Below, in pieces: positions 1 to 64,000 of a stretch of 64,000 bases of DNA. The position numbers were made by a program, and so were the translations under genes. How positions within the stretch are numbered: the stretch's first letter is position 1; each line of letters starts with the position of its first letter. The notes beneath the pieces were generated by a model. The model did no database searches and had not been told where the DNA came from. It saw only the letters and a list, made by a program, of their open reading frames with translations. Location of the stretch: the IMG/VR virus record IMGVR_UViG_3300008120_000139, positions 7,658 through 71,657 of that record; one strand, 5' to 3'. Source of the DNA: a virus.

Positions 1-3000
1 GAACGTTATTAATTTTTCGGAATACCGTTATTCTTCCATAACTATAATCGCCAGGTTCCTTTTTACCGGGTGATGAAATAACAACTATTGAAGAATTTTC
101 TGATGCATGAATTTTAAAACCAAAAAATTGATCACCATAGAAGTCAAGTGTGTTATAATCTTTCGATGAATAGTTATCAATTTTTTGATAAACTTTCCAT
201 TTATCATCTAAATCTCTATCTACCCAAATTTTGTCTCCTGATTGAAGATCAATTAAGTTTATTTTTGATGCTATGTTGTCAACAGTATCGACACGAGCAG
301 ATTCAAATTTAAATAAAATTCCTAATGATAACAATTCTTCGTTAAGAATAGTCGATAATGTTGATTCTACTGTAAATTGATTTAATTTAGAAACATTTTT
401 AACAACATAAACACCGTTAACTTGATTATTAAATCTTGCTACCGATACTACATCACCTGTGCTTAATCCGTGAGGCATGTCAGTTACAAATGTAATATCT
501 ATACCAGGTGAACTTACATATACTCCAGAAATTTTAGCAGATTGTTTAGAATATCTATAAACATCCCAACCGCCATTTTCTAAAAATCCTAACCATACTG
601 TATCTTTATTATTGATTAAAGAATTATTTGCAATATCCAATAAACTATTTTTATTATAAGCAGTTACCGACACATCATCTGATCTTACATAACCTGCTGT
701 CATTAATTCGAAATTAGTGTCGTCAAATGTCCCTTCGTATGCTTTAAAAGTATTACTAGGTGAATAATTATCGGGCGATATTAATAATGAATTTGATGTA
801 ATGTAATTTATTGAAGGATCATTGTTATTCGCTACATTGTCAACAAATTTTGTAATGTATGGATTTTCTAGCCCTATCCCTTCATCTAATGAAAATTCTA
901 TTTCATTGTATGACGAATATGAACCATAACTTCCAATTCTAAAAGCCCATTCTTCATTAATTTCTATAGATCCTTGACGGTTATAGAAATTTACTTTTGA
1001 CAGTTTGTCGATTGCTTTCTTAGTTCCTTTTTCTTTAATGAAACCTTGATAAAATTTATATTGAGCAATAGGATTAGAAAATATGTTATTCAAATATGTT
1101 CTAGGTGTATATCCTACTAAATGTTGTGCTAATTGTTGTTGCTCATAATCAAAATTATCAACATCTAAACTATAAAAATCTTCAAATTGACTAATTTTAT
1201 AATCAAAATTAGGAATTAGTTTTGAATATGGTTTACTATCTAATTTCGTCCATTGGTCGAAACTAAAATTATTTGAGCTTTCAATTTTTCCTATAGCCTG
1301 ATAATATAAACTCTTATATCTTACTATTTCACCGGGGTTATAAGTTTTAAAAGGGTGCCAATCTAATATGGAAACAGAGTTATAAACAAACCCTGGACTA
1401 ATAAAATCTCCGTTCCAATTTTTTGTTCTGAATCCAGAAAATTTCATTCTTTGTTGTTTATATCCAGTATCTATATCATATATAGTATCGTTGAATATTG
1501 TAGAATTATTGAAAACTAATCCATGCTCTTTTTGCACAGTTCTTAATAAAGCAAAGAATAATCCTTCATTGTCATCTAACGTAGCAATCGTACAGAAACC
1601 GTCTTCACGAGAAAAATTAAATTTATCGATCGGATATAATCTACCATCTGCTTGTAATAAACTGTAATCATAGTCGTTACTGATAATATTATCAACAACA
1701 GAATCTGTAGATTCAAATTTTAAATATTCAGAAAAAGGACTTAGAGTTATTAGATCATTATTTGACCAATTTTGAGTGGTCCAATATAAAAATTCTTTAG
1801 CTGAAAATTTCCAATTTATAACTTCATTTAAATCATTATTAAAAAAGTCAAAAACAAACCCTTGATTTTCAAGCCATGCACCGTAACCCATTATAACGTC
1901 AAAGACATCTTGAATAGAATCAAATTCTGTACCGTAAGGTATTAAAGTAACATCTCTAGAATAGCTTACTGGTAATTGTGCAGAAGCACCACCTTTAATA
2001 GGTAATGATGGCAGTTGTTGGAATAATATTGGATTAAATGTACTTTGTGCGGTATGACTTACTTTAACTCTATAGTACACATTATTATATCTAACAATTT
2101 GGCCTTGTTTATAATACCTTGTAGTAACTGAATTGGCTGTAGTTAGATCAATAGAACTTACATTTTTACTAGCGCTGTCAGTTGCTCCGCTCCATTCAGA
2201 AAACTCTTCCGAAACTCCGCCAACAACTAATGCACCTGAAGTTGCAGATTTATTAGGAGTTAATACATTAAAATAAGGTCTATATCTATCATATCCTCTA
2301 ATTGTAAATTTACCATCAGATTTTTGAACAATAATACCCGAAATACCGATCTGTTTAACTGGATTGCTTACGTTTAGTAATAAAGTATAATCTTCGGGCG
2401 GTAATATAACACCCGGACTTCTTGATACAGGATCTATAGAATCTATATTAATTTGTAATTTTTCTTTACTAGTAAATCCACCCAATTTATGAAATAAATT
2501 AAAATTAGCAAATTGTAAATCTTGTGTTAATATATCTAAATAATTTTGATATTTTTGTTTTCCATTTTCACAAACTAATACACTAAATCCGGCTGTTTGT
2601 AATTCGTTATCAATAACTAATTTTCTTATATCTAAAAACAAATTATCTGTGTTATATATAACTTGACCTAAAAGATTTAATTCTATTCTACTTGTATCAT
2701 ACATTAAAGAAAAGTAATCACAAGGTCTAGTCAATGCTGCGGCAATATTTAAGAAGTAAGGATAGAAACTACTTTTACGCCATGCTGTTTCAGCAGGAGA
2801 AAAATCTCCAAATTTCCATGACTGACTTTTATCGTAATAGGTATTGTCTGTTACTAAGAAATCTGTTAAATTTTTTAATTGTCCTGAATTGTCAACTGGA
2901 ATAATACTTAATAATCCCGGTCTTTGATATTGACTTAAAATATATGGGGCAACAGGATCTCTAACTAATCCATCTCTTAAATCTTCCCATAGTGCTGTAT

Positions 3001-6000
3001 TTGTAGCAGTGTAAGGAGCTGATCCGTATTCATCTACCCACCAGTCTGGTTCTATACTAAATCCTAACATTTCCCACGGACGTAAGTGCGGAGCTTCTGT
3101 GTCATAAAACTTTTTAAATACACTTTTCCATGTACCAGAAACTGGTTCACCAAACAGTTTGTCTATTGATCCAATAAAGTTCCATGTATATTGATTTGTT
3201 TCATCAAATGTAGAATTTTTAGAATAGTCTATATCAAATCTACCTGCCCAAGAAATAAAATCTTTTTCAAGAATTTTGTTTATATCATCTTCAAAATTAT
3301 TTGTTCTAAATGCACTTATCTCGGTTTCTTTAACATCAAAAATTCCAGAGTAAGATACTTTTATATTATTAAAAATACGTTTTTCAAATTCTAAAATAAT
3401 ATCATCTCTATAATCATTATATGCTTTAATTAAACTACCATCGTGCCCTCGAATCATATTCACAGGACCAGATACATAAGAAGTGTCTGAATATATTTCA
3501 GGGACAAACTTAGGATATAATCCTAGCTTTGTAGGGGTAGGCGGAACAAAACAACCTAATGTATCTTTATAATTAACAACTGAAATTATATCATTTTCAT
3601 TTAATGCTTTAGAAATAATAACAGTTTGATCAAGATTATTAAACGAATAATCTACTCCAACTGTTAACAATTCGTCATTTAAATAAATTAATACAGACTG
3701 AAAACTAAGTTTAGTTAATTCAAACTCTGTTCCTATAAAATATTCTGTTTCACTTGAATCAACAACAGTAATATTTCTAACAGTTTTATTAACTCCATAT
3801 CCGATCATATCAGATCTATAATAAGGAGAATTTATAGTTTTATCTTTATTAATCGATTTTAAAATTTCTTCTAATGCATCTGCAGGAGTTAATTGTTCTG
3901 TTACATCTACAGCAAATTTTAATAAATTCATTTTAAATTGATTATAATGATTTGCTATAGATCTTAATGCATCAATTACATTATGAGATTTTTTTCCTAA
4001 AAAGAAATCTACAAATGCAATAGGATTGTCATTTATAATTAAACGTGTACCATATTTTCCATAATCGCTAATATCTCTTAAATTACTATTTCCAGGAAAT
4101 GCTCCTGTGAAATTAGGAATTTTTTCAACCATTGTGCTTAAGTGATCAGTTAACTCGCTAAAAGTTAAATCAGCAATAGGTCCATTTAATGGATTATTTG
4201 TTAAACTTAATGCTGTCTGATAGTAACCATTTTCGTTAGGAATCTCATCAGTTGTTATTTTAATAGTAACAACATCATTTGGATTTAACGATACATTTTC
4301 AACAAATGATAATACATTACTACCTGTTGTAAATGTTACTTCTTTCTTAACATTGTTAACAAATACATTTGCAGATGAAAATACAGGATTATCAATAGAT
4401 TTTATCGTAACTGTTGTAGAAGTATCAGTGATTACTTGATTTTCAATTATAGGTAATTGAAATAGTTCTCCTGAATTACTCCACACATTTAACAATATAC
4501 TAGATCCGTCTTCGTAATTTAATCTAGCAAATGTAACACCAGTTGATATATTAGATCCAACACCATCTATACTTTTAGAAATAGTTTCTGTAGTAAAATA
4601 GTTTTTAAAAGAATAGCTACCTATACCTACACTATTTTCTTGTTTTATTTTAAATCCTAAAATAGGGTCTAATACTGTACCTGTTGCATAACCAAAAATT
4701 TTACTTCCATTAAAATTATTTTTTTCATCTAAGCCTGTAAAACTTGTACCGTCCTTATCAAATAAATCAAATAATGGGGCTTGATTTAGATATGTATGTT
4801 GTTGGGCTAATATCCATTCTCCCATAGTAGAATTGTAGTAGAAAGATTTTCCGGCACATGTATTTCCATAATTTATAGATAATGAATCTAAATTGTTCGG
4901 AGTAGAATCTGGGGCTGGTACTAGTGTAATTTTAGGAACATCACCGGAAGTATCTAATTCGACTTGATATATTTTACCTTTAACAGTTGAATCAAGGTCG
5001 GCATTAAAAATTACTCTATGCCCTGGTTCTAGCATAATGCCATCTACGTAATAGCCGTACGATCCATCAACTGTACTAAAAGCATTTTTAGTAGTAGTAT
5101 CAAACAAATCAATATTTTGTATACCTTTACGACCAAAATTATAAAGTTGTAAATTTGGTTTAAATTCTATAATAGGTCGAACTGCTTTTGATTTAAAATC
5201 AAGATTAACTGGTATATTGTTAATAATACAAGACTTTTCTATAACATCTTTATGGAACCAACGATTATATCTAGACCAAGAATTTAAATCAATGCTAGCT
5301 CTATTGATAGTTATGTATTCAGGAGTAAGAGGTATTTTTGAATCGCCGTCAAATGGATAATTATCAAAATTATCTTTATCAAAAGTTTCATTATATAAAA
5401 CAGATAAGTTTTGATTTCCTTCTAATAAACTAAAATCAATTAATTTAATAGAACTTCCTACACCTTCTACTATAAATTCTTTATTTGCATAAGATGAAGG
5501 AACAACATCATCTAAGAATTTAATCTTCATGCCGTTACTTAAATTGTAACCGTTCGGCATAAGGTATTCTGTATTTTCTAAAATTTCTGTTTCTACATCA
5601 AATGCAGCTTCAGTAATTAATATAGAAGGAGGGCCGAAAGGTAACCAATAGTAGCATGAAAAATTAACAAATTTATCCCAATCAATAAAAGGATCAAATG
5701 AATAATATCTCGATTGAAATAAATTATTTAGATTACTAGTATCTACTCCTTGATTTGTTAATTCATTTATTAAATCATCGTAGGCAACAATATCATTAAT
5801 TTCATTAACATTGTTTTTAAAGATTAATGCAGGTTCTAATGAATAATTTTTTCTTAGGGAAGACGTTGTCCTTAAATAAAAATCAGTATTAGGATTATAG
5901 TTCGGAGTTAATTTAGAACCTATATATCCGTCAATTCTTTCTAATTCAGGTGAATTAATTAAAGGATCAATAGTACTAGATAAAAATTTAGTATTTTTTG

Positions 6001-6052
6001 TAGTCCTTAAATTTTCAGGTAATAGATTAACTGATTTTTTATTGCCTGCCAT
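1..6052 (-). CDS. Very large virion/baseplate-associated structural protein (>2000 aa), truncated at the left window edge
   Basis: ATG at 6052, 2 nt past the TAA of the gp6-like gene, reads MAGNKKSVNLLPENLRTTKNTKFLSSTIDPLINSPELERIDGYIGSKL. Spot-checked frame is open, and its absence from the ORF track fits an ORF with no stop inside the window. Lies in the baseplate cluster. Confidence 0.8.
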   Translation of the reverse strand, partial: MAGNKKSVNLLPENLRTTKNTKFLSSTIDPLINSPELERIDGYIGSKLTPNYNPNTDFYLRTTSSLRKNYSLEPALIFKNNVNEINDIVAYDDLINELTNQGVDTSNLNNLFQSRYYSFDPFIDWDKFVNFSCYYWLPFGPPSILITEAAFDVETEILENTEYLMPNGYNLSNGMKIKFLDDVVPSSYANKEFIVEGVGSSIKLIDFSLLEGNQNLSVLYNETFDKDNFDNYPFDGDSKIPLTPEYITINRASIDLNSWSRYNRWFHKDVIEKSCIINNIPVNLDFKSKAVRPIIEFKPNLQLYNFGRKGIQNIDLFDTTTKNAFSTVDGSYGYYVDGIMLEPGHRVIFNADLDSTVKGKIYQVELDTSGDVPKITLVPAPDSTPNNLDSLSINYGNTCAGKSFYYNSTMGEWILAQQHTYLNQAPLFDLFDKDGTSFTGLDEKNNFNGSKIFGYATGTVLDPILGFKIKQENSVGIGSYSFKNYFTTETISKSIDGVGSNISTGVTFARLNYEDGSSILLNVWSNSGELFQLPIIENQVITDTSTTVTIKSIDNPVFSSANVFVNNVKKEVTFTTGSNVLSFVENVSLNPNDVVTIKITTDEIPNENGYYQTALSLTNNPLNGPIADLTFSELTDHLSTMVEKIPNFTGAFPGNSNLRDISDYGKYGTRLIINDNPIAFVDFFLGKKSHNVIDALRSIANHYNQFKMNLLKFAVDVTEQLTPADALEEILKSINKDKTINSPYYRSDMIGYGVNKTVRNITVVDSSETEYFIGTEFELTKLSFQSVLIYLNDELLTVGVDYSFNNLDQTVIISKALNENDIISVVNYKDTLGCFVPPTPTKLGLYPKFVPEIYSDTSYVSGPVNMIRGHDGSLIKAYNDYRDDIILEFEKRIFNNIKVSYSGIFDVKETEISAFRTNNFEDDINKILEKDFISWAGRFDIDYSKNSTFDETNQYTWNFIGSIDKLFGEPVSGTWKSVFKKFYDTEAPHLRPWEMLGFSIEPDWWVDEYGSAPYTATNTALWEDLRDGLVRDPVAPYILSQYQRPGLLSIIPVDNSGQLKNLTDFLVTDNTYYDKSQSWKFGDFSPAETAWRKSSFYPYFLNIAAALTRPCDYFSLMYDTSRIELNLLGQVIYNTDNLFLDIRKLVIDNELQTAGFSVLVCENGKQKYQNYLDILTQDLQFANFNLFHKLGGFTSKEKLQINIDSIDPVSRSPGVILPPEDYTLLLNVSNPVKQIGISGIIVQKSDGKFTIRGYDRYRPYFNVLTPNKSATSGALVVGGVSEEFSEWSGATDSASKNVSSIDLTTANSVTTRYYKQGQIVRYNNVYYRVKVSHTAQSTFNPILFQQLPSLPIKGGASAQLPVSYSRDVTLIPYGTEFDSIQDVFDVIMGYGAWLENQGFVFDFFNNDLNEVINWKFSAKEFLYWTTQNWSNNDLITLSPFSEYLKFESTDSVVDNIISNDYDYSLLQADGRLYPIDKFNFSREDGFCTIATLDDNEGLFFALLRTVQKEHGLVFNNSTIFNDTIYDIDTGYKQQRMKFSGFRTKNWNGDFISPGFVYNSVSILDWHPFKTYNPGEIVRYKSLYYQAIGKIESSNNFSFDQWTKLDSKPYSKLIPNFDYKISQFEDFYSLDVDNFDYEQQQLAQHLVGYTPRTYLNNIFSNPIAQYKFYQGFIKEKGTKKAIDKLSKVNFYNRQGSIEINEEWAFRIGSYGSYSSYNEIEFSLDEGIGLENPYITKFVDNVANNNDPSINYITSNSLLISPDNYSPSNTFKAYEGTFDDTNFELMTAGYVRSDDVSVTAYNKNSLLDIANNSLINNKDTVWLGFLENGGWDVYRYSKQSAKISGVYVSSPGIDITFVTDMPHGLSTGDVVSVARFNNQVNGVYVVKNVSKLNQFTVESTLSTILNEELLSLGILFKFESARVDTVDNIASKINLIDLQSGDKIWVDRDLDDKWKVYQKIDNYSSKDYNTLDFYGDQFFGFKIHASENSSIVVISSPGKKEPGDYSYGRITVFRKINNV

Positions 6053-6054
6053 TT

Positions 6055-9000
6055 TTATGTTCCGCTAGATGTAATAATAGTGCTTGTTGTTTTTAATTGT
6101 GTTGCTGTAATAGCATCAACAATTTCTATATCTTCTACTGTAGTTCCATTTATAAAAATTTCATCTGATTGACTTGCTATTTCATAGAAACTGCCGAATC
6201 CTGCATCAGATTTAGGAACAATAACAAAATTTGTTATGTCCGGTGTTAAGCTGTTCATAACATATGTTGCTAGTTCACTGAAGTAAAAACTTTGTCCAAA
6301 ATCCCAATTTTCTAATGCAAAAAATTCTTCGATAGCAACTAGTATTCGAGATCTTAAATTACTATCACTTGATACATTATTTGAATTTCTAACTGCTTTA
6401 AATGTTGCTCTTAAATTAGTATCTGCTTTGTTGCCAAATAAAACTTTATATTTTACAGGATGAAAAATAATTTCATCACTAATTGCTTTAATTTCATTTA
6501 GTTTTGATCCGTAGTTAATTTCTAAATTTTGACTAGTTGGTGCTACAGGTTTTGTATCTGTAGAATTAGATAGCCATGATCTAAATTCTAAATCATACGA
6601 CAAGGTTAACATATATACGTCAATTATGTTTGTTTTACTAGGATCGATACGTCTATCATAAGTTGCATTATGGATATAATGAAATTTTAAATCTGACCTT
6701 CCTGTTTTTCCAAAATACTGATCTGTATACACTAATGAACTAGTTAATGTTGACCAATATTTCACTACATTAATTGATGGATTATAAAAATAATAAAGAG
6801 AATTATCAACAATTAACGACTGGTTAGGATTACTAGTAAAAAATTCAACCTCTGAAGGATACGCAGTAATTTCATCAGATGTTAATTCATATCTAAGTCC
6901 GTCGGATAGTTTCTTAAAGTACAAAAATTTATCTCTATAACCGTTAGTAGATATAGTAAGAGGTTGAACAATATTATTAAATGAATCAGGATCATTAATT
7001 TGTCCTGAATTATTAAAATCATAAAAGCTTACATTAACTTTATTTGGTTGAATATACCCGTCAGTTTCAACAATTGCGCCATCAACTTGCCATGTATAAT
7101 CTAAACCAATTGATGTTGTTGACGTTGAATTATAGTTTATTGATAATACATCAATTTTATCTTTAACAATAGAATTTGAAGAAAAATCATAGTTAATAGA
7201 ATTTTTTTCTACATGGAAAGCTGTTTCAGCTTGACTTTCAAATACATAATTTAAAAGTCTATATCTAATTCTATATTTTTTTCCATCCCATACAAATGCA
7301 ATTAACCAGCTTGAATCTAACCCCGCATCTTCAGTGTTTCCTTGATCATATAAACTAAAGCTCGAAGTTAAATTTAAATTTGAATTTAAAATTATATCCC
7401 AAGCTCTAGAATTTTTATCTATAGTTAAACCAAAGTTTCTTTTTGCAAGACAAATATTTACAATTTCATTTTCTATCGAGAAAGGCAAAATAAAAACATA
7501 TTTAGGAATTATTTCAGTTGGTATTGTGCCAGTAGGAACTCGTATAGATAAAATAATTGGCCCTGTTCCGTCGCTTAATGTTCCTGCACCGTTATTTGAT
7601 CCGTCTTCAACTACCTGTGCAACATTTGCCCATACATACATTTTTCCGCCTGTAGGAATTCCTGATGTAGGAATTGATTTTAAATTATTCTTTGAATCAA
7701 GATATTTTCCATACGGTGCTTGAAATTTTACCAATGCTCCTGGTTTAAAATATTTTAAATTGTTACCTGTGTAATCACCTACAGATACAGGAGAATTTTG
7801 TGAAGTTAAATATCCTCTACTTTGTCCCGGAGTTTTATTAATTTCTGTCCAAGATAAATTTAGATCGGAAATACCTATCCTAGAAAATTTATCCATATAA
7901 AAAGATTTTAAAGAACTGCTAGCTATAATAGATGCAAGTTCATTTTTTATGATAGGCAAAATTTGATTTCTAGAATTAAATTCAAATTCTAAATATTGTT
8001 CTTTTTCATCTTGATATAGCATACCATCTGATGCAAAGATATTAGTACTACTATACTTGCCACTAACATCTGATATGTCAAAATAACGACTTAATCCACT
8101 TGAAATTCTGTTTATACTTTTAACTTTTACAACATCTGTACTAGCAGTTAGTGGCCCTATGTTGTAGTCTTCTCCAGTTATCATTCTATTTTGAATGTAA
8201 TAATTTTGAGGAGCCTTAAGTTGTATACTTGCATTTGATTCTGGACCAGAACTATTTCTTACAGAATATTGTAAACTTAAAGTAATTTGTAATGAATGTT
8301 CTTGTCCTAGTGCATTTATATAAGGAATTGTAATCAATACACCACTCATGTTTTCAGGTTTGATTACATATGTTTGTGCATTGCTTTGTCTATAAAATAA
8401 TCTAAATTCACCTTTAGGAAGATCGCCAAATACACCGTCAGTGAAATTTAAATCAATTTGATCTTCATCTCTTGTTGATACTGCAAAGATTGTTCTTATG
8501 CCTTTATTAACACTATTATAGATTATATTATTATCATTATAAGCTATAGATTGAACTAATGTCCATAGGGTAGAAAAATTACCATCCTTATCTAATTGCC
8601 ATAACCAAATATCACTATTATTAATGTTAGGGGCGTTAATTCCAATAATTTCATTTGGTACAGGATTTTCAATATTAAATTGAGAAACTGCTAATGTACC
8701 TTGCCTAAAATGAATAAAAAATCCCGAGTTAGCACTAGCTGATCCTTGATTATCGTTTCTATAAAGGAAAGAAAAAGGTGCAGCTGGTTTAGGAGTAGTT
8801 TCGTAAATAGAATCTTTACCTGTAATGGAACAGGGAACAATTTCAAAGGGCATCGAAACGCCATTGATAGATTTTGTAAATGAATAAATTGGAGTATCTA
8901 CATTCGAGCTGTTAATAGCATATTGTTCAGTTAACACACCGTCAATTGTATTTCTATCTACAGGAGTACCGAAATTGCTCGACATTGACGAATTTAAAAT

Positions 9001-9471
9001 ATTAATAAATTGTTGATACCAATCAGGATTTGTAAAATCATTCCATGCTATAGTTGTATTTGCTAAGTTTGTCCCGTTAGAATCAAACACAGAATCAGTT
9101 GTTGATATTGCTGTAATTTTTAATAATCCGTTTGAAGGGACATTTCTTGTAGGAGTATAACTAACTAATTGAGCTAATCGTAAGATACTATCGCGTCGTT
9201 GTGCAGTTTCTAAAAAGTTTTCTCTTGCGTTTAAATCAATTCTAAAACTTAAATTTTGCCCAAGATAAGCAATTATATCTATTAGAGCAATGTATTCGCT
9301 TGAATCAATAAAATCATTAAAATCTTCAGGATAATTTTCCTGAAGATACTGAATCATAGTGCGTCTAATTGTATCAAAATCGTAGCTTTTAAAATCGGCA
9401 TTTTTAAAAGATTGATAGACTTTTTTCCAATCTTCGCCTACAATTATTTTGTTGTTTGTTGCTGGTATCAT
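6055..9471 (-). CDS. gp6: Baseplate wedge subunit, T4 gp6-like
   Basis: N-terminal YDFDTIRRTMIQYLQENYPEDFNDF...ENFLETAQRRDSILRLAQLVSY and internal RMITGEDY match gp6/baseplate-J patterns; adjacent to gp25-like gene. Confidence 0.8.
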   Translation of the reverse strand: MIPATNNKIIVGEDWKKVYQSFKNADFKSYDFDTIRRTMIQYLQENYPEDFNDFIDSSEYIALIDIIAYLGQNLSFRIDLNARENFLETAQRRDSILRLAQLVSYTPTRNVPSNGLLKITAISTTDSVFDSNGTNLANTTIAWNDFTNPDWYQQFINILNSSMSSNFGTPVDRNTIDGVLTEQYAINSSNVDTPIYSFTKSINGVSMPFEIVPCSITGKDSIYETTPKPAAPFSFLYRNDNQGSASANSGFFIHFRQGTLAVSQFNIENPVPNEIIGINAPNINNSDIWLWQLDKDGNFSTLWTLVQSIAYNDNNIIYNSVNKGIRTIFAVSTRDEDQIDLNFTDGVFGDLPKGEFRLFYRQSNAQTYVIKPENMSGVLITIPYINALGQEHSLQITLSLQYSVRNSSGPESNASIQLKAPQNYYIQNRMITGEDYNIGPLTASTDVVKVKSINRISSGLSRYFDISDVSGKYSSTNIFASDGMLYQDEKEQYLEFEFNSRNQILPIIKNELASIIASSSLKSFYMDKFSRIGISDLNLSWTEINKTPGQSRGYLTSQNSPVSVGDYTGNNLKYFKPGALVKFQAPYGKYLDSKNNLKSIPTSGIPTGGKMYVWANVAQVVEDGSNNGAGTLSDGTGPIILSIRVPTGTIPTEIIPKYVFILPFSIENEIVNICLAKRNFGLTIDKNSRAWDIILNSNLNLTSSFSLYDQGNTEDAGLDSSWLIAFVWDGKKYRIRYRLLNYVFESQAETAFHVEKNSINYDFSSNSIVKDKIDVLSINYNSTSTTSIGLDYTWQVDGAIVETDGYIQPNKVNVSFYDFNNSGQINDPDSFNNIVQPLTISTNGYRDKFLYFKKLSDGLRYELTSDEITAYPSEVEFFTSNPNQSLIVDNSLYYFYNPSINVVKYWSTLTSSLVYTDQYFGKTGRSDLKFHYIHNATYDRRIDPSKTNIIDVYMLTLSYDLEFRSWLSNSTDTKPVAPTSQNLEINYGSKLNEIKAISDEIIFHPVKYKVLFGNKADTNLRATFKAVRNSNNVSSDSNLRSRILVAIEEFFALENWDFGQSFYFSELATYVMNSLTPDITNFVIVPKSDAGFGSFYEIASQSDEIFINGTTVEDIEIVDAITATQLKTTSTIITSSGT

Positions 9472-9504
9472 AATGATATTTATTGAAAAAATTATCTTGG
9501 TATT

Positions 9505-9942
9505 TTATAGAGGTTGTATACCTATTTTTTGATCAAAAGCAATTTTTAAAACTTTTGTTTCGTTTGTATCTTTTAACATTAAAACTAGTTCTATTAAATA
9601 TCCTTGATCGTATTCATTAACGTTAATTTCTAATGGATATACTCTAGGATCAGAATTACAAATTCTTGTAATATCTTGAACTATTAATTGACGATTTTCT
9701 GTAGTCAATGGTTCCATTAATATTTCTTGAATAATAGAACCAAACTCCGGATTCATTACTCTACTACCTCTACGGGTGTTGAAATGATTTAAAATATCTT
9801 GTTTAATTAAATCATAGTCATACAACTTTGAACTTTTATTACTAGGATCTATAGTACTAAATCCTTTATAAATTTGTTGTGTTTTATATGTAAAATCTTC
9901 GGTGTATTTTACAGGATTAATTTCAATGTTCTTGTAAGGCAT
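9505..9942 (-). CDS. gp25: Baseplate wedge/sheath initiator, gp25-like (GPW/gp25 family)
   Basis: LIKQDILNHFNTRRGSRVMNPEFGSII...DPRV is the gp25 family pattern; 145 aa. Confidence 0.85.
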   Translation of the reverse strand: MPYKNIEINPVKYTEDFTYKTQQIYKGFSTIDPSNKSSKLYDYDLIKQDILNHFNTRRGSRVMNPEFGSIIQEILMEPLTTENRQLIVQDITRICNSDPRVYPLEINVNEYDQGYLIELVLMLKDTNETKVLKIAFDQKIGIQPL

Positions 9943-9952
9943 AATTTATTTA

Positions 9953-12235
9953 TTACCCTCCTGTACCAGTTTTTACAGGATTTCCATTGCTATCAGTAAC
10001 AATACCGCCTGTACCAGTACCCACAGTGTTACCTTGAAGTTGCCCTAAGAAACATTCGTAAAAACCTTTTTTCTTTGCTTTAATATCAGGAGTATTAAAA
10101 CCAACAGACTTACATGCTGCTTCAAAATATCCAGGATCTGTTTGAGCTACTTTACATCTATCAAGCATGTATTTTACACTTACTTCAGCAGCAATTGCTG
10201 GATCCATTAGTAATTTTGGATTTCCTATTAGATCTTGACCGACCATTTGACCATACCTCGTGTAGTTTCCTCGACCAGTTAGCTGAATATACCCACGACC
10301 TATGAAATTAGCTCCATCACCTGGTAATGTATTTCCTAAACCTTTTCCTTTAGCTGTTGTATGTCCGTATAAAAATTCAGGTAAACTATTATTAGGATTG
10401 CCAGCATACTGTTGTGCTAGTGCCTTATCACCTTTAAATACACTAGGAAATACTTGTAATAATCTGTCAGCAGAATAATTAAAGTTTTCTTCAACTAGTT
10501 TCCAACGACATTCACCACCTGCTATGCCTAATAAGCTTGCTATAGCATAAGGACTTGTTAATCCATACTTTGCACATGCTGCTTTCAAAGCTGCAATACC
10601 TGCTTGAGACGCACTAGCATTTATTTCTTTAGCATATTCTGGTGTACAAGTACCTGCAACAACAGCTTCTTGATTAGCCGGAGGTTGTTCGCCTGCAGCA
10701 GGATTTGGAGCAATCCCACTTGCTGATCTATCAGCAAGTGTAACATCAGTAGATGTAGAGCTAAATTGAACAGGGTTAAAGTTTTCATGCTGCGGCCATG
10801 GTTCGTGTGTAGGAACCCGTTGCATAATACTTTTTATATCAGACGATTTATAGAAATTACCGTTATCCCATCCTGCATTAAATTTTCTATTTGGCAAATT
10901 AAATAATGGAAGCTCAGGGGGTTGTTCTGCAGGATCTGCACTTGCTGGGGCAGCAGCGGCTGGGCCATTAAGATCTATTCTGGTACCAGAAGCTGTAATA
11001 TTTCCGTTAGCACCGAGATTCATTGTTGCTGCTGTACCAATGTTGATATTTCCTTCTGCTCCTAAATTAAGTGTATCACCTGATGTTATTTTAATAGCAT
11101 CTGTTACACTTAGATTGAACAATGCTCCTACAGATATTTTAGCAGTCTCGCCTATAATTTGATCATGTGTTCCCCTAATTGCAATTTTAGAATGATCATT
11201 AACAACAAGATAATGATAACCATTAACATTTGTTTCCATATTTTTATTAGCTCTGATATTAATATTTCTACCTGCTTCTAAGTTAATATCTCTATCTGCT
11301 CTAAAATTAAAATCTGCTTCTGTATGTATACTAATACTATCTTGAGAAAAAATATCAATTTTTCCATTGCTAGTTAATTCAATCCATGCAGTACCTTTGC
11401 TATTTCCAATATAGATTAAATCTTGACTGTTATGTAATAATATTTGATGGCCTGTTCTTGTTCTTAATCTAACTAATTCGTTTTGCCCTTGACTATCACC
11501 ATCATCCATTACAAAAGTTGTTCCACCTAGTCTACTGATAGGAATACTAAACTTTTCATCTTTATATCCAACTTGATCAGATCTACCGTTTGGATCTATT
11601 GGTCCAGGTGTACTAATTCCAAACACTTGACTAGGTACTTCACGTCTTGCAGAACTAGACGTAACACCGCGTGTTAAATCTGCTAATAGTCCCTGTTGTC
11701 TTAATCTATCTGCAAAAGGATGTATCGGTTTCTTAATAGAATTAATATTAGGATTTGATAAAGTTTCACTAGATTTATGATATTCTGCAACTGGCAGATA
11801 ATCTGTTCCATATTGTCTTCTTTGTTCTTCAGTTATATGAACATTTTTACTAGCAGCAATCCCAGGAATCATATGATTTTGAAATTTATCTGTGATGCAT
11901 CCAAACCAATATCCTTGATTAGGATCTCCATCAATAAAAATAACCATAACTCTGGTACCTATATCAGGAGGAATCATCCAGAATCCATAACTTTTTTGTA
12001 CGTCGCTGAATTTTTTCGGATCTGGTCCTTCAAACCTTATAGATGTATTTCCTGCAAAAGGGCTAAGATACTTAACAGCGTATGTTTCTCCTTGATTTTC
12101 AACAACGTTAGAAATGCCTTTTATCAAAGCAACTTCTAAACTTCCCATGTAAGTTGTATCTAAGTGATTTGTTACTTCAGCTAAAAAAGGACCTGGAGAA
12201 GGCAATGCCCCTCTTTTTCTTGTTTCTAATGTCAT
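9953..12235 (-). CDS. gp5: Baseplate central spike (gp5/VgrG-like) with C-terminal glycoside hydrolase family 19-like domain
   Basis: OB-fold-type PPDIGTRVMVIF...GYWFG, spike motif LRTRTGHQILL, beta-helical repeat stretch, C-terminal EENFNYS...FIGRGYIQLTGRGNY GH19-type motifs. Confidence 0.8.
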   Translation of the reverse strand: MTLETRKRGALPSPGPFLAEVTNHLDTTYMGSLEVALIKGISNVVENQGETYAVKYLSPFAGNTSIRFEGPDPKKFSDVQKSYGFWMIPPDIGTRVMVIFIDGDPNQGYWFGCITDKFQNHMIPGIAASKNVHITEEQRRQYGTDYLPVAEYHKSSETLSNPNINSIKKPIHPFADRLRQQGLLADLTRGVTSSSARREVPSQVFGISTPGPIDPNGRSDQVGYKDEKFSIPISRLGGTTFVMDDGDSQGQNELVRLRTRTGHQILLHNSQDLIYIGNSKGTAWIELTSNGKIDIFSQDSISIHTEADFNFRADRDINLEAGRNINIRANKNMETNVNGYHYLVVNDHSKIAIRGTHDQIIGETAKISVGALFNLSVTDAIKITSGDTLNLGAEGNINIGTAATMNLGANGNITASGTRIDLNGPAAAAPASADPAEQPPELPLFNLPNRKFNAGWDNGNFYKSSDIKSIMQRVPTHEPWPQHENFNPVQFSSTSTDVTLADRSASGIAPNPAAGEQPPANQEAVVAGTCTPEYAKEINASASQAGIAALKAACAKYGLTSPYAIASLLGIAGGECRWKLVEENFNYSADRLLQVFPSVFKGDKALAQQYAGNPNNSLPEFLYGHTTAKGKGLGNTLPGDGANFIGRGYIQLTGRGNYTRYGQMVGQDLIGNPKLLMDPAIAAEVSVKYMLDRCKVAQTDPGYFEAACKSVGFNTPDIKAKKKGFYECFLGQLQGNTVGTGTGGIVTDSNGNPVKTGTGG

Positions 12236-12252
12236 ATTTTTATACCATTATA

Positions 12253-15200
12253 TTATTTTTTAAAATTGTTCAATAATGTCTCCAAAGGACTAGTCGATGC
12301 TTTACTTCCAAAAACTGCTCCTACTGATCCTGATACTTTTTGGTCGACAGTAGATTTTATTGATGACAATTTCGATAATTGAGATTTTACTGTTGACATT
12401 TTATCTTTAATAGCATTTGTATCCACAGAATTTAATGTACTAGCTATTCCAGCAGCTACTGTTGTTTTAATTAAAGGAGATGAAATATCCGGTAAAGCAT
12501 CAGGTGCTGTTCTAAAAGGCGTCAATGGGGGAATGTTGCCAAACTTAGAAGGAGGAATCGCCGACAATGCAATACCTTGATCTAATGCTTGAGAAAGATT
12601 TAAATTTTCTGGAGTATTTTTTAAAATGTCAGTGAGTTGTTTAGGCAATTTACTTTGTAAATTATTTGATATACCCGATAATTTTGATGAATCAAGTCCT
12701 AGTTGAGCAGCAATTGCCTTAGGATCTGCTTTACTACCTAGAGATTCACTAATTTTTGCTCCCACACCCCCTACTAGTAAATTAGCTTTATCTCCTAACC
12801 TATTCACTTGATCTAACGCATTTTGCCCTAGTTGTTGAATTTCACCCTTTACATTGCTTATTGCATCTTTAGCAAGAGCCAATGGATTTTCAAGGGCACC
12901 TGCTTTAATATCTAATGCTGTAGGATTTAACGGTATTGTTGAAAGGGGAGGAATCAATACCGAAGCACCCTCGCCTATTCCTGAACCTACATTAGATTTT
13001 TGCAATACTTGATTTAGTGTATTTCCAATGATAGTGCCGGCCATTGTCGATGCTACATTTTTTAAAGAAGTATTACCTGTAATAATATTAGCAGCAGCAT
13101 TTATTAATCCTGCAGATGTTAAATTACTATTACCAAGGTTAGCTAATTGCGTTACATTTAATCTAATATCGGTTTGATTAACAGTTGGTAAGGCTTGTCC
13201 AATAATTCCGGCAGCAGATTGCAATACACCGTCTCGAGACACCAGTCCATAGGTTCTTGTTAACACTGATTCTCCTCCGCCTAACCCACCTACAGCAGCA
13301 GTAAAGTTTGACTCTACGTTAGGTGCACCTCGACTCAAATATTCAGCAACATCGGCAGTAGATGCTCGCTGTACTGATACTTCAGGTGCTTCGGCAGATA
13401 CCGGAGCATTTTCGGGATTAGGCACTACCTTTGTAAGAGATTCCATCTTTACTTCTTTGCCTTGACCATCTAATATTTGACCGGGTCTTCTTATAATTTC
13501 TAAATTTTGTTTAAACGATCCTTCTTTAAAAGTATGCATTGCTTTAGTAACCATGTATACTCCACTAAATGGTACACGATTAGGATCAAATATCATTAGA
13601 CCGCCGGATTCAAATGATCCTATGTCAATAGGATTTCTAAAATTAATTAAGATATTAACTTCAGCATAATTCATTGCTACTTCTTTTTGTCCTACTACAC
13701 CTTCTCTACTACCTGACACAGGTTTTGGATTATAGCTCCCCATTCCACCAGTTACTAGGTAAAAAGGATCACCTAAAATTTCAATATTACCAGTTACCAT
13801 ACTTGCTTTAGAATTAACAACAGCATCATGCATTGATCTTGCTAATGCAGCATATGGATCATTTTGTATAGGCGTAGCAGAACCCGAATTAGGTTTAGTA
13901 TCAACAGGTACTTGTCTTACTGGTGCAGGGGGATGCGATGGATTTGTATCTGTTTGATCTTGTTTCGACGGTGCATCAATCTTAGGTTGGCCTCTCCCGT
14001 CAGGTTTTGCAGAATCTCTATAATTAGGTACATTTTGATCAGCCATTGCCGCAGGAATAGCTTCAAAATATAAAGTATTAAAATTTAATTTAAAATTAAG
14101 AACATCTACATTTTTTCCCATGTAATAATAATTGTATTCACGTAATACAAGTTTAGCAAATTCTTCTTCTTTTAATTGAACTTGACCATATCTAGGAATA
14201 CGTGTAAAGTGTACTTTGAAAGGGCTAACAACAAATGTAAATTCTTGATATGGCTTCTTCGCTGTTTCATCAAATACATCTCTATTTTTAACTTCTACTT
14301 TAATAGAAAAATATTCAACTCTACCCATTTCATCAACTCTGGCTTTAGCAGTGCTTTTATCAGAACTAGCCATATCTTCTAATAGTTTACGGACATAAAC
14401 ACTATCTTTTATAACAGCAGAAATTACTTCGTGTACACTGATATTTTCTGGAAAATTTATTGCAGCACCTGTAGGGTTATATTTTATGCTTTTAGGTTCT
14501 GTTCCAGGCTTATAGGCATTTTTTCCATCATTAGGTTTAGCAAACTTATATAAAACATTATCTTCGTATAAATTTAATAAATCACTATCACCTATTTTAG
14601 ATTTTACTGCGTCAATCCATCCATTGTTAGCATCCCATTCAACAAATTTAATATTATAAGTATCTACATTATTGGGATTTAATTTTGCATCTTCGTTCGA
14701 TTTTTTCAATTGTTCGTTAAAAGATTTTACAAAATTAGTTAAGATTTCCTTAACTGATTTTCCTTCCATCTTTATAGGTTTTTTTACTACACTAGGTTGA
14801 CCGAATGCTCTTTCATTATAAGGAACCGCAGAACATTGATATTTTGTTCCTCTTTCTGTAATGTCAACTTCGACATTAGTAAGGCCTATAGGAAAGTATC
14901 TATCTGCATTAGGAATTTTTTCTGCTGCTTTAAATATTTCATTATCAGAATCAGGTATTCCCCAAAATTCAAGTTTTAGTACAAAACTAGCATTTATATA
15001 TGACGTGTATCCGGCAGCAACAGCAGCTACATGTAATGCTTCAATAAATCCATTAATACTGTATGGTTCAAATACATCAAATTTTATTTTTGTAGGTTGT
15101 GTAACATTTGATTCTTCTGAAAAAGACATTATAGTTTCTATTTCAACATCATCGATAAACATGTCAAAACGACCTGGACTTTTTTCATTAAATCCGGTTA

Positions 15201-15624
15201 TAAGTCCTTGATTAGCAGTTAGCTTATTAGCTAACTTAGCTTGGTTATTTTTAGCAGAATATTTGTCAAGAACAGGTTCTTCAGTTGCACTAACTTGTGC
15301 ATTTGACAATTTGTTTACATTCAGAATAGTGTTATTTCCCTTACCACCTGATTTTAAGATCACAAGATCCATTTCTGCTTTTCTATATACATCAGGATTA
15401 GATACATAATCAGATGGTAATGCTGCTAACGTAAAATTATAAGTTATAGATCGATATCCATTTAGAACATTAGATTCAACAGGCAGTTTATATTTTTGAG
15501 TCAATTTTTCAGCCGGTTTTGCTTCTCCCGAAGGCGGAGCTGTTTTTCGTTCAACATTAGGCGAAGAAGCATCTGCTGCGGGTGTTGGAACAAATGCTGA
15601 TTCGTAACCGGTATATTCACTCAT
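12253..15624 (-). CDS. Large baseplate hub-like structural protein (possibly gp27-like)
   Basis: 1123-aa ORF between gp5-like and gp53-like genes; IEILGDPFYL...FSGVYMVTKAMHTFKEGSFKQNL resembles hub protein C-terminal segments. Confidence 0.5.
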   Translation of the reverse strand: MSEYTGYESAFVPTPAADASSPNVERKTAPPSGEAKPAEKLTQKYKLPVESNVLNGYRSITYNFTLAALPSDYVSNPDVYRKAEMDLVILKSGGKGNNTILNVNKLSNAQVSATEEPVLDKYSAKNNQAKLANKLTANQGLITGFNEKSPGRFDMFIDDVEIETIMSFSEESNVTQPTKIKFDVFEPYSINGFIEALHVAAVAAGYTSYINASFVLKLEFWGIPDSDNEIFKAAEKIPNADRYFPIGLTNVEVDITERGTKYQCSAVPYNERAFGQPSVVKKPIKMEGKSVKEILTNFVKSFNEQLKKSNEDAKLNPNNVDTYNIKFVEWDANNGWIDAVKSKIGDSDLLNLYEDNVLYKFAKPNDGKNAYKPGTEPKSIKYNPTGAAINFPENISVHEVISAVIKDSVYVRKLLEDMASSDKSTAKARVDEMGRVEYFSIKVEVKNRDVFDETAKKPYQEFTFVVSPFKVHFTRIPRYGQVQLKEEEFAKLVLREYNYYYMGKNVDVLNFKLNFNTLYFEAIPAAMADQNVPNYRDSAKPDGRGQPKIDAPSKQDQTDTNPSHPPAPVRQVPVDTKPNSGSATPIQNDPYAALARSMHDAVVNSKASMVTGNIEILGDPFYLVTGGMGSYNPKPVSGSREGVVGQKEVAMNYAEVNILINFRNPIDIGSFESGGLMIFDPNRVPFSGVYMVTKAMHTFKEGSFKQNLEIIRRPGQILDGQGKEVKMESLTKVVPNPENAPVSAEAPEVSVQRASTADVAEYLSRGAPNVESNFTAAVGGLGGGESVLTRTYGLVSRDGVLQSAAGIIGQALPTVNQTDIRLNVTQLANLGNSNLTSAGLINAAANIITGNTSLKNVASTMAGTIIGNTLNQVLQKSNVGSGIGEGASVLIPPLSTIPLNPTALDIKAGALENPLALAKDAISNVKGEIQQLGQNALDQVNRLGDKANLLVGGVGAKISESLGSKADPKAIAAQLGLDSSKLSGISNNLQSKLPKQLTDILKNTPENLNLSQALDQGIALSAIPPSKFGNIPPLTPFRTAPDALPDISSPLIKTTVAAGIASTLNSVDTNAIKDKMSTVKSQLSKLSSIKSTVDQKVSGSVGAVFGSKASTSPLETLLNNFKK

Positions 15625-15625
15625 A

Positions 15626-15919
15626 TTATATTCCTAACACTGTTTTCAATGTTGACAGCTTTGGTAGATAAATTTTTGTTCCCGCTACAAAATCATAAAC
15701 AGGATCTTTAATATTTTTTTTATTCCTTACAGCAAATACCCACCATAAATTACTATCTTTATATAAATCATGTGCTAATAAATCTGGTCTATTCTCGTAA
15801 GTTTTTGTAATTTCAAACAAATAATCATCTGGCTGATTAGGAATATCCCTTAATTCCATTACATCTAAATAATTATTAACAATTGCGGTGTTAAAATAGG
15901 GACTCGCTTTGCTATACAT
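15626..15919 (-). CDS. Baseplate wedge protein, gp53/LysM-like
   Basis: RPDLLAHDLYKDSNLWWVFAVRN is typical of gp53/tail-X LysM-like proteins. Confidence 0.75.
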   Translation of the reverse strand: MYSKASPYFNTAIVNNYLDVMELRDIPNQPDDYLFEITKTYENRPDLLAHDLYKDSNLWWVFAVRNKKNIKDPVYDFVAGTKIYLPKLSTLKTVLGI

Positions 15920-16776
15920 TATAGAAATCCTCTTGAACTATCTCTGGAACTAACAAATGATTGCACTGAAAAGTTAAGTAATTCATTTCTACTATAGATC
16001 GGAACACAATTCACTTGTATAGTTGCTTTAGTCGGTACTGAATTTTTTCCAAAAACGTCCGACGGTGGAAAATTAAAATAATCAACATCATTAGTATAAT
16101 CAACACGAAAGTTAATAATTGCTACAGGAACATTTTTTAACATCATGTCACCGTGACCATCTAATCGACAAATCGGAGGAGGTGCTCCAGCATCGGAATC
16201 TTTTCCAAATTTCATTTTTGTTAAAGATTTTAATAAATGCACAGTAGAAAGATAATTTATTGCATCACGACGATTTTCGACAGTAAACACTCCTGATATG
16301 CTAATTTGACCAACACTACTTCTTTGATAAAAGTACAAAGTATAATTTGAATGCATAGGGGTTTGTGCTGCATAATCTGCTTTATACTCATAACCTATTG
16401 TAGGTGTATAGGGAAATAATATGCCTCCTATTTTAACTAGATCATCATCGTATCCCGACGTTAAATCAGTAAAATACCAAGGTGGTACTCTAATTCTAAC
16501 CCTTAAATCATCAAGAACTAATTCTCCATTTTGATCTCTTGTGGTAACCATAGTAGGAGGGTTGAGCATTTTTTCTGCACCGGGCGGCACAGGAAGATCT
16601 AATCTTCTAGGATCCATGGCCGAAAATGCAGATGTTGCGCGGCCTGCACCAGCGTCACTTATACGTGTAACTTCAGCTAGAGCTGTTGCACTTATCGGAG
16701 GAATATTAGCTAAACGAGCAGGCTCAGCATACTTTGCTGCTGTTGCTGCTTCAGTTTTAGAAGGATTAGTAGTCAT
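15919..16776 (-). CDS. Baseplate/tail-tube initiator-like protein (gp48/gp54-like)
   Basis: LFPYTPTI...GAPPPICRLDGHG...NVPVAI pattern of tube-initiator proteins; first gene of the baseplate operon, SD-like AAAGGGAA upstream. Confidence 0.55.
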   Translation of the reverse strand: MTTNPSKTEAATAAKYAEPARLANIPPISATALAEVTRISDAGAGRATSAFSAMDPRRLDLPVPPGAEKMLNPPTMVTTRDQNGELVLDDLRVRIRVPPWYFTDLTSGYDDDLVKIGGILFPYTPTIGYEYKADYAAQTPMHSNYTLYFYQRSSVGQISISGVFTVENRRDAINYLSTVHLLKSLTKMKFGKDSDAGAPPPICRLDGHGDMMLKNVPVAIINFRVDYTNDVDYFNFPPSDVFGKNSVPTKATIQVNCVPIYSRNELLNFSVQSFVSSRDSSRGFL

Positions 16777-16830
16777 AAAAAATTCCCTTTACATTGTATT
16801 TAACCAATAAATAAATGCTCACATAATCCA

Positions 16831-16859
16831 TTGACATTGTTTTTTTCAATTGCTATAAT
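16831..16859 (+). promoter_or_regulatory. Consensus sigma70 promoter with extended -10
   Basis: TTGACA (16831-36), 17-bp spacer, TGc-TATAAT (16851-59); AAGGA SD then ATG at 16886. Confidence 0.85.
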
Positions 16860-16885
16860 GTTTCCACTAAAGGAAAATAATAATA

Positions 16886-17730
16886 ATGACCGTAACGTCC
16901 CCTATAATAAAAAAGGTAAAATATCTAAATAATCGAGATTTACTTGCAGAAATTCATAAAAGTAAATGTAGTTTTTCGAGCTTTAGCAAAAAAGAATATA
17001 GTCAACATGACTTAATCTTAACGGCAATAGATAAAATTAATATACGAACAATAGCAGAAGCTAAACGAAATAGAGCAAAAAGAATAGGTCTACATTTATT
17101 TGCAGAACTTAGAGAACAAGGCGACAAAAAAACTAAACTTTCTGAATGTATTCCAGACTATCACCAGGACGTAAGAAAACTACTAAAACTACTGCCGATA
17201 GTCACGATAAAGTTAATTTTCCTCCTTTTCAACATTGGAAATTTAATGACGAAGATGAATTAGAATGCGTAGGTAAAAGCCATTGGCGTGGTACAATTGC
17301 TAAAGGTAAATTTAGTAAAGATCATGGAAGAATTACTGAAGAACTAGGAAAAATGTTTTTAAAATTAGCAGATAGATATGCTCAACGTGCTAATTGGAGA
17401 GGCTACACTTATATAGAAGAAATGAAGGGACAGGCTATACTTCAACTAAGTCAAATTGGTTTACAATTTGATGAATCAAAATCCGAAAATCCTTTTGCAT
17501 ATTATACTGCTGCTGTAACAAATAGCTTTACTCGTATCCTAAACATTGAAAAGAAAAATCAAAACATTCGAGACGATATGCTAGAAGAAGCCGGTCTAAC
17601 TCCAAGTCTGACTCGACAATATCAACAAGAATACGCAGAAGAGACAGCACGGCAAGCTGAACTATATAAAAACTTCAGAATGCCAAAAAGTGAAGAAAAT
17701 ACTGATACAGAAGAAGACGAAGAACCTTGA
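16886..17730 (+). pseudogene. gp55: gp55-like late-transcription sigma factor split into two overlapping frames (16886-17263 and 17146-17730)
   Basis: ORF1 has the gp55 N-terminal YLNNRDLLAEI motif; ORF2 (-1 frame) has the core ANWRGYTYIEEM...FDESKSENPFAYYT and an acidic tail; gp55-gp47-gp46 synteny. The break may be an assembly error. Confidence 0.7.
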
Positions 17731-17755
17731 CTTTATTGTTTCTACTTGCTACACT
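17727..17755 (+). promoter_or_regulatory. sigma70-type promoter for gp47/gp46
   Basis: TTGACT (17727-32), 17 bp, TGc-TACACT (17747-55); AGGAG SD before ATG 17775. Confidence 0.65.
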
Positions 17756-17774
17756 TTAAATTAGGAGAATTATA

Positions 17775-18788
17775 ATGTCCTTGTTTAAAAAGGTAGCTTG
17801 TTTTACAGATATACATTTCGGGCTTAAATCAAACTCAACAACTCATCTAAACGATTGCGAAGAATTCGTTGATTGGTATATTGCCGAAGCAAAAAAGGCT
17901 GGATGCGAAACTGGCATCTTCTTAGGAGATTGGAGTCACAATCGTAACAGCCTTAATCTAATTACACTTGATAGTAGTATCCGCTGCTTAGAAAAGCTCG
18001 GTGCTGCATTTGAACAGTTTTTTTGGTTTCCAGGAAATCACGATTTGTTCTATAAAGATAAACGTGATATCCATAGTTCAGCATTTGGGCGGCATATTCC
18101 AGGCGTCACTGTAGTCGAAAATGTAACTACCATAGGTGATGTGACTTTAGTACCGTGGTTGGTAAGTGACGAATGGAAAGAAATCAGCAAAGTTAAAAGC
18201 CGATACATGTTCGGTCACTTTGAACTACCATTGTTCTATATGAATGCGATGGTTCAAATGCCCAATCACGGAGAACTTCAACTTGAACACTTCAAACATC
18301 AAGAATATGTGTTTAGTGGTCATTTTCATATACGACAAAATCGTGGAAAAATTTGGTATATAGGCAATGCGTTTCCACATGATTTCGGTGACGCCTGGGA
18401 CGATAAACGTGGTATGATGATTTTAGAATGGGGAGGAGAACCTCAATTTATTGATTGGCCTAACTGTCCTAAGTTTAGAACTATTAACCTTAGCGATCTA
18501 ATTGATAAAAAAGATACAATAATGAAAAGTAAAATGTATCTGAGAATTAATCTAGATATTGATATCAGCTTTGAAGAAGCTAATTTTATTAAAGAAACAT
18601 TTAGCAACGATTACGATGTTAGAGAAATTAGCCTAATACAAGACAAAATAAGCTTAGATACCACAGTCGACGATAACCCAGATACAAAATTTGAAAGTGT
18701 TGATCAAATAGTTACAAAAAGTTTAGTTGCAGTCGAATCGGAACAGTTTGACAAAAAAGTTTTATTAGATATCTACAATAATTTATGA
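17775..18788 (+). CDS. gp47: Recombination endonuclease subunit, Mre11/SbcD-like
   Basis: Metallophosphoesterase motifs DIHFG, GDW, GNHD, GHFE, SGHFH. Confidence 0.92.
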   Translation: MSLFKKVACFTDIHFGLKSNSTTHLNDCEEFVDWYIAEAKKAGCETGIFLGDWSHNRNSLNLITLDSSIRCLEKLGAAFEQFFWFPGNHDLFYKDKRDIHSSAFGRHIPGVTVVENVTTIGDVTLVPWLVSDEWKEISKVKSRYMFGHFELPLFYMNAMVQMPNHGELQLEHFKHQEYVFSGHFHIRQNRGKIWYIGNAFPHDFGDAWDDKRGMMILEWGGEPQFIDWPNCPKFRTINLSDLIDKKDTIMKSKMYLRINLDIDISFEEANFIKETFSNDYDVREISLIQDKISLDTTVDDNPDTKFESVDQIVTKSLVAVESEQFDKKVLLDIYNNL

Positions 18789-20566
18789 GCTTCTTAATTA
18801 AAAATATTACCGTGAAAAATTTTATGAGTGTGGGTAACCAAACTCAAGCAGTGGATTTTGATCAAGAACAATTAACATTGGTATTAGGTAGCAATTTGGA
18901 CCTTGGTGGAGACGATTCTGGTTCAAGAAATGGTACTGGAAAAACAACTATTATCAATGCATTGAGCTATGCACTTTACGGTCAAGCATTAACAAATATC
19001 AAAAAAGAAAATTTAATCAATAAAATCAATGGAAAACATATGCTTGTTACCGTTGAATTTATAAAAAATAATAAAAAATACAGGATCGAAAGAGGTCGAA
19101 AGCCTAATATCCTAAAACTGTTTGTTGATAATCAACAAATTAAGGCCGAAGATGACGACGAAAGTCAAGGTGATAGCCGAGAAACTCAAAAATCTATTGA
19201 GCAACTATTAGAACTAAGTCATACTATGTTCAAACACTTAGTTGCGTTAAACACATATACTGAACCTTTTTTAAGTATGCGAGCGGCAGATCAAAGAGAA
19301 GTAATTGAACAACTTCTTGGCATCACATTATTGAGCGAAAAGGCCGAAATACTTAAAGTTTCAGTTAAAGAAACTAAAGATGCTATACAACATGAACAAT
19401 ATAGAATAGAAAGTGTTAAAACTGCTAACGAAAATGTGCAAAAAAGCATTGATAGTCTTAAATTAAAAAGTTCTGCCTGGGATAAAAAGTTCCAACAGGA
19501 CATAGAAAACACTGCTAAAGCCATAATGGAGTTAGAAAATGTTGATATTGAAAAAGAATTAGAAAAGCATTTACTTTTAATACAATGGTTAGCCAACGAT
19601 GCAAAGCTTACAGTACTAAAAAAACAACAAGCAACATTAGAAAATGCTGTTACTCAAGCAGGAAAAACCTGTGACAAATATTCTAAAGAGTTAGAAAAAC
19701 TAAAAGATAAAACTTGTCCAGCATGTGAACAAGAACTACATGATCATAAACATGACGAAATGGTCGCGCTGGTTCAAAAAAATCTCGAAGATGCAAATAC
19801 CTATGCTAAAAAAGTTATCAACGATTACGGATTGATTGTTAACGAAATAGAAGCAATCGGCGCATTAGGTAAAAAACCTTCTACATTTTATGAAACAGAA
19901 AAAGAAGCTTTAAGTCATAAAAATAATCTTGAGCAACTAAACAAAACTTTAGAATCAAAATTAACTGAAAAAAATCCCTATGATGAACAAATCATCGAAC
20001 TAAAGAAAACAGCTATACAAGAAATATCATGGGATAAGATTAATAATCTATCTAAATTACGTGATCATCAAGAGTTTTTACTAAAATTATTAACTAATAA
20101 AGATAGTTTTATACGTAAAAAGATTATAGATCAAAATTTATCATATCTTAACAAAAGATTAGGATATTATATTGATAAGTTAGGATTACCGCATCAAGTT
20201 ATTTTTCAAAATGACTTAAATGTTCAAATAACACAGCTAGGTCAAGATTTAGATTTTGATAATTTAAGTCGTGGAGAGCGTAACAGACTAATTTTAAGTA
20301 TGAGTTTTGCTTTCCGAGATGTCTGGGAAGGTTTATATCAACATATCAATTTATTGTTTATTGATGAATTAGTTGATTCCGGAATGGATTCTGCTGGGGT
20401 TGAATCAGCCATTGCCATCTTAAAGAAGATGGCCAGAGAAAGAAATAAAAATATCTATCTAATTAGTCACAAAGATGAGCTAATTGGTAGAGTTAATAAT
20501 GTTCTACGTGTAGTAAAAGAAAACGGATTTACAAATTATTCCAATAATATAGATTATGTCGGATGA
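18785..20566 (+). CDS. gp46: Recombination ATPase subunit, Rad50/SbcC-like
   Basis: KNFMSVGN, Walker A RNGTGKTT, coiled coil with CPAC zinc hook, signature LSRGE, Walker B LLFIDE, ISH. Confidence 0.93.
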   Translation: MSFLIKNITVKNFMSVGNQTQAVDFDQEQLTLVLGSNLDLGGDDSGSRNGTGKTTIINALSYALYGQALTNIKKENLINKINGKHMLVTVEFIKNNKKYRIERGRKPNILKLFVDNQQIKAEDDDESQGDSRETQKSIEQLLELSHTMFKHLVALNTYTEPFLSMRAADQREVIEQLLGITLLSEKAEILKVSVKETKDAIQHEQYRIESVKTANENVQKSIDSLKLKSSAWDKKFQQDIENTAKAIMELENVDIEKELEKHLLLIQWLANDAKLTVLKKQQATLENAVTQAGKTCDKYSKELEKLKDKTCPACEQELHDHKHDEMVALVQKNLEDANTYAKKVINDYGLIVNEIEAIGALGKKPSTFYETEKEALSHKNNLEQLNKTLESKLTEKNPYDEQIIELKKTAIQEISWDKINNLSKLRDHQEFLLKLLTNKDSFIRKKIIDQNLSYLNKRLGYYIDKLGLPHQVIFQNDLNVQITQLGQDLDFDNLSRGERNRLILSMSFAFRDVWEGLYQHINLLFIDELVDSGMDSAGVESAIAILKKMARERNKNIYLISHKDELIGRVNNVLRVVKENGFTNYSNNIDYVG

Positions 20567-20879
20567 AGAATTAAAAAAATACCAAGCATTGTATTCAAAA
20601 TTTTTAGAAGAAGTAGTTAATTTACATAAAGTACATATACTTTTCTTAAAATTTTATGGTCGCAGAACCAAATTCGACATACATCGTATTAACAAGAGCA
20701 TAATTACGATACAAAAAGAATTACATAAAAGTAGCACTAGAGCGTATGACGAGCATCGTAATAATACTAAAGAAAAATTGGCTAATAAACGTTTAGAACG
20801 TGCTCACAGAAAAGCAAATCCGTTAAAGCGTGGTCCAAAGAAAAAGAATGACATGGGTACATCAGAATCAAACAGTTGA
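20556..20879 (+). CDS. Hypothetical basic helical protein
   Basis: 107-aa ORF overlapping both neighbours in the operon. Confidence 0.65.
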   Translation: MSDEELKKYQALYSKFLEEVVNLHKVHILFLKFYGRRTKFDIHRINKSIITIQKELHKSSTRAYDEHRNNTKEKLANKRLERAHRKANPLKRGPKKKNDMGTSESNS

Positions 20880-21276
20880 TACATTACCGGAAGATTGTGT
20901 AGGTTTTGTATATATCATTACGAATCTATCAACTGGCAAAAAATATATTGGCAAAAAATTAAGCAAATTTAGTAAAACGACCTACAAGACTGTAAAGTTA
21001 AAGAACGGCAACAAAAAACGTAAAAGAATCAAAAGCAAAATAGAATCAGACTGGCAAACTTATTATGGCTCAAACACACAATTAAACGAAGATGTAAAAC
21101 AATTAGGCACAGATAAGTTCAGTAGAGAAATATTATATTATTGCAAATCAAAAGCGGAGTGCTCTTATATAGAAGCAAAACTTCAATTTGAATACCGTGT
21201 ATTAGAATCAGACGATTATTACAACGGCCACATTCAAGTCCGCGTCCATGGCTCACACATAAAATCTAAAATTTAA
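20848..21276 (+). CDS. Small GIY-YIG family endonuclease
   Basis: GFVYIITNLSTGKKYIGKK (GIY-YIG variant), SDWQTYYGS, FSREIL, YYN; ATG at 20848 (MTWVHQ) preferred over GTG 20830. Confidence 0.8.
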   Translation: MTWVHQNQTVDTLPEDCVGFVYIITNLSTGKKYIGKKLSKFSKTTYKTVKLKNGNKKRKRIKSKIESDWQTYYGSNTQLNEDVKQLGTDKFSREILYYCKSKAECSYIEAKLQFEYRVLESDDYYNGHIQVRVHGSHIKSKI

Positions 21277-21284
21277 TCTAACAC

Positions 21285-21756
21285 TTAAGGTTGGCGGGCC
21301 AGTTTGTAATGCCGCTGTGGAAAACCCGGGGCAGAAACCGGACACGTAACATAGTGATGTACTCCCGTCGGTAGATCCGACTATCCTGAAAGATGGAAGT
21401 GAGTCTGAGAGCACGAACCCTTATGCTCGACACGTTGCTATAGTATGAATGTTAGCATACGAAAAACCGTGCTATAAAAACTTAAACACTAGGAACGAAG
21501 TTTAAGGCGCTTGTTAAGCGAGTCGATGTAGGTTGGGAAAGGTTAGAGCCCATTAGCAACACGGTAAAATACCTACTTCCAATGTCTTGGCTGGGTGCAA
21601 CTCACATGAAAAAGACTTGATGGAACCTGCAAAAGGTTCCGTCTGACCGAAACAATCTACATGAATATTAGTTTGCTTCGTGTTACTTCGCAAAAATTCA
21701 TAATAAAAAGTTGCTCTGAATCGAAGATGAAAGAGCAGGAGAGATACTCTCTCCTT
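21285..21756 (+). ncRNA. Candidate large structured non-coding RNA of unknown class
   Basis: ORF-free and visibly GC-richer than flanks; more than 12 complementary segment pairs, e.g. GATGGAACCT/AGGTTCCGTC (21619-43), CTTAAAC/GTTTAAG (21481-506), GTAGGT/ACCTAC (21528-33/21571-76), GTTGCTA/TAGCAAC (21434-40/21554-60). Strand inferred from G-U pairs and operon direction. Confidence 0.7.
21737..21756 (+). terminator. Hairpin closing the structured region, possible terminator or 3' end
   Basis: AGGAGAGA-tac-TCTCTCCT; U-tract weak. Confidence 0.4.
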
Positions 21757-21801
21757 AATCAGTTAAAATAAATAAATAAAATAAAACTTTTAGGACTTGC
21801 T

Positions 21802-24090
21802 ATGACTAAATTTGATACAACTATCTACAGATTCCCCTTACTAGAGTCAGTTTATAAAAATGCTAACCCAAGATTAGCACAAGATCTAGTAATAATGAGA
21901 GAGAATTTCTTAATTCCCTACTATCGTTATCTAGATAGTTTAACTAGATTTCATATCTTTGAGGGTAAACCTGTAGAAGATACAAATGCATTATTCACTG
22001 CAATTAAGAAAGAAATCGACGGCGGTACAGGAATCCATGGTAAAGCTAATTTAACATTTATTGGAAAAATTGTTGAGAAACTAATGCCCGCAGCTATGGC
22101 AGATAAGTTTTTCAAAGGTCTTCCAGATCCTGCAACAAGTCAACCAGTTCAAAATTACGATGCACAAGCACAAAAAGCAATTAGTGCAATGCCTCCTAAA
22201 GCCAAAGCTGATGCACAGCAACTAATTGCAGTCGGTAAGAAAAATGCCAAATTACAAGGTTATATTGTAGGTGCGTTGACTGTAGGATCACAAATTCTTG
22301 CTAAATTTGGAGGTACTTACGGTGCTTCAATGGGCATTCCTCCACAACTAACTGGTGCTGTCATTGGTGCAATTAGTGGTGGTTTAATTGCTGGAATTGC
22401 TGCTAAGATGTATGGCAAGCCTTGGGGTGAAGCATTTAAACAAGGTATCAAAGGTGCCCTAGCTGGCGGCGCGGCTGGTGCTTTAGGCGGATTATTAGGA
22501 GGCGGTGCAACAGGAAGTAGTGGAGGCGGTGCATCTCCTGACCCTGCCGCGTTTGATCAAGCAGATAATTTTGTACCAGATGAACCTTCAGGGTCTGCTC
22601 CGACACCTGCTGCTAGTACCGGCAGCGGTGCAGGAAGCAACACACCTCAAATTGCAGGTGGATCTGGCGGTACACCTGAATTAGGCCCGCCTAGTGCTAC
22701 TACACCTGATCCTGCTTTACAAGGTACAACTGATAATTCTCCTGATGCTGCTGCGGCCGATCAAGCACAAGCAGATAATTACACACCTAATGAACCTGCA
22801 GGAGCTGCACCTCAGATGACGGCACCTCAAGTAATGCAATCTGATTGGTTTAGTCAATTAAGTCCGGAAGCACAACAATGGATGGGCAGTGCTGATAAGA
22901 ATGATCCTTTTATCCTTCAAAGATTAATTCAAGCAATTCCTAATGCAGCAAGTGTTATACCACCTGAATTAATTAGTCAAGACGCTATGAATGCTGCAAG
23001 AGGTGCGGTAAATGCCGCAGGTGGGCCGAATGTTGAAGAAAGTCGAGAAATAAATGTTAATCGTTTAGTCGAGCAGGGTATTGTTGACGCCAATGCAACA
23101 ATATTAACTTATCGAATTGCAGAAGCAGTTGGTCGTACAAGACCTCGAAGTGTCCAGTTAACTAATGAAGGTATTGGTGATATGTTTAAAAAGGCAGGGT
23201 CTTGGTTAAAGACTAAAGCTCAAAATGCCACACAAACAGTAACTGTTGATAAATTAAATCAAGCTTGGATGAAAGCAGGAAGCCCAAGCGATAGCGATCA
23301 AATTGCAGATATACTAAAAGCATCTAAAGTACCTGATACTGTTATTGCTAAAGTATATGCAGATATGGGTCTGCCTGCACCAGGTGGTACAGGTGCAGCT
23401 CAAGGTGGCGCAGGTGCAGCTCAAGGTGGCGCAGGTGCAGCTCAAGGAGATGAGCTTGATCAAGTAAGAAAAAATGCAGGAATGGGTGCATTTGGGCAAA
23501 TGGCCGGACAATTAGCATCTGCACCTACTACATCTAGCACGGGTGGCACAACAACCGGTGTTTCTGGAGTAGGTTCCGGAGTTGTTAAACATACAGCAAA
23601 TCCAAATAATCCAAATATGAAAGCAGCAGCTACACCTACTAATACAAAAGAACCAAGTAGTGCGCCTTCCGGCGGAACAGATGCAATGCGTTCAATGATG
23701 AATTTATTAAGTCCGCAGCCACAAAAACAAGGAAATAGTGCACCAGCAGCTCAACCAGCAGCTCCTAAACAAGCAGGCGCAATTCCAAAACCATATTCTG
23801 TACCTGGAGCAGTTACTCCTACAAATGTAAAATTTTCCGGCATGGCTGCTGGAAAGCCTGCTGCTCAAGCACCTGCGGCGCAACAAGCAGCACCAGAAGC
23901 ACCTCAAAAGAAACACACTGGCGGTAAAGTAGCTGGACAAGTAAGTCAAACTCCTAATGCAATTCGAAAGAGAGATGCACGGGCACAAAAAGCTATAGCA
24001 GCTGATAGAGAACGTTTATTACCTGATTACGGTGGTGTAAAAGAAAGTACTACTAAATTTTACAGTAAGTTTTTAGGAATAGAAATTTAA
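21802..24090 (+). CDS. Ala/Gly/Pro-rich low-complexity protein with glycine-zipper segments; possible internal virion protein
   Basis: 762-aa ORF with TAAATA motifs (21769-78) and AGGA SD upstream; GAVIGAISGGLIAG and GALAGGAAGALGGLLGGG segments. Confidence 0.7.
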   Translation: MTKFDTTIYRFPLLESVYKNANPRLAQDLVIMRENFLIPYYRYLDSLTRFHIFEGKPVEDTNALFTAIKKEIDGGTGIHGKANLTFIGKIVEKLMPAAMADKFFKGLPDPATSQPVQNYDAQAQKAISAMPPKAKADAQQLIAVGKKNAKLQGYIVGALTVGSQILAKFGGTYGASMGIPPQLTGAVIGAISGGLIAGIAAKMYGKPWGEAFKQGIKGALAGGAAGALGGLLGGGATGSSGGGASPDPAAFDQADNFVPDEPSGSAPTPAASTGSGAGSNTPQIAGGSGGTPELGPPSATTPDPALQGTTDNSPDAAAADQAQADNYTPNEPAGAAPQMTAPQVMQSDWFSQLSPEAQQWMGSADKNDPFILQRLIQAIPNAASVIPPELISQDAMNAARGAVNAAGGPNVEESREINVNRLVEQGIVDANATILTYRIAEAVGRTRPRSVQLTNEGIGDMFKKAGSWLKTKAQNATQTVTVDKLNQAWMKAGSPSDSDQIADILKASKVPDTVIAKVYADMGLPAPGGTGAAQGGAGAAQGGAGAAQGDELDQVRKNAGMGAFGQMAGQLASAPTTSSTGGTTTGVSGVGSGVVKHTANPNNPNMKAAATPTNTKEPSSAPSGGTDAMRSMMNLLSPQPQKQGNSAPAAQPAAPKQAGAIPKPYSVPGAVTPTNVKFSGMAAGKPAAQAPAAQQAAPEAPQKKHTGGKVAGQVSQTPNAIRKRDARAQKAIAADRERLLPDYGGVKESTTKFYSKFLGIEI
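23390..23447 (+). repeat. 21-bp in-frame tandem repeat, ~2.8 copies (GAAQGGA)
   Basis: caggtgcagctcaaggtggcg at 23390 and 23411, partial copy at 23432. Confidence 0.9.
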
Positions 24091-24323
24091 AAGAAAGGCA
24101 TTTGAGTCTTTTTTGTTGTTTCTAAATTATCGTCAATTATTTTGCCCATAATTTCTCTATCTTCAGGGCTTAACAAGTATGATTCTGTTACTGTTAAGCC
24201 TCCTCTCATGAACCAACAAAGTCTAAACAAATCGTCTTTAATGGCTTTTGTATCTTTCTCAAACTCTTTTACAAGATTGGTAATACCTTCAATATCGAGA
24301 TACAAAAGCCTTAGGCGAAAAAA
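24087..24323 (-). CDS. -1 frame extension of the upstream chaperone-like gene (ORF track 24087-24305 uses a TTG start)
   Basis: No ATG start; the frame is open from the slippery run: TTT TTT CGC CTA AGG CTT TTG TAT CTC, continuing to LCWFMRGGLT...MPFF. Confidence 0.65.
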   Translation of the reverse strand, partial: FFRLRLLYLDIEGITNLVKEFEKDTKAIKDDLFRLCWFMRGGLTVTESYLLSPEDREIMGKIIDDNLETTKKTQMPFF

Positions 24324-25177
24324 GTTGAAGGATCAAACACTAAAGGAATTTCTATAAAGTCTTCAGTATATCCTTGTTCTTTTAACTCATCTGTAACAGC
24401 TATACGTATTGGTTTTATTGAATTTATTTCTCGCAATTTATCAAGGTGTTTTTGAACTTTATCAAATACTTCTTTATCAGCATTATCAATAAATTCTTTT
24501 ATATGAGTTAAATCTTCAGTACTGCCGATAGGTGTATCAATTCTAAAAATACTTGATTGAACAACACCTATAGTTACGGCTGTTAACTTTTGAAAACTTT
24601 CTTTAAAAATTGAAACTTTATCAGCTTCGCTTATATTTTCATTATTAACGGCATCTATTATTTTTTGTGTTTCAAATGTTTTAACAGCACCTTCGCTTAT
24701 TGTTTTATAATTTAAAGGTTTTACAAAAACTGTTATGTCGTTGTTAATAGGAACAGCAGTATCCCAAGATATTGAACTTAATAATGTATCCATAACTTGT
24801 CTAAGATCAACTGCGTAATCAACTTCTTGATCACCTAGTTTAATAGGAGATACCATTTTTTCGCCATATGTAGCTAATCTAATAGAAATTAAGATAACAT
24901 CTAAATCGATAGACGGTATTTCCCAAGCATTTTTAATGTTTGGAATACAATGCTGTATAACATCGACAACTGCTTGTCCAGTGATTAATGCGTCGGGGAC
25001 TTTCAACATAAGCTCATCTTTTGCAGTCATAGAATAAACTGGATAATCTCCTGTTTCGGAAATTATTAAACTGCCCGGGGCCCAAAATTGTCCATTGCTA
25101 GGCAATTTAATATAAATTTTTGGTTGCCTCATAAATGAAGCTAAGGGATTTACAGCAGCTGAAGGTTGGTTAACCAT
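24311..25177 (-). CDS. Baseplate hub/tail assembly chaperone, gp26-like
   Basis: RQPKIYIKLPS...YSMTAKDELMLK...DLDVILISIRLATYG resembles T4 gp26-type proteins; ends DPSTFFA at a slippery heptamer; GGAG SD. Confidence 0.7.
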   Translation of the reverse strand: MVNQPSAAVNPLASFMRQPKIYIKLPSNGQFWAPGSLIISETGDYPVYSMTAKDELMLKVPDALITGQAVVDVIQHCIPNIKNAWEIPSIDLDVILISIRLATYGEKMVSPIKLGDQEVDYAVDLRQVMDTLLSSISWDTAVPINNDITVFVKPLNYKTISEGAVKTFETQKIIDAVNNENISEADKVSIFKESFQKLTAVTIGVVQSSIFRIDTPIGSTEDLTHIKEFIDNADKEVFDKVQKHLDKLREINSIKPIRIAVTDELKEQGYTEDFIEIPLVFDPSTFFA

Positions 25178-25191
25178 ATTTTGATCTCCGA

Positions 25192-25237
25192 TAAATAAAA
25201 GAATAACTTAGGATAGTGTATTTATCTACGTAGATAA
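25192..25237. promoter_or_regulatory. Face-to-face late promoter motifs plus a perfect 16-bp palindrome
   Basis: TAAATA on + at 25192-97 and on - at 25219-24; TTATCTACGTAGATAA at 25222-37. Confidence 0.55.
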
Positions 25238-25250
25238 CTAGCAAAAAACA

Positions 25251-26948
25251 ATGGCTGAAGTATTTGGACAAATTGGTAATCAACCAGTACAACTTAATAA
25301 TGCTGCGACTGAAACAACTTTAAGACAGTTAGTAGAAGCTGTTCAGCAACTTGCTGGGTCTGGTGCTGCTACTCGAACAGCAAAAATTGCCAACGATGCT
25401 ATTTCAAATATAAATGCTGCCGGTGAATCTCTTGGAACTGTAGCAGAATCAGCAGATGATGCTGCTAAAGCTACATTAACATTTGAACAAAGATTACAAA
25501 AAGCCAATAATGCAAGTGATCTTTTAAGAACATCGTTTGAAAATTTAGAAAAACAATTTGGTTCTTTTATTTCAAAATTAGCTCAAGGTACAGCTAATGC
25601 TAGTGATTTGTACGGATCTTTTACGCATTTAAAGGGAGTAGTAGGATTAACTGCTGTAGTATTTCAAAAAGTTGCAGCATTTCAAGAAGAAAATTTAAAA
25701 ACATATCAAGATCTTAGTTCAGCTGGTGTAAATTTTGGTGGTAGCTTAACACAGATGCGTATGGCGGCACAAAATAGCTATATGTCATTAACTGAATTTT
25801 CAAACTTAATGAAAAATAACGGTGAAGCTTTTTCTAGAATGGGCGGTACTGTTAATCAAGGTGCAATGGCTTTTACAAAGTTAAGCAACAGTTTATTAAA
25901 AAGTGAAGCAGGTGATGAATTAAGAGCATTAGGTTATACTACAGCACAAGTAAATCAAGGCATGTTAAATTATATAAACATGACCGGTGGTAGAACAAAA
26001 GAAGAATTAAAAAATACTAAAGATATTACTGCCGCTAGTGTGGAATATCTAACACAATTAGATGGTCTAGCTCAACTTACTGGTAAATCGAGAGAACAAC
26101 AAGAACAAGCATTAAAAGAAGCTAATCAAAATGCTGCCATACAGCAAAAAATGGCCGGCATGGATGAAAAGCAAAAAGCAGCCTATCTTAAAGGGCTTGC
26201 TGAAATGGAAGGAAAATTTGGTAAAGCTGGTAGAGAAATGTACCAAGCACAGGTTTTAGGAATTCCTCCAATGACCGAAGCTGCTAAAAATTTAACAGCA
26301 TTAGCACCTGAAGTTGCACGAGCAAGTCAAGGTATGGCAGATGTTGCAGCTAGAGGTGGTACTGCGGCCGAAACGATGAAACATTCTGCCGAAGCAACAG
26401 AAGGTGCTGTTAAAGCTTCTGGAAGATTTACTAATGTTGCAGGTGCTTTGAGTATGCAAGGCGGCGGAGTATCTGAATCATTGATGGGGTTAATGAAAAC
26501 ATCAAATCAAGCGATACAACAGGGTAGAACTAGCGCAAACGCAGAATTAGCAGAAAGAGCAAAAATATTAGAAGAAGAAAAGAAACGTAAAGAGTCAGAA
26601 GCCAAATCAGCAGTCGAAGCACAAAAAGCAATTCAAGAAATGGGCCAAGCATTAATGGCTATTTTATTACCTGCTATAAAAATATTAACTCCTATTGTTA
26701 ATGCTTTAACAAGCGTGTTAGGGTTTGTTGTTAAAAAATTCGGAGAATTAGAAAGTGTTGGTACTGCTCTAGTAGCAATGTTAATAGCATATTTGGCTTA
26801 TCAAAAAATACGTAATGCCAAAGCTGCTGCCGATGAGGCAAAAGAAAAAGTTAAAGCTCTTACAGAAAAAGCCGGTGTTACTAGTGTCACTGGATTAGGA
26901 CGTTTAGGTACATATAGTAATGCTATGTATGATATTGTAATTTCCTAA
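25251..26948 (+). CDS. Tape-measure-like protein, N-terminal part
   Basis: Ala/Gln/Lys-rich helical 565-aa ORF with a hydrophobic stretch near its end; next to the chaperone pair. Confidence 0.6.
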   Translation: MAEVFGQIGNQPVQLNNAATETTLRQLVEAVQQLAGSGAATRTAKIANDAISNINAAGESLGTVAESADDAAKATLTFEQRLQKANNASDLLRTSFENLEKQFGSFISKLAQGTANASDLYGSFTHLKGVVGLTAVVFQKVAAFQEENLKTYQDLSSAGVNFGGSLTQMRMAAQNSYMSLTEFSNLMKNNGEAFSRMGGTVNQGAMAFTKLSNSLLKSEAGDELRALGYTTAQVNQGMLNYINMTGGRTKEELKNTKDITAASVEYLTQLDGLAQLTGKSREQQEQALKEANQNAAIQQKMAGMDEKQKAAYLKGLAEMEGKFGKAGREMYQAQVLGIPPMTEAAKNLTALAPEVARASQGMADVAARGGTAAETMKHSAEATEGAVKASGRFTNVAGALSMQGGGVSESLMGLMKTSNQAIQQGRTSANAELAERAKILEEEKKRKESEAKSAVEAQKAIQEMGQALMAILLPAIKILTPIVNALTSVLGFVVKKFGELESVGTALVAMLIAYLAYQKIRNAKAAADEAKEKVKALTEKAGVTSVTGLGRLGTYSNAMYDIVIS

Positions 26949-26949
26949 A

Positions 26950-27471
26950 ATGGGAGCAATGGCAAAAGGAATTACTGGAGGCGTAGGTGGAATTTTAGGC
27001 GGATTTGCTTTAGATGCTGCATCTAAAAAATTAGAAGAGTCTGGAAATGAAAAAGCAGCCGCAGGCGTTGGTGTTGCAAGTGATGTTGCTACTTATGCAG
27101 GTATGGGAGCAACATTAGGTAGTGTAGTTCCTGGATTAGGTACAGCAGCTGGCGCTATTATAGGTGGTATCGGTGGTGGTGCGTATAGTTTATATAAAAA
27201 TTGGGGTAAACTTACCGGAGAAAAACCTGAAGAAGAAAAGCCTAAAATGGCAGATGGCGGTGTTGTAACTAAACCTACAGAAGTGTTAGCAGGTGAAGCA
27301 GGTCCAGAAGCAATTATACCATTGAAGCAATTTGAAAGTTTAAGAGTCGAGCTAGAAATGTTAAATAAGCAATCAGCAGAAATGATTAAGTATCTAAAAG
27401 AAACCGCAGATTATACTAAACGTAATGTTGATGCAACCAAATCTCTAAACGGAGATTTATTTAAATTTTAA
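26950..27471 (+). CDS. Tape-measure-like protein, C-terminal part
   Basis: Glycine zipper (GATLGSVVPGLGTAAGAIIGGIGG) and MADGGVVTKPT...GEAGPEAIIPL motif typical of tape-measure C-termini. Confidence 0.6.
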   Translation: MGAMAKGITGGVGGILGGFALDAASKKLEESGNEKAAAGVGVASDVATYAGMGATLGSVVPGLGTAAGAIIGGIGGGAYSLYKNWGKLTGEKPEEEKPKMADGGVVTKPTEVLAGEAGPEAIIPLKQFESLRVELEMLNKQSAEMIKYLKETADYTKRNVDATKSLNGDLFKF

Positions 27472-27474
27472 ATT

Positions 27475-29214
27475 ATGTCTTGGAAAAAGTACTTCACTTT
27501 AGTTGATACATCAGGTGCATTAAGTCCTGTTAACGGATCTATGGGTTTATCCAGAGTCGGATCTGATGCCAATCCTACCCATAGAAATTACGCTAGCTAT
27601 TTGCCGGATGTTTATTCCGGGCATCCTAATCGTCTTGAGCGTTACGGGCAATATGATACCATGGATAGTGATAGTGAAGTAAATGCTGCTTTAGATATTT
27701 TAGCTGAATTTTGTACACAAGAAAATGAAGAAAACGGAACACCGTTTCAAGTATTTTTTAAAGAACAAGCTACTAGTACAGAAATAAAAATTATTAAAAA
27801 GTTCTTACAACAATGGACAAAGTTGAATAAATTTCATACAAGAATGTTCAAAGTTGTTCGTAATACTTTTAAGTATGGCGATGTATTTTTTGTAAGAGAT
27901 CCTGAAACTCAAGAGTGGTTGTATGTTGATCCTACCAAAGTTGATAAAATTATTGTCAACGAGTCGGAAGGTAAAAAGCCTGAACAATATATTATTCGCG
28001 ACTGGAATCCAAATTTAGAAACATTAGCTACAACTCAAATCAACCCTAGCAATGTAACAGGTGGTGGCAGTCAATATGCTAGCGGATATGCAGGAAACAA
28101 TGCCGGTGTAGGAATGAGTAGAGGTATGACAGGTTCATACCCTAGTAATATTACAGGAAATAGATTTCAGCGTACAGAAAATCAATATGCTATAGATGCA
28201 AAACATGTAATTCATTTAAGTTTAAGTGAAGGTTTAGATAACAATTTTCCATTTGGAACAAGTTTATTAGAAAGCATTTTTAAAGTTTACAAACAAAAAG
28301 AGTTACTTGAAGATGCTATTATTATCTATCGTATTCAACGTGCGCCAGAACGTCGTGTGTTCTATATTGATGTAGGTAATATGCCTAGTCACTTAGCTAT
28401 GAGTTTCGTTGAGCGTGTAAAAAATGAAGTTAATCAAAGACGTATTCCTAGTGTTACCGGTGGTAGTCAAACGGTAATTGATGCAGGATATAATCCGTTG
28501 AGTATTAATGAAGACTATTTCTTTCCGCAAACTGCTGAAGGTAGAGGAAGTAAAGTCGAAGTATTGCCTGGCGGCACTAACTTAGGAGAAATTGATGATC
28601 TTAAGTATTTTACTAATAAGTTGTTTAGGGCTTTACGTATCCCTAGCAGTTATCTCCCTACTGGACCTGACGACGGAGGAAGCAACTTTAATGATGGTCG
28701 AGTTGGAACAGCATACATTCAAGAACTTAGATTTAACAAGTACTGCGAGCGTCTACAATCAATCTTAAATGAGCATTTTGATGTTGAATTTAAAGCATAC
28801 TTGCACAATAAAGGTATTAATATTGATGGTAATATATTTGATGTAAAATTTAATCCTCCTCAGAATTTTGCTGCTTACCGTCAAAGTGAAATGGATACTG
28901 CTAGAGTTGCGACATTTGGTCAAGTAGTTCAAGTTCCGTTTATTAGTAAACGTTTTGCATTAAAACGATTCTTAGGATTAAGTGCAGAAGAAGTTGCAGA
29001 GAATGAAACAATGTGGCGTGAAGAAAATATCGATGAAGATACTGAATTAAGTGCAAGTGCAGAATTGCGTGGTGCAGGAATTACTGCAAACGGCATGACT
29101 TCAGATATGGGAGCAATTGGCGGAGCAACAACACCACCGACACCTCCTGCAGGCCAAGAACAAGCTGGAGGTGCTTCAGGTGGTGCACCTGCAGAGACAG
29201 CACCTCCAGCATAA
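27475..29214 (+). CDS. gp20: Portal vertex protein
   Basis: LLEDAIIIYRIQRAPERRVFYIDVGNMP, EDYFFPQ...GRGSKVEVLPGG, LFRALRIPSSYL. Confidence 0.95.
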   Translation: MSWKKYFTLVDTSGALSPVNGSMGLSRVGSDANPTHRNYASYLPDVYSGHPNRLERYGQYDTMDSDSEVNAALDILAEFCTQENEENGTPFQVFFKEQATSTEIKIIKKFLQQWTKLNKFHTRMFKVVRNTFKYGDVFFVRDPETQEWLYVDPTKVDKIIVNESEGKKPEQYIIRDWNPNLETLATTQINPSNVTGGGSQYASGYAGNNAGVGMSRGMTGSYPSNITGNRFQRTENQYAIDAKHVIHLSLSEGLDNNFPFGTSLLESIFKVYKQKELLEDAIIIYRIQRAPERRVFYIDVGNMPSHLAMSFVERVKNEVNQRRIPSVTGGSQTVIDAGYNPLSINEDYFFPQTAEGRGSKVEVLPGGTNLGEIDDLKYFTNKLFRALRIPSSYLPTGPDDGGSNFNDGRVGTAYIQELRFNKYCERLQSILNEHFDVEFKAYLHNKGINIDGNIFDVKFNPPQNFAAYRQSEMDTARVATFGQVVQVPFISKRFALKRFLGLSAEEVAENETMWREENIDEDTELSASAELRGAGITANGMTSDMGAIGGATTPPTPPAGQEQAGGASGGAPAETAPPA

Positions 29215-29222
29215 ATATTATT

Positions 29223-29468
29223 ATGTTTTTACGTGAATTCATTTATTTTGATAAAAGTCGACCAGATATGGTCGACGATAACCGCTATGATTCTGATAAA
29301 GATACTAGCATTTTAAGTATGGATGATACTAGAAAAACTCGTTTAACATTAAAGATGTTAAATGATTTACGTAAAGCAGGAGATGCTAGAGAAAAAGAAC
29401 GTAAAGAAGAATTAGGATTAGTAAGAAAAATGTATGCAGCACCAGCTCCGGAAGCTGCTCCGGCATAA
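29223..29468 (+). CDS. Small hypothetical protein of the head module
   Basis: 81-aa ORF directly after portal, TAAATA 5 nt upstream. Confidence 0.7.
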   Translation: MFLREFIYFDKSRPDMVDDNRYDSDKDTSILSMDDTRKTRLTLKMLNDLRKAGDAREKERKEELGLVRKMYAAPAPEAAPA

Positions 29469-29502
29469 ATTTCAATAAAAAATTGTTTAAAATAAATTTT
29501 TT

Positions 29503-29528
29503 AGGTCAAAATCTCTTCTTTTTGGCCT
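29503..29528. other. Intergenic hairpin (possible terminator or processing site)
   Basis: AGGTCAAAA...TTTTGGCCT with one G-U pair. Confidence 0.35.
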
Positions 29529-29605
29529 GTTTCCTACGAATTTTTTAAAAACCCTTTAAATATATCACAAAGCCTTGCCGCAACCAATTAAGGAGAAAAT
29601 CTGCA

Positions 29606-30625
29606 ATGTCTAAAAAGTTTGAACAACTTCTAGATCTAATTGTCAACGAAGAAATGGATAAAGCCAACGAGCTATTTCATGAGATTGTTGTAGAAAAATC
29701 TAGATCAATATACGAAAATTTAATTGCTCAAGAAGCAGAAGAAGAAGTCGAAGAATCTGAAGAAGAAGTCGAAGAATCTGAAGAAGAATTTGACGAATCT
29801 ACTGAAGAAGTCGATGAAGCTGAAGAAGTCGATGAAGCTGAAGAAGAAACCGACGAATCTGTTGAATTAGAAGATTCATACATGATGGACGGTGACGACG
29901 ATGAAGAAGAGCCAAGTGGAATAGAACAGACAGATGACCTAGAAGGTGATGTTTCCTCTGATGGAGATGACATGGGTGGTGATATGTCTGGTGAAGAACA
30001 AGTAGAATTTGACATCCGTGACGCCATTGAAAAATTAGAAGCTGCTCTAGCCTCTTTAGAAGGTGGCGACGAAATGGGTGGTGACGAATTCGACGACAAC
30101 ATGGGTGACATGGGAAGCGACGAAGAAGAACCAGAAATGATGGGAATGTACGAAGGTAAAAAGCGTATGACCCGTGAGTATGTCGAAAAAGTCGGAAATG
30201 ACTGGGACAAAAATGGTTCCATGAAAACTCAAAAGCAATACGTAGGTGCTGGATCAGGTGACAAAGAAGGTGCACCCGATGAAGGTAAAAGCCCTATTGC
30301 TAGCGGTTCAAACAAGCCAGGCCCAGCCGGAGTAAACGCTAAGAATTTAAATCAAGGCGCTACAGAAGGTCAAAGCAATACCGGTACAAGTCCTGGTAAA
30401 GTTTCAAAAGGTCTAGCACCTCACTCTGGTGAAAAGTTTGCTTCTGGTGTACATAATGTAGACGGTAAAAAGTCTGGCGTTAAGACATTAAGCAATGTTA
30501 AAGGTGGTCACGGAGCTGAGAAGAAAGGTTCTAGCCCAGGTCCAGTTGGTTCTGGATCAGGTGATAAAGCCGGTCAAACTAGCACCCCTGCTGTTAAGCA
30601 ATTCTTAAAGCCATACGGCAATTAA
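29606..30625 (+). CDS. Highly acidic prohead core-like protein
   Basis: Glu/Asp-rich N-half with tandem EEEVEES and EEVDEA repeats, Gly/Lys-rich C-half; between portal and protease, where T4 has gp67/gp68; AAGGAG SD. Confidence 0.7.
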   Translation: MSKKFEQLLDLIVNEEMDKANELFHEIVVEKSRSIYENLIAQEAEEEVEESEEEVEESEEEFDESTEEVDEAEEVDEAEEETDESVELEDSYMMDGDDDEEEPSGIEQTDDLEGDVSSDGDDMGGDMSGEEQVEFDIRDAIEKLEAALASLEGGDEMGGDEFDDNMGDMGSDEEEPEMMGMYEGKKRMTREYVEKVGNDWDKNGSMKTQKQYVGAGSGDKEGAPDEGKSPIASGSNKPGPAGVNAKNLNQGATEGQSNTGTSPGKVSKGLAPHSGEKFASGVHNVDGKKSGVKTLSNVKGGHGAEKKGSSPGPVGSGSGDKAGQTSTPAVKQFLKPYGN

Positions 30626-30638
30626 TTAGAGAAACAGG

Positions 30639-31268
30639 ATGAAACTAGCTTATCTAAGAGAACATTTAAGTTTTGATCAATCTGGTATTATACTAGAAAG
30701 TGACGACAAAGATGGCAAGAGTCTTTATTTAAAAGGCATTGCTATTCAAGGCGGTATTCGTAATGCCAATGGTCGCGTATATCCTGTTGATGAAATTGAA
30801 CGTGCAGTTAAAACGCTAAACGATCAATTACAAAATGGATATTCAGTATTAGGTGAAGTTGATCATCCTGATGATTTAAAAGTTAATTTGGACCGTGTAT
30901 CCCATATGATTACTCAAATGTGGATGGAAGGTCCTAATGGTTATGGGAAGATGAAAATTCTTCCTACCCCAATGGGCAACTTAATTCGCACTATGTTAGA
31001 AAGCGGTGTAAAACTTGGTGTAAGTTCAAGAGGCAGCGGAAACGTTGACGATTTGAGCGGTCGAGTATCCGATTTTGAAATTATTACTGTAGATGTAGTT
31101 GCACAACCTAGCGCTCCTGGTGCTTATCCTACTCCTGTTTATGAACATCTCATGAACACAAGAGGCGGAAATAAAGCATTTAGGGTTGCTACTGAAGTAA
31201 GAGAAGATCCAAAGGCCCAGAAATATTTGAAGGAAAGTCTCCTTCAGATCATCAAAGGTCTAAAATAA
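30639..31268 (+). CDS. gp21: Prohead protease
   Basis: NANGRVYP, GEVDHP, VSH, TPMG, LGVSSRGSG, DVVAQPSAPGAY. Confidence 0.95.
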   Translation: MKLAYLREHLSFDQSGIILESDDKDGKSLYLKGIAIQGGIRNANGRVYPVDEIERAVKTLNDQLQNGYSVLGEVDHPDDLKVNLDRVSHMITQMWMEGPNGYGKMKILPTPMGNLIRTMLESGVKLGVSSRGSGNVDDLSGRVSDFEIITVDVVAQPSAPGAYPTPVYEHLMNTRGGNKAFRVATEVREDPKAQKYLKESLLQIIKGLK

Positions 31269-31286
31269 GCCCGAGGAGAAAAGTAA

Positions 31287-32375
31287 ATGTTGGACGCATT
31301 CAAACAATTGACAGAAGCTGGTATAATCGGTGAAGATGTTAAATCTGAACTAGAAGCCGCTCTTGCTCAAAAATTACAAGAGAATCGCGACCAAGTTACC
31401 GCTGAACTTCGTGAAGAATTTGCACAAAAGTATACACATGACAAACAAGTTATGGTAGAAGCAATTGACAAGATGTTAAGCGAAAGATTGGCCGCAGAGA
31501 TGGCCGAATTGAATGACGACAGAAAAGCACTAGCCGAAGCAAAAGCACAATACAAACAACGTATCAGTGAAGATGCTAAAAAGCTAGAAGGATTCATAAT
31601 CAAACAATTAGGCAAAGAGTTAGTAGAGTTCCAAGGAGATCGTAGAAAAGTTTCCGAGAACTTTGAGAAATTAGAGCAGTTTATTGTACATGCTCTATCG
31701 AAAGAAATAAACGAATTCGCTAAAGACAAACGTGATCTAGCCGAAACTAAAGTTAAACTAGTTCGCGAAGCTAAGGCAAAATTCGAATCAATTAAGCAAA
31801 ACTTTGTTAAGCGTTCTGCACAAGTAGTAGAAAATGTTGTTACACACAAGTTAACATCTGAAATCAAGCAATTGAAGGAAGATATTGATAGCAGTCGTAA
31901 TAATGATTTTGGACGCAGAATTTACGAAGCATTTGCACAAGAGTTTGCTAGTTCTTATCTAAATGAAAAATCTGAAACAAGTAAATTGTTAAAGATTATC
32001 GAGAAGAAAGAGCAGGAATTAGCAGAAGCCAAACAAGCAGTAAATGAAAAAGCAACATTAGTTGAATCAGTACAACGTGAAATACGTGTTACTAAAGATC
32101 TAATGGAGCGTAAGCACGTTATGGCCGAGCTATTGGCACCTTTAGGTGCCGACAAGAGAGAGCTAATGAAAGAATTATTAGAGAGTGTACAAACTCCAAA
32201 ACTTTCGGCAGCATTTGACAAATACCTACCCGCAGTAATGGAAGGCGAGACTAAAAAAGCAAGTAAAAAAGTTGCTTTAAATGAAAGTGTTGCCGTAACA
32301 GGCGATCGTGAAACCAAGCCAGAGGTAGGCTTAGACAACATATTAGATATCCGCAAATTAGCGGGTCTAAAATAA
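31287..32375 (+). CDS. gp22: Prohead scaffold protein
   Basis: Glu/Lys-rich coiled coil between protease and major capsid gene. Confidence 0.8.
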   Translation: MLDAFKQLTEAGIIGEDVKSELEAALAQKLQENRDQVTAELREEFAQKYTHDKQVMVEAIDKMLSERLAAEMAELNDDRKALAEAKAQYKQRISEDAKKLEGFIIKQLGKELVEFQGDRRKVSENFEKLEQFIVHALSKEINEFAKDKRDLAETKVKLVREAKAKFESIKQNFVKRSAQVVENVVTHKLTSEIKQLKEDIDSSRNNDFGRRIYEAFAQEFASSYLNEKSETSKLLKIIEKKEQELAEAKQAVNEKATLVESVQREIRVTKDLMERKHVMAELLAPLGADKRELMKELLESVQTPKLSAAFDKYLPAVMEGETKKASKKVALNESVAVTGDRETKPEVGLDNILDIRKLAGLK

Positions 32376-32394
32376 TTCAAGGAGACAATAGGAA

Positions 32395-33570
32395 ATGTCA
32401 CAACTTTTAAATGAAAGATGGTCAGAGACCAAAGACGCTCTGCTTGAAGGCCTACAAGGTAACCGTCGTGCTTCTATGGGCGTATGCTTAGAGAATACAC
32501 GTCGTTACTTGGCAGAAGCCGCAACAGCAGGTGCAACCAGCACTGGTAATATCGCTACTCTAAATCGCGTTATTCTTCCAGTTATTCGTCGTGTTATGCC
32601 AACCGTTATCGCTAACGAAATCATCGGCGTTCAGCCAATGACTGGCCCAGTAGCACAAATCCATACTCTACGTGTTCGCTATGCTGACAGCGGTGACGGA
32701 GTTGTAGCAGGCGAAGAGGCATTAAGCCCATTCAAGATTGCTTCTGCTTACTCTGGTAACAACGTTGATGCTACACCTAAGGCACAAGTAACAAGTGCTT
32801 TAGAAGGTACACCAGGTAAGCGTATGAGCATTCAAATCTTGAAGACACCTGTCGAAGCCAAGAGCCGCAAACTAAGCGCTCGTTGGACATTCGAGGCTGC
32901 TCAAGACGCTCAAGCACAACAAGGTATTGATATCGAAGCAGAAATCATGGCCGCTTTAGCTCAAGAAATTACAGCTGAAATCGACCAAGAAGTTCTATCT
33001 TCTCTACGTAGTCTAGCTAGTGTCGAAGAAACATATGACCAGTCATTAGTTTCTGGTACAGCTACATTCGTTGGTGACGAGCACGCTGCTTTAGCTATTC
33101 AGATCAACCGTGTAAGCAACTTAATTGCTCAGCGTACACGTCGTGGTTCTGCTAACTGGGCTGTTGTTTCTAACCAGGCTCTAACAATTCTACAGAGCGC
33201 AACAACTTCTGCTTTTGCTCGCACAACAGAAGGCACATTCGAGGCTCCTACAAACACCAAGTTTGTTGGAACACTAAATGGCGCAATGCGTGTTTATGTA
33301 GACGCTTATCTAAGCGACACAAGCGACAACAACCAAGTTCTAGTTGGTTATAAGGGTACAAGCGAAGCTGACGCTGCTGCTTTCTATTGCCCATATATTC
33401 CTCTAATGAGCTCTGGTGTTGTTCTAGATCCAGCAACATTTGAGCCAGTAGTTGGCTTCTTAACACGCTACGGCTATGTTGAGTTGACAAACACTGCTTC
33501 TTCTCTAGGTAACGCTGCTGACTACCTAGGTAAGGTTGCAATCACAAGTGCAAATGTAAGCTTCAAGTAA
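32395..33570 (+). CDS. gp23: Major capsid protein
   Basis: IRRVMPTVIANEIIGVQPMTGP, KSRKLSARWTFEAAQD, EITAEID, AAFYCPYIPL, TRYG. Confidence 0.96.
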   Translation: MSQLLNERWSETKDALLEGLQGNRRASMGVCLENTRRYLAEAATAGATSTGNIATLNRVILPVIRRVMPTVIANEIIGVQPMTGPVAQIHTLRVRYADSGDGVVAGEEALSPFKIASAYSGNNVDATPKAQVTSALEGTPGKRMSIQILKTPVEAKSRKLSARWTFEAAQDAQAQQGIDIEAEIMAALAQEITAEIDQEVLSSLRSLASVEETYDQSLVSGTATFVGDEHAALAIQINRVSNLIAQRTRRGSANWAVVSNQALTILQSATTSAFARTTEGTFEAPTNTKFVGTLNGAMRVYVDAYLSDTSDNNQVLVGYKGTSEADAAAFYCPYIPLMSSGVVLDPATFEPVVGFLTRYGYVELTNTASSLGNAADYLGKVAITSANVSFK

Positions 33571-33595
33571 TCAATTACTTGATTTTTACACAATC

Positions 33596-33619
33596 AAAAC
33601 CCGCTTCGGCGGGTTTTTT
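33596..33619 (+). terminator. Rho-independent terminator with C(UUCG)G tetraloop
   Basis: aaaaCCCGC-TTCG-GCGGGtttttt after the capsid gene. Confidence 0.9.
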
Positions 33620-33632
33620 ATTAAATATAGTG

Positions 33633-33680
33633 TCTAGATTATTATGCGGTACCCACCGCGTATGACCCTAGAACGGTCGC
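33633..33680 (+). promoter_or_regulatory. Structured 5' leader: two hairpins and a possible pseudoknot
   Basis: TATGCGGT/ACCGCGTA (33643-62), TGACC/GGTCG (33663-79), loop CTAGA complementary to TCTAG at 33633-37; follows TAAATA 33622-27. Confidence 0.45.
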
Positions 33681-33699
33681 ATTATAAAGGAGAAAACAA

Positions 33700-34380
33700 A
33701 TGGGACGTCCAATTAAATCAAAATATTTCGGAACACGTAAAGGCCTAGGAGTTGCTGGTGAAGGTGTTCTTAGTGTTACAAATCCAGCAGGTACATTAGC
33801 AGGATTAGTAGCTGGAACTTATGCAATTCCTGCAGGTAGCATTGGTGCTCCACAAATTGCAGGAGGTTCAAAGCCATCACTAAATGTTGTAGCAACAAAT
33901 TCTACTACTTATACTGTTGCAGTTGTGTCAGCAGGATCAGGTTATACTAGTGCTCCAGCAATTACATTTAACGGTAGTATTGCTGGCGGTTCAGGAAGCG
34001 CTACACCTGTTGCTACTTTAACAACAAGTGTATTAAATATCATCGATTGTACCGCATATATTCCTACTGTTAACGGCGGAAGCAGTGCAGTATCGGGCGA
34101 TATTCAAGAACAAGTTGCTAGTAAAAAGTATCGTGTAGTAACTGCTCAAGGTACAGGTGCTTGCAAACTAGTTCCTACAGATTCATTAACAGCAGGCCAA
34201 ATGTACATTGGTGCAACAGACGTTAATGGTAGTACATACTTTGTTAAAAAGTTAACTGCTCGTCGTGCGGTATTAATACAAAATGTTGTAAATGGTTCGT
34301 TTGAATTTGCAGATAACGAAGCTGCTGGATGGACTTTAGATGCTGCTTCTGCAGGTGTTGTACAAATTGATAATAGATAA
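33700..34380 (+). CDS. Virion structural protein (possible head decoration protein)
   Basis: Gly/Ala/Thr-rich with AGSGYTSAP motif; own late promoter, AAGGAG SD and terminator, directly after the capsid gene. Confidence 0.6.
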   Translation: MGRPIKSKYFGTRKGLGVAGEGVLSVTNPAGTLAGLVAGTYAIPAGSIGAPQIAGGSKPSLNVVATNSTTYTVAVVSAGSGYTSAPAITFNGSIAGGSGSATPVATLTTSVLNIIDCTAYIPTVNGGSSAVSGDIQEQVASKKYRVVTAQGTGACKLVPTDSLTAGQMYIGATDVNGSTYFVKKLTARRAVLIQNVVNGSFEFADNEAAGWTLDAASAGVVQIDNR

Positions 34381-34398
34381 AAGTTATTAACTCAATTT

Positions 34399-34424
34399 AA
34401 AAGGGGACTTAGGTCCCCTTTTTT
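34399..34424 (+). terminator. Rho-independent terminator
   Basis: aaaaGGGGAC-ttag-GTCCCCtttttt. Confidence 0.88.
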
Positions 34425-34444
34425 GTTTATAGGTAAATAGTACT

Positions 34445-34969
34445 ATGACATCAAATTGGGCTCTTCCATCAATAGTTGAACAATATTCACAACCTGGTGC
34501 AGAAAATGTACATGTATCATGGATTAACTTTGATAATTTTAATAATTTAAAAACTAATAATGGAAAATCAGTAAAAACATCTCGAGATTTAATACATATT
34601 GCTCGAGACCCTCGTCACGACATAGTTGAAAAAACATATTTTATTAAATGTGTTGGATTTAATTTTGTTAATTTACCTTTGTCACCTTCCGGTATAGAAA
34701 TAAAATTAACATCAAATCGTTTTGGAAGAATTACAGATGAAACAGTTTTGTTGACACTAAATGACGAAACTATTGGAAATAATCATGCATCGTTAGATTT
34801 AAGTCCTATTAAAACTTATGGAAATAATAACGATATGTGGAACACTACTCTAACAAATTCAGACTTTCAAAATAGCTCATTCGGTGTGATTTTAAGATTT
34901 CAAAGCCATCCTAACTGGCCTCATAAATGCAGTATGTTGTTAGATGCTATTGAAATAAGAATCCATTAA
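34445..34969 (+). CDS. Hypothetical protein, probably virion-associated
   Basis: 174-aa ORF; TAAATA 5 nt upstream of ATG. Confidence 0.7.
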   Translation: MTSNWALPSIVEQYSQPGAENVHVSWINFDNFNNLKTNNGKSVKTSRDLIHIARDPRHDIVEKTYFIKCVGFNFVNLPLSPSGIEIKLTSNRFGRITDETVLLTLNDETIGNNHASLDLSPIKTYGNNNDMWNTTLTNSDFQNSSFGVILRFQSHPNWPHKCSMLLDAIEIRIH

Positions 34970-34996
34970 AAAATAAATACGTATGAGGATTTATAA

Positions 34997-37900
34997 ATGA
35001 CTACCAATGTACTTAAGTTACCCGGCGATTATAAAATAAAAGCACTAAATGGCTTAATTGAAATTGAAGCCGGAAATGATATTGACATTATTTCTGGTGG
35101 TACGGTTACTATAGAGGCACCTGTTGAAGTTTATGTTGATACACCATTAACTACTTTCACAGGCGATGCAACTGTAGAAGAAAATACTATTTTAGGACTT
35201 ACTACAGATAATACTATCGAAGCTAATGCACGTTTTATTACTGATGTAGTTCCTAAAGATAGTGCTACTTATGATTTAGGCTTATCTACTAATACATGGA
35301 ATAAATTAAATTCAGAAGAAGCTGAATTCTATAGCCCTAATAATGTAGGAAATCCTTACGGTAGACCATACGATCCTGGTGATATATACGATACTGAAGC
35401 ACATAGACGTGAAGGTTCTGTATATGTAACTGGCGGTATGGGTATTGAAAAAGACTTAAACGTCGGTGGATGGATTTACGGTAGAATTGATTTTGCTAAC
35501 ACAACCACATTCGTATACACAACTGCTACTAATAACGACGAAAATTATTATCTACCATTTGTAAGATATCAATATGGGACTCCTCCCGTACCTAGTCGTA
35601 TTTTTGTTGACGAAACAAGTCCAGCAGTTCCAAGTGGTTTACGATATAATCCGTCAACAGGAAAAATTACTACAGAACAAATTGATGTAGTTGGTACAGA
35701 AGATACATCGGATCCAACTACAGGTGCTTTAACGGTAGCAGGTGGTGTTGGTATTGAATTAAGCTTACAAGTTGGTGAAGATGTAACATCATCTAACTTA
35801 TATGCCCAGACCGACAATACAGGGCAAATTGGTACTTCTTCTACCCAATGGTCTGAAGCTTATATACAAAATTTATTCACGAGATACATTAAGTCAACTA
35901 CTGGTACAATTCAAATTGCACCGAAAGACCCATTAACTGAAATTATTGGCGATATTAGAGTAAGAGGTGTTAATCCGATAGGTACTGCACCCGTTGTAAC
36001 TAATACATTATATGTTACAGTAGATGGCAATGATACAAATGATGGCCGCGCACAAGATGCAAGTAGAGCTTGTAGAACTATAGGTGGCGCATTACGAAGC
36101 CCTCATTATCAACCAGGTACACAAATTTTAGTAAGCGCTGGTAGATACTTAGAAGACAATCCTCTTAGATTAAAACCTTATACAAGTATTAGAGGATCTG
36201 ATATACGTACAACATTTATCGAACCTATTAATAAAACTCAAGACTTATTCCATTTAGATAGCGGATGTTATCTAAATTACATGACTTTCTTAAATGGTAG
36301 AAGTGGACTATTAGAAGGACCTTACGAACAAGGATTTAATAGAGGCGCATATGCTACAGCATTTCCTCCATTATCAGGTGCTGATAGAATAGATTTATTC
36401 CATTCTCCATATGTACAAAACTGTACAAATCAAAGTGGTCCTTGGTTCCGCGACGGAACAATGTTTGTACCAAATCAAAGCATCCAAGTTCCGGCAATTG
36501 TAGGTACAGGTACATGGGCGTTTAATACAACAAGTATAGTTGTTAATGTAGTATCAGAACCAATTAACGGATTTATTAATGCTGGACAACCAGGATCTGG
36601 TACAACAGATTATACTGGACATTTAGAAAGCACAGTTAATTTACAAGGTACTATACCTACTGTAAGTAGTTTACCTACTTCTCCTACACCTATATTACTC
36701 GACGGATATATTACATCAGATACTGGCGATTTATGGGTATATACCGAAGCAACAACTATTACGCAAGGTATGTATGTAAATTCTGGACAACAAAATCCAG
36801 GATTCTTTAATGCAAGAACATTAATGCTTGCAAATAAACAATTTATACAAGAACAAGTTGTTGAATTTGTTGAGCAAACATTTAATAGCGGAAGTTTTTC
36901 ATATGATGCAGTTAAATGTGAAAGAGATATAGGATTAATTGTCGATAGTATAGCAATTGATTTGCTACAAAATAGTGAAAGCGAAAGTATTTTTGCAGGT
37001 TTACAATATTGGAGACAAAGTGGATATGTTGACTCTATTGGAGATCAAATAACTACTACTACAGATGCTATTAACTATGTTAAATCTCAGGCTATTTTAG
37101 CAGTAAGCTCACCGTTTGACGCAACAGTAGGTTCAAAATTTGATATAATAATAGATATTTTAAACACACCCTTATCTACAATATCATCAGGTGCATTTGC
37201 AGAAACAATTACTAATTTAATAGAAGCAAACCCTAATGGTATTGCTTCAACAGATCCAGCAACTGTAGCTGCATATGACGCATTACTGGCAGCAAAAAGT
37301 ACTATAGCAACAAATACCATTAATTATATTTCAATAGCGCATCCGTTATTCACTTCTTATAGTGTAGATAAGTGTACTAGAGATGTGGGTTATATGATTG
37401 ATAGCGTTGCTTTTGATTTGTTACATGGCGGTAGTAAACAAAGTATTAAATCAGGAGTATACTACTTTGGTTATTCAGCTGCTCAAACTGAAGTACCAAA
37501 CGAATTACCTCAAACAGTTCAAGCATATAATTTTATAAAATCGTTAGTATCTAATGTAGTACTTGCTACTCCTATTGTTAATCCATATCAAGTTGGTGTT
37601 ACACAAACAACTGGATTAAATTCTGCAACAATTTACGAAGTTAATGCGTTGGAAGATAGTATTGATTTAATTACAAAAATTATAAGAAATGGCCCTAGCG
37701 TAGTTGATGCTAGAATTCCTATTAATTTAAACCAAAGCGGAAATACAAATGTATTAAATGCATATAACTTATTAGTTAATAATAGAGCATTTATACAAGC
37801 TGAAACTATTGCTTATATTAACAGCAGCACATTTAGCACATTTAGTAGCTATTCAAAAGAAAAGTGCTACAGAGATGTAGGTATCCTAGTTGAAAACATA

Positions 37901-40900
37901 GCCTATGATGCAGCATTCGGTGGTAACCAAAAAGCAATAGAAAGTGGATTAGCTTACTACGACGGAGTTATTAGCAGAATTGCAGGACAAGAAACTCAAA
38001 CAGTATCGGCTATAGATTACTTAAATCAATTAACTCAAGATGTTATTACTAATACATCTGCACCTGATTTATTAAGTGGGTCAGGCGTCCCTCAAGTAAT
38101 TAATTGGGTATTAACAAACGGTGATGTAGCTAGTGAATCAATTAATAACTTAGTTAATATTATAACTGATATAATTAATAAAGGTCCATCTGCTGCACCT
38201 ACAATGTATAGTAGTACTGGTCCTGATGCTGCATTTGTTAGTGCAGAAGTTTTATTACAGGCAAATAGAGAATTTATACAACAAAATACTATTAATTATA
38301 TTAATAATATTATCTACGCCGGCGGTTTACCATACAGTGAAATTAAATGTCGTAGAGATACAGGATTGATTATTGATTCTATCGCAACAGATTTGATGCA
38401 CTACACACCAGAATTTAGTCAATCGACATTTGCTGGTTTACAATATTGGAGTCAAGATAACTATGTTGGCGATATTGAAGATCAATTAAATCCAACTGTT
38501 GCTGCAATGATATATTTAAAAGAAACAGCAGCAAAAATAATGAAAAATATTACACCTGCTGATGATCTAATTGATAGATATCATACCGGTTCGCCGACTC
38601 AAGATACATCTTTAGAAGCCGCAACAGATGCAGAAGTATTCACAGTTAATTCTTTATTTGATTTAATCATAGAAATTGTTAACGGTAGAAAAACAGGATG
38701 GACCGATAGAATTATTTCAAACGGATTAGCAAGTCATTTACCAAGTATACAAAATGCTTATAATATTTTACAAGAAAACAAAGAATATTTAGGATATGAA
38801 ATAACTGCTTACGTTGATGCAACTAATTTTGGATTTACATACGATTTAGGAAAATGCCGTAGAGATGTCGGTTACATGATAGATGCTGTATGTTTTGATA
38901 TGGTACATGGTGGTAATAGACAAAGTATTCAAAATGGTCTATACTATTACGGATTTAGTACTTCATTATCGAATATACATGGAAATCAAAATGTTGCAAC
39001 TATAGCAGCATTTAATTATCTATCATCGATATCTGGTCAAGTAATACAAAATATTACTGTAACACCTAATCAATCTAATGCAGTACAAATATTTGGCGAA
39101 ACTGTAGGTACATCTTCTGAGGCCACAACACTTGCAAATGCAATATCTACAATTACTAATATTATTCAGAATTCACCGACTGTTGCATCACAGCCGACTC
39201 AAGTTTATTTTACAGCTTCAAATACTACGTCGACTATAGCTGCATATAGTTTGTTGAATTCAAATAGAACATTCTTAGTAGAACAAACAATTGCTTTTAT
39301 TGATCAAACATATAATCCGGGTGCATTTAACTATAACGAAGCAAAATGCTACAGAGATGTTGGATTAATTGTTGACGCAGTAAGTCAAGATATTTTATTA
39401 GGCGGAAATCAAAAGAGTATTGAAGCAGGTTTAGCATATTGGAGTGCAGGTTATAATTATGTAACTGGGCAAGAAACTACAACTACAATGGCTATAAATT
39501 ATGCTTCTACAATTAGTCTACAGATTATAGCTAATCAACCAGTCGTTGTACAGTCAGGTACAACAGTAAGTCAAATTATAAATCCGTTCTTTGATTATGG
39601 TTGGGAATATGGTCCTCAAGAAGCAGTGGCCAGAAACTTTAACATTATTACGGATATAATAGAAAGAGGTCCGATATATGCACCTCCTGTTTATGCCGGT
39701 GGAGGCCTATTCTCTCTAACTGGTTTAAATGGTTCAGATGTTAAAATAAGTCCTCAGGTCACATCTGTTGTACCTATATCAGCAGGAACATATAGAATTG
39801 GTTTAAGTACGTCAACTATAGGATTTGGAACTAATTCTACTTTATATTTTGGAGATACATTGATATTCCCAATAAGAGATAATCAAGTAGAAGAACAAAG
39901 TCTAAAGTACACAGGAAGTACAAGTACTTGGCAACAAAGAAAAATTGATCCTATAGGTTCTATGGGAGGAAGTTTAGTAGACGGTGCTGTAATTAGCGAT
40001 CGTAGCCCTATTCAATCGTTTGTTTATGATGCTTTCACTCAAGTTAACCAAGGTGGTAGAGGAATACATATAACAAATGATGGTTATGCACAGCTAGTTT
40101 CTGTGTTTACTATCTTCTGTTCAGTTGGGGTACAAACAGATAACGGTGGTATTGCAAGTATTGTTAACAGTAATGCAAACTTTGGTAATATATGTTTGTT
40201 ATCAAAAGGATACGGTAGACGTAAATTTAGTGGTACAATATATAATCCTGCATTTAAATCATATCCCGATGATCCGGTATTCAATGAATTTTTCCCTGAA
40301 GGATATTGGCCAAACGGAGGAAGAGTTAGAGCATTTATTCCAGATTTAGATGATAGACCACATATTTCTCTAGTTATGGAAATTGTTCCTCCTGACGGAC
40401 ATGAAAATGAACAAAACTTCCCTGGATTTTTAAATGCTACACCTAACAAAGCAGCATTAACTACAGGAACTATTACAATTACTGATATCGATACTGAAGG
40501 GATTGCTGTCGGAAATTATCTGTACGTTAGAGATCAAAATGGATTTGAAGGAACTGGTACAATATTCAAACTATATGCAGATACAGGTACAATCGTTACT
40601 GATGTAGGGTATAGAAGTGTTACATTAAATAAAGCATTAACAAATGGTGGATCAGATCCAGAATTTACTGATAATGATAATTACTTCAATTTATATTTCT
40701 GCGGTAATGCTTATTACACAGTATTAAGTAGTGAAGTAGGAGATAATCCATTGCCTGTAGGTACACATGTGTTATCTGCAAATCCATATACAGGTATTAC
40801 AATTGATCAAAGACCGGCTCATATTGCGTCATTACATCATTTAAGTACTATAACAAACAAAGTGATTAGTAATATTGCAGTTACTCCTTTATCTATAGGA

Positions 40901-41683
40901 ACTACAGCTAATCAAATAATTAATCCATTAATTTTAGGTGGTAACCAAGCTATTGATTTTATTAATTTAAGATTTAATGAGTTAATTAATATAGTCGACG
41001 CATTAAATCTTGCACAAGCAGAAGCTGTTATTCCGTCAAGTTTACGTACAACAAGTGGACCAGCCGTAGAAGGTGCAAGTGCTGCTGTTCGATTAATAAC
41101 AGATAACATAGAATTTATCGCAGATGAAGTAACTAATTATGCTGTAGAATGGATCAACGCTAGTCCGACACCATATACAATGACAGACTCTCAACAGGCA
41201 AAATGTAAACGAGATACAAAAATTATTCTTCAGCGATTAATTTACGATATACAATCGGGTGGCCGTTATAATACTGTTATGAGCGGTCTAAGTTATTGGC
41301 AACGTAACGGTACACATCATATTATTCAATTAGGCGAAAATGTAAGAAGAACTGAGTTATTCCCTGACGGTTCGACAATTAATTTCTTCCAGCGTAGCTA
41401 TATGAGTGCTTCTGGTTATGTATTTGAATATGTTGGAGCAGGCATTGATTATGGTGCACTTCCTCAACGAGGAGTTGCAGATCCTAAACAAGGACAAGAA
41501 GTTGTTATGTTAGATAGCGGTAAAGTATTCTTTACTAGTACAGATCAAAACGGTGACTTCAGAATTGGTCCAGGATTAGTAATTAGTCAGGCAACAGGCG
41601 TTCTAAGTGGTAGAACATTTACTAAATCATTGTTTGCTAATATGACTCCATTTATATTAGCAATCGAATCCGGCGGAGGTTAA
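34997..41683 (+). CDS. Giant virion/fibre protein: beta-helix-like segments interrupted by seven KCxRD helical repeats
   Basis: LYVTVDGNDTNDG, SPYVQNCT, DAFTQVNQGGRGIHITNDGYAQLVSVFTIFC, C-terminal FEYVGAG...VFFTSTDQNGDFRIG; 2228 aa. Confidence 0.75.
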   Translation: MTTNVLKLPGDYKIKALNGLIEIEAGNDIDIISGGTVTIEAPVEVYVDTPLTTFTGDATVEENTILGLTTDNTIEANARFITDVVPKDSATYDLGLSTNTWNKLNSEEAEFYSPNNVGNPYGRPYDPGDIYDTEAHRREGSVYVTGGMGIEKDLNVGGWIYGRIDFANTTTFVYTTATNNDENYYLPFVRYQYGTPPVPSRIFVDETSPAVPSGLRYNPSTGKITTEQIDVVGTEDTSDPTTGALTVAGGVGIELSLQVGEDVTSSNLYAQTDNTGQIGTSSTQWSEAYIQNLFTRYIKSTTGTIQIAPKDPLTEIIGDIRVRGVNPIGTAPVVTNTLYVTVDGNDTNDGRAQDASRACRTIGGALRSPHYQPGTQILVSAGRYLEDNPLRLKPYTSIRGSDIRTTFIEPINKTQDLFHLDSGCYLNYMTFLNGRSGLLEGPYEQGFNRGAYATAFPPLSGADRIDLFHSPYVQNCTNQSGPWFRDGTMFVPNQSIQVPAIVGTGTWAFNTTSIVVNVVSEPINGFINAGQPGSGTTDYTGHLESTVNLQGTIPTVSSLPTSPTPILLDGYITSDTGDLWVYTEATTITQGMYVNSGQQNPGFFNARTLMLANKQFIQEQVVEFVEQTFNSGSFSYDAVKCERDIGLIVDSIAIDLLQNSESESIFAGLQYWRQSGYVDSIGDQITTTTDAINYVKSQAILAVSSPFDATVGSKFDIIIDILNTPLSTISSGAFAETITNLIEANPNGIASTDPATVAAYDALLAAKSTIATNTINYISIAHPLFTSYSVDKCTRDVGYMIDSVAFDLLHGGSKQSIKSGVYYFGYSAAQTEVPNELPQTVQAYNFIKSLVSNVVLATPIVNPYQVGVTQTTGLNSATIYEVNALEDSIDLITKIIRNGPSVVDARIPINLNQSGNTNVLNAYNLLVNNRAFIQAETIAYINSSTFSTFSSYSKEKCYRDVGILVENIAYDAAFGGNQKAIESGLAYYDGVISRIAGQETQTVSAIDYLNQLTQDVITNTSAPDLLSGSGVPQVINWVLTNGDVASESINNLVNIITDIINKGPSAAPTMYSSTGPDAAFVSAEVLLQANREFIQQNTINYINNIIYAGGLPYSEIKCRRDTGLIIDSIATDLMHYTPEFSQSTFAGLQYWSQDNYVGDIEDQLNPTVAAMIYLKETAAKIMKNITPADDLIDRYHTGSPTQDTSLEAATDAEVFTVNSLFDLIIEIVNGRKTGWTDRIISNGLASHLPSIQNAYNILQENKEYLGYEITAYVDATNFGFTYDLGKCRRDVGYMIDAVCFDMVHGGNRQSIQNGLYYYGFSTSLSNIHGNQNVATIAAFNYLSSISGQVIQNITVTPNQSNAVQIFGETVGTSSEATTLANAISTITNIIQNSPTVASQPTQVYFTASNTTSTIAAYSLLNSNRTFLVEQTIAFIDQTYNPGAFNYNEAKCYRDVGLIVDAVSQDILLGGNQKSIEAGLAYWSAGYNYVTGQETTTTMAINYASTISLQIIANQPVVVQSGTTVSQIINPFFDYGWEYGPQEAVARNFNIITDIIERGPIYAPPVYAGGGLFSLTGLNGSDVKISPQVTSVVPISAGTYRIGLSTSTIGFGTNSTLYFGDTLIFPIRDNQVEEQSLKYTGSTSTWQQRKIDPIGSMGGSLVDGAVISDRSPIQSFVYDAFTQVNQGGRGIHITNDGYAQLVSVFTIFCSVGVQTDNGGIASIVNSNANFGNICLLSKGYGRRKFSGTIYNPAFKSYPDDPVFNEFFPEGYWPNGGRVRAFIPDLDDRPHISLVMEIVPPDGHENEQNFPGFLNATPNKAALTTGTITITDIDTEGIAVGNYLYVRDQNGFEGTGTIFKLYADTGTIVTDVGYRSVTLNKALTNGGSDPEFTDNDNYFNLYFCGNAYYTVLSSEVGDNPLPVGTHVLSANPYTGITIDQRPAHIASLHHLSTITNKVISNIAVTPLSIGTTANQIINPLILGGNQAIDFINLRFNELINIVDALNLAQAEAVIPSSLRTTSGPAVEGASAAVRLITDNIEFIADEVTNYAVEWINASPTPYTMTDSQQAKCKRDTKIILQRLIYDIQSGGRYNTVMSGLSYWQRNGTHHIIQLGENVRRTELFPDGSTINFFQRSYMSASGYVFEYVGAGIDYGALPQRGVADPKQGQEVVMLDSGKVFFTSTDQNGDFRIGPGLVISQATGVLSGRTFTKSLFANMTPFILAIESGGG

Positions 41684-41695
41684 AAAGGATATATT

Positions 41696-42088
41696 ATGGC
41701 ATTAATTCCATTAAACACATTTAAAACAAAAACTTTTAGGTTAAACGATATTTCAACTCAAACAGTTTATACAGCACCTGTAGGTGTAACCAGCATCGTA
41801 TTAATGGCTCAAGTTTCTAACTTGACTACAGAAACTCAAACTGTTAATTTTGTACACTATAGACGATTTCCTGTATTAGCAGATGCTCAGGGCAACGGAG
41901 CTCAACCATCCGATCAAAATAATATAGGATCATATCTTGTTAAAGATTTTTCAATTCCGGGCGGTGATGCAGCAAGTATGCTTTCTGGAAAATTAATTAT
42001 TGAAACATTAAATAGTATAAGAGCAAGTGCAGTTAATAGCGGAACATGTCAATTAGTTTTGAGTATACTTGAAACAGCTAATGAATAA
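41696..42088 (+). CDS. Small virion structural protein
   Basis: VYTAPVGVTSIVLMAQVSN...GKLIIE; in fibre operon with SD. Confidence 0.65.
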   Translation: MALIPLNTFKTKTFRLNDISTQTVYTAPVGVTSIVLMAQVSNLTTETQTVNFVHYRRFPVLADAQGNGAQPSDQNNIGSYLVKDFSIPGGDAASMLSGKLIIETLNSIRASAVNSGTCQLVLSILETANE

Positions 42089-42104
42089 ACCAGAGAATTA
42101 AATT

Positions 42105-44120
42105 ATGCCAAGACTATTAAGTGGATCAACATTACGTCGTGGAGGTAGCGGAGAATTCCTTGACCTTAGAGGAGCAATGCCTCAACTACCACCTTCAGAA
42201 ACTACCGCAACTGGTTTTACACTTGTAACTGATTCTCTATACAGAACTACGTATAGATCAAGTTTAGGATTTATCGAAATTAAAACTGCTACAATGTATA
42301 GCAGTTTACCAGAAGGTACAATTCGTATATTGGCCACTGGAACTTCGTTCTTGGCAACTAATACAGAATCAGGGACATTGGTTGTAAAAGGTGGCATCGG
42401 TGTCGGCGGCAACATGAATATTGCCCAAGACATTGTTGTTAATGATTTAACTATAGGAAAAGGTTTAGAAGGTTACAATAATATTGTATTTCAAGGTACA
42501 GCAACTGCTAGAGCTAACGATTTTAATGTAGGACAACAATCAATTACAATTGGCTACGATTCTTTAACAGGAATCGAAACGTCATTTAGAAATATTGCTA
42601 TCGGTTCAAGTGCATTAAGTTCAGGAACTGACCTACGATTAAGTATAGCAATTGGGGATAATGCATTAAAAAATGTAGGGGTACCAAATTTTATTTCAGT
42701 TGCTACAATAAATGATATTGATCGTTATTTGTCATCAACGATTTCTTCAGTTTTGCAACAAAATCCGATGAGAATTATTGCAAACAATCATGGCCTGCTT
42801 AACGGATCACAAATTTATGTAACAGGTGTTGATGGAATAACTACATCATCCATTGCAACCGGTGTTTATAGCTTAATTAATGAACAACCGTTATATGTTA
42901 ATGCAATAGATATTAACACATTAGAAGCTTATTATGATCAAGCATTAACTGTCCCTGTAAACTCTACAAATGCATCGGCTTATGTAACTGGCGGAACGGT
43001 GTATTCTCCTGTAATAATAACAGTAAATACCCCTCATCAATTAGTTTCAGGGTCATATGTACATATCGATGGAATAGTTGGAACAACACAATTAAACAAC
43101 GATGATTTTTATGTAAGACAATTGTCGGCAAATCAATTTTCATTGTTCTTAGATCCTATTTTTAAAGAACCAGTTGACGGAACACCATTCGGTTCTTACG
43201 TAAGTGGCGGTGAAGTACAAATAAGACCTCAAAGAGATGCTAATATTGGTTATGGTCACAGTGCAGGCGAAAACTTAATAGATGGTACAAATAACGTTTT
43301 ACTTGGTAATAACTCTGCTCAGAATTTAAACACAGGTTCGAACAATATTATTATTGGAAATAATAAAGCATTTGATCTTTTTACTGGTAGTGGTATTATT
43401 AGTATCGGTGGTGATAACATTGTTAATGGAAAAAATAACCAAGTTAACATAGGATCAATATTTTATTATGACGGATCAACGACATCGACTATTAGATCTA
43501 TAACTAGAATATTATCATACGAACAATCGGTAAGCACTAATACAGGTGCATTACAAACTTTAGGCGGTATAGGTATTAATGGTAATGGGTATTTTGGAGG
43601 AATGCTACAGGTATTAGGTACCCAAACATCAACTATTACTAATGATTTATCTGTACTAGGCAATACAACTATTAAAAAATCATTAACAGTTGATGGCTCC
43701 GATAATATTAATTTAGTACCAAACGGTGCAACAGTATATATACAACCTGATTTAGGTGGTTCTGTAGTTATTAGAGCAGATTCTCCCGGAACGATAAACA
43801 ATATCAGTATTGGTGCAACTGATGCAGAATCTGGTAGATTTACTACTGTTCAAGTAATAAACACTACTAATTCAACATCTACTGTAACTGGTGCATTAGT
43901 AGTAGCCGGTGGAGTCGGAATTGGTGGAAATGTGTATAGCAATAGCGGAAACGCTGATGAAAATTATTTGTTACATACTCCTCGAATATCAGTAAGTGCA
44001 GGAGTACCCCCTACTGATCCTAAAGTGGGCGATTTTTGGATCGATTCAGCTGTTCCTGCATATTTGCAATATATTAAAGACGGTACGAATAAATTTTGGA
44101 TACAAATCGGTTCCGTTTAA
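42105..44120 (+). CDS. Tail fibre/adhesin-like protein
   Basis: NIAIGxxAL/NIIIG adhesin-head-like repeats, two HGL..GS.(I/V)..G(V/I).G beta modules, TGALxVxGGVGI repeats. Confidence 0.65.
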   Translation: MPRLLSGSTLRRGGSGEFLDLRGAMPQLPPSETTATGFTLVTDSLYRTTYRSSLGFIEIKTATMYSSLPEGTIRILATGTSFLATNTESGTLVVKGGIGVGGNMNIAQDIVVNDLTIGKGLEGYNNIVFQGTATARANDFNVGQQSITIGYDSLTGIETSFRNIAIGSSALSSGTDLRLSIAIGDNALKNVGVPNFISVATINDIDRYLSSTISSVLQQNPMRIIANNHGLLNGSQIYVTGVDGITTSSIATGVYSLINEQPLYVNAIDINTLEAYYDQALTVPVNSTNASAYVTGGTVYSPVIITVNTPHQLVSGSYVHIDGIVGTTQLNNDDFYVRQLSANQFSLFLDPIFKEPVDGTPFGSYVSGGEVQIRPQRDANIGYGHSAGENLIDGTNNVLLGNNSAQNLNTGSNNIIIGNNKAFDLFTGSGIISIGGDNIVNGKNNQVNIGSIFYYDGSTTSTIRSITRILSYEQSVSTNTGALQTLGGIGINGNGYFGGMLQVLGTQTSTITNDLSVLGNTTIKKSLTVDGSDNINLVPNGATVYIQPDLGGSVVIRADSPGTINNISIGATDAESGRFTTVQVINTTNSTSTVTGALVVAGGVGIGGNVYSNSGNADENYLLHTPRISVSAGVPPTDPKVGDFWIDSAVPAYLQYIKDGTNKFWIQIGSV

Positions 44121-44141
44121 CATGAACAAGAGTAAAAATAT

Positions 44142-45053
44142 ATGTCAACTTTAAATTTTCCTAGTAATCCAACAATAGGCCAAACGCATACTGTAGGATC
44201 AAGGACTTATACATGGAATGGTACTGCTTGGGTAGTATCTAGTAGTTCAGTATCTGGAACAACCGGAACTTTACAACAGCTAGTAGTTAGCTCAACTGGT
44301 TCTTTTCAAACAGTAATAATTACTGGCACAAATGCATCGATTAGTACAACAACAGGTGCATTAACTGTGGCAGGTGGAGTTGGCATACAAGGAGACGTAT
44401 TTATTGGTGGAGCGTTGAGTGTCGAAGGACAGATTATATTAACAACTTCAAGTTTTAACGTTGATATAAGTGAAGGTAACGACATTGATATTAGCGTTGA
44501 TCCTATTAATAATAATTTGGTTATTTTTTCCAACATTTCGACTTTAGAAACAGTTACAGGCAGAGGAAGTTCAACTACAAATAAAGTAGTCATTCTTAAT
44601 ACAGAAGAGTCAACAAGTACATATACAGGAGCATTAATTGTTTCCGGAGGTGTTGGAATTTGGGGAAATGGATGGTTCGAAGGACGTGTAACTTCTGAAA
44701 GTTTAAGGATTGCGGATGCAGTTTTAGACTCAACCGTTATAAATATAACAACTAATGCAACTGTTGTAATAGATACATATTCTTTAAATGAATATAGAGC
44801 TGCAAAGTATTTTATACAAATTTCAGAAGGCACAGGATTAACCGCAGAATTTCAAGCACAAGAAATAACACTAATTGCAAGTAATTCTGGAACAGTTGAT
44901 ATTAGTGTTTATGGAACAGTAACTACAAATGGTCCAACTGGCTTAGGATCATTTGATGCAATAGTAGATGGAACCGATGTAAAATTAAGATTTACTCCAG
45001 ATTACGTCACTAGTAAGACAGTTAAGGTATTAAGAACAGCCATAACAGTTTAA
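44142..45053 (+). CDS. Tail fibre-like protein
   Basis: LNFPSNPTIGQ...YTWNGTAW N-terminus, TGALxVxGGVGI repeats, C-terminal YRAAKYFIQI domain. Confidence 0.7.
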   Translation: MSTLNFPSNPTIGQTHTVGSRTYTWNGTAWVVSSSSVSGTTGTLQQLVVSSTGSFQTVIITGTNASISTTTGALTVAGGVGIQGDVFIGGALSVEGQIILTTSSFNVDISEGNDIDISVDPINNNLVIFSNISTLETVTGRGSSTTNKVVILNTEESTSTYTGALIVSGGVGIWGNGWFEGRVTSESLRIADAVLDSTVINITTNATVVIDTYSLNEYRAAKYFIQISEGTGLTAEFQAQEITLIASNSGTVDISVYGTVTTNGPTGLGSFDAIVDGTDVKLRFTPDYVTSKTVKVLRTAITV

Positions 45054-45066
45054 AGGGAGAACGATA

Positions 45067-48000
45067 ATGGCAATAGCAAAAGATTTTATTACACGATATG
45101 GTGTATATGTACAAGGCTCGACAGCAGTAACTAGCTCAACTGCACAAACGGGAGCGTTACAAGTCGACGGCGGTATTGCTGTTGCAAAAAATTTAATAGT
45201 AGGTCAAGCATCTACATTGTGGGGAGCAACTACATTAAAAAGTACGCTCACTGCTGAAAAACCTGTAACATTAAATGAAACATTATCGGTTACTGGCATT
45301 TCGACAGTAGGAGTATTGACTGCTACTGGCACACTATCTGTTAGTGGTGCAACATCTTTAGGAAGCACACTTGCTGTTACAGGTGCTACTACATTAAACA
45401 GTTCGTTAAGCGTTACTGGTACTTCGTTGCTAGTAGGACCGTTAACAGCAAACACATCAACATTTAATGGTCCTGTATCAGTAGCAGGGTCAAATACATT
45501 TTCTGTAGGCACAGGAGCTTCGACATTAAACGGGACTTTGACTGTTGCAGGAAATGCTGCATTTACTAGTACAACAGAAGCTGCAACTACTCCGGCGGGT
45601 GCTATAGTCGTTTCCGGTGGAGCATATGTTGGTAAACGTTTGATTGTAGCAAGCACCGATGCAAATACAGGAACAAATACAAGTAATGCATTATATGTAG
45701 CAGGTGGTGCATGGATCGATAAAACTTTTGTTGTATCAGGTGATACAACATTCAGGGGTAACGTAACATTTAACGGCACACAAACTAATGTATATTCTAC
45801 TAATACAGTTTATACAGATAACTTATTAAATCTACACACACCTTCCGGTAGTATAGGATCGGATCATTCTTGGACATCAAACGATGGAAAAGATATAGGT
45901 TTCATGTTCCATTACTATAAAACTACTGATAAAGATGCTTTCTTAGGTTTATCTAACAGTAGTGGATATCTTGAATTTTATTCTGATTCAACTGAAACAA
46001 CTGCAAGTGTAGTTACACCTATTGTATATGGTACTTTCAAAACAGGTAGTATTATATTAACTGACACAACTACTGCTACAAGTACTAACACTGGTGCATT
46101 GCAAGTTGTTGGAGGAATAGGTGTAGGTGATAAAATTTATGCTGGTGGTAATATCAGCGGCGGTACAGTAACTGCAAGAAATTTAACACAAGGTAGAATT
46201 GTTTTTGTAGGTTCCGGGGGACAGTTAACAGACGATGCCGAATTAACATATGATGGTTTAACTAATTTATTAAGCGCTGATGTTACCAGCGCAAATTCTG
46301 CAACAAATATTAAAAACGGTGGTCCAGGCCAACTTGTTTATCAAATAGCAGCTAGTCAAACTGCCTTTGTTGCAACAGGTACTTCAGGTTACATTCTACA
46401 AGCAAATGGTGCATCTGCTCCGACGTGGGTCCCAGTATCTGGTGTTTCTGCAGGAGTAGCAACCACTGCTAGTAATTTGGCCAACGGAACAACAGGGCAA
46501 ATTCCATATCAAAATGCTGCAGGCAGCACTACATTTTTTGGTCCAGGTAATGCAGGTCAATTATTAGTGAGTAATGGTGCAGTAAGTGGTGGTCCGTCAT
46601 TTGTAAACACAGGTAATATATTTGTTGGAAGTGCCCTTGCTGCTATAAACATTTCAGGAGGCGCTGCCGGACAACTTCCGATTCAAACTGGTCTTAATAC
46701 AACAGCATTTATTCCAGCAGGTACTGCTGGTCAAATATTACAAGCACAATCAGGTAACACTGCTACTTTTGTAAGTACAAGTACATTAGTTGTCGGAACA
46801 GCACTAGTTGCAAATAAATGGACCACTGCTCGTACAGTTACATTCACAGGTGATACAACTGGTACATTTACAATAGATGGTAGTGCTGATGTAACAAACG
46901 TTAATTTAACTATACAACCAAACAGTGTTGCACTTGGAACAGATACAACAGGTAACTATGTTGGAACTGGTGCTACAAGTGGATTCGGTATTAGTGGTAG
47001 TGCAACCGGCGAAGGTTCTGCATTTACAGTTACTGCTAATTCTACTAGTTCTAATACTACAAGTACAATTGTATTTAGAGATGCTTCAGGTAATTTTAGT
47101 GCAGGTACAATAACTGCATCATTAGCAGGTAATGCAACAAGTGCTGATAAATGGGCAACAGCAAGAACTTTAACATTAGCAGGTGATTTAGGCGGTACAG
47201 CAACGTTTGATGGAAGTTCAAACTTTACATTAACTGCAACTATTCAAGCTGATAGTGTAGCACTAGGTACCGATACAACTGGAATATATGTAGCTAGCGG
47301 TGCAGTAAGTGGACTTGGATTAAGCGGATCGGCTAATACCGAAGGATCAACATTTACTGTTACATCAAATGCTACAAGTGCAAATACTACAAGTACACTT
47401 GTATTTAGAGATAGCTCAGGTAATTTTAGTGCAGGGACAATAACTGCAAATTTAAATGGCACAGCAACATTTGCAACAACTGCAACTAATTTAAGAGATG
47501 GTACGACAGGGCAAATTCCTTATCAAACTACTGCAAGTACTACTGCGTTTACTGGTCCAGGTAATGCAGGTGAAATTTTAACTAGTCGTGGTGCAGGACA
47601 ACCGCTATATCAAAATACATTAACTTTAGCAGGTACAACAGACTCTGCAGGTACTAATTCAGGTGCATTGCAAGTTATCGGTGGTGTCGGAATTGGTAAA
47701 ACAGTTTATGTTGGCGGAAAAGTTATAGTAAACGACACAACAGATTCTGCTGCAACAAATCAAGGGGCAATTCAAACACTCGGTGGTGTTGGAGTTGCTA
47801 AAGATTTAACAGTTGGTGGTGACATTACAGTTGGATCAGTAGCAGCAAGTACTGTTACTCCGATGATTTTCAGTAACAACTTGTTAATAGCAACTTATAC
47901 AAGTCCTGCCATAACAACTACTGCAACTGTTAATTTAGATGTGTTTACCGGAAACGTTTTCAGAACTGCAAAATATACTGTTCAAATTTTTGATTCAGGT

Positions 48001-48210
48001 AACACTAACATACATGTTTCAGAAATTTTAGTTTCACATAACAACAGTTCTGCATATATAACTGAATATGCGGTTATTGCTAATAACGGAATATTAGGTA
48101 GCTTTGATGCAACATATGCAGGTGGTAGCGGTAATGTAACATTAACATTTACTCCAACTACAGTTTCTTCAATGGTAATTAAAGTAGCAAGATTTGGTAT
48201 ATCAGCATAA
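45067..48210 (+). CDS. Long tail fibre-like protein
   Basis: Thr/Gly-rich repeats, GQIPYQ modules, 111-aa tandem duplication (starts 46816 and 47149), C-terminal FRTAKYTVQI domain. Confidence 0.75.
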   Translation: MAIAKDFITRYGVYVQGSTAVTSSTAQTGALQVDGGIAVAKNLIVGQASTLWGATTLKSTLTAEKPVTLNETLSVTGISTVGVLTATGTLSVSGATSLGSTLAVTGATTLNSSLSVTGTSLLVGPLTANTSTFNGPVSVAGSNTFSVGTGASTLNGTLTVAGNAAFTSTTEAATTPAGAIVVSGGAYVGKRLIVASTDANTGTNTSNALYVAGGAWIDKTFVVSGDTTFRGNVTFNGTQTNVYSTNTVYTDNLLNLHTPSGSIGSDHSWTSNDGKDIGFMFHYYKTTDKDAFLGLSNSSGYLEFYSDSTETTASVVTPIVYGTFKTGSIILTDTTTATSTNTGALQVVGGIGVGDKIYAGGNISGGTVTARNLTQGRIVFVGSGGQLTDDAELTYDGLTNLLSADVTSANSATNIKNGGPGQLVYQIAASQTAFVATGTSGYILQANGASAPTWVPVSGVSAGVATTASNLANGTTGQIPYQNAAGSTTFFGPGNAGQLLVSNGAVSGGPSFVNTGNIFVGSALAAINISGGAAGQLPIQTGLNTTAFIPAGTAGQILQAQSGNTATFVSTSTLVVGTALVANKWTTARTVTFTGDTTGTFTIDGSADVTNVNLTIQPNSVALGTDTTGNYVGTGATSGFGISGSATGEGSAFTVTANSTSSNTTSTIVFRDASGNFSAGTITASLAGNATSADKWATARTLTLAGDLGGTATFDGSSNFTLTATIQADSVALGTDTTGIYVASGAVSGLGLSGSANTEGSTFTVTSNATSANTTSTLVFRDSSGNFSAGTITANLNGTATFATTATNLRDGTTGQIPYQTTASTTAFTGPGNAGEILTSRGAGQPLYQNTLTLAGTTDSAGTNSGALQVIGGVGIGKTVYVGGKVIVNDTTDSAATNQGAIQTLGGVGVAKDLTVGGDITVGSVAASTVTPMIFSNNLLIATYTSPAITTTATVNLDVFTGNVFRTAKYTVQIFDSGNTNIHVSEILVSHNNSSAYITEYAVIANNGILGSFDATYAGGSGNVTLTFTPTTVSSMVIKVARFGISA

Positions 48211-48243
48211 TATAATTATAAATATATACAAATGCTTTTTTAA

Positions 48244-48272
48244 GCCGTTTAGTGGAAAGGGAAACTAATGGC
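48244..48272 (+). promoter_or_regulatory. Hairpin holding the start codon in its stem with a purine-rich loop
   Basis: GCCG-t-TTAGT / GGAAAGGGAA / ACTAA-TGGC; ATG 48268 lies in the 3' arm; TATAAATA at 48217-24. Confidence 0.45.
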
Positions 48273-51165
48273 AATACAAATGGACTTCAGGGTCAAAAAT
48301 GGCCTTGTGGTTGCTACTACCGCAACTATACTTGGAACAACCAGCTCAACATCAACTACTACTGGTGCTTTGATTGTATCGGGCGGCACTGCTATCAGTG
48401 AAAACTTAAATGTTTTTGGCAATGCAACTGTAGGAACGTCGACTAAAAGTTCTTTATTAACTGTAAACAACACTGTTACCAGTGCAATCAATGTTCGGTC
48501 AAATGCAGCGTTCATAAGTCCAAATAGTGTAAACACAATAACTGTTAGAATGTTAAACAGTGATGTATTAACATTTAACGGAGCATCTGGTCAATTATTT
48601 TCCATTAGTGATAGTTTTACTGGTACTATATTTGCAGTAAATGATATTTCTGGTGTACCTAGTATAGAAGTATATGACACAGGATTAGTTAGTTTAGCAG
48701 AATTTACTGGTAATGTTGGTATAGGAACTACTTCAACAACGGCTAAATTAACAGTTAATGGTGGTGTTAGTATATCTGGTATTACTACTATAACAAATAC
48801 TTCTAATGCAATATCGACTACCACTGGTGCTTTACAAATTATAGGCGGTGCCGGTATAGGACGAGATGTTTGGATAGGTGGCTCACTTAATGTTGCAGGA
48901 GGAATTACTGCATCAGTTTCGGGTGTTATTACTACAGCTTCGACGGTTAACACAGTACTTCAAACATCTACAGCAACACACTTTTTAACATTTGTTGACT
49001 CAAATAATTCTGGTGCTACTGCTGAAAGTTTATATACAACTAGCAGTTTTGTTATTAATCCAGGTACAGGCAATGTAGGTATTGGGACAACTCCTACGAC
49101 AAGTAAATTAGAAGTTGCAGGCAACGTTAGAATAACTGGTATTACTACAGTTACTGATACAACAAATGCAACATCTACAACTACAGGTGCTTTACAAGTA
49201 GTAGGCGGCACAGGCATCGGAAGAGATCTGTGGGTCGGTGGTAATATTAATGTTGCTGGTGTGGTTACAGGAGCAATAAGTCAAGTACAAACTACTGCAC
49301 AAACAAGTACTGCTAGTTACTATTTGACATTTGTTGATACGAATAATTCTAGTGCCGCTGCTGAATCATTATTTACAACAAGTTCCTTTACTGTTATTCC
49401 AAGTTCCGGTAACGTTGGTATCGGCACAAATGATCCACAAAGAAAATTAACAGTTAGAAGTGATAGTATCGGAACTGTTACAGTAATTGCACTATATAAT
49501 GCTGATACTACAAATGGAAATGGTTCAGTTGTATCTTTTAGAGCTAATACAACAGGAACAAGTTCTGCTACATTCCACGAAGTTGCCGGGTTTCAAATAG
49601 CAACAACAGAACATAATCATCTAACAAGAAATACTAATTTTTCTATTTTTACAGATAGTTCGTCTACAGGATTAACAAGTAAAGTAACAATAACAGGCGA
49701 CGGAAAAGTTGGTATTAACACAGCTTCTCCTACAAGCACTTTGACTGTTAGTGGAACTGTGTCGATTAATAGTGATACTGTTGTTACAGGCGGCAGTTTA
49801 CAAGTTAGAAATGGTATTCCAATCTATCTATGGAATTCTGATACAACTAATTACTATTATTTAGATAATACCGGAGCATCTGGAAGTACTAACGGTAAAT
49901 TAAGATTCCTTCAAGGGAATGTTGGAACACGAGTAATATTTGATAGTGATGGCAATGTTGGTATCGGAACAAGTAGTCCAACATTTAAAGTAGACGTTGC
50001 ACTTGGCTCTGTTAATAATAATTCAACTAGCTTTGGTTACAATGTATACGCAGATGCTACAACAAATGTTGGATACGCCGGTTATAGTTTTACACTTACT
50101 AATTCGACATCTACTGCAACAGGTTTTATACGATTAGCAAGAACTGCAAGTACTGTATATCTAGGGATGGAGATACAGAGTCAAAGTAGAGATGGTATTA
50201 GATTCTTAACAGGAGCAACAACTCCAACTGAGGCTGCACGTATTAGTGCGGCTGGTATTGTTACTATTACAAGCACAACAAATGCAACATCAACAACTAC
50301 AGGTGCTTTACAAGTAACTGGTGGCGTCGGAATTGGCGGCAATTTATATGTCGGTAATAGCGCAACAATATTAAGCACAATAGCAAGTACAGGATCTGTT
50401 CAACAAAATGCATTATATGTAGCAGGCGGTGTTGGTATTGGAAGTTCTCTATATGTTACAGGTCCTGCTGTGTTCAATAATAACGTTACATTTTCAGGGA
50501 CTTCTACATATGTTTACTCAACTAACACAGTTTATACAGATAACTTAATAAATATTCACTCACCGGCAGGCAGCACAGGAACTAATCATACTTGGACAGT
50601 CAACGACGGAAAAGACATAGGTTTTATATTTCATTATTACGATACCGCAGATAGAGATGGATTCTTAGGTCTAGCAAATGATACAAAATATTTAGAATGG
50701 TATGATAGAGGCGCTGAGTCTACAACTGGTACCTTTACTGCTTCAAACTATGGTATATTTAAAACAGGTGGAATACAATTAGTTAATACCACTGCAAGTA
50801 GTTCTACTTCTACTGGTGCACTAACTGTCGCGGGCGGAGTTGGTATCGGAGGTGATCTTTATGCCAGAAATATCTATACTAATGGTTCTCAAGTAATTCC
50901 TTTTAAAATGGAAGAATTTACTGCTACAGGTAGTCAAACGACATTTACTGTAACAGGTGGTTATATAGCAGGAACTGTAATGGTATTTGCAAACGGTATT
51001 TTTTTAAATTCTGGAGACTTTACAGCAAGCAATGGAACTACTGTTGTATTAAATTCAGCACGTAATGCAGGAGATATTATTAAAATTATTGCAGGTGGAA
51101 CAAGCTCTTCGTCTAATCAACAACAATCATTCTCAATTGCAATGAGTGTTGCATTGGGTATGTAA
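48268..51165 (+). CDS. Tail fibre-like protein
   Basis: GNVGIGT and STTTGALQVxGG repeats; C-terminal EEFTAT...FSIAMSVALG module. Confidence 0.75.
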   Translation: MAIQMDFRVKNGLVVATTATILGTTSSTSTTTGALIVSGGTAISENLNVFGNATVGTSTKSSLLTVNNTVTSAINVRSNAAFISPNSVNTITVRMLNSDVLTFNGASGQLFSISDSFTGTIFAVNDISGVPSIEVYDTGLVSLAEFTGNVGIGTTSTTAKLTVNGGVSISGITTITNTSNAISTTTGALQIIGGAGIGRDVWIGGSLNVAGGITASVSGVITTASTVNTVLQTSTATHFLTFVDSNNSGATAESLYTTSSFVINPGTGNVGIGTTPTTSKLEVAGNVRITGITTVTDTTNATSTTTGALQVVGGTGIGRDLWVGGNINVAGVVTGAISQVQTTAQTSTASYYLTFVDTNNSSAAAESLFTTSSFTVIPSSGNVGIGTNDPQRKLTVRSDSIGTVTVIALYNADTTNGNGSVVSFRANTTGTSSATFHEVAGFQIATTEHNHLTRNTNFSIFTDSSSTGLTSKVTITGDGKVGINTASPTSTLTVSGTVSINSDTVVTGGSLQVRNGIPIYLWNSDTTNYYYLDNTGASGSTNGKLRFLQGNVGTRVIFDSDGNVGIGTSSPTFKVDVALGSVNNNSTSFGYNVYADATTNVGYAGYSFTLTNSTSTATGFIRLARTASTVYLGMEIQSQSRDGIRFLTGATTPTEAARISAAGIVTITSTTNATSTTTGALQVTGGVGIGGNLYVGNSATILSTIASTGSVQQNALYVAGGVGIGSSLYVTGPAVFNNNVTFSGTSTYVYSTNTVYTDNLINIHSPAGSTGTNHTWTVNDGKDIGFIFHYYDTADRDGFLGLANDTKYLEWYDRGAESTTGTFTASNYGIFKTGGIQLVNTTASSSTSTGALTVAGGVGIGGDLYARNIYTNGSQVIPFKMEEFTATGSQTTFTVTGGYIAGTVMVFANGIFLNSGDFTASNGTTVVLNSARNAGDIIKIIAGGTSSSSNQQQSFSIAMSVALGM

Positions 51166-51215
51166 CCAATAAATATTAGTAATTGAAGGCATTAAAGAAC
51201 TTTTAGGATTATCAG

Positions 51216-53150
51216 ATGAGCAGCATCGCAACTCAATTATCATTTTCGAGAGCACGTAACATTGTCGGTGGCAATCTTGGTAGTATTCCTTATCAAGATG
51301 CTACTAGCTCTACTGTTTTTATTCCAATCGGATCGAATACTTTTGTTTTAACTAGCAATGGTACAACAGCTACATGGACAAATCCTAGCACTTTATCAGT
51401 AGGCGGATCAAGTGCACAAGTTAACACAGTTCTTCGAACAACTAGTGCCGACCATTTTTTAACTTTTGTAGATAGTAATAATCCAAGTGCTACAGCAGAA
51501 TCGATCTATACAACAAGCTCTTTTGTAATTAACCCTGGTACTGGTAATCTAGGTATCGGCATCAGCCCCACTTCAAAATTGCATGTATCGGGTGATGTAA
51601 GAATAACAGGTATTACTACTGTTACTAATACAACAAATGCAACATCAACTACTACAGGTGCTTTAATTGTTTCCGGTGGAGTGGGAGTAGGTGGAAATTT
51701 ATATGTCAATGGTCCTGGTACTATTGCAAGTCCTGCAACTATATCTGTCTCGTCGGATTCAACAAGTACAGGCGGTGACGCACAAATTTTAATAAGTCAA
51801 AATCCATCTAGTAATGATTTAAAAATTTTAGTTGCAGGAGTTGATACTAGAACAGACGGATTAATTGCAAACGATCAATATATCATTGCAGGACAAAGAT
51901 TAAATTTAAACAGTAAGGGCAACGGAACTCTTACAAATACAGCAATTCTTTTAGGTGGAAGCGGTATAAGTCCCTATAGCGATATAATATTTTATACAGC
52001 AGTACAAAATGCTAGTGGAACCGAAAGAGTAAGAATAGATTATTTAGGAAATGTTGGTATTAACATAAATCAACCAACATCTACATTACACGTTGCTGGC
52101 ACAACAAGAATAACAGGTATAACAACAATTACTAATGCTACTGCTGCTAGCTCAACAAGCACAGGTGCATTACAAGTAACAGGCGGAGTAGGCATCGGTG
52201 GAGCATTATGGGTAGAAGATTCTATCTATGTTAAAGGTGGAAATATTGAGATAAGAGATGAAACTACTTCTAGTATCGTTCTTGCAAGGCTCAATCAACA
52301 AGCGTCTACAGCAGTTTTTGAACTTGGTAGATTTGATGGAATAGCATCTTCTCCAGCAATTGACTTTCATTCTAGCGGTGGTAACATTGATTTTGATGCT
52401 CGAATTATTTCAGTAGGCGGTAGTACATCAACAACAGGTCAAGCAAGGCTAGATTTACAAGCAAATCAAGTTTATTTAAATAGTACTCAATCAGCAACAT
52501 CAACAACAACAGGAGCGTTAGTTGTTGTTGGTGGAGTTGGTGTAGGTGGAAACATTCATTTAGGTGGCGATTTACAAGTTCAAAATGCTTCCTATATTAG
52601 AGGTAGGACCACTAGCGGCAATTCTACACGCATGATGGGAATTAATGCCGTTGACACATTCTACGTAGGCAGTGTTGATACACCAATTTCCGGTGGAATA
52701 ATTTTAACTGTAGGTAACAATAGAAACGCACTTACAATTAGCAGCAATGATATTGTTGCAGTAACTACAAATACAAATGCAACTTCTACGACAACAGGTG
52801 CATTGGTTGTAACAGGTGGTGCCGGTATCGGCAGAGAATTATATGTAGGCGGAGATATTTACAGTAGAGGATCTCTTGTTCTTCCTCAACGTATACAAGA
52901 ATTTATAGCAACAGCAAGTCAAACAACCTTTACAGTTACTGGTGGGTATACTGTTGGTTCAGTTCAAGTATTTGCAAACGGTATTCAATTAGGTAGTGGA
53001 GCATTTGTAGCTTCGAATGGCACTACAGTGGTGTTAAACAGTGCTCGTGATACTGGAGATATTATTAGAGTAATATCCGGTGGAACAAGTAGTGCAGTTA
53101 ATAATATTCAATCATTTTCATTAGCTATGTCAGTAGCATTTGGTGTGTAA
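51216..53150 (+). CDS. Tail fibre-like protein
   Basis: Same repeat vocabulary; IDFHSSG..DFDARI module; C-terminus paralogous to the previous gene. Confidence 0.75.
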   Translation: MSSIATQLSFSRARNIVGGNLGSIPYQDATSSTVFIPIGSNTFVLTSNGTTATWTNPSTLSVGGSSAQVNTVLRTTSADHFLTFVDSNNPSATAESIYTTSSFVINPGTGNLGIGISPTSKLHVSGDVRITGITTVTNTTNATSTTTGALIVSGGVGVGGNLYVNGPGTIASPATISVSSDSTSTGGDAQILISQNPSSNDLKILVAGVDTRTDGLIANDQYIIAGQRLNLNSKGNGTLTNTAILLGGSGISPYSDIIFYTAVQNASGTERVRIDYLGNVGININQPTSTLHVAGTTRITGITTITNATAASSTSTGALQVTGGVGIGGALWVEDSIYVKGGNIEIRDETTSSIVLARLNQQASTAVFELGRFDGIASSPAIDFHSSGGNIDFDARIISVGGSTSTTGQARLDLQANQVYLNSTQSATSTTTGALVVVGGVGVGGNIHLGGDLQVQNASYIRGRTTSGNSTRMMGINAVDTFYVGSVDTPISGGIILTVGNNRNALTISSNDIVAVTTNTNATSTTTGALVVTGGAGIGRELYVGGDIYSRGSLVLPQRIQEFIATASQTTFTVTGGYTVGSVQVFANGIQLGSGAFVASNGTTVVLNSARDTGDIIRVISGGTSSAVNNIQSFSLAMSVAFGV

Positions 53151-53186
53151 TATACTATCTATAAATAATACAAAGGAAATTTAAAA

Positions 53187-56090
53187 ATGGCAAAAAATTT
53201 AATTAGACAGTACGTGTTTAGTCCAGGAGCAGCTGGCGTTGGATTCGTAAGAATCCCCGGCCGCTTTACACACGAACAAATAATGTTGATAACAAACACT
53301 ACTAGAAATCAAATTATTTACAACTTTGCAGATGCTGCTCATAGCGGAACTACTGTAGTTTTTACATCAGGTAATGATGCAACTAATTTTCCTACATTAG
53401 CACAAAGAGCTGATGGGTATACTACTATAACTTTGGCCGCTAGTACAGTAGGACAAAATGCTAACGATAGACTTCAAATATTAGTTGAAGAATCAGAAAA
53501 TGGAATGCGTATTCGACCTTGGGCATTTGGTACTGATGCTATTGAACGTATGCGTGTAAGTAACCCTCGTTCAATGATCGACGCTGACTTTGAATACGGG
53601 CTACAGCCTACAAAATGGGCAGGATACGGACTATTACGTGGATACCCGTCTGTATATGAATTTCCAGGTGTTGACTTAACAGTAAGTACAATAACTACAG
53701 ATTTTACTACAACAAGTGCTAGTAATAGTTTAATAACTATCACTACATCTGCCGCACACGGAATTACTGCTGGACAAGCTATTAACATCACAAGTTTAAA
53801 TCCGGCAATCTCCGGATTTAGTCGAGCAGACGGTAGTTTTATTGTATTTGACGTACCAAGTGGAACACAAATTAGATATTTTGCAAATGGAGTTGTAGGA
53901 ACTGCTTCCGGGCAGAGCTTATTAACAGATGCTACAACTTTAAAAAGAGGTAATATATATACAGGTGCTGCATTAGCATCTACTACTGCATCCGGTAACG
54001 GTGCTAACCCTACTATTGTAACTGTAAACTTTTCAAGTACTCACGGATTACTTCCAGGAACACCGATTTATGTAAGTATGGCCGGTGGTACAAACCCTAC
54101 TAACGCAACAGGACAATTCTTTGTTAATACAGTTCCTAGTTTAACTAGTATTACATTTACAGCAAGAACTGGAGCAATAGTTACTCCGGGAACTCCTACA
54201 GTATATGCGTTATCAAACAGCTCAGTTACACATAGACCCTTTGACGGCGGCGTTATTTTGTCGTGTAAAACACCAGCTTTTGGAGCATCGACTGTTCGAG
54301 TAAGCAAACGTTACTTCCGATATCAATCAGGTAAGGGATTATTGTGGTCAACTGGAACAATGTTTAAACCTAGTTATGATGTCCAAACTATAACTGCTTC
54401 TGGTACCACAGTTGGATCTACTGTTACTGTTAAAACAGACGACATTGACCACGGATTACAAATCGGTGCTCAAGTAACTTTATCCGGTGTTACTACATCT
54501 GGATACAACGGAACATATACTGTTAATGGAATTACAGACGATTATACGTTTACATTTTTAGCAACATCTGTATTAGGAGCAACAACAGCTATTTTAGATT
54601 TAAGATGTCAAGTTTCAGTAGCAAGCTGGCATGGCGCAGTTGTTCGTGCAGGTTGCTTTGATGATCAAAACGGTATGTTTTGGGAATTTGACGGGACTAG
54701 ATTAAATATTGTTCGCCGAAACGCTACACAACAAATTACAGGAACGATTAGTATAAACAGCAATTCTAACGCTGTTACTGGTACAAATACTAGATTTACT
54801 ACTCAGGTAAGAGTAGGAGATAAAGTTGTTATACGAGGAATGACTCATTATGTAACACAAGTATCTAGTAACACCGCAATGACTGTAGCACCAGATTATC
54901 GTGGAACTACCAATGCTTCCGGAGTTAAGGCTAGTTTAGTTCAAGAAACTAGAATTACACAAAGTAATTTTAATATTGACAAACTAGATGGCACTGGTCC
55001 TAGTGGATTTGTAATTGATACTGCTAGAATGCACATGGTAGGTATTCAATATACTTGGTACGGTGCAGGATTTATTGACTTTATGGTCAGAGGCGGCGAC
55101 GGTAATTGGATTTACGCACATCGTATTAAAAACAATAACGTAAACACAGAAGCACATATGAGATCCGGTAATTTACCAGTTCGTTATAGTATCGATAACG
55201 ACGGTAGCCCAGCTCTGGCGTTTTTAACTGCCGACCCTGGTGCAGGTGGAACGACACTTAATGTTAGTGATACAACATATTTTCCAACAGCGGGTACGTT
55301 GTATATAGATAATGAACTTATTAGTTACACTGGAAAAACCGCAACAACATTTACAGGATGTACACGAGCAGCTACGTTAACACAGTATACTGGTGGTAGT
55401 TCACGAAGTTTTACTGCCGGCACAGCAGCAGCCCATGCTATTAATACTGGCATAATTCTTATATCTAACACTTGCAGTCCAACACTTAGCCACTGGGGAA
55501 GTGCACTTATAGCCGACGGTGGATTTGATGAGGATCGCGGATATATTTTTAATTATCAACGAACTGGGTTATCAGTTAGTACTACTGCTGTAACAGCGTT
55601 CTTAATTAGACTTGCTCCTAGTGTTAGTAACAGTGCTGTGGGAGATTTAGGTAGTAAAGATTTGCTAAATCGAAGTCAATTACTGCTAAATGCTGTAGGT
55701 ATACAAGCTTATGGTAATCCAGCAAGTGCTACTCAAGGATCTATTATTGTTGAAGGTGTTCTAAATCCTAAAAACTTTTCCAATGCAACTTGGAGCACAT
55801 TAAACTTAGAAAGTCAAGGCGGACAACCGAGTTTAGCACAGGTAGCAACATCAGTAACATGGTCAAGTGGCACATCGGCTACACCAGGAGAAACAGTTTT
55901 TGCGTTTGCAGTAACTCCAAATAGTGATGGCAGATTAGAACTAACAGAACTGAAAGAACTAACAAATAGTCCGTTCGGTGGAGTCGGTGCGTATCCAAAC
56001 GGGCCTGATGTGTTAGCAATAAATCTTCGTTGTGTTCTTGGTACGCAGGTAGCATCTGTGTTATTAAGATGGGGCGAAGCACAGGCGTAA
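53187..56090 (+). CDS. Large virion structural protein
   Basis: RMRVSNPRSMIDADFEYGLQPTKW, KRYFRYQSGKG, YTWYGAG; TATAAATA at 53160-67 and AAGGA SD. Confidence 0.7.
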   Translation: MAKNLIRQYVFSPGAAGVGFVRIPGRFTHEQIMLITNTTRNQIIYNFADAAHSGTTVVFTSGNDATNFPTLAQRADGYTTITLAASTVGQNANDRLQILVEESENGMRIRPWAFGTDAIERMRVSNPRSMIDADFEYGLQPTKWAGYGLLRGYPSVYEFPGVDLTVSTITTDFTTTSASNSLITITTSAAHGITAGQAINITSLNPAISGFSRADGSFIVFDVPSGTQIRYFANGVVGTASGQSLLTDATTLKRGNIYTGAALASTTASGNGANPTIVTVNFSSTHGLLPGTPIYVSMAGGTNPTNATGQFFVNTVPSLTSITFTARTGAIVTPGTPTVYALSNSSVTHRPFDGGVILSCKTPAFGASTVRVSKRYFRYQSGKGLLWSTGTMFKPSYDVQTITASGTTVGSTVTVKTDDIDHGLQIGAQVTLSGVTTSGYNGTYTVNGITDDYTFTFLATSVLGATTAILDLRCQVSVASWHGAVVRAGCFDDQNGMFWEFDGTRLNIVRRNATQQITGTISINSNSNAVTGTNTRFTTQVRVGDKVVIRGMTHYVTQVSSNTAMTVAPDYRGTTNASGVKASLVQETRITQSNFNIDKLDGTGPSGFVIDTARMHMVGIQYTWYGAGFIDFMVRGGDGNWIYAHRIKNNNVNTEAHMRSGNLPVRYSIDNDGSPALAFLTADPGAGGTTLNVSDTTYFPTAGTLYIDNELISYTGKTATTFTGCTRAATLTQYTGGSSRSFTAGTAAAHAINTGIILISNTCSPTLSHWGSALIADGGFDEDRGYIFNYQRTGLSVSTTAVTAFLIRLAPSVSNSAVGDLGSKDLLNRSQLLLNAVGIQAYGNPASATQGSIIVEGVLNPKNFSNATWSTLNLESQGGQPSLAQVATSVTWSSGTSATPGETVFAFAVTPNSDGRLELTELKELTNSPFGGVGAYPNGPDVLAINLRCVLGTQVASVLLRWGEAQA

Positions 56091-56115
56091 TATTATTATA
56101 ATTTAGGAAATATGA

Positions 56116-57210
56116 ATGAGTACTGTAGACGTTCAATTATCTTTTTCGCGAGCAAGGAATATTGTAGGCGGAGTCATCGGAAGTCTCCCTTATCAAAATG
56201 CTACTAGTGCTACATTATTCATTCCTATTGGGGCAAATAGTACCGTTTTACAATCAAACGGTACTACAGCAACTTGGGCAACATTAGGTAGTTTAACTGC
56301 CGGTGCAGCAAGTCAAGTTAATACAATACAAAGAACAACGAATGCAAGCCATTATCTAACTTTTGTCGATAGTGATAATGCCACTGCTACTGCGGAATCA
56401 ATTTATACAACAAGTTCATTTGTTATAAATCCAAGTACCGGAAACTTAGGTGTTGGAACAACTAGTCCTACAACAAAACTAGATGTCAAACAAAGTGGGG
56501 CAAACTGGTATGACGGTGTAAAGGTAGTCCGCTCTACTAATGACAACCAACGACTTGTATTGGGAAATACCAATGGTGCTAGTTGGATTGCTAGTATAGA
56601 TGCTGCCGCAGGAAATAATAATCAGTTAATTTTTGGCCGCTCAACTGACGGTACAACTTTTACCGAATCGGGGCGTTTTGACTCCTCTGGCAACCTCGGA
56701 CTCGGTACAACAACACCTTTATCAGTTTTACATGTAGTCGGTACAACACGAATAACAGGTATTACTACAGTTACTAATACAACTAACGCTATTAGTACTG
56801 TAACAGGTGCCCTACAAGTAGTAGGCGGTGTTGGAATAGGACAAGATGTTTGGATTGGTGGCGGTATATATGCTACTACAAAGAGCTTCGTAATTGAACA
56901 TCCAACAAAACCCGGAATGAAATTACGTTATGGTAGCTTAGAAGGACCAGAAAACGGTGTATATGTACGTGGTAGATTAAATGGATCTAATATAATAGAG
57001 CTACCTGACTATTGGATAAAATTAATAGATTTGGATAGTATCACAATTAATTTAACTCCTATAGGAAATCATCAAAATTTATATGTAAAAGATATTATTG
57101 ATAATACTGTTATTATAGGTAATAGTAATTTATTGAATAAGGAAATAAATTGTTTCTACACAATATTCGCAGAACGTAGAGATGTTGGTAAACTCGAAGT
57201 GGAGTTTTAA
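56116..57210 (+). CDS. Tail fibre-like protein with KSFVIEHP...EGPENGVYVRG C-terminal domain
   Basis: N-terminus paralogous to the 51216 gene; C-terminal domain of a type commonly seen at phage fibre ends. Confidence 0.7.
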   Translation: MSTVDVQLSFSRARNIVGGVIGSLPYQNATSATLFIPIGANSTVLQSNGTTATWATLGSLTAGAASQVNTIQRTTNASHYLTFVDSDNATATAESIYTTSSFVINPSTGNLGVGTTSPTTKLDVKQSGANWYDGVKVVRSTNDNQRLVLGNTNGASWIASIDAAAGNNNQLIFGRSTDGTTFTESGRFDSSGNLGLGTTTPLSVLHVVGTTRITGITTVTNTTNAISTVTGALQVVGGVGIGQDVWIGGGIYATTKSFVIEHPTKPGMKLRYGSLEGPENGVYVRGRLNGSNIIELPDYWIKLIDLDSITINLTPIGNHQNLYVKDIIDNTVIIGNSNLLNKEINCFYTIFAERRDVGKLEVEF

Positions 57211-57212
57211 CT

Positions 57213-57932
57213 ATGGCGTTAACGCATAGTCCGAGCATTGTTAAAAATGGATTAGTGTTACATCTAGATGCAGCTAATACAAAAAGTTATCCTGGTAGTG
57301 GTACTACTTGGACTGATTTAAGTGTTAATGGAAATAACGGCACGTTGATTAACTCACCTACTTATACTTCAGGTACATCTGGTTATTTTAGATTTGCACA
57401 TGCATCGACTCAATATATAAATTTTGCTAGTGCATCAAGTTTGCAATTTTTAAATAGAAGTGCATATACTTTAGAAGCATGGGTATATCCTACAAGGAAT
57501 CCCGGAATTAATAATTGGACGGGAATCTTTGACAGAGAAGATACAAGTATAGGAAGTCGAGACGGGTTTAATTTATTTTTTTTAGGAAGTGCTTCAACAC
57601 TTACATATTTTACTACAGAAAGATTTGTTGCAGGAAGCGGTGTTTCTGTTAGTAATACTGTTGATTCTAGTGTGTCAGTAAATGCATGGCATCATATAGT
57701 GGCCACATACGATGGAACAACATTATTATTATATCGTAATGGAGTATCAGTTGGTACTCCAATAACAAGTACAGGAAATATTACTAATACATCTAAAACA
57801 ATGACTTTAGCAATTCGAGGCGGACAACCCTTCGACGGCAGAATAGCAAACACAAAAATTTATAGTCGAGCTTTAACTTTTCAAGAAATTTTACAAAATT
57901 TTGAAGCACATAGAGATCGTTACGGGATATAA
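57213..57932 (+). CDS. LamG/concanavalin A-like lectin domain protein (paralogue 1)
   Basis: GLVLHLDAAN..SYPGSGTTWTDLS, WHHIVATYDG..LYRNG, EILQNFEAHRDRYGI. Confidence 0.8.
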   Translation: MALTHSPSIVKNGLVLHLDAANTKSYPGSGTTWTDLSVNGNNGTLINSPTYTSGTSGYFRFAHASTQYINFASASSLQFLNRSAYTLEAWVYPTRNPGINNWTGIFDREDTSIGSRDGFNLFFLGSASTLTYFTTERFVAGSGVSVSNTVDSSVSVNAWHHIVATYDGTTLLLYRNGVSVGTPITSTGNITNTSKTMTLAIRGGQPFDGRIANTKIYSRALTFQEILQNFEAHRDRYGI

Positions 57933-57934
57933 TC

Positions 57935-58636
57935 ATGGGAATTACGTATAATACCAGTATTGTTAGAAATGGATTAGTTTTGCATCTAGACGCAGCTAAT
58001 CGTAAAAGTTATCCTGGAACAGGGACTACATGGACTGATTTAAGTGGTCTTAATAATAATGGAACATTAACTAACGGTGTGTCATATCAATCTGTAAATC
58101 AAGGAGCATTTAATTTTGATGGCATTGATGATTTTGTAACTCTAGGAGCACCAGCTGGATACCTTGCTAATATAGGAACTGTTATTTTTTGGATGAACCC
58201 TACTAATTCAACATCAAACACTGTGTTTATGCAATATGCAAACGATTCAAACAGAATGAGATTAACACATGACACTAGTAGAATAGTAGCATTTAGCGGA
58301 TTTAGTTCTACTGATTTAAGTTTTACTAGTGCTACAAATTCAGTTCCAGTAAATAGGTGGACACACGTTTCTTATACATACAATTTTTCTGCTAATTCTT
58401 TTGCTTTATATATAAATGGAATATTATCAAGCAGTGTTATTGATACTGATGTTCCTGATATAGGTGCAATTGGAGAAATAACATTAGGATGTGCAAAAGA
58501 TTTTGACAATCCTTCTCCTTACTACGCTGGATTTTATATAGGGAGACTTGCAAATTTTCTTTGTTACAACAGAGTTTTAACAGATGTTGAAATTAATCAA
58601 AATTTTGAAGCATATAGAAACCGTTACGGGATATAA
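57935..58636 (+). CDS. LamG/concanavalin A-like lectin domain protein (paralogue 2)
   Basis: Same termini; FNFDGIDD, WTHVSYTY..LYING. Confidence 0.8.
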   Translation: MGITYNTSIVRNGLVLHLDAANRKSYPGTGTTWTDLSGLNNNGTLTNGVSYQSVNQGAFNFDGIDDFVTLGAPAGYLANIGTVIFWMNPTNSTSNTVFMQYANDSNRMRLTHDTSRIVAFSGFSSTDLSFTSATNSVPVNRWTHVSYTYNFSANSFALYINGILSSSVIDTDVPDIGAIGEITLGCAKDFDNPSPYYAGFYIGRLANFLCYNRVLTDVEINQNFEAYRNRYGI

Positions 58637-58638
58637 TC

Positions 58639-59370
58639 ATGGCAGTATTTGCAGGACCAGAAATAGCTAATTCAGGATTGATACTGCATTTAGATGCAGC
58701 TAATCGTAAAAGCTACCCCGGTACCGGCACCACCTGGACTGATTTAAGTGGAAACAGTAACCATTCTACTATTAATACTGGAAATTATAACCTCGGAGGG
58801 TATTTTGAAAGCACGGGAGATAACCCTTCAGTACTAAGAGTAACTACACCAGATTCGACTACTTTATCAAATACTTTTAAAGTAACAACAGGCGGGTGGA
58901 CTATTGAAGAAATTGTATTGATAGATGATACTACATATCCAGAATCAACAGCAGGAGCAACATTTGGAACAACACCGTATAATATTGGAGCAATAGGGTT
59001 TGATTGGGCACACGGTACTGCAACTGCATCAAATTTAAATTTAACAGTAAATGATGGGACTACTTTAGTAAGACAAGATATCGCACTGAATACAGTACAA
59101 AGTCAATATGATAAATGGCTACATAGGACTTTTGTTTTTGACCGAACACTTGGACAAGTTAGAGTATACTACGACGGAATTTATCAAAATATGTTAAATA
59201 TTTCTTCAGTAACAGGTATTATTTATAATAATGTAGGTATAGGATGGGGACAGTTGTACGGATGGCAACATGATGGTTTTAGGGCCGGTATGAAAATTTA
59301 TAATAGAGTGTTAACTGCTCAAGAAATATCTCAAAATTACGAAGCATATAGAGATCGTTACGGAATTTAA
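58639..59370 (+). CDS. LamG/concanavalin A-like lectin domain protein (paralogue 3)
   Basis: Same termini; WLHRTFVFD..VYYDG. Confidence 0.75.
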   Translation: MAVFAGPEIANSGLILHLDAANRKSYPGTGTTWTDLSGNSNHSTINTGNYNLGGYFESTGDNPSVLRVTTPDSTTLSNTFKVTTGGWTIEEIVLIDDTTYPESTAGATFGTTPYNIGAIGFDWAHGTATASNLNLTVNDGTTLVRQDIALNTVQSQYDKWLHRTFVFDRTLGQVRVYYDGIYQNMLNISSVTGIIYNNVGIGWGQLYGWQHDGFRAGMKIYNRVLTAQEISQNYEAYRDRYGI

Positions 59371-59393
59371 TTAAATATTAACAGGAATAAAAT

Positions 59394-59594
59394 ATGAATG
59401 TAATTCAAATTATTTTAGATAATAATGCTGTTATGTGTTCAACTGATGAAAAAAATTATAGGCAATCAGTGTGTAATACTTGTGAAAAAAACAACAATGA
59501 CTTCTGTATAGAATGTGGTTGTGTATTAGAAGTAAGAACAGCATATAAAGAATTAACTTGTCCTTTGGATAAATGGAATGGCAACACATTATAA
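59394..59594 (+). CDS. Small Cys-rich putative metal-binding protein
   Basis: R..VCNTC...CIECGC...CPLDKW; TAAATA and AGGA upstream. Confidence 0.65.
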   Translation: MNVIQIILDNNAVMCSTDEKNYRQSVCNTCEKNNNDFCIECGCVLEVRTAYKELTCPLDKWNGNTL

Positions 59595-60153
59595 TCAACG
59601 TGCTTATAAAGTTACAGCAGCAGATATTAACAGCGTTGTTTTATACAATGTTACTATGACACGAAATATTGATGTTAACGGACAATTTTTATTCGAAGGA
59701 TTTCATACTACAGGTGGTTGCGGAGTAGCACAACAATCGGGAGTTTTAATATTATTAAAAGATACAATAAATTGGACTAAAATTTGTTTTAAATGGGAAG
59801 GAACAGGTATTTCTTCTTGTTGGAGTTTTATGGATACCGGGGGAACTAATTACGGTTCTGAAACAGGCACAGCTACTGGAAATTTATTAACTTATTCTGA
59901 AGGTTCAGGGGATAGATTGCACGATAATTTTTTAACATGGGATGTACCGGCGTATCAATCTCACCCAAGAACAATAGGATGCAATAATGATGCAAATAAT
60001 TTTTTTAGATTTAATGAAACTTCATTTAAAAGATTTAGAATGACTAGAAGAAGAAATGTCGGTACTGGTTTTGCCGGAATACATCACGGAAGAAGTTGTA
60101 ACACTACTGGGTCAACTGCTATTACACGAATTTCTGAAATTTTTGTTTGGTAA
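59578..60153 (+). CDS. Hypothetical Cys/Trp/Gly-rich protein
   Basis: 191-aa ORF within the lectin cluster. Confidence 0.65.
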   Translation: MATHYNQRAYKVTAADINSVVLYNVTMTRNIDVNGQFLFEGFHTTGGCGVAQQSGVLILLKDTINWTKICFKWEGTGISSCWSFMDTGGTNYGSETGTATGNLLTYSEGSGDRLHDNFLTWDVPAYQSHPRTIGCNNDANNFFRFNETSFKRFRMTRRRNVGTGFAGIHHGRSCNTTGSTAITRISEIFVW

Positions 60154-60159
60154 TAAATC

Positions 60160-61323
60160 ATGGCGCTAACTCACTCTTCTAAAGTTGCTACAGATGGACT
60201 AGTATTTTACTATGACATGGCAAATATTCAAAAATCTTTTACTGGTCCACCTACTACTAATTTAAACTCTTCACTAACTTATACTCAAAGCTGGAATAAT
60301 AGTGGATTAGCTACATGGTCAGCGGATGATCAATCTATTCCGCGATTATTTTCTAATCATCCTGTGTCATCGATGACAAAAGACACTGAAGGAAATAGTC
60401 ATATAGGCTTAGGAAATGCAGTGTTGTCGACAAGTACAACCTATGCAGTATCGATTTATTGTTATATTCCTTCAAATAATGGATTAGCATTAACAGGAAC
60501 TGTACCTTATATGAGAACATTTCCGTCAAATATTAGTAAAGGCGGATTGACTTATAACGGAAATTCGGATTGGAATCAATGGCCTAGAAATACATGGGTT
60601 CGTTCAACCGGAACGTTTTTTAATGGCACTGATACTTCCATGTACATTTCGTGCTATTTAAATACAGCAACTAATAAAATAGGATTTACTGCACCACAAT
60701 TTGAGGCTCAGTCTTTTGCTACTACCTATGTTAACGGAACTAGGTCGTCTACACAGGCTTTAAGAGATTTAACAGGTAGAAATACTGTTACAACTAATAG
60801 TTTAACTTACGATAGTAATGAAATATTTAGATTTAATGGTATCTCGGACTACATCAATTTAGGTACATCAATACAACTAAGTGATAATTTAAGTTTATCC
60901 GTATGGCATAAAAATCCTAATACTGGATTTATTGTTGATCAAGGTGATATTGGGACTGACCCAAATGGTTGTCTCGAGTGGACAAATTATGGATTATCAT
61001 TGGCTTCTAATAATTTAAGTGGAGTTATTGATTCAACAACAGTGTCATCTTTAAATACTGCTCAGTGGAATAATGTTGTATGTACCTTTAAAAGTGGACA
61101 AGTAAATTTTTATTTAAATGGAAATTTAACTTTAACAACAACAACTAGTTTTACAAGTTTTTCACCGCAAGGACACATTTTAAAAATTGGAAGGCGAGCA
61201 TTCAGTACATCAAGCATATTCTCGGGAACAATCGGTGCTGTTCAAATTTATAATAATAAAATTTTAACGGCAGACGAAGTCCGACAAAATTTTAATGCAT
61301 TACGCGGGAGATATGGAATATGA
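60160..61323 (+). CDS. Two-domain protein: carbohydrate-binding-like domain plus LamG (paralogue 4)
   Basis: GLVFYYDMAN, APQFEAQSFATTYVNGTRS, FNGISDY, EVRQNFNALRGRYGI. Confidence 0.75.
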   Translation: MALTHSSKVATDGLVFYYDMANIQKSFTGPPTTNLNSSLTYTQSWNNSGLATWSADDQSIPRLFSNHPVSSMTKDTEGNSHIGLGNAVLSTSTTYAVSIYCYIPSNNGLALTGTVPYMRTFPSNISKGGLTYNGNSDWNQWPRNTWVRSTGTFFNGTDTSMYISCYLNTATNKIGFTAPQFEAQSFATTYVNGTRSSTQALRDLTGRNTVTTNSLTYDSNEIFRFNGISDYINLGTSIQLSDNLSLSVWHKNPNTGFIVDQGDIGTDPNGCLEWTNYGLSLASNNLSGVIDSTTVSSLNTAQWNNVVCTFKSGQVNFYLNGNLTLTTTTSFTSFSPQGHILKIGRRAFSTSSIFSGTIGAVQIYNNKILTADEVRQNFNALRGRYGI

Positions 61324-62561
61324 GTGTATTTGCTGGCCCTTCTATTTCGACTAATGGCTTAGTATTTCACTATGATATGTCAAATACTCAAAAATCATGG
61401 GTAGGTGCACCTACTACTAATTTAATATCCGATCCTTATGCATTAGCAGGAAACCCCTCGCCATTGGCTTTATCAGGATATGAAGCAACTAATACAAGAA
61501 CAACAACTTTGCCTTTGTCAGACATGGCAAATATATCCAGTACATGGTTCGTAAGCACAAAAACAACAAGCACTAATGGCAGGGTGTTTTTTTTAAGTGT
61601 CGGTTCTTTATCTACTATGACCGATTACAGTTTTAGTATGTATGCTTATACACAAGATGCTAACATATCAAGAATTATTTGTAGTACAGATAATAGTGTA
61701 ATATCACCAATTAAAACAGAGCTTGGATATAATATTAGTAATAGAGGAACTATACAAAGAATTAACTGTGTATTTACAAGTACAAACGGTGGTCAATCTA
61801 TCGGTGTCCGAGTCGGTAACGCAGACCCGGTTGGTTCAACTTTTTATTTTACAGGAATTCAGGTAGAATCTCAATCATTTCCTACACCTATTGTAAATGG
61901 AACTAGATCAACAACATCATCTGTAATTGATTTAACAAGAAATAATGTTATTACCGCAACTAGTTTAACTTATTTAAGCAGTGGAACATTTAGTTTTAAT
62001 GGCAGTTCTGATTTTTTAAGACCAAATATAACTCATAGCTATCTTAGTTCTAGCTCTTTAGAAGTTTGGTTTAGATCAACTTCTCACGGTGGCGCCGGTG
62101 TGAAAAAAACAATTTTTGGATATAGTCATAATGAAGGATTTAGTTATCCGACAATAGGATCAATTTATTTAGAAAATAATAATCTTTCGGCGTCTGTTAT
62201 TACAGCTAGTCAAGTTTATAGAACTGTAACAGCAGCATCTACTATATCAACATCCACATGGTACCATGCAGTTCTTAACAAAGATACTATTAACGGAACA
62301 CTTAATTTATATTTGAATGGCGTGTTATCAGGCACGCAAACGTTTGATCCTGTATCGTATGGACAATGGACTACTACTGGCACATTTATAGGTGTAAACG
62401 TGTTAGATATTGGAAAATCTACAAATAATAGTGTCGGGCAAGGATGGTCTACAGCATATTTTTCTGGATCAATTCCTGTAGCTAAAGTTTATAGTAGAGT
62501 GCTTACTGACGCAGAAATCCAAAGTAATTTCAACGCCACTCGCAGTAGGTTTGGATTATAA
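61320..62561 (+). CDS. Two-domain protein: carbohydrate-binding-like domain plus LamG (paralogue 5)
   Basis: GLVFHYDMSN, GIQVESQSFPTPIVNGTRS, WYHAVL..LYLNG, EIQSNFNATRSRFGL. Confidence 0.75.
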   Translation: MSVFAGPSISTNGLVFHYDMSNTQKSWVGAPTTNLISDPYALAGNPSPLALSGYEATNTRTTTLPLSDMANISSTWFVSTKTTSTNGRVFFLSVGSLSTMTDYSFSMYAYTQDANISRIICSTDNSVISPIKTELGYNISNRGTIQRINCVFTSTNGGQSIGVRVGNADPVGSTFYFTGIQVESQSFPTPIVNGTRSTTSSVIDLTRNNVITATSLTYLSSGTFSFNGSSDFLRPNITHSYLSSSSLEVWFRSTSHGGAGVKKTIFGYSHNEGFSYPTIGSIYLENNNLSASVITASQVYRTVTAASTISTSTWYHAVLNKDTINGTLNLYLNGVLSGTQTFDPVSYGQWTTTGTFIGVNVLDIGKSTNNSVGQGWSTAYFSGSIPVAKVYSRVLTDAEIQSNFNATRSRFGL

Positions 62562-62584
62562 ATATAGAATAACGAAAAAAAATT

Positions 62585-63538
62585 ATGCCATTAGCTGACC
62601 GTAACATTTTAATTACTCCGAATAGAGGCGCTAGCACAGAACCTACTATCCGCTTTACAGGAGCAGATACAAGTACTAGTGCGACTATAACACTGAGAGT
62701 ATTAAACTCAGGTACAGTAGGTACACTGAGTTTCGAAGGGTCAGCAGGACAATTATTTTCTTTGAGTGATAGCTTTGCAGGTACAATTTTTAGCGTAAAC
62801 GACGTTTCGGGTATTCCTAGTATCGAAGTATTAGATACTGGCGAGATTCGGATGGCACAATATAACGGATTTGTTGATATATTAAGTTCGACTTCTGCTA
62901 CTTCTACAAATTCAGGTGCATTACAGGTAGTGGGCGGTGTTGGTATTGGTGGTGATTTATATGTCGGCGGCACCATAGTTGGTAATGTAAGTGGAACAAT
63001 TACTACATCGAGTACAATTAATACAGTTTTAAGAACATCTACAGCAACACACTTTTTAACATTTGTTGATTCGAATAATTCTAGTGCCTCTGCTGAAAAT
63101 TTATACACAACAAGTAGTGTTGCTGTTAATCCTGGTTCTGGCAATGTAAGCTTAAACACAACTCCGTCAACGTATAGATTAGATGTAAACGGTACTGTAA
63201 GAGTATCTGGAATATTGTCTGCACAACAAACAATTTCAGTCACTAGTGCAACAACTAATTTAGATTTTAGTCAGTACGATCACTTTTTGTTGAACATGAC
63301 AACAAATACTACACTAACAGTGTCTAATCTATCTTATAAAATTGGATGCACTGGCAACATTTTGTTTAGACAAGACGTAACAGGAGGAAGAACATTTACA
63401 AAAGCTACTGAAATGAAAACACCGTTAGGCGGAGCAGCAATAGCACAAGTTACTTCTTCTAATGCACTTTCATTATTAACTTATTATGTTGTAGATAGCT
63501 CTACAGCTATAGTAAATTATATCGGTAACTTTGCATGA
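62585..63538 (+). CDS. Short tail fibre-like protein
   Basis: Shares the GQLFS.SDSF.GTIF.VND.SG.PSIEV.DTG module with the 48268 gene; TATAAATA at 62557-64. Confidence 0.7.
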   Translation: MPLADRNILITPNRGASTEPTIRFTGADTSTSATITLRVLNSGTVGTLSFEGSAGQLFSLSDSFAGTIFSVNDVSGIPSIEVLDTGEIRMAQYNGFVDILSSTSATSTNSGALQVVGGVGIGGDLYVGGTIVGNVSGTITTSSTINTVLRTSTATHFLTFVDSNNSSASAENLYTTSSVAVNPGSGNVSLNTTPSTYRLDVNGTVRVSGILSAQQTISVTSATTNLDFSQYDHFLLNMTTNTTLTVSNLSYKIGCTGNILFRQDVTGGRTFTKATEMKTPLGGAAIAQVTSSNALSLLTYYVVDSSTAIVNYIGNFA

Positions 63539-64000
63539 CCAACGGTGTAGGATTTTGGGAACTAAAAAAATGGAGTACTAGCGCTGGTACGGTGTTCAGC
63601 ACCTCTACTAGCTGGAATACTTCTGTAACTACGTCTCGAAGCACTTCTACATCATGGTCTACGTCAGTTAGTACTTCAACATCTTGGAATACATCAGTAA
63701 GTACTTCGGTTAGTACTTCGACTAGTTGGACTACTTCGTGGAATACATCAGTTAGTACTTCGACTAGTTGGACTACATCTGTAAGTACAAGTACTTCTTG
63801 GACAACTTCTGTATCAACATCAGTTAGTACTTCAACTAGTTGGACTACATCTGTAAGTACGTCAACATCTTGGACAACTTCTGTAAGTACATCAACTTCG
63901 TGGACTACATCAGTTACAACTTCAAGAAGTACTTCAACTTCGTGGACTACTTCATGGTCAACTTCTGTAAGTACAAGTACAAGTTGGTCAACTGCTGTAA
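63535..64000 (+). CDS. Ser/Thr/Trp repeat protein, truncated at the right window edge
   Basis: ATGA overlap with the previous stop; MTNGVGFWELKKWSTSAGTVF then (WTTSVSTSTS)n-type repeats, open to the end of the window. Confidence 0.85.
   Translation, partial: MTNGVGFWELKKWSTSAGTVFSTSTSWNTSVTTSRSTSTSWSTSVSTSTSWNTSVSTSVSTSTSWTTSWNTSVSTSTSWTTSVSTSTSWTTSVSTSVSTSTSWTTSVSTSTSWTTSVSTSTSWTTSVTTSRSTSTSWTTSWSTSVSTSTSWSTAV

Follow-up and report, generated by a model that had tools for sequence, protein, structure and literature searches.

The stretch of DNA analyzed here, referred to as the window, comprises 64,000 nt of an uncultured giant lake phage (IMGVR_UViG_3300008120_000139, positions 7,658–71,657). 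The context of the locus is provided by plus-strand genes for a gp47-like (Mre11/SbcD) nuclease subunit at 17775..18788 and a gp46-like (Rad50/SbcC) ATPase at 18785..20566, followed on the same strand by an accessory ORF for a basic protein of 107 aa (20556..20879) and by the gene for a SegE-like GIY-YIG protein (20848..21276). Successive genes overlap by 4, 11, and 32 nt, respectively, and the ORF coordinates agree with the overlapping arrangement described in an earlier note on this DNA. Family assignments across the gp47-like, gp46-like, and nuclease genes are phrog_100, phrog_77, PF19835 (SegE_GIY-YIG), and phrog_447. Translation of the GIY-YIG gene from the ATG at 20848 gives 142 aa, and from an alternative GTG at 20830, 148 aa. 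Matches to the 107-aa ORF were found by tblastn in 19 loci, as against 216 loci for the nuclease. Downstream of the nuclease gene lies a large structured RNA, and a consensus scan of the window found no σ70-type promoter or terminator between the two, in keeping with what the earlier note had remarked. The genes flanking the RNA are intact in the window, and in most loci convergent genes come after it.

The GIY-YIG protein is predicted to consist of one catalytic domain with a basic insert. In the structural model (pLDDT 90.7), the catalytic domain is I-TevI-like, the insert adds a long beta-hairpin to it, and the chain stops with that domain, bearing out the initial description of a nuclease lacking the C-terminal DNA-binding region. 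The best structural match of the model was 1ln0_A (Z 8.3, rmsd 2.7, 82 aligned); Foldseek returned no match at E up to 0.001, and searching solved structures by sequence turned up no meaningful match. Residues Y22, Y33, G35, E109, and N126 are invariant and presumably correspond to the motif residues of I-TevI, with Lys rather than Arg after the YIG motif, and conservation overall is strong, with 32 invariant columns in 32 sequences. Matches to PF19835/phrog_447 occur in 479 cultured phage records; small SegE-like GIY-YIG proteins are often mislabelled “NAD synthetase”. The window nuclease resembles the SegE-like proteins of T4-like phages in family, size, and basic insert, so that the “minimal” size and the insert, which the earlier note remarked on, are both ordinary for the family. 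Four cultured SegE-like homologues have different surroundings: the next gene is 148, 28, 0, and 87 nt away, and the RNA is absent.

The RNA occupies 21278..21665 on the plus strand and is type C of three exchangeable types. It is about 390 nt long and contains several pseudoknots, its fold z is −3.0 on the plus strand versus −1.4 on the other, and its helices covary in 46 non-redundant homologues. The structured region that had been noticed after the nuclease stop is thus real, but it starts 2 nt past the stop rather than about 10 nt, with a pseudoknot strand (21278–21283) that pairs with the loop 21450–21455. Covariation defines this pairing and the remaining helices of the 5′ domain (21278..21460), namely 21326–21329:21338–21341, 21351–21357:21435–21441, and 21443–21447:21456–21460. 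The core (21471..21580), also supported by covariation, has helices 21471–21474:21554–21557, 21481–21484:21503–21506, and 21534–21537:21549–21552 and pseudoknots 21525–21527:21542–21544 and 21528–21532:21572–21576, and types A and B show a similar arrangement. The RNA-type part ends near 21665, and 21672–21755 behaves like DNA hairpins.

The window RNA had no match in Rfam, either at the gathering threshold or at E up to 10, 14 further RNA loci likewise had none, and blastn of the window RNA against cultured phages found no match. A model of types A and B gives the window RNA 15.3 bits (E 0.21); the probable homology of type C to A and B is suggested by their shared modules and locus, not by this score. 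In a literature search that covered few subscription papers, the RNA was undescribed apart from the Polynucleobacter-1 motif of 2010, which the part of Weinberg et al. 2010 seen here lists as a candidate cis-regulator (PMC2864571). Matches to this motif (RF01718) were found in 11 of 16 related loci scanned, and those RNAs lie at the same locus in relatives and share a twin-box module and tail with the window RNA. RF01718 spans only about 140 nt, equivalent to the type A 5′ domain, whereas type C has another 5′ domain without an RF01718 match. The 5′ domains are elaborate and exchangeable (A, B, C, and others), the element passes from phage to phage without regard to the gene upstream of it, and the genomes analyzed have one RNA-plus-tail element each. 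A pattern search of bacterial genomes gave 73 matches, of which 3 were clear RNAs, located in metagenome bins on contigs of phage-like character; one additional match was weak.

Toward its 3′ end, the RNA carries two identical boxes on the plus strand, box 1 (ACATGAA, 21604..21610) and box 2 (ACATGAA, 21659..21665, 55 nt downstream), with a hairpin between them (21619..21644, plus strand). The first 6 nt of the boxes are identical in 161 of 163 unique RNAs (shuffled mean 29.8, maximum 48), a count from which one of 164 rows was dropped as lacking the pattern. Twenty different box 7-mers were catalogued, matched within a genome and differing between genomes, and the sequence changes even between close relatives while the pair is kept matched. 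Box spacing is 47–65 nt across relatives. Mutual information revealed no third, complementary partner inside the RNA. A K-turn or box C/D reading was rejected, since that consensus requires a GA that box variants lose. Template-jumping by a reverse transcriptase, for which DRT2-like systems are the model, was also discarded, as no PF00078 was found in five large records (the control was detected) and the distance between the boxes is not divisible by three.

Beyond box 2 lies a tail of three hairpins. The first (21672..21694, minus strand) has GAA-type motifs read on the minus strand. The second (21713..21736, plus strand, core 21718–21730) resembles a primosome assembly site (PAS), being built of a stem, then tandem G-A pairs, then 3 bp capped by a GAA triloop. 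The third (21737..21755) is a perfect 8-bp hairpin with a GTA triloop on the minus strand, and it also scored as a minus-strand terminator-like sequence. Tandem-GA hairpins occur in 152 of 160 tails, compared with 0–3 in shuffles and 7 on the other strand, at a median of 39 nt past box 2. If the outer stem must reach at least 5 bp, the hairpin at 21713..21736 is the only one in the window; the tail hairpin is likewise the sole copy in the large records G006 and G008, and G009 has a second one. In 158 tails, 89 hairpins have a GNA triloop on a stem of at least 6 bp, versus 0.6 when shuffled; the RNA bodies have none and contain 35 GNRA tetraloops instead. When loci were sampled by the tail first, the RNA or twin boxes lay upstream in 68 of 69. 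In 74 of 157 tails, the best hairpin is preceded by an A-run, an arrangement that also fits a terminator of convergent minus-strand genes.

The adjacency of a compact nuclease gene and a structured RNA recalls OMEGA systems (IscB/TnpB), in which a RuvC-type nuclease (plus HNH) is paired with a co-varying omegaRNA bearing the guide at its end. The earlier note had proposed such a role here, in which the RNA would serve the nuclease as a scaffold, guide, or regulator, and adjacency is indeed frequent (76 of 80 loci for type C, 63 of 71 for types A/B where enough DNA lies upstream, and, sampling by the protein first, 67 of 78 nuclease loci with downstream DNA); the predicted basic beta-hairpin could also bind nucleic acid. 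However, each partner occurs without the other: four of the 80 type-C loci, in complete phages of 28–34 kb, have the RNA with no nuclease homologue in the whole record, all four cultured genomes searched have the nuclease without the RNA, and these RNA-less homologues keep the basic insert. An unrelated PD-(D/E)XK gene can fill the nuclease slot, with the RNA present in 11 of 12 such loci. RNA types are also swapped beside near-identical nucleases, with proteins of 90–97% identity adjoining different types; the type differs in 63 of 124 nuclease pairs at 90–95% identity and in 6 of 37 at 95% or more. In 50 of 202 loci, the distance from nuclease to RNA exceeds 150 nt and often takes in whole genes. 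Nor is a guide apparent. Among 22 close relatives, there is no hypervariable unpaired segment, and the least conserved 10-nt windows (0.57–0.63 identical) fall in hairpin arms and linkers; in three complete genomes, the RNA has no match over 16 nt elsewhere in its own genome. Both checks that had been suggested, for co-occurrence with co-phylogeny and for a hypervariable guide, thus go against the proposal. With a GIY-YIG rather than RuvC nuclease, no co-variation, and no guide segment, an RNA-bound or RNA-guided enzyme analogous to IscB/TnpB seems very improbable, and the locus drops off the list of candidate RNA-guided nucleases.

A free-standing, homing-type nuclease could conceivably cut rival alleles and so drive the exchange of RNA types with no physical RNA–protein complex. 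This idea would be consistent with the I-TevI-like fold and its invariant residues (Tyr, Gly, Glu, and Asn), as well as with the status of the locus as a recombination boundary, with 37 RNA-type changes on a quick tree of 147 nuclease proteins that has many open forks. There is also a precedent in T4 SegB, which mobilizes a neighbouring tRNA region according to the portion of PMC2330249 consulted. Nevertheless, a C-terminal DNA-binding domain is absent, the nuclease is strongly conserved in a fixed slot, and recombination often breaks the locus at the junction of nuclease and RNA, meaning that the two are not co-inherited. Moreover, the alternative PD-(D/E)XK occupant of the slot, which is resolvase-like and missing from three complete GIY-bearing genomes, points to a housekeeping role in recombination. 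Homing is a very unlikely explanation. The nuclease itself is very probably a replaceable neighbour of the RNA and not its partner.

A closer likeness is found in plasmid and phage origins. In ColE1, an upstream G-run of the RNA pairs with the template near the origin, and the ColE1 record (NC_001371) has two G6 runs, at 928–933 and 1175–1180. The tandem-GA motif occurs once in that whole record, at 1332–1342 on the RNA II strand, to the 3′ side of the origin, and in phiX174 it lies on the viral strand at 2356, in the F-G gap; we take these to be the PAS positions of both replicons, and the comparison was made after the motif had been seen. The phiX174 form, with an AA/GC internal loop, also occurs in one phage tail (L214). 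ColE1 replication is described as RNA-primed from the RNA II pre-primer in the parts consulted of PMC5043065 and PMC6317783, and the PAS as a DNA hairpin in those of PMC8246471. Like ColE1, the phage element has a folded non-coding RNA of several hundred nt, a sequence present both inside the RNA and close to its 3′ end, a downstream DNA hairpin with stem, tandem GA, and GNA loop on the RNA's own strand (an 11-mer is identical in two tails), and small carriers without an encoded initiator. The resemblance of the repeats is in form only, as the ColE1 G runs lie about 250 nt apart whereas the phage boxes are a free 7-mer 47–65 nt apart. The phage RNA further differs from RNA II in lacking sequence or Rfam similarity to it, in its multi-pseudoknot core and exchangeable 5′ domains, in its occurrence in phages of 28–364 kb, and in that no dedicated promoter was found in the window. 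T4 oriF and oriG, as presented in the sections seen of PMC3016281, share with the origin proposed here the setting in a T4-like phage, priming by a transcript, A+T-rich DNA downstream, and a location close to a switch in transcribed strand; in contrast to the window element, those sections describe about 100 bp in which a middle promoter and unwinding element suffice, with no folded RNA and several origins per genome.

Taken together, the structured RNA, the identical boxes around its 3′ hairpin, and the DNA-type hairpins on the same strand are origin-like, and the best reading of the RNA and its 3′ tail, at roughly even chances given sequence comparison and analogy, is a ColE1-like, RNA-primed replication origin. 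An RNA-based origin had been suggested before in connection with gp46/47; the evidence favours the origin but not the connection, as small phages lack both genes. In the proposed mechanism, RNA polymerase would read through the region and the RNA would fold during synthesis, presenting box 1. While box 2 is being transcribed, RNA box 1 would pair with the template strand of DNA box 2, an interaction in which the boxes must match while their sequence is free. This pairing would nucleate a persistent RNA–DNA hybrid whose RNA primes the leading strand, either after trimming by host RNase H or from its own end. The displaced sense strand would then fold into GNA-loop hairpins that load a replicative helicase or primosome, through the PriA pathway of the host or by way of a DnaB-like helicase that the phage itself encodes.

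Further observations speak for and against this origin model. In its favour, a scan of 41 ORFs in two complete small RNA-carrying phages found no polymerase, primase, helicase, or Rep, including no DnaB-like helicase. Against it, both phages lack the strictly stemmed tandem-GA hairpin. A DnaB-like helicase is encoded in five of six large relative records, so that these phages would not obviously need a host PriA site. Seven base pairs is a short anchor for an R-loop, and how a folded RNA triggers a persistent R-loop is still speculative even for ColE1, according to the part consulted of PMC5043065. The σ70-type consensus scan found no promoter near the RNA 5′ end in the window; by eye, a σ70-like site lies upstream of the RNA at another locus (L150). 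RNase H (PF00075) was not found in eight records, and endonuclease VII occurs in one of three complete large records. The only matches in a search for a protein partner common to small and large carriers were spurious ORFs that overlie the RNA and a tape-measure stretch of 58 residues. GC skew was set aside as an origin locator, being monotonic and transcription-linked: at fourfold sites it follows the coding strand in both gene orientations, with the RNA strand, if anything, slightly more C-rich.

Alternatively, the RNA could act in trans as a scaffold, decoy, or ribozyme, with the tail as a separate terminator or regulatory cassette and the boxes as repeated sites for one phage or host factor or as symmetric contacts in an RNA oligomer. 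The 5′ domains do exceed the needs of an R-loop, the A-runs before the best tail hairpins and the convergent genes downstream fit a terminator, and homo-oligomers are reported for GOLLD, ROOL, and OLE in the text available from PMC12286853. A protein site, though, poorly explains 20 box sequences that are always pairwise matched and change between close relatives; furthermore, tail loops are GNA/GNNA (GATA, GACA, and GTTA are common) and not RNA-type GNRA/UUCG, copies of the tandem-GA hairpin are absent from the ends of other genes, and a T-run on the RNA strand follows the best hairpin in only 11 of 157 tails. A trans-acting RNA is the main rival reading, possible but somewhat unlikely. Far less credible is a self-processing ribozyme, whether derived from a group I intron or not, that would cut or join at the boxes, even though a reaction using two sites would suit two identical boxes and the helix order of the type-C core resembles the P3-P4-P6-P7-P3′-P8-P7′ of group I introns. 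Rfam holds no intron match at E up to 10, the intact flanking genes give no sign of an interrupted gene, the P3-like helix is absent from types A and B, and there is no internal guide complementary to the boxes.

Hardly any uncultured giant phage has a known replication origin, and most of the large RNAs that comparative genomics has found in bacteria lack a known function. Judging from sequence patterns and the ColE1 analogy, there is a little less than an even chance that the element represents a widespread, previously unrecognized class of RNA-primed origin in aquatic phages of 28–364 kb, in which a pseudoknotted RNA of about 400 nt would use self-matched boxes to anchor on its own template DNA and a hairpin cluster would load the helicase. 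If this is true, the orphan Polynucleobacter-1 motif, unexplained since 2010, would gain a function, and the ColE1 solution would have arisen a second time, using an RNA of unrelated fold and an anchor whose sequence is free. Should the element replicate, it would provide both a new family of RNA-primed origins and a natural example of a folded RNA triggering a persistent R-loop.

A large structured RNA, real and uncatalogued, lies directly 3′ of the GIY-YIG gene (window 21278–21665, + strand). The + strand of 21277–21800 folds better than its shuffles (z −3.0), and numerous G-U pairs on that strand mark the element as RNA. A 21-nt pattern taken from it retrieved 80 loci; these gave 77 full sequences, of which 46 were left once redundancy was removed. 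Among the helices in which both sides vary are a pseudoknot between the 5′ end (21278–21283) and a loop at 21450–21455, as well as two further pseudoknots in the core. Across the 3′ part of 27 aligned sequences, 96.3% of cells were paired versus 24–47% in slid controls, a comparison biased towards the structure by its construction from those same sequences; both-side changes occurred in 33 cells versus 7.6 in shuffles. No Rfam family matched the window's RNA, and literature searches turned up just the 2010 listing of Polynucleobacter-1, whose supplementary discussion may bear on gene context. Elsewhere in the window, a freshwater-2 RNA (RF02980, 33624–33702) precedes an ORF at 33700.

Relatives were also sampled through the nuclease. 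Among the best 80 of at least 590 relatives, 78 had downstream DNA, and in 67 of these 78 loci the 560 nt that follow the nuclease stop clustered with those of the window. The clustered loci comprise three RNA types in one slot, namely A, B and the window's type C, all with the shared 3′ module and with pseudoknotted cores that resemble one another; the type A 5′ domain is Rfam Polynucleobacter-1 (11 of 16 loci scanned). Of the 11 non-clustering loci, seven carry the RNA 1–2 kb further on, one duplicates a locus of that kind, and three stop too soon to show it. More divergent RNAs, with the central core motif and weak scores against the type A/B model, occur around position 2500 of loci L199, L221, L237 and L227, the last having its GIY-YIG gene on the opposite strand.

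The window's source is a linear virus record (71.7 kb, 20% complete), and the complete relatives of its phage are T4-like phages of 345–364 kb. ORF calls and family matches bear out the gene order late sigma factor, gp47, gp46, a small ORF, GIY-YIG, and the overlaps given in the earlier note from gp47 through the nuclease gene. A perfect σ70-type promoter (12/12, 16831–16859) was found by promoter scan ahead of the sigma-gp47-gp46 operon, together with a weaker one at 17727–17755. Two overlapping ORFs (16886–17263 and 17146–17730) each encode part of a split late sigma factor (phrog_12791); some 30 profile positions are missing between the matched parts, and the spacing is shorter than in three complete relatives, reflecting either a frameshifting deletion or a misassembly. 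The nuclease (ATG at 20848, 142 aa, PF19835/phrog_447) was modeled with a pLDDT of 90.7, with the I-TevI catalytic domain as best match (Z 8.3, rmsd 2.7, 82 aligned). The predicted structure also upholds the proposed basic insert, which forms a β-hairpin, and the lack of a C-terminal domain. PHROGs and numerous phage entries in GenBank label phrog_447 "NAD synthetase", but the family is a GIY-YIG nuclease domain.

The earlier note further suggested, as speculation, that the nuclease and RNA could be an IscB/TnpB-like pair. Co-occurrence failed in four of the 80 type-C loci, in phages of 12–34 kb (two complete), where the RNA stands without the nuclease; no homologue was detected anywhere in those records, and the positive control matched. 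Of 71 type A/B loci whose upstream sequence reached 1500 nt or more, 8 had no nuclease, one of them probably a chance match. Conversely, relatives of the nuclease occur in 479 cultured phage records, and four cultured homologues of the same size and basic insert have little room 3′ of the gene; two RNA models found no RNA in those four whole genomes, with controls matching. Nor did nuclease and RNA type co-vary: the RNA type differs in 63 of 124 nuclease pairs at 90–95% protein identity and in 6 of 37 at ≥95%, and the window nuclease's nearest distinct relative (88%) adjoins a type A RNA. RNA-type labels are more clustered on the nuclease tree than in shuffles, as kinship would give. The gene–RNA gap exceeds 150 nt in 50 of 202 loci, and a search among 22 close relatives for the suggested guide-like segment found none in the RNA. 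A nuclease–RNA complex is very improbable, and the nuclease is a neighbor of the RNA.

One sister group has, in the slot between gp46 and the RNA, an unrelated PD-(D/E)XK "RusA-like resolvase" instead (PF24608, phrog_244; seen before the RNA in L347–L357, L441, L457 and L461). Of 12 loci of this protein, 11 carry the RNA, directly behind the stop in ten, and in four of the RNA-bearing loci a GIY-YIG-like match of 30% identity lies still further upstream. Three complete genomes with the GIY-YIG gene lack the PD-(D/E)XK family, from which we infer that the two nucleases may be interchangeable members of the recombination operon. Both could perhaps be branch-cutting enzymes, the apparent non-orthologous replacement suggesting a resolvase-like job for PF19835 proteins.

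At its 3′ end, the RNA carries twin 7-mer boxes around a hairpin (21604–21610 and 21659–21665), spaced 47–65 nt apart across RNAs. The two boxes agree throughout their first six bases in 161 of 163 unique RNAs versus a mean of 29.8 for shuffled pairings, a count that leaves out one row and in which the search pattern fixed three positions. With looser sampling, 20 distinct box 7-mers were seen, some outside that pattern. Mutual information linked each box to the other only, by identity, and revealed no complementary third site. Three complete large records and one small phage each yielded a single module; the other small phage has divergent boxes missed by the search pattern.

The tail beyond box 2 is DNA-like. 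Loops of the GNA and GNNA kind form stably in DNA rather than RNA, and in the 130 nt past box 2, 158 tails held 89 GNA-triloop hairpins with stems of at least 6 bp (shuffled, 0.6); the RNA bodies held zero, and 35 GNRA tetraloops. Of 160 tails, 152 have a tandem-GA hairpin (stem, tandem G-A pairs, two or three bp, GNA/GNNA loop), which lies on the same strand as the RNA at a median of 39 nt 3′ of box 2. With an outer stem of at least 5 bp, it is the sole copy in the window and in two relatives' records (G006, G008) and one of two in a third (G009). Of 69 loci retrieved by scanning for the tail alone, 68 have the RNA or boxes upstream; the preceding gene is GIY-YIG in 59 and PD-(D/E)XK in 7, and lies beyond reach in 3. 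Inserted after the window's tail is a Gly/Ala/Pro-rich low-complexity ORF of 762 aa (21802–24090) that matched no family above the cut-off; ahead of it lie TAAATA repeats resembling T4 late promoters.

The RNA and its DNA hairpin tail would most likely constitute an RNA-primed replication origin, a reading held with middling confidence. In a comparison drawn post hoc, with the motif already seen, the same tandem-GA motif occurs once in ColE1 (RNA II strand, 1332–1342, ~135 nt 3′ of the origin) and on the viral strand of phiX174 (2356, between genes F and G), both presumably primosome assembly sites. The ColE1 segment is also found on its own in large plasmids, and the ColE1 record has two G6 runs. 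Reportedly (Masukata and Tomizawa, 1990), the upstream G run of the ColE1 RNA base-pairs with template DNA at the downstream run; the same logic would call for box identity, free box sequence and no internal partner, as seen here. The PAS is described in a passage of PMC8246471 as a phiX174 DNA hairpin present also near the pBR322 origin. Passages of PMC5043065 describe a 550-nt ColE1 RNA, a persistent hybrid, RNase H cutting, Pol I priming and helicase loading on the displaced strand, and one in PMC6317783 a required G-rich stretch.

Several observations nevertheless count against an origin: strand skew gives no support, the large phages encode their own helicase, half of the tails could terminate convergent transcripts, and the tandem-GA hairpin in its strict form (outer stem of at least 5 bp) is absent from the small phages. 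The promoter scan found no promoter near the RNA in the window, and read-through could come from either upstream promoter. That the RNA acts in trans instead is a tentative alternative.

Contigs binned as Flavobacteriales and Haliscomenobacter genomes also carry the RNA (L376, L391, L402), the two Haliscomenobacter-binned ones with gp46 and the GIY-YIG gene as well; these are probably mis-binned phage DNA and give a weak hint of Bacteroidota hosts. Two complete, mutually related tailed phages of 34.5 and 28.4 kb (G001 and G003; L281–L284) carry type-C RNA, yet have no real protein family in common with the giant phages; in G003, the RNA occupies the place expected for a replication module. No replication protein was found among 41 ORFs scanned in the two, some longer structural ORFs lying outside the scan, and no DnaB-like helicase. 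That absence would suit an origin run by the host.

What the first reader, a model, noticed from the sequence alone, without database searches (positions are those of the whole stretch)
21285..21756. ~470-nt pseudoknot-rich candidate ncRNA directly downstream of a GIY-YIG nuclease
Seen in the sequence: this is by far the longest ORF-free gap in a tightly packed window and is GC-richer than its flanks. Local hairpins: CCGG/CCGG 21326-41, GTCGG/CCGAC 21367-81, GAGCA/TGCTC 21409-28, GTATG/CATAC 21443-60, CTTAAAC/GTTTAAG 21481-506, CGCTT/AAGCG 21508-20, TGGG/CCCA 21534-52, GTCTT/AAGAC 21584-616, GATGGAACCT-GCAAA-AGGTTCCGTC 21619-43, ATGAAT/ATTCAT 21661-701, TGCTCT/AGAGCA 21712-37. Long-range pairings abut each other: TGGAA 21394-98 with TTCCA 21577-81 next to GTAGGT 21528-33 with ACCTAC 21571-76. 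Crossing, pseudoknot-type pairings: GTGAGT 21399-404/ACTCAC 21600-05, GTTGCTA 21434-40/TAGCAAC 21554-60, ACCGT 21466-70/ACGGT 21561-65, and loop GTAGAT 21371-76/ATCTAC 21655-60. I could not find hallmark motifs of tRNA, tmRNA, RNase P, or group I/II introns. Inference: a large compact RNA comparable in complexity to phage-associated RNAs such as GOLLD or ROOL, possibly an undescribed class.
Basis: partly seen in the sequence, partly recalled or inferred. Interest (0 to 1): 0.9.

Follow-up and report, generated by a model that had tools for sequence, protein, structure and literature searches.

The report
Twin-word structured RNA of lake phages
The gene-free stretch behind a small nuclease gene of this uncultured T4-like lake phage encodes a real, knotted non-coding RNA of about 470 bases that carries one 7-letter word twice; it is a divergent form of a large RNA family shared by lake phages and mobile islands of small freshwater bacteria, and its job is still unknown.

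Summary
Window 21285-~21757 (+) is a real structured RNA gene. It is the longest ORF-free stretch of the window (525 nt against 137). Its GC is 0.44 against 0.30-0.32 in the flanks. On 87 homologues, 85.1% of cells pair against 75.8% in shuffles, with 560 double-change cells against 195 (0/500). Two pseudoknots are supported (P5/P8 and a 3-bp loop contact).

Three of his four crossing pairings and ATGAAT/ATTCAT do not.

No Rfam family matches the window, even at E<=10. In most relatives the first ~140 nt of the same element is Polynucleobacter-1 (RF01718; 15/19 loci). The shared 3' part is uncatalogued. It carries a word twice (here ACAUGAA after CUC and after UCU). The two copies match within a genome and differ between genomes.

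Full-length copies also lie in bacterial chromosomes without the nuclease, beside a divergent DUF6641 gene (23/25). The nuclease family also occurs without the RNA.

Function is unknown. My best guess is a trans-acting scaffold that displays two identical words.

This scan found the same family before on other DNA. This window holds its RF01718-negative variant.

The parts
20830..21276 (+). Upstream neighbour, not shown to be a functional part: small GIY-YIG protein (148 aa). In these phages it is the last ORF of the gp47-gp46 operon before the RNA.
   Evidence: Pfam PF19835, E 1.6e-32. PHROG 447, E 2e-36. 590 relatives in viral contigs. 479 phage records.
21285..21757 (+). The whole RNA gene, about 470 nt. 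It runs from the conserved UAAGGUU start to the terminator-like hairpin.
   Evidence: ORF-free in 80 homologous loci, 68 of them unique sequences. Covariation. G-U pairs fit only the + strand: P1 shows GU:61/AU:26 and P3 shows UG:81 and GU:82.
21286..21441 (+). 5' domain, type A:
- P1: 21293-97 / 21312-16
- P2: 21326-29 / 21338-41
- P3 (long-range): 21351-59 / 21433-41. It encloses P3a, P3b and P3c.
- P3a: 21367-71 / 21377-81
- P3b: 21384-86 / 21395-97
- P3c: 21409-13 / 21424-28
   Evidence: P1 100% paired, P3 99.3% with 3 pairs changed on both sides, P3a 96.2%, P3b 96.8%. The P3 extension 21359/21433 has WC 1.00. No RF01718 match at E<=10.
21443..21460 (+). P4 hairpin (GUAUG/CAUAC).
   Evidence: 98.4% paired, 3 pairs with double changes.
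21466..21576 (+). Pseudoknotted core:
- P5: 21466-70 / 21561-65 plus 21471-74 / 21554-57
- P6: 21481-87 / 21500-06, with the invariant loop GGAACGA
- P7: variable hairpin, 21508-20
- Loop contact: 21525-27 / 21542-44
- P8: 21528-33 / 21571-76, which crosses P5
- P9: 21534-37 / 21549-52
   Evidence: P5: 86 of 86 sequences, cognate -11.5 against non-cognate -7.8 kcal/mol. P8 97.9% and P9 98.0%. 21527/21542: CG:63, UG:9, GC:8, UA:5, AU:2, WC 1.00. I read the two neighbouring pairs of that contact by eye on A2.
21584..21616 (+). Twin unit 1. It is the P10 hairpin (GUCUU/AAGAC), whose loop holds CUC (21601-03) followed by word 1, ACAUGAA (21604-10).
   Evidence: Word positions. P10 is only partly supported: 73% and 30% on a poor alignment. 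Twin rule.
21619..21643 (+). P11 hairpin between the two words. Its 3' strand, GGUUCCGUC, is invariant in type A.
   Evidence: 98.2% paired. Changes are mostly G-U/A-U/C-G on one side; 1 pair has double changes. In type B the stem is replaced by UUUGCCC/GGGCAAA (read by eye).
21641..21665 (+). Twin unit 2: GUCUGACC, a linker, then UCU (21656-58) followed by word 2, ACAUGAA (21659-65).
   Evidence: The two words are identical in 85 of 90 type-A sequences although identity was not imposed. Two more are identical with other anchors.
21672..21694 (+). Variable 3' hairpin (UUUGC/GCAAA) with a GCUUCG loop motif.
   Evidence: Shared with L089, L135, L002, L090 and L085 in the alignment. Read by eye; not counted.
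21712..21737 (+). Family-wide 3' hairpin: stem, GA, small hairpin, GAA, stem. The window's version is UGCUCU-GA-AUCGAAGAU-GAA-AGAGCA.
   Evidence: Stems differ between relatives while the loop is kept (by eye). The motif GAGCG..AGCGA is present in 20 of 25 bacterial loci.
21737..21755 (+). Terminator-like hairpin (GGAGAGA UAC UCUCUCC), the likely 3' end.
   Evidence: The scan called it on the - strand. The same stem exists on the + strand but is followed by a weak U tract.

Best explanation
Shown: 21285-~21757 (+) is a gene for a non-coding RNA of about 470 nt with several domains and two pseudoknots.

It is the RF01718-negative ('type A') variant of the full-length Polynucleobacter-1 / twin-word RNA family. 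The family has two kinds of carrier:
- Uncultured freshwater T4-like phages carry one copy per genome record, at the 3' end of the gp47-gp46-(small ORFs)-GIY-YIG gene row.
- Chromosomes of small-genome Burkholderiales carry it in regions that hold an integrase gene, always beside a divergent DUF6641 gene.

Inferred: it is made as the tail of the early/middle replication-recombination transcript. No promoter-like or terminator-like site separates it from the nuclease gene. It then acts in trans as a folded scaffold.

Most likely mechanism, about 0.3 on its own: the conserved knotted core holds two copies of one short, lineage-specific, purine-rich word. Here the word is ACAUGAA, once after CUC and once after UCU, 55 nt apart, on either side of the invariant P11 hairpin. 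A partner reads the letters of both copies, probably by base pairing. That would make the RNA a two-site decoy or adaptor for a factor that is not encoded next to it.

The GIY-YIG nuclease is a neighbour, not a demonstrated partner.

The confidence given (0.4) is for the whole statement. That it is a real structured RNA of this family I put at about 0.95.
For: Real RNA:
- 85.1% of cells pair against 75.8% in shuffles. There are 560 double-change cells against 195. Both measures have 0 of 500 shuffles as high. Slid controls give 34.5-44.7%.
- P5 forms in 86 of 86 sequences.
- New pairs with WC 1.00 were found by mutual information.
- Variants in contigs of four lake metagenome runs are compensatory at 21354/21438 and 21485/21502, and in one run at 21410/21427. 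At 21527 and 21544 they turn G-U pairs into G-C.

Family:
- 80 of 160 syntenic loci match an nhmmer profile, all on the + strand just after the upstream ORF.
- RF01718 occupies the first ~140 nt in 15 of 19 loci and in 83 of 112 unique segments.
- There is one copy in each of three records of 245-356 kb.

Twin words:
- The two words are identical in 133 of 161 records by a strict rule, and in 85 of 90 type-A sequences without imposing identity.
- Flanking columns that the rule did not impose also agree: 98% and 73% in type B, 78% in type A.
- L127 and L129 differ at 6 of 407 positions. Two of the six are the same A>G in both words.

Independence from the nuclease:
- Bacterial copies lack the GIY-YIG gene. 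23 of 25 have DUF6641 instead.
- The Melnitz phage record has the nuclease but no RF01718 match.
Against: - No transcript evidence: no RNA run holds the stretch.
- No partner for the words was found. There is no Watson-Crick covarying column inside the RNA. There is no reverse complement within 800 nt (5 hits against 15 for the control). The word and its complement are neither enriched nor depleted in the window (6 against 6.1 expected; 1 against 4.0), nor in the 96%-complete 356-kb record G002 (48 against 41; 39 against 36).
- Thermodynamic folding does not show word 2 as exposed. Unpaired probability is 0.41 against an RNA mean of 0.43; word 1 is 0.57 (60 type-A sequences were folded; the script stopped at 60).
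- Identity is looser in bacterial copies: 18 of 23 are exact, 3 have one mismatch, 2 have two.
- The 5' domain and the twin-word domain share no covarying pair, so one transcript is inferred from constant spacing only (145-202 nt).
Confidence: 0.4

Rival explanations
1. Template with re-alignment sites. The two identical words let a nascent copy made on the ~55-nt segment jump back from word 1 to word 2. A polymerase would then make tandem repeats, as in the telomerase RNA template or the DRT2 defence RNA.
For: It explains identity without any complementary partner, which is what the searches found. It explains the fixed asymmetry, CUC before one word and UCU before the other. It also explains mismatches mostly at word edges. 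The DRT2 principle is described in passages of bioRxiv 10.64898/2026.09.22.753630. The repeated alignment motifs of DRT2 and telomerase RNA are my recollection.
Against: - No RVT_1 reverse transcriptase in 0 of 4 phage records, including the 96%-complete one.
- In bacteria the constant neighbour is a ~150-aa DUF6641 protein, too small for a polymerase.
- The segment between the words is a conserved hairpin with an invariant strand, more like a binding site than a template.
- The spacing varies from 47 to 64 nt.
Confidence: 0.1
2. Precursor with two identical cutting sites. A sequence-reading endoribonuclease cuts at both words and releases the ~55-nt P11 hairpin RNA, as with CRISPR repeats or type III antitoxin repeats.
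For: - Two like units, each followed by a hairpin.
- The invariant P11 strand lies between the words.
- The bacterial copies sit in regions that also hold defence genes: ZorD, and a type III restriction-modification system.
Against: - The units are only partly alike and are embedded in a large conserved fold.
- The 'spacer' is conserved rather than variable.
- A protein nuclease would have to change specificity as fast as the words change. L127 and L129 are 98.5% identical yet carry different words.
- No PADLOC match for the immediate neighbours: 7 of the 8 proteins tested had none, and ZorD was the one that matched.
Confidence: 0.12
3. RNA guide or cofactor of the adjacent GIY-YIG nuclease. 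This is the nuclease-RNA module proposed in the companion note e1-6188917.
For: Constant adjacency and the same strand in these phages. In nearly all of the 80 loci that match, the ORF just upstream is of the GIY-YIG's size (141-150 aa). No promoter-like or terminator-like site lies between them.
Against: - The RNA occurs in 25 bacterial loci without the nuclease.
- In L102 and L105 another ORF lies between the nuclease gene and the RNA.
- The nuclease family is in 479 phage records, mostly cyanophages. The closest isolate has only a 148-nt gap after the gene and no RF01718 match.
- No target for the words was found in phage DNA.
Confidence: 0.05
4. Not a trans-acting RNA. Instead a cis element (leader or 3' UTR structure controlling a neighbouring gene), or a DNA-level site (origin, recombination or packaging site).
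For: - It lies between the end of an early/middle gene row and late genes that have T4-late-promoter-like TATAAATA boxes in relatives.
- Weinberg et al. 2010 marked Polynucleobacter-1 as possibly cis-regulatory. I saw only its table row.
- Direct repeats could be protein-binding sites in DNA.
Against: - The downstream gene differs between relatives: + strand proteins of varying length, or a 72-aa ORF on the - strand. It differs again in bacteria.
- Helices keep G-U pairs that would be C-A mismatches on the other strand.
- About 470 nt with two pseudoknots is far more than known leaders need.
Confidence: 0.08

Closest known systems
Polynucleobacter-1 RNA motif (Rfam RF01718). Source: Weinberg et al. 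2010, Genome Biol 11:R31, PMC2864571. I saw only its table row, which reads 'Burkholderiales, fresh water/estuary'.
   Same: In most relatives the first ~140 nt of the homologous element match RF01718 at 65-121 bits. The same twin-word 3' domain follows, 145-202 nt later. By eye, the window's 5' domain keeps a similar plan:
- a first hairpin whose loop starts GCCA,
- a GGAAA linker,
- a long-range helix that encloses an ACUAUCC...GGA(N)GAAG hairpin.
   Different: - The window's copy is not recognised by the model, even at E<=10, nor by an nhmmer profile of the motif.
- It lacks the motif's second hairpin.
- The catalogued motif covers 141 nt. The RNA here is about 470 nt, and its pseudoknotted core and twin words are in no Rfam family.
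GOLLD, ROOL and OLE: large ornate RNAs of bacteria and phages. Source: Kretsch et al. 2025, PMC12286853, search listing and abstract only.
   Same: Large, highly structured RNAs of unknown job, found by comparative genomics in phages or mobile DNA and in lake samples.
   Different: No match to their Rfam models. This RNA is smaller. Nothing here shows that it forms multimers. The twin words have no counterpart that I know of in those RNAs (recalled).
RNAs with repeated alignment words around a template: the telomerase RNA template (recalled) and the DRT2 defence ncRNA (passages of bioRxiv 10.64898/2026.09.22.753630).
   Same: Two short direct repeats must be identical to each other. They are free to differ between lineages, and they have no complementary partner in the RNA.
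   Different: No reverse transcriptase in the four phage records. The inter-word segment is a conserved hairpin. No product is known.
Repeat RNAs read twice by one protein: type III antitoxin repeats (ToxI) and CRISPR mini-arrays or solitary repeats of phages (recalled, not tested against sequences).
   Same: Direct repeats in phage or mobile-element RNA. The bacterial copies sit among defence genes.
   Different: Only about 20 nt of each unit are alike. There are two units only. The intervening segment is conserved. The units are part of a large knotted fold.

Membership tests
Polynucleobacter-1 (Rfam RF01718) | A match to the Rfam covariance model at or above its gathering score (37 bits). 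| tested here: not met
   No match in the window at gathering, nor at E<=10 in 20500-22000. Four type-A relatives (L105, L111, L153, L159) were also negative, while 15 other loci scored 65-121 bits.
Polynucleobacter-1 (Rfam RF01718) | The consensus architecture printed by cmscan: three 5' hairpins, then a long-range helix that encloses two hairpins. | tested here: inconclusive
   The window has P1, P2 and the long-range P3, which encloses P3a-c. It lacks the second hairpin. The correspondence rests on my reading of the consensus, not on a score.
Full-length Polynucleobacter-1 / twin-word RNA (uncatalogued; this scan's working name) | Sequence homology of the 3' two-thirds with the elements that carry RF01718. 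| tested here: met
   nhmmer with the window alone hits RF01718-bearing loci (L002, L083-85, L090; E 5e-9 to 2e-17). The profile reaches 80 of 160 loci.
Full-length Polynucleobacter-1 / twin-word RNA (uncatalogued; this scan's working name) | Two identical 7-nt words, each after a pyrimidine triplet, 47-64 nt apart, with a hairpin between them. | tested here: met
   CTC+ACATGAA at 21601-10 and TCT+ACATGAA at 21656-65. P11 lies between them.
Full-length Polynucleobacter-1 / twin-word RNA (uncatalogued; this scan's working name) | The 3' hairpin with a GA / GAA internal loop around a small capped stem. | tested here: met
   21712-21737, read by eye. The common loop motif is in 20 of 25 bacterial loci. 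The window has a variant loop (GAAUCGAAGAUGAA).
GOLLD, ROOL, HEARO, OLE, RNase P RNA, group I / II introns, tmRNA, tRNA | A match to the family's Rfam model, or an ARAGORN call. | tested here: not met
   cmscan of the whole window at gathering gave only freshwater-2 at 33624-33702. The permissive scan of 20500-22000 gave only chance-level microRNA/sRNA hits. ARAGORN found 0 genes.
Template RNA of a reverse transcriptase (telomerase-like, DRT2-like) | A reverse transcriptase encoded with the RNA, or at least in the same genome. | tested here: not met
   PF00078 in 0 of 4 phage records, G000-G003, one of them 96% complete. The control genomes did match.
Nuclease with guide RNA | The RNA and the nuclease co-occur obligately. 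| tested here: not met
   25 bacterial RNA loci lack the GIY-YIG gene. The nuclease family occurs without the RNA in the Melnitz phage record.

The most novel reading that the evidence does not exclude
The twin words are a new kind of RNA feature: two sites kept identical to each other, rather than complementary to anything. Either they serve as jump-back (re-alignment) points for reiterative copying of the ~55-nt segment between them, or they are a two-site address read by base pairing by a host factor that differs between host lineages. In either case, T4-like lake phages and the mobile islands of their probable hosts would be using the same programmable RNA against each other.
Probability: 0.12. 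Interest if true: 0.9.

Novelty: new variant of a known kind. Interest (0 to 1): 0.72.

Why it matters
- An orphan motif catalogued in 2010 turns out to be only the first third of a ~450-nt knotted RNA. At least hundreds of uncultured freshwater T4-like phage contigs carry it. So did about one in nine sampled genomes of one large genus of small freshwater bacteria (17 of 151).
- This window adds a widespread subfamily (at least 119 contigs) that the Rfam model misses entirely. Catalogue-based annotation therefore leaves the gene invisible.
- Identity covariation of two words with no complementary partner is unusual for a structured RNA. It gives a simple experiment: change one word, then both.
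- Some of the bacteria that carry the island copy may be culturable. That would make a phage RNA of uncultured viruses testable.
- The constant DUF6641 neighbour gives a first candidate protein partner.

Tried and rejected
Searches that found nothing:
- blastn against 50,697 GenBank phage records found nothing, with the window's RNA or with a type-B RNA.
- No RNA holder was listed among public runs for window 20830-22300. 20 DNA holders from 18 studies were listed, mostly lake or freshwater metagenomes. Expression is therefore untested. The DNA contigs laid show presence and variants only.
- The genome-contig scan with a GC-rich 17-mer was a poor choice. Of 120 stretches, 119 were chance matches and one (L263) was a short phage-like contig in a MAG.

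Ideas about the words that I rejected:
- A cis anti-word.
- A trans target or self-avoidance in phage DNA.
- Stop-codon or RF2 mimicry. UGA/UAA stands at positions 4-6 of most phage words, but not in ACAGAAA, not in ACAGGAA, and not in any bacterial word such as AGCGAAA.
- A C/D-box or k-turn between the words, and antiparallel self-pairing. Positions 1 and 7 show all combinations.
- A CsrA GGA site. It is absent from most words.
- Mini-ORFs ending at the words. No start codon is conserved (by eye).

Other points:
- A loop-to-strand pairing GUUAGA/UCUGAC is 95.4% paired. Its outer letters are better explained by the covarying contact 21525-27/21542-44. The rest never varies, so it is left open.
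- DUF6641: the Atlas returned only its own family. It is absent from the four phage records.
- Papers. Polynucleobacter-1 occurs in one paper of the library, Weinberg 2010. Fremin et al. 2023 (PMC10690425, passages only) predicted IMG/VR structured RNAs of 29-151 nt and excluded Rfam hits. Pieces of this RNA may be among their 8,495 candidates, but the supplements are closed, so I could not check. Searches for a description of the full RNA found none.
- Corrections to my notes: notes 3 and 4 give 16/21 and 19/25. The recount is 18/23 exact twins and 20/25 loop motifs.
Full report
**What is there.**
- The window is a fragment of an uncultured T4-like phage (IMG/VR record, CheckV completeness 20%).
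- On the + strand lie gp47-like SbcD (17775-18788), gp46-like SMC/SbcC (18785-20566), a basic 107-aa ORF, and a 148-aa GIY-YIG protein (20830-21276; PF19835 E 1.6e-32, PHROG 447 E 2e-36).
- Then come 525 nt without any ORF of 60 aa or more on either strand. That is the longest such stretch of the window; the next is 137 nt.
- A 762-aa low-complexity ORF follows, and then baseplate genes on the - strand.
- The gap has GC 0.436, against 0.30-0.32 beside it.
- The + strand folds better than its shuffles (z -2.48, 0 of 100). The - strand does not stand out (z -1.25).
- No Rfam family matches the gap at gathering score or at E<=10. ARAGORN finds nothing.

**Relatives.**
- I fetched 80 loci through the GIY-YIG protein (590 relatives exist) and 80 through gp46 (504 relatives).
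- The window's gap alone finds 22 of these 160 loci by nhmmer. One profile round finds 80.
- All matches are on the + strand, directly after the ORF upstream. The intervals are ORF-free and 385-666 nt long where complete (68 unique sequences).
- In L102 and L105 an extra small ORF lies between the nuclease gene and the element.

**Structure.** I aligned 87 distinct type-A sequences (A2) and counted a structure written from the window.
- 85.1% of cells pair, against 75.8% in shuffles.
- There are 560 cells with changes on both sides, against 195 (0 of 500 shuffles for both measures).
- Slid controls give 34.5-44.7%.
- Well-supported helices are P1, P2, P3 (the long-range helix 21351-59/21433-41), P3a, P3b, P4, P6, P8, P9 and P11.
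- MAFFT misaligned P5. An alignment-free test shows a bipartite duplex at the same place in 86 of 86 sequences. Cognate pairs average -11.5 kcal/mol and 974 non-cognate pairs average -7.8. Many different letter combinations occur.
- P5 (21466-74 / 21554-65) and P8 (21528-33 / 21571-76) cross, so the core is a pseudoknot.
- Mutual information added 21359/21433. It also added 21527/21542 (CG:63, UG:9, GC:8, UA:5, AU:2). By eye on A2, that second pair is part of a 3-bp contact between the strand before P8 and the loop of P9. This is a second knot.
- G-U pairs that alternate with A-U or G-C fix the strand as +.
- Contigs of four lake metagenome runs carry variants that are compensatory at three of these pairs. 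At two more positions they turn G-U pairs into G-C.

His words are all present. Nine of the eleven local hairpins are supported at least in part, and two of those nine sit in variable regions.
- GTAGGT/ACCTAC and ACCGT/ACGGT are confirmed.
- TGGAA/TTCCA is conserved but untestable.
- GTGAGT/ACTCAC, GTAGAT/ATCTAC, GTTGCTA/TAGCAAC and ATGAAT/ATTCAT are not supported.

**What family it is.**
- A look-up of earlier notes of this scan named Polynucleobacter-1 as the closest known motif. I tested that lead. On 19 relatives, cmscan places RF01718 at 65-121 bits on the first ~140 nt of the element in 15. The four negatives are type A, like the window.
- An nhmmer profile of the motif hits 83 of 112 unique segments. 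The motif's end lies 145-202 nt before the first word.
- Of 20 leftover loci, 2 are positive. So there are at least three kinds of 5' domain on one shared 3' domain.
- Three records of 245-356 kb hold one copy each.
- The only paper in the library that names the motif lists it in a table as a possible cis-regulator from Burkholderiales and fresh water.
- So the catalogued motif is the 5' third of a much larger RNA. The window holds a variant that the catalogue cannot see.
- I infer that the two parts are one transcript from their constant spacing and from the absence of a terminator. No covarying pair links them.

**The twin words.**
- Before the look-up I had noticed two direct repeats that change in parallel between relatives.
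- By a strict rule (CTC plus 7 letters, then TCT plus the same 7 letters 30-130 nt later), 133 of 161 records have them, in 14 kinds.
- Of the 28 without, most are cut short. Four have twins behind other anchors. L061 is cut at its locus end. L076 and L158 show nothing.
- In type A, without imposing identity, 85 of 90 are identical, 2 differ at position 7, and 2 more are identical with other anchors.
- Identity extends into flanks that the rule did not impose.
- L127 and L129 are 98.5% identical, yet they differ by the same A>G in both words.
- The words have no Watson-Crick covarying partner in the RNA and no nearby reverse complement.
- The word and its complement show no excess or deficit in the window or in a 96%-complete 356-kb relative.

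**Beyond phages.**
- RF01718 is over its cut-off in 3 of 151 genomes sampled from an order of Betaproteobacteria-type genomes. It is over its cut-off in 17 of 151 genomes of one large genus with 1.1-2.8-Mb genomes, often on ~2-Mb contigs.
- These copies are full length. They have twin words (18 of 23 readable loci exact, 3 with one mismatch, 2 with two) and the family's 3' hairpin (20 of 25).
- None has the GIY-YIG gene beside it.
- 23 of 25 have a DUF6641 gene divergently placed 120-190 nt before the RNA's 5' end. The two exceptions are a locus with only 65 nt of flank and a short contig with a phage-type word.
- Small tyrosine recombinases lie 0.7-1.3 kb downstream in several loci. ZorD, or a type III restriction-modification system, lies nearby in two.
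- DUF6641 is absent from four phage records.
- Conversely, the GIY-YIG family is in 479 phage records. In the closest isolate, a methylophage, it is followed by a 148-nt gap, and the record has no RF01718 match.

**How it most likely works.**
- Shown: a conserved, knotted RNA gene that is independent of the nuclease.
- Inferred: it is transcribed as the tail of the early/middle gene row (no promoter-like site between) and acts in trans.
- The fast, digital, coordinated change of two words argues for a reader that recognises letters, most simply by base pairing, and needs the same word twice. I put this two-site display model at about 0.3.
- Rivals: jump-back sites for reiterative copying (0.10; no reverse transcriptase in four records), paired cutting sites (0.12), a cis or DNA element (0.08), and a nuclease guide (0.05).
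- Thermodynamic folding gives no clear sign that word 2 is exposed. This counts against my model as much as against the others.

**Verdict.**
The claim of an undescribed class must be narrowed.
- The family was glimpsed in 2010 as a 141-nt orphan, and this scan has met the full-length RNA on other DNA.
- New here are the type-A subfamily that escapes RF01718, its tested structure with two knots, and, as far as the notes I saw go, the constant DUF6641 neighbour of the bacterial copies.

Noticed in passing
window 33624-33702 (+): A freshwater-2 RNA (Rfam RF02980, 59.2 bits, gathering score 49.9). It ends at an AUG preceded by AAGGAG, so it is a known cis-regulatory motif upstream of a gene.
   Followed up: no
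bacterial loci L420-L449 (G handles), e.g. L424:10873-11340 (+) beside the RNA at L424:~10210-10718 (-): In 23 of 25 bacterial copies a DUF6641 (PF20346) gene lies divergently 120-190 nt before the RNA's 5' end. One genome (G055) has three DUF6641 genes but one RNA. DUF6641 is absent from four phage records.
   Followed up: partly
L424 (G055:C4:62000-81999) and L425 (G097:C1:640000-659999): The bacterial copies sit in island-like regions. One has a ZorD (Zorya) gene and a 212-aa tyrosine recombinase. The other has a type III restriction-modification pair and DUF6876. Further small recombinases lie downstream in L435 and L436.
   Followed up: partly
window 21712-21737; relatives: A family-wide 3' hairpin: variable stem, GA, a GC-capped GNRA-type mini-hairpin, GAA, stem. 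The internal loop looks like tandem sheared G-A pairs. It may be a protein-binding or processing element.
   Followed up: partly
L102:6665-6985 and L105:7434-7694; L102:6043-6267 and L105:6064-6258: Some relatives carry an extra small Cys-rich ORF (86-106 aa) between the nuclease gene and the RNA. They also carry a small ORF upstream with a histone-Hc1-like GNSAAGTR..RKAL motif. The motif name is recalled and was not scanned.
   Followed up: no
L325 (viral contig), region printed: A chimeric element. It has a type-A first hairpin joined to a type-B-like 3' half, with only a 5-letter twin (GACAA). This suggests domain shuffling between subfamilies.
   Followed up: no
window 21802-24090 (+) and its counterparts in relatives: The gene after the RNA is a low-complexity Ala/Gly/Pro/Thr-rich protein. 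Its length ranges from 160 to 762 aa between relatives, and in some it is absent, leaving the RNA next to the - strand 72-aa ORF. No Pfam or PHROG family matches it.
   Followed up: no
window 20830-21276 and 479 phage records: The small GIY-YIG family (PHROG 447) is widely labelled 'NAD synthetase' in phage records, which looks like a propagated misannotation. It is a conserved gene of T4-like cyanophages and relatives rather than a sporadic homing endonuclease.
   Followed up: partly
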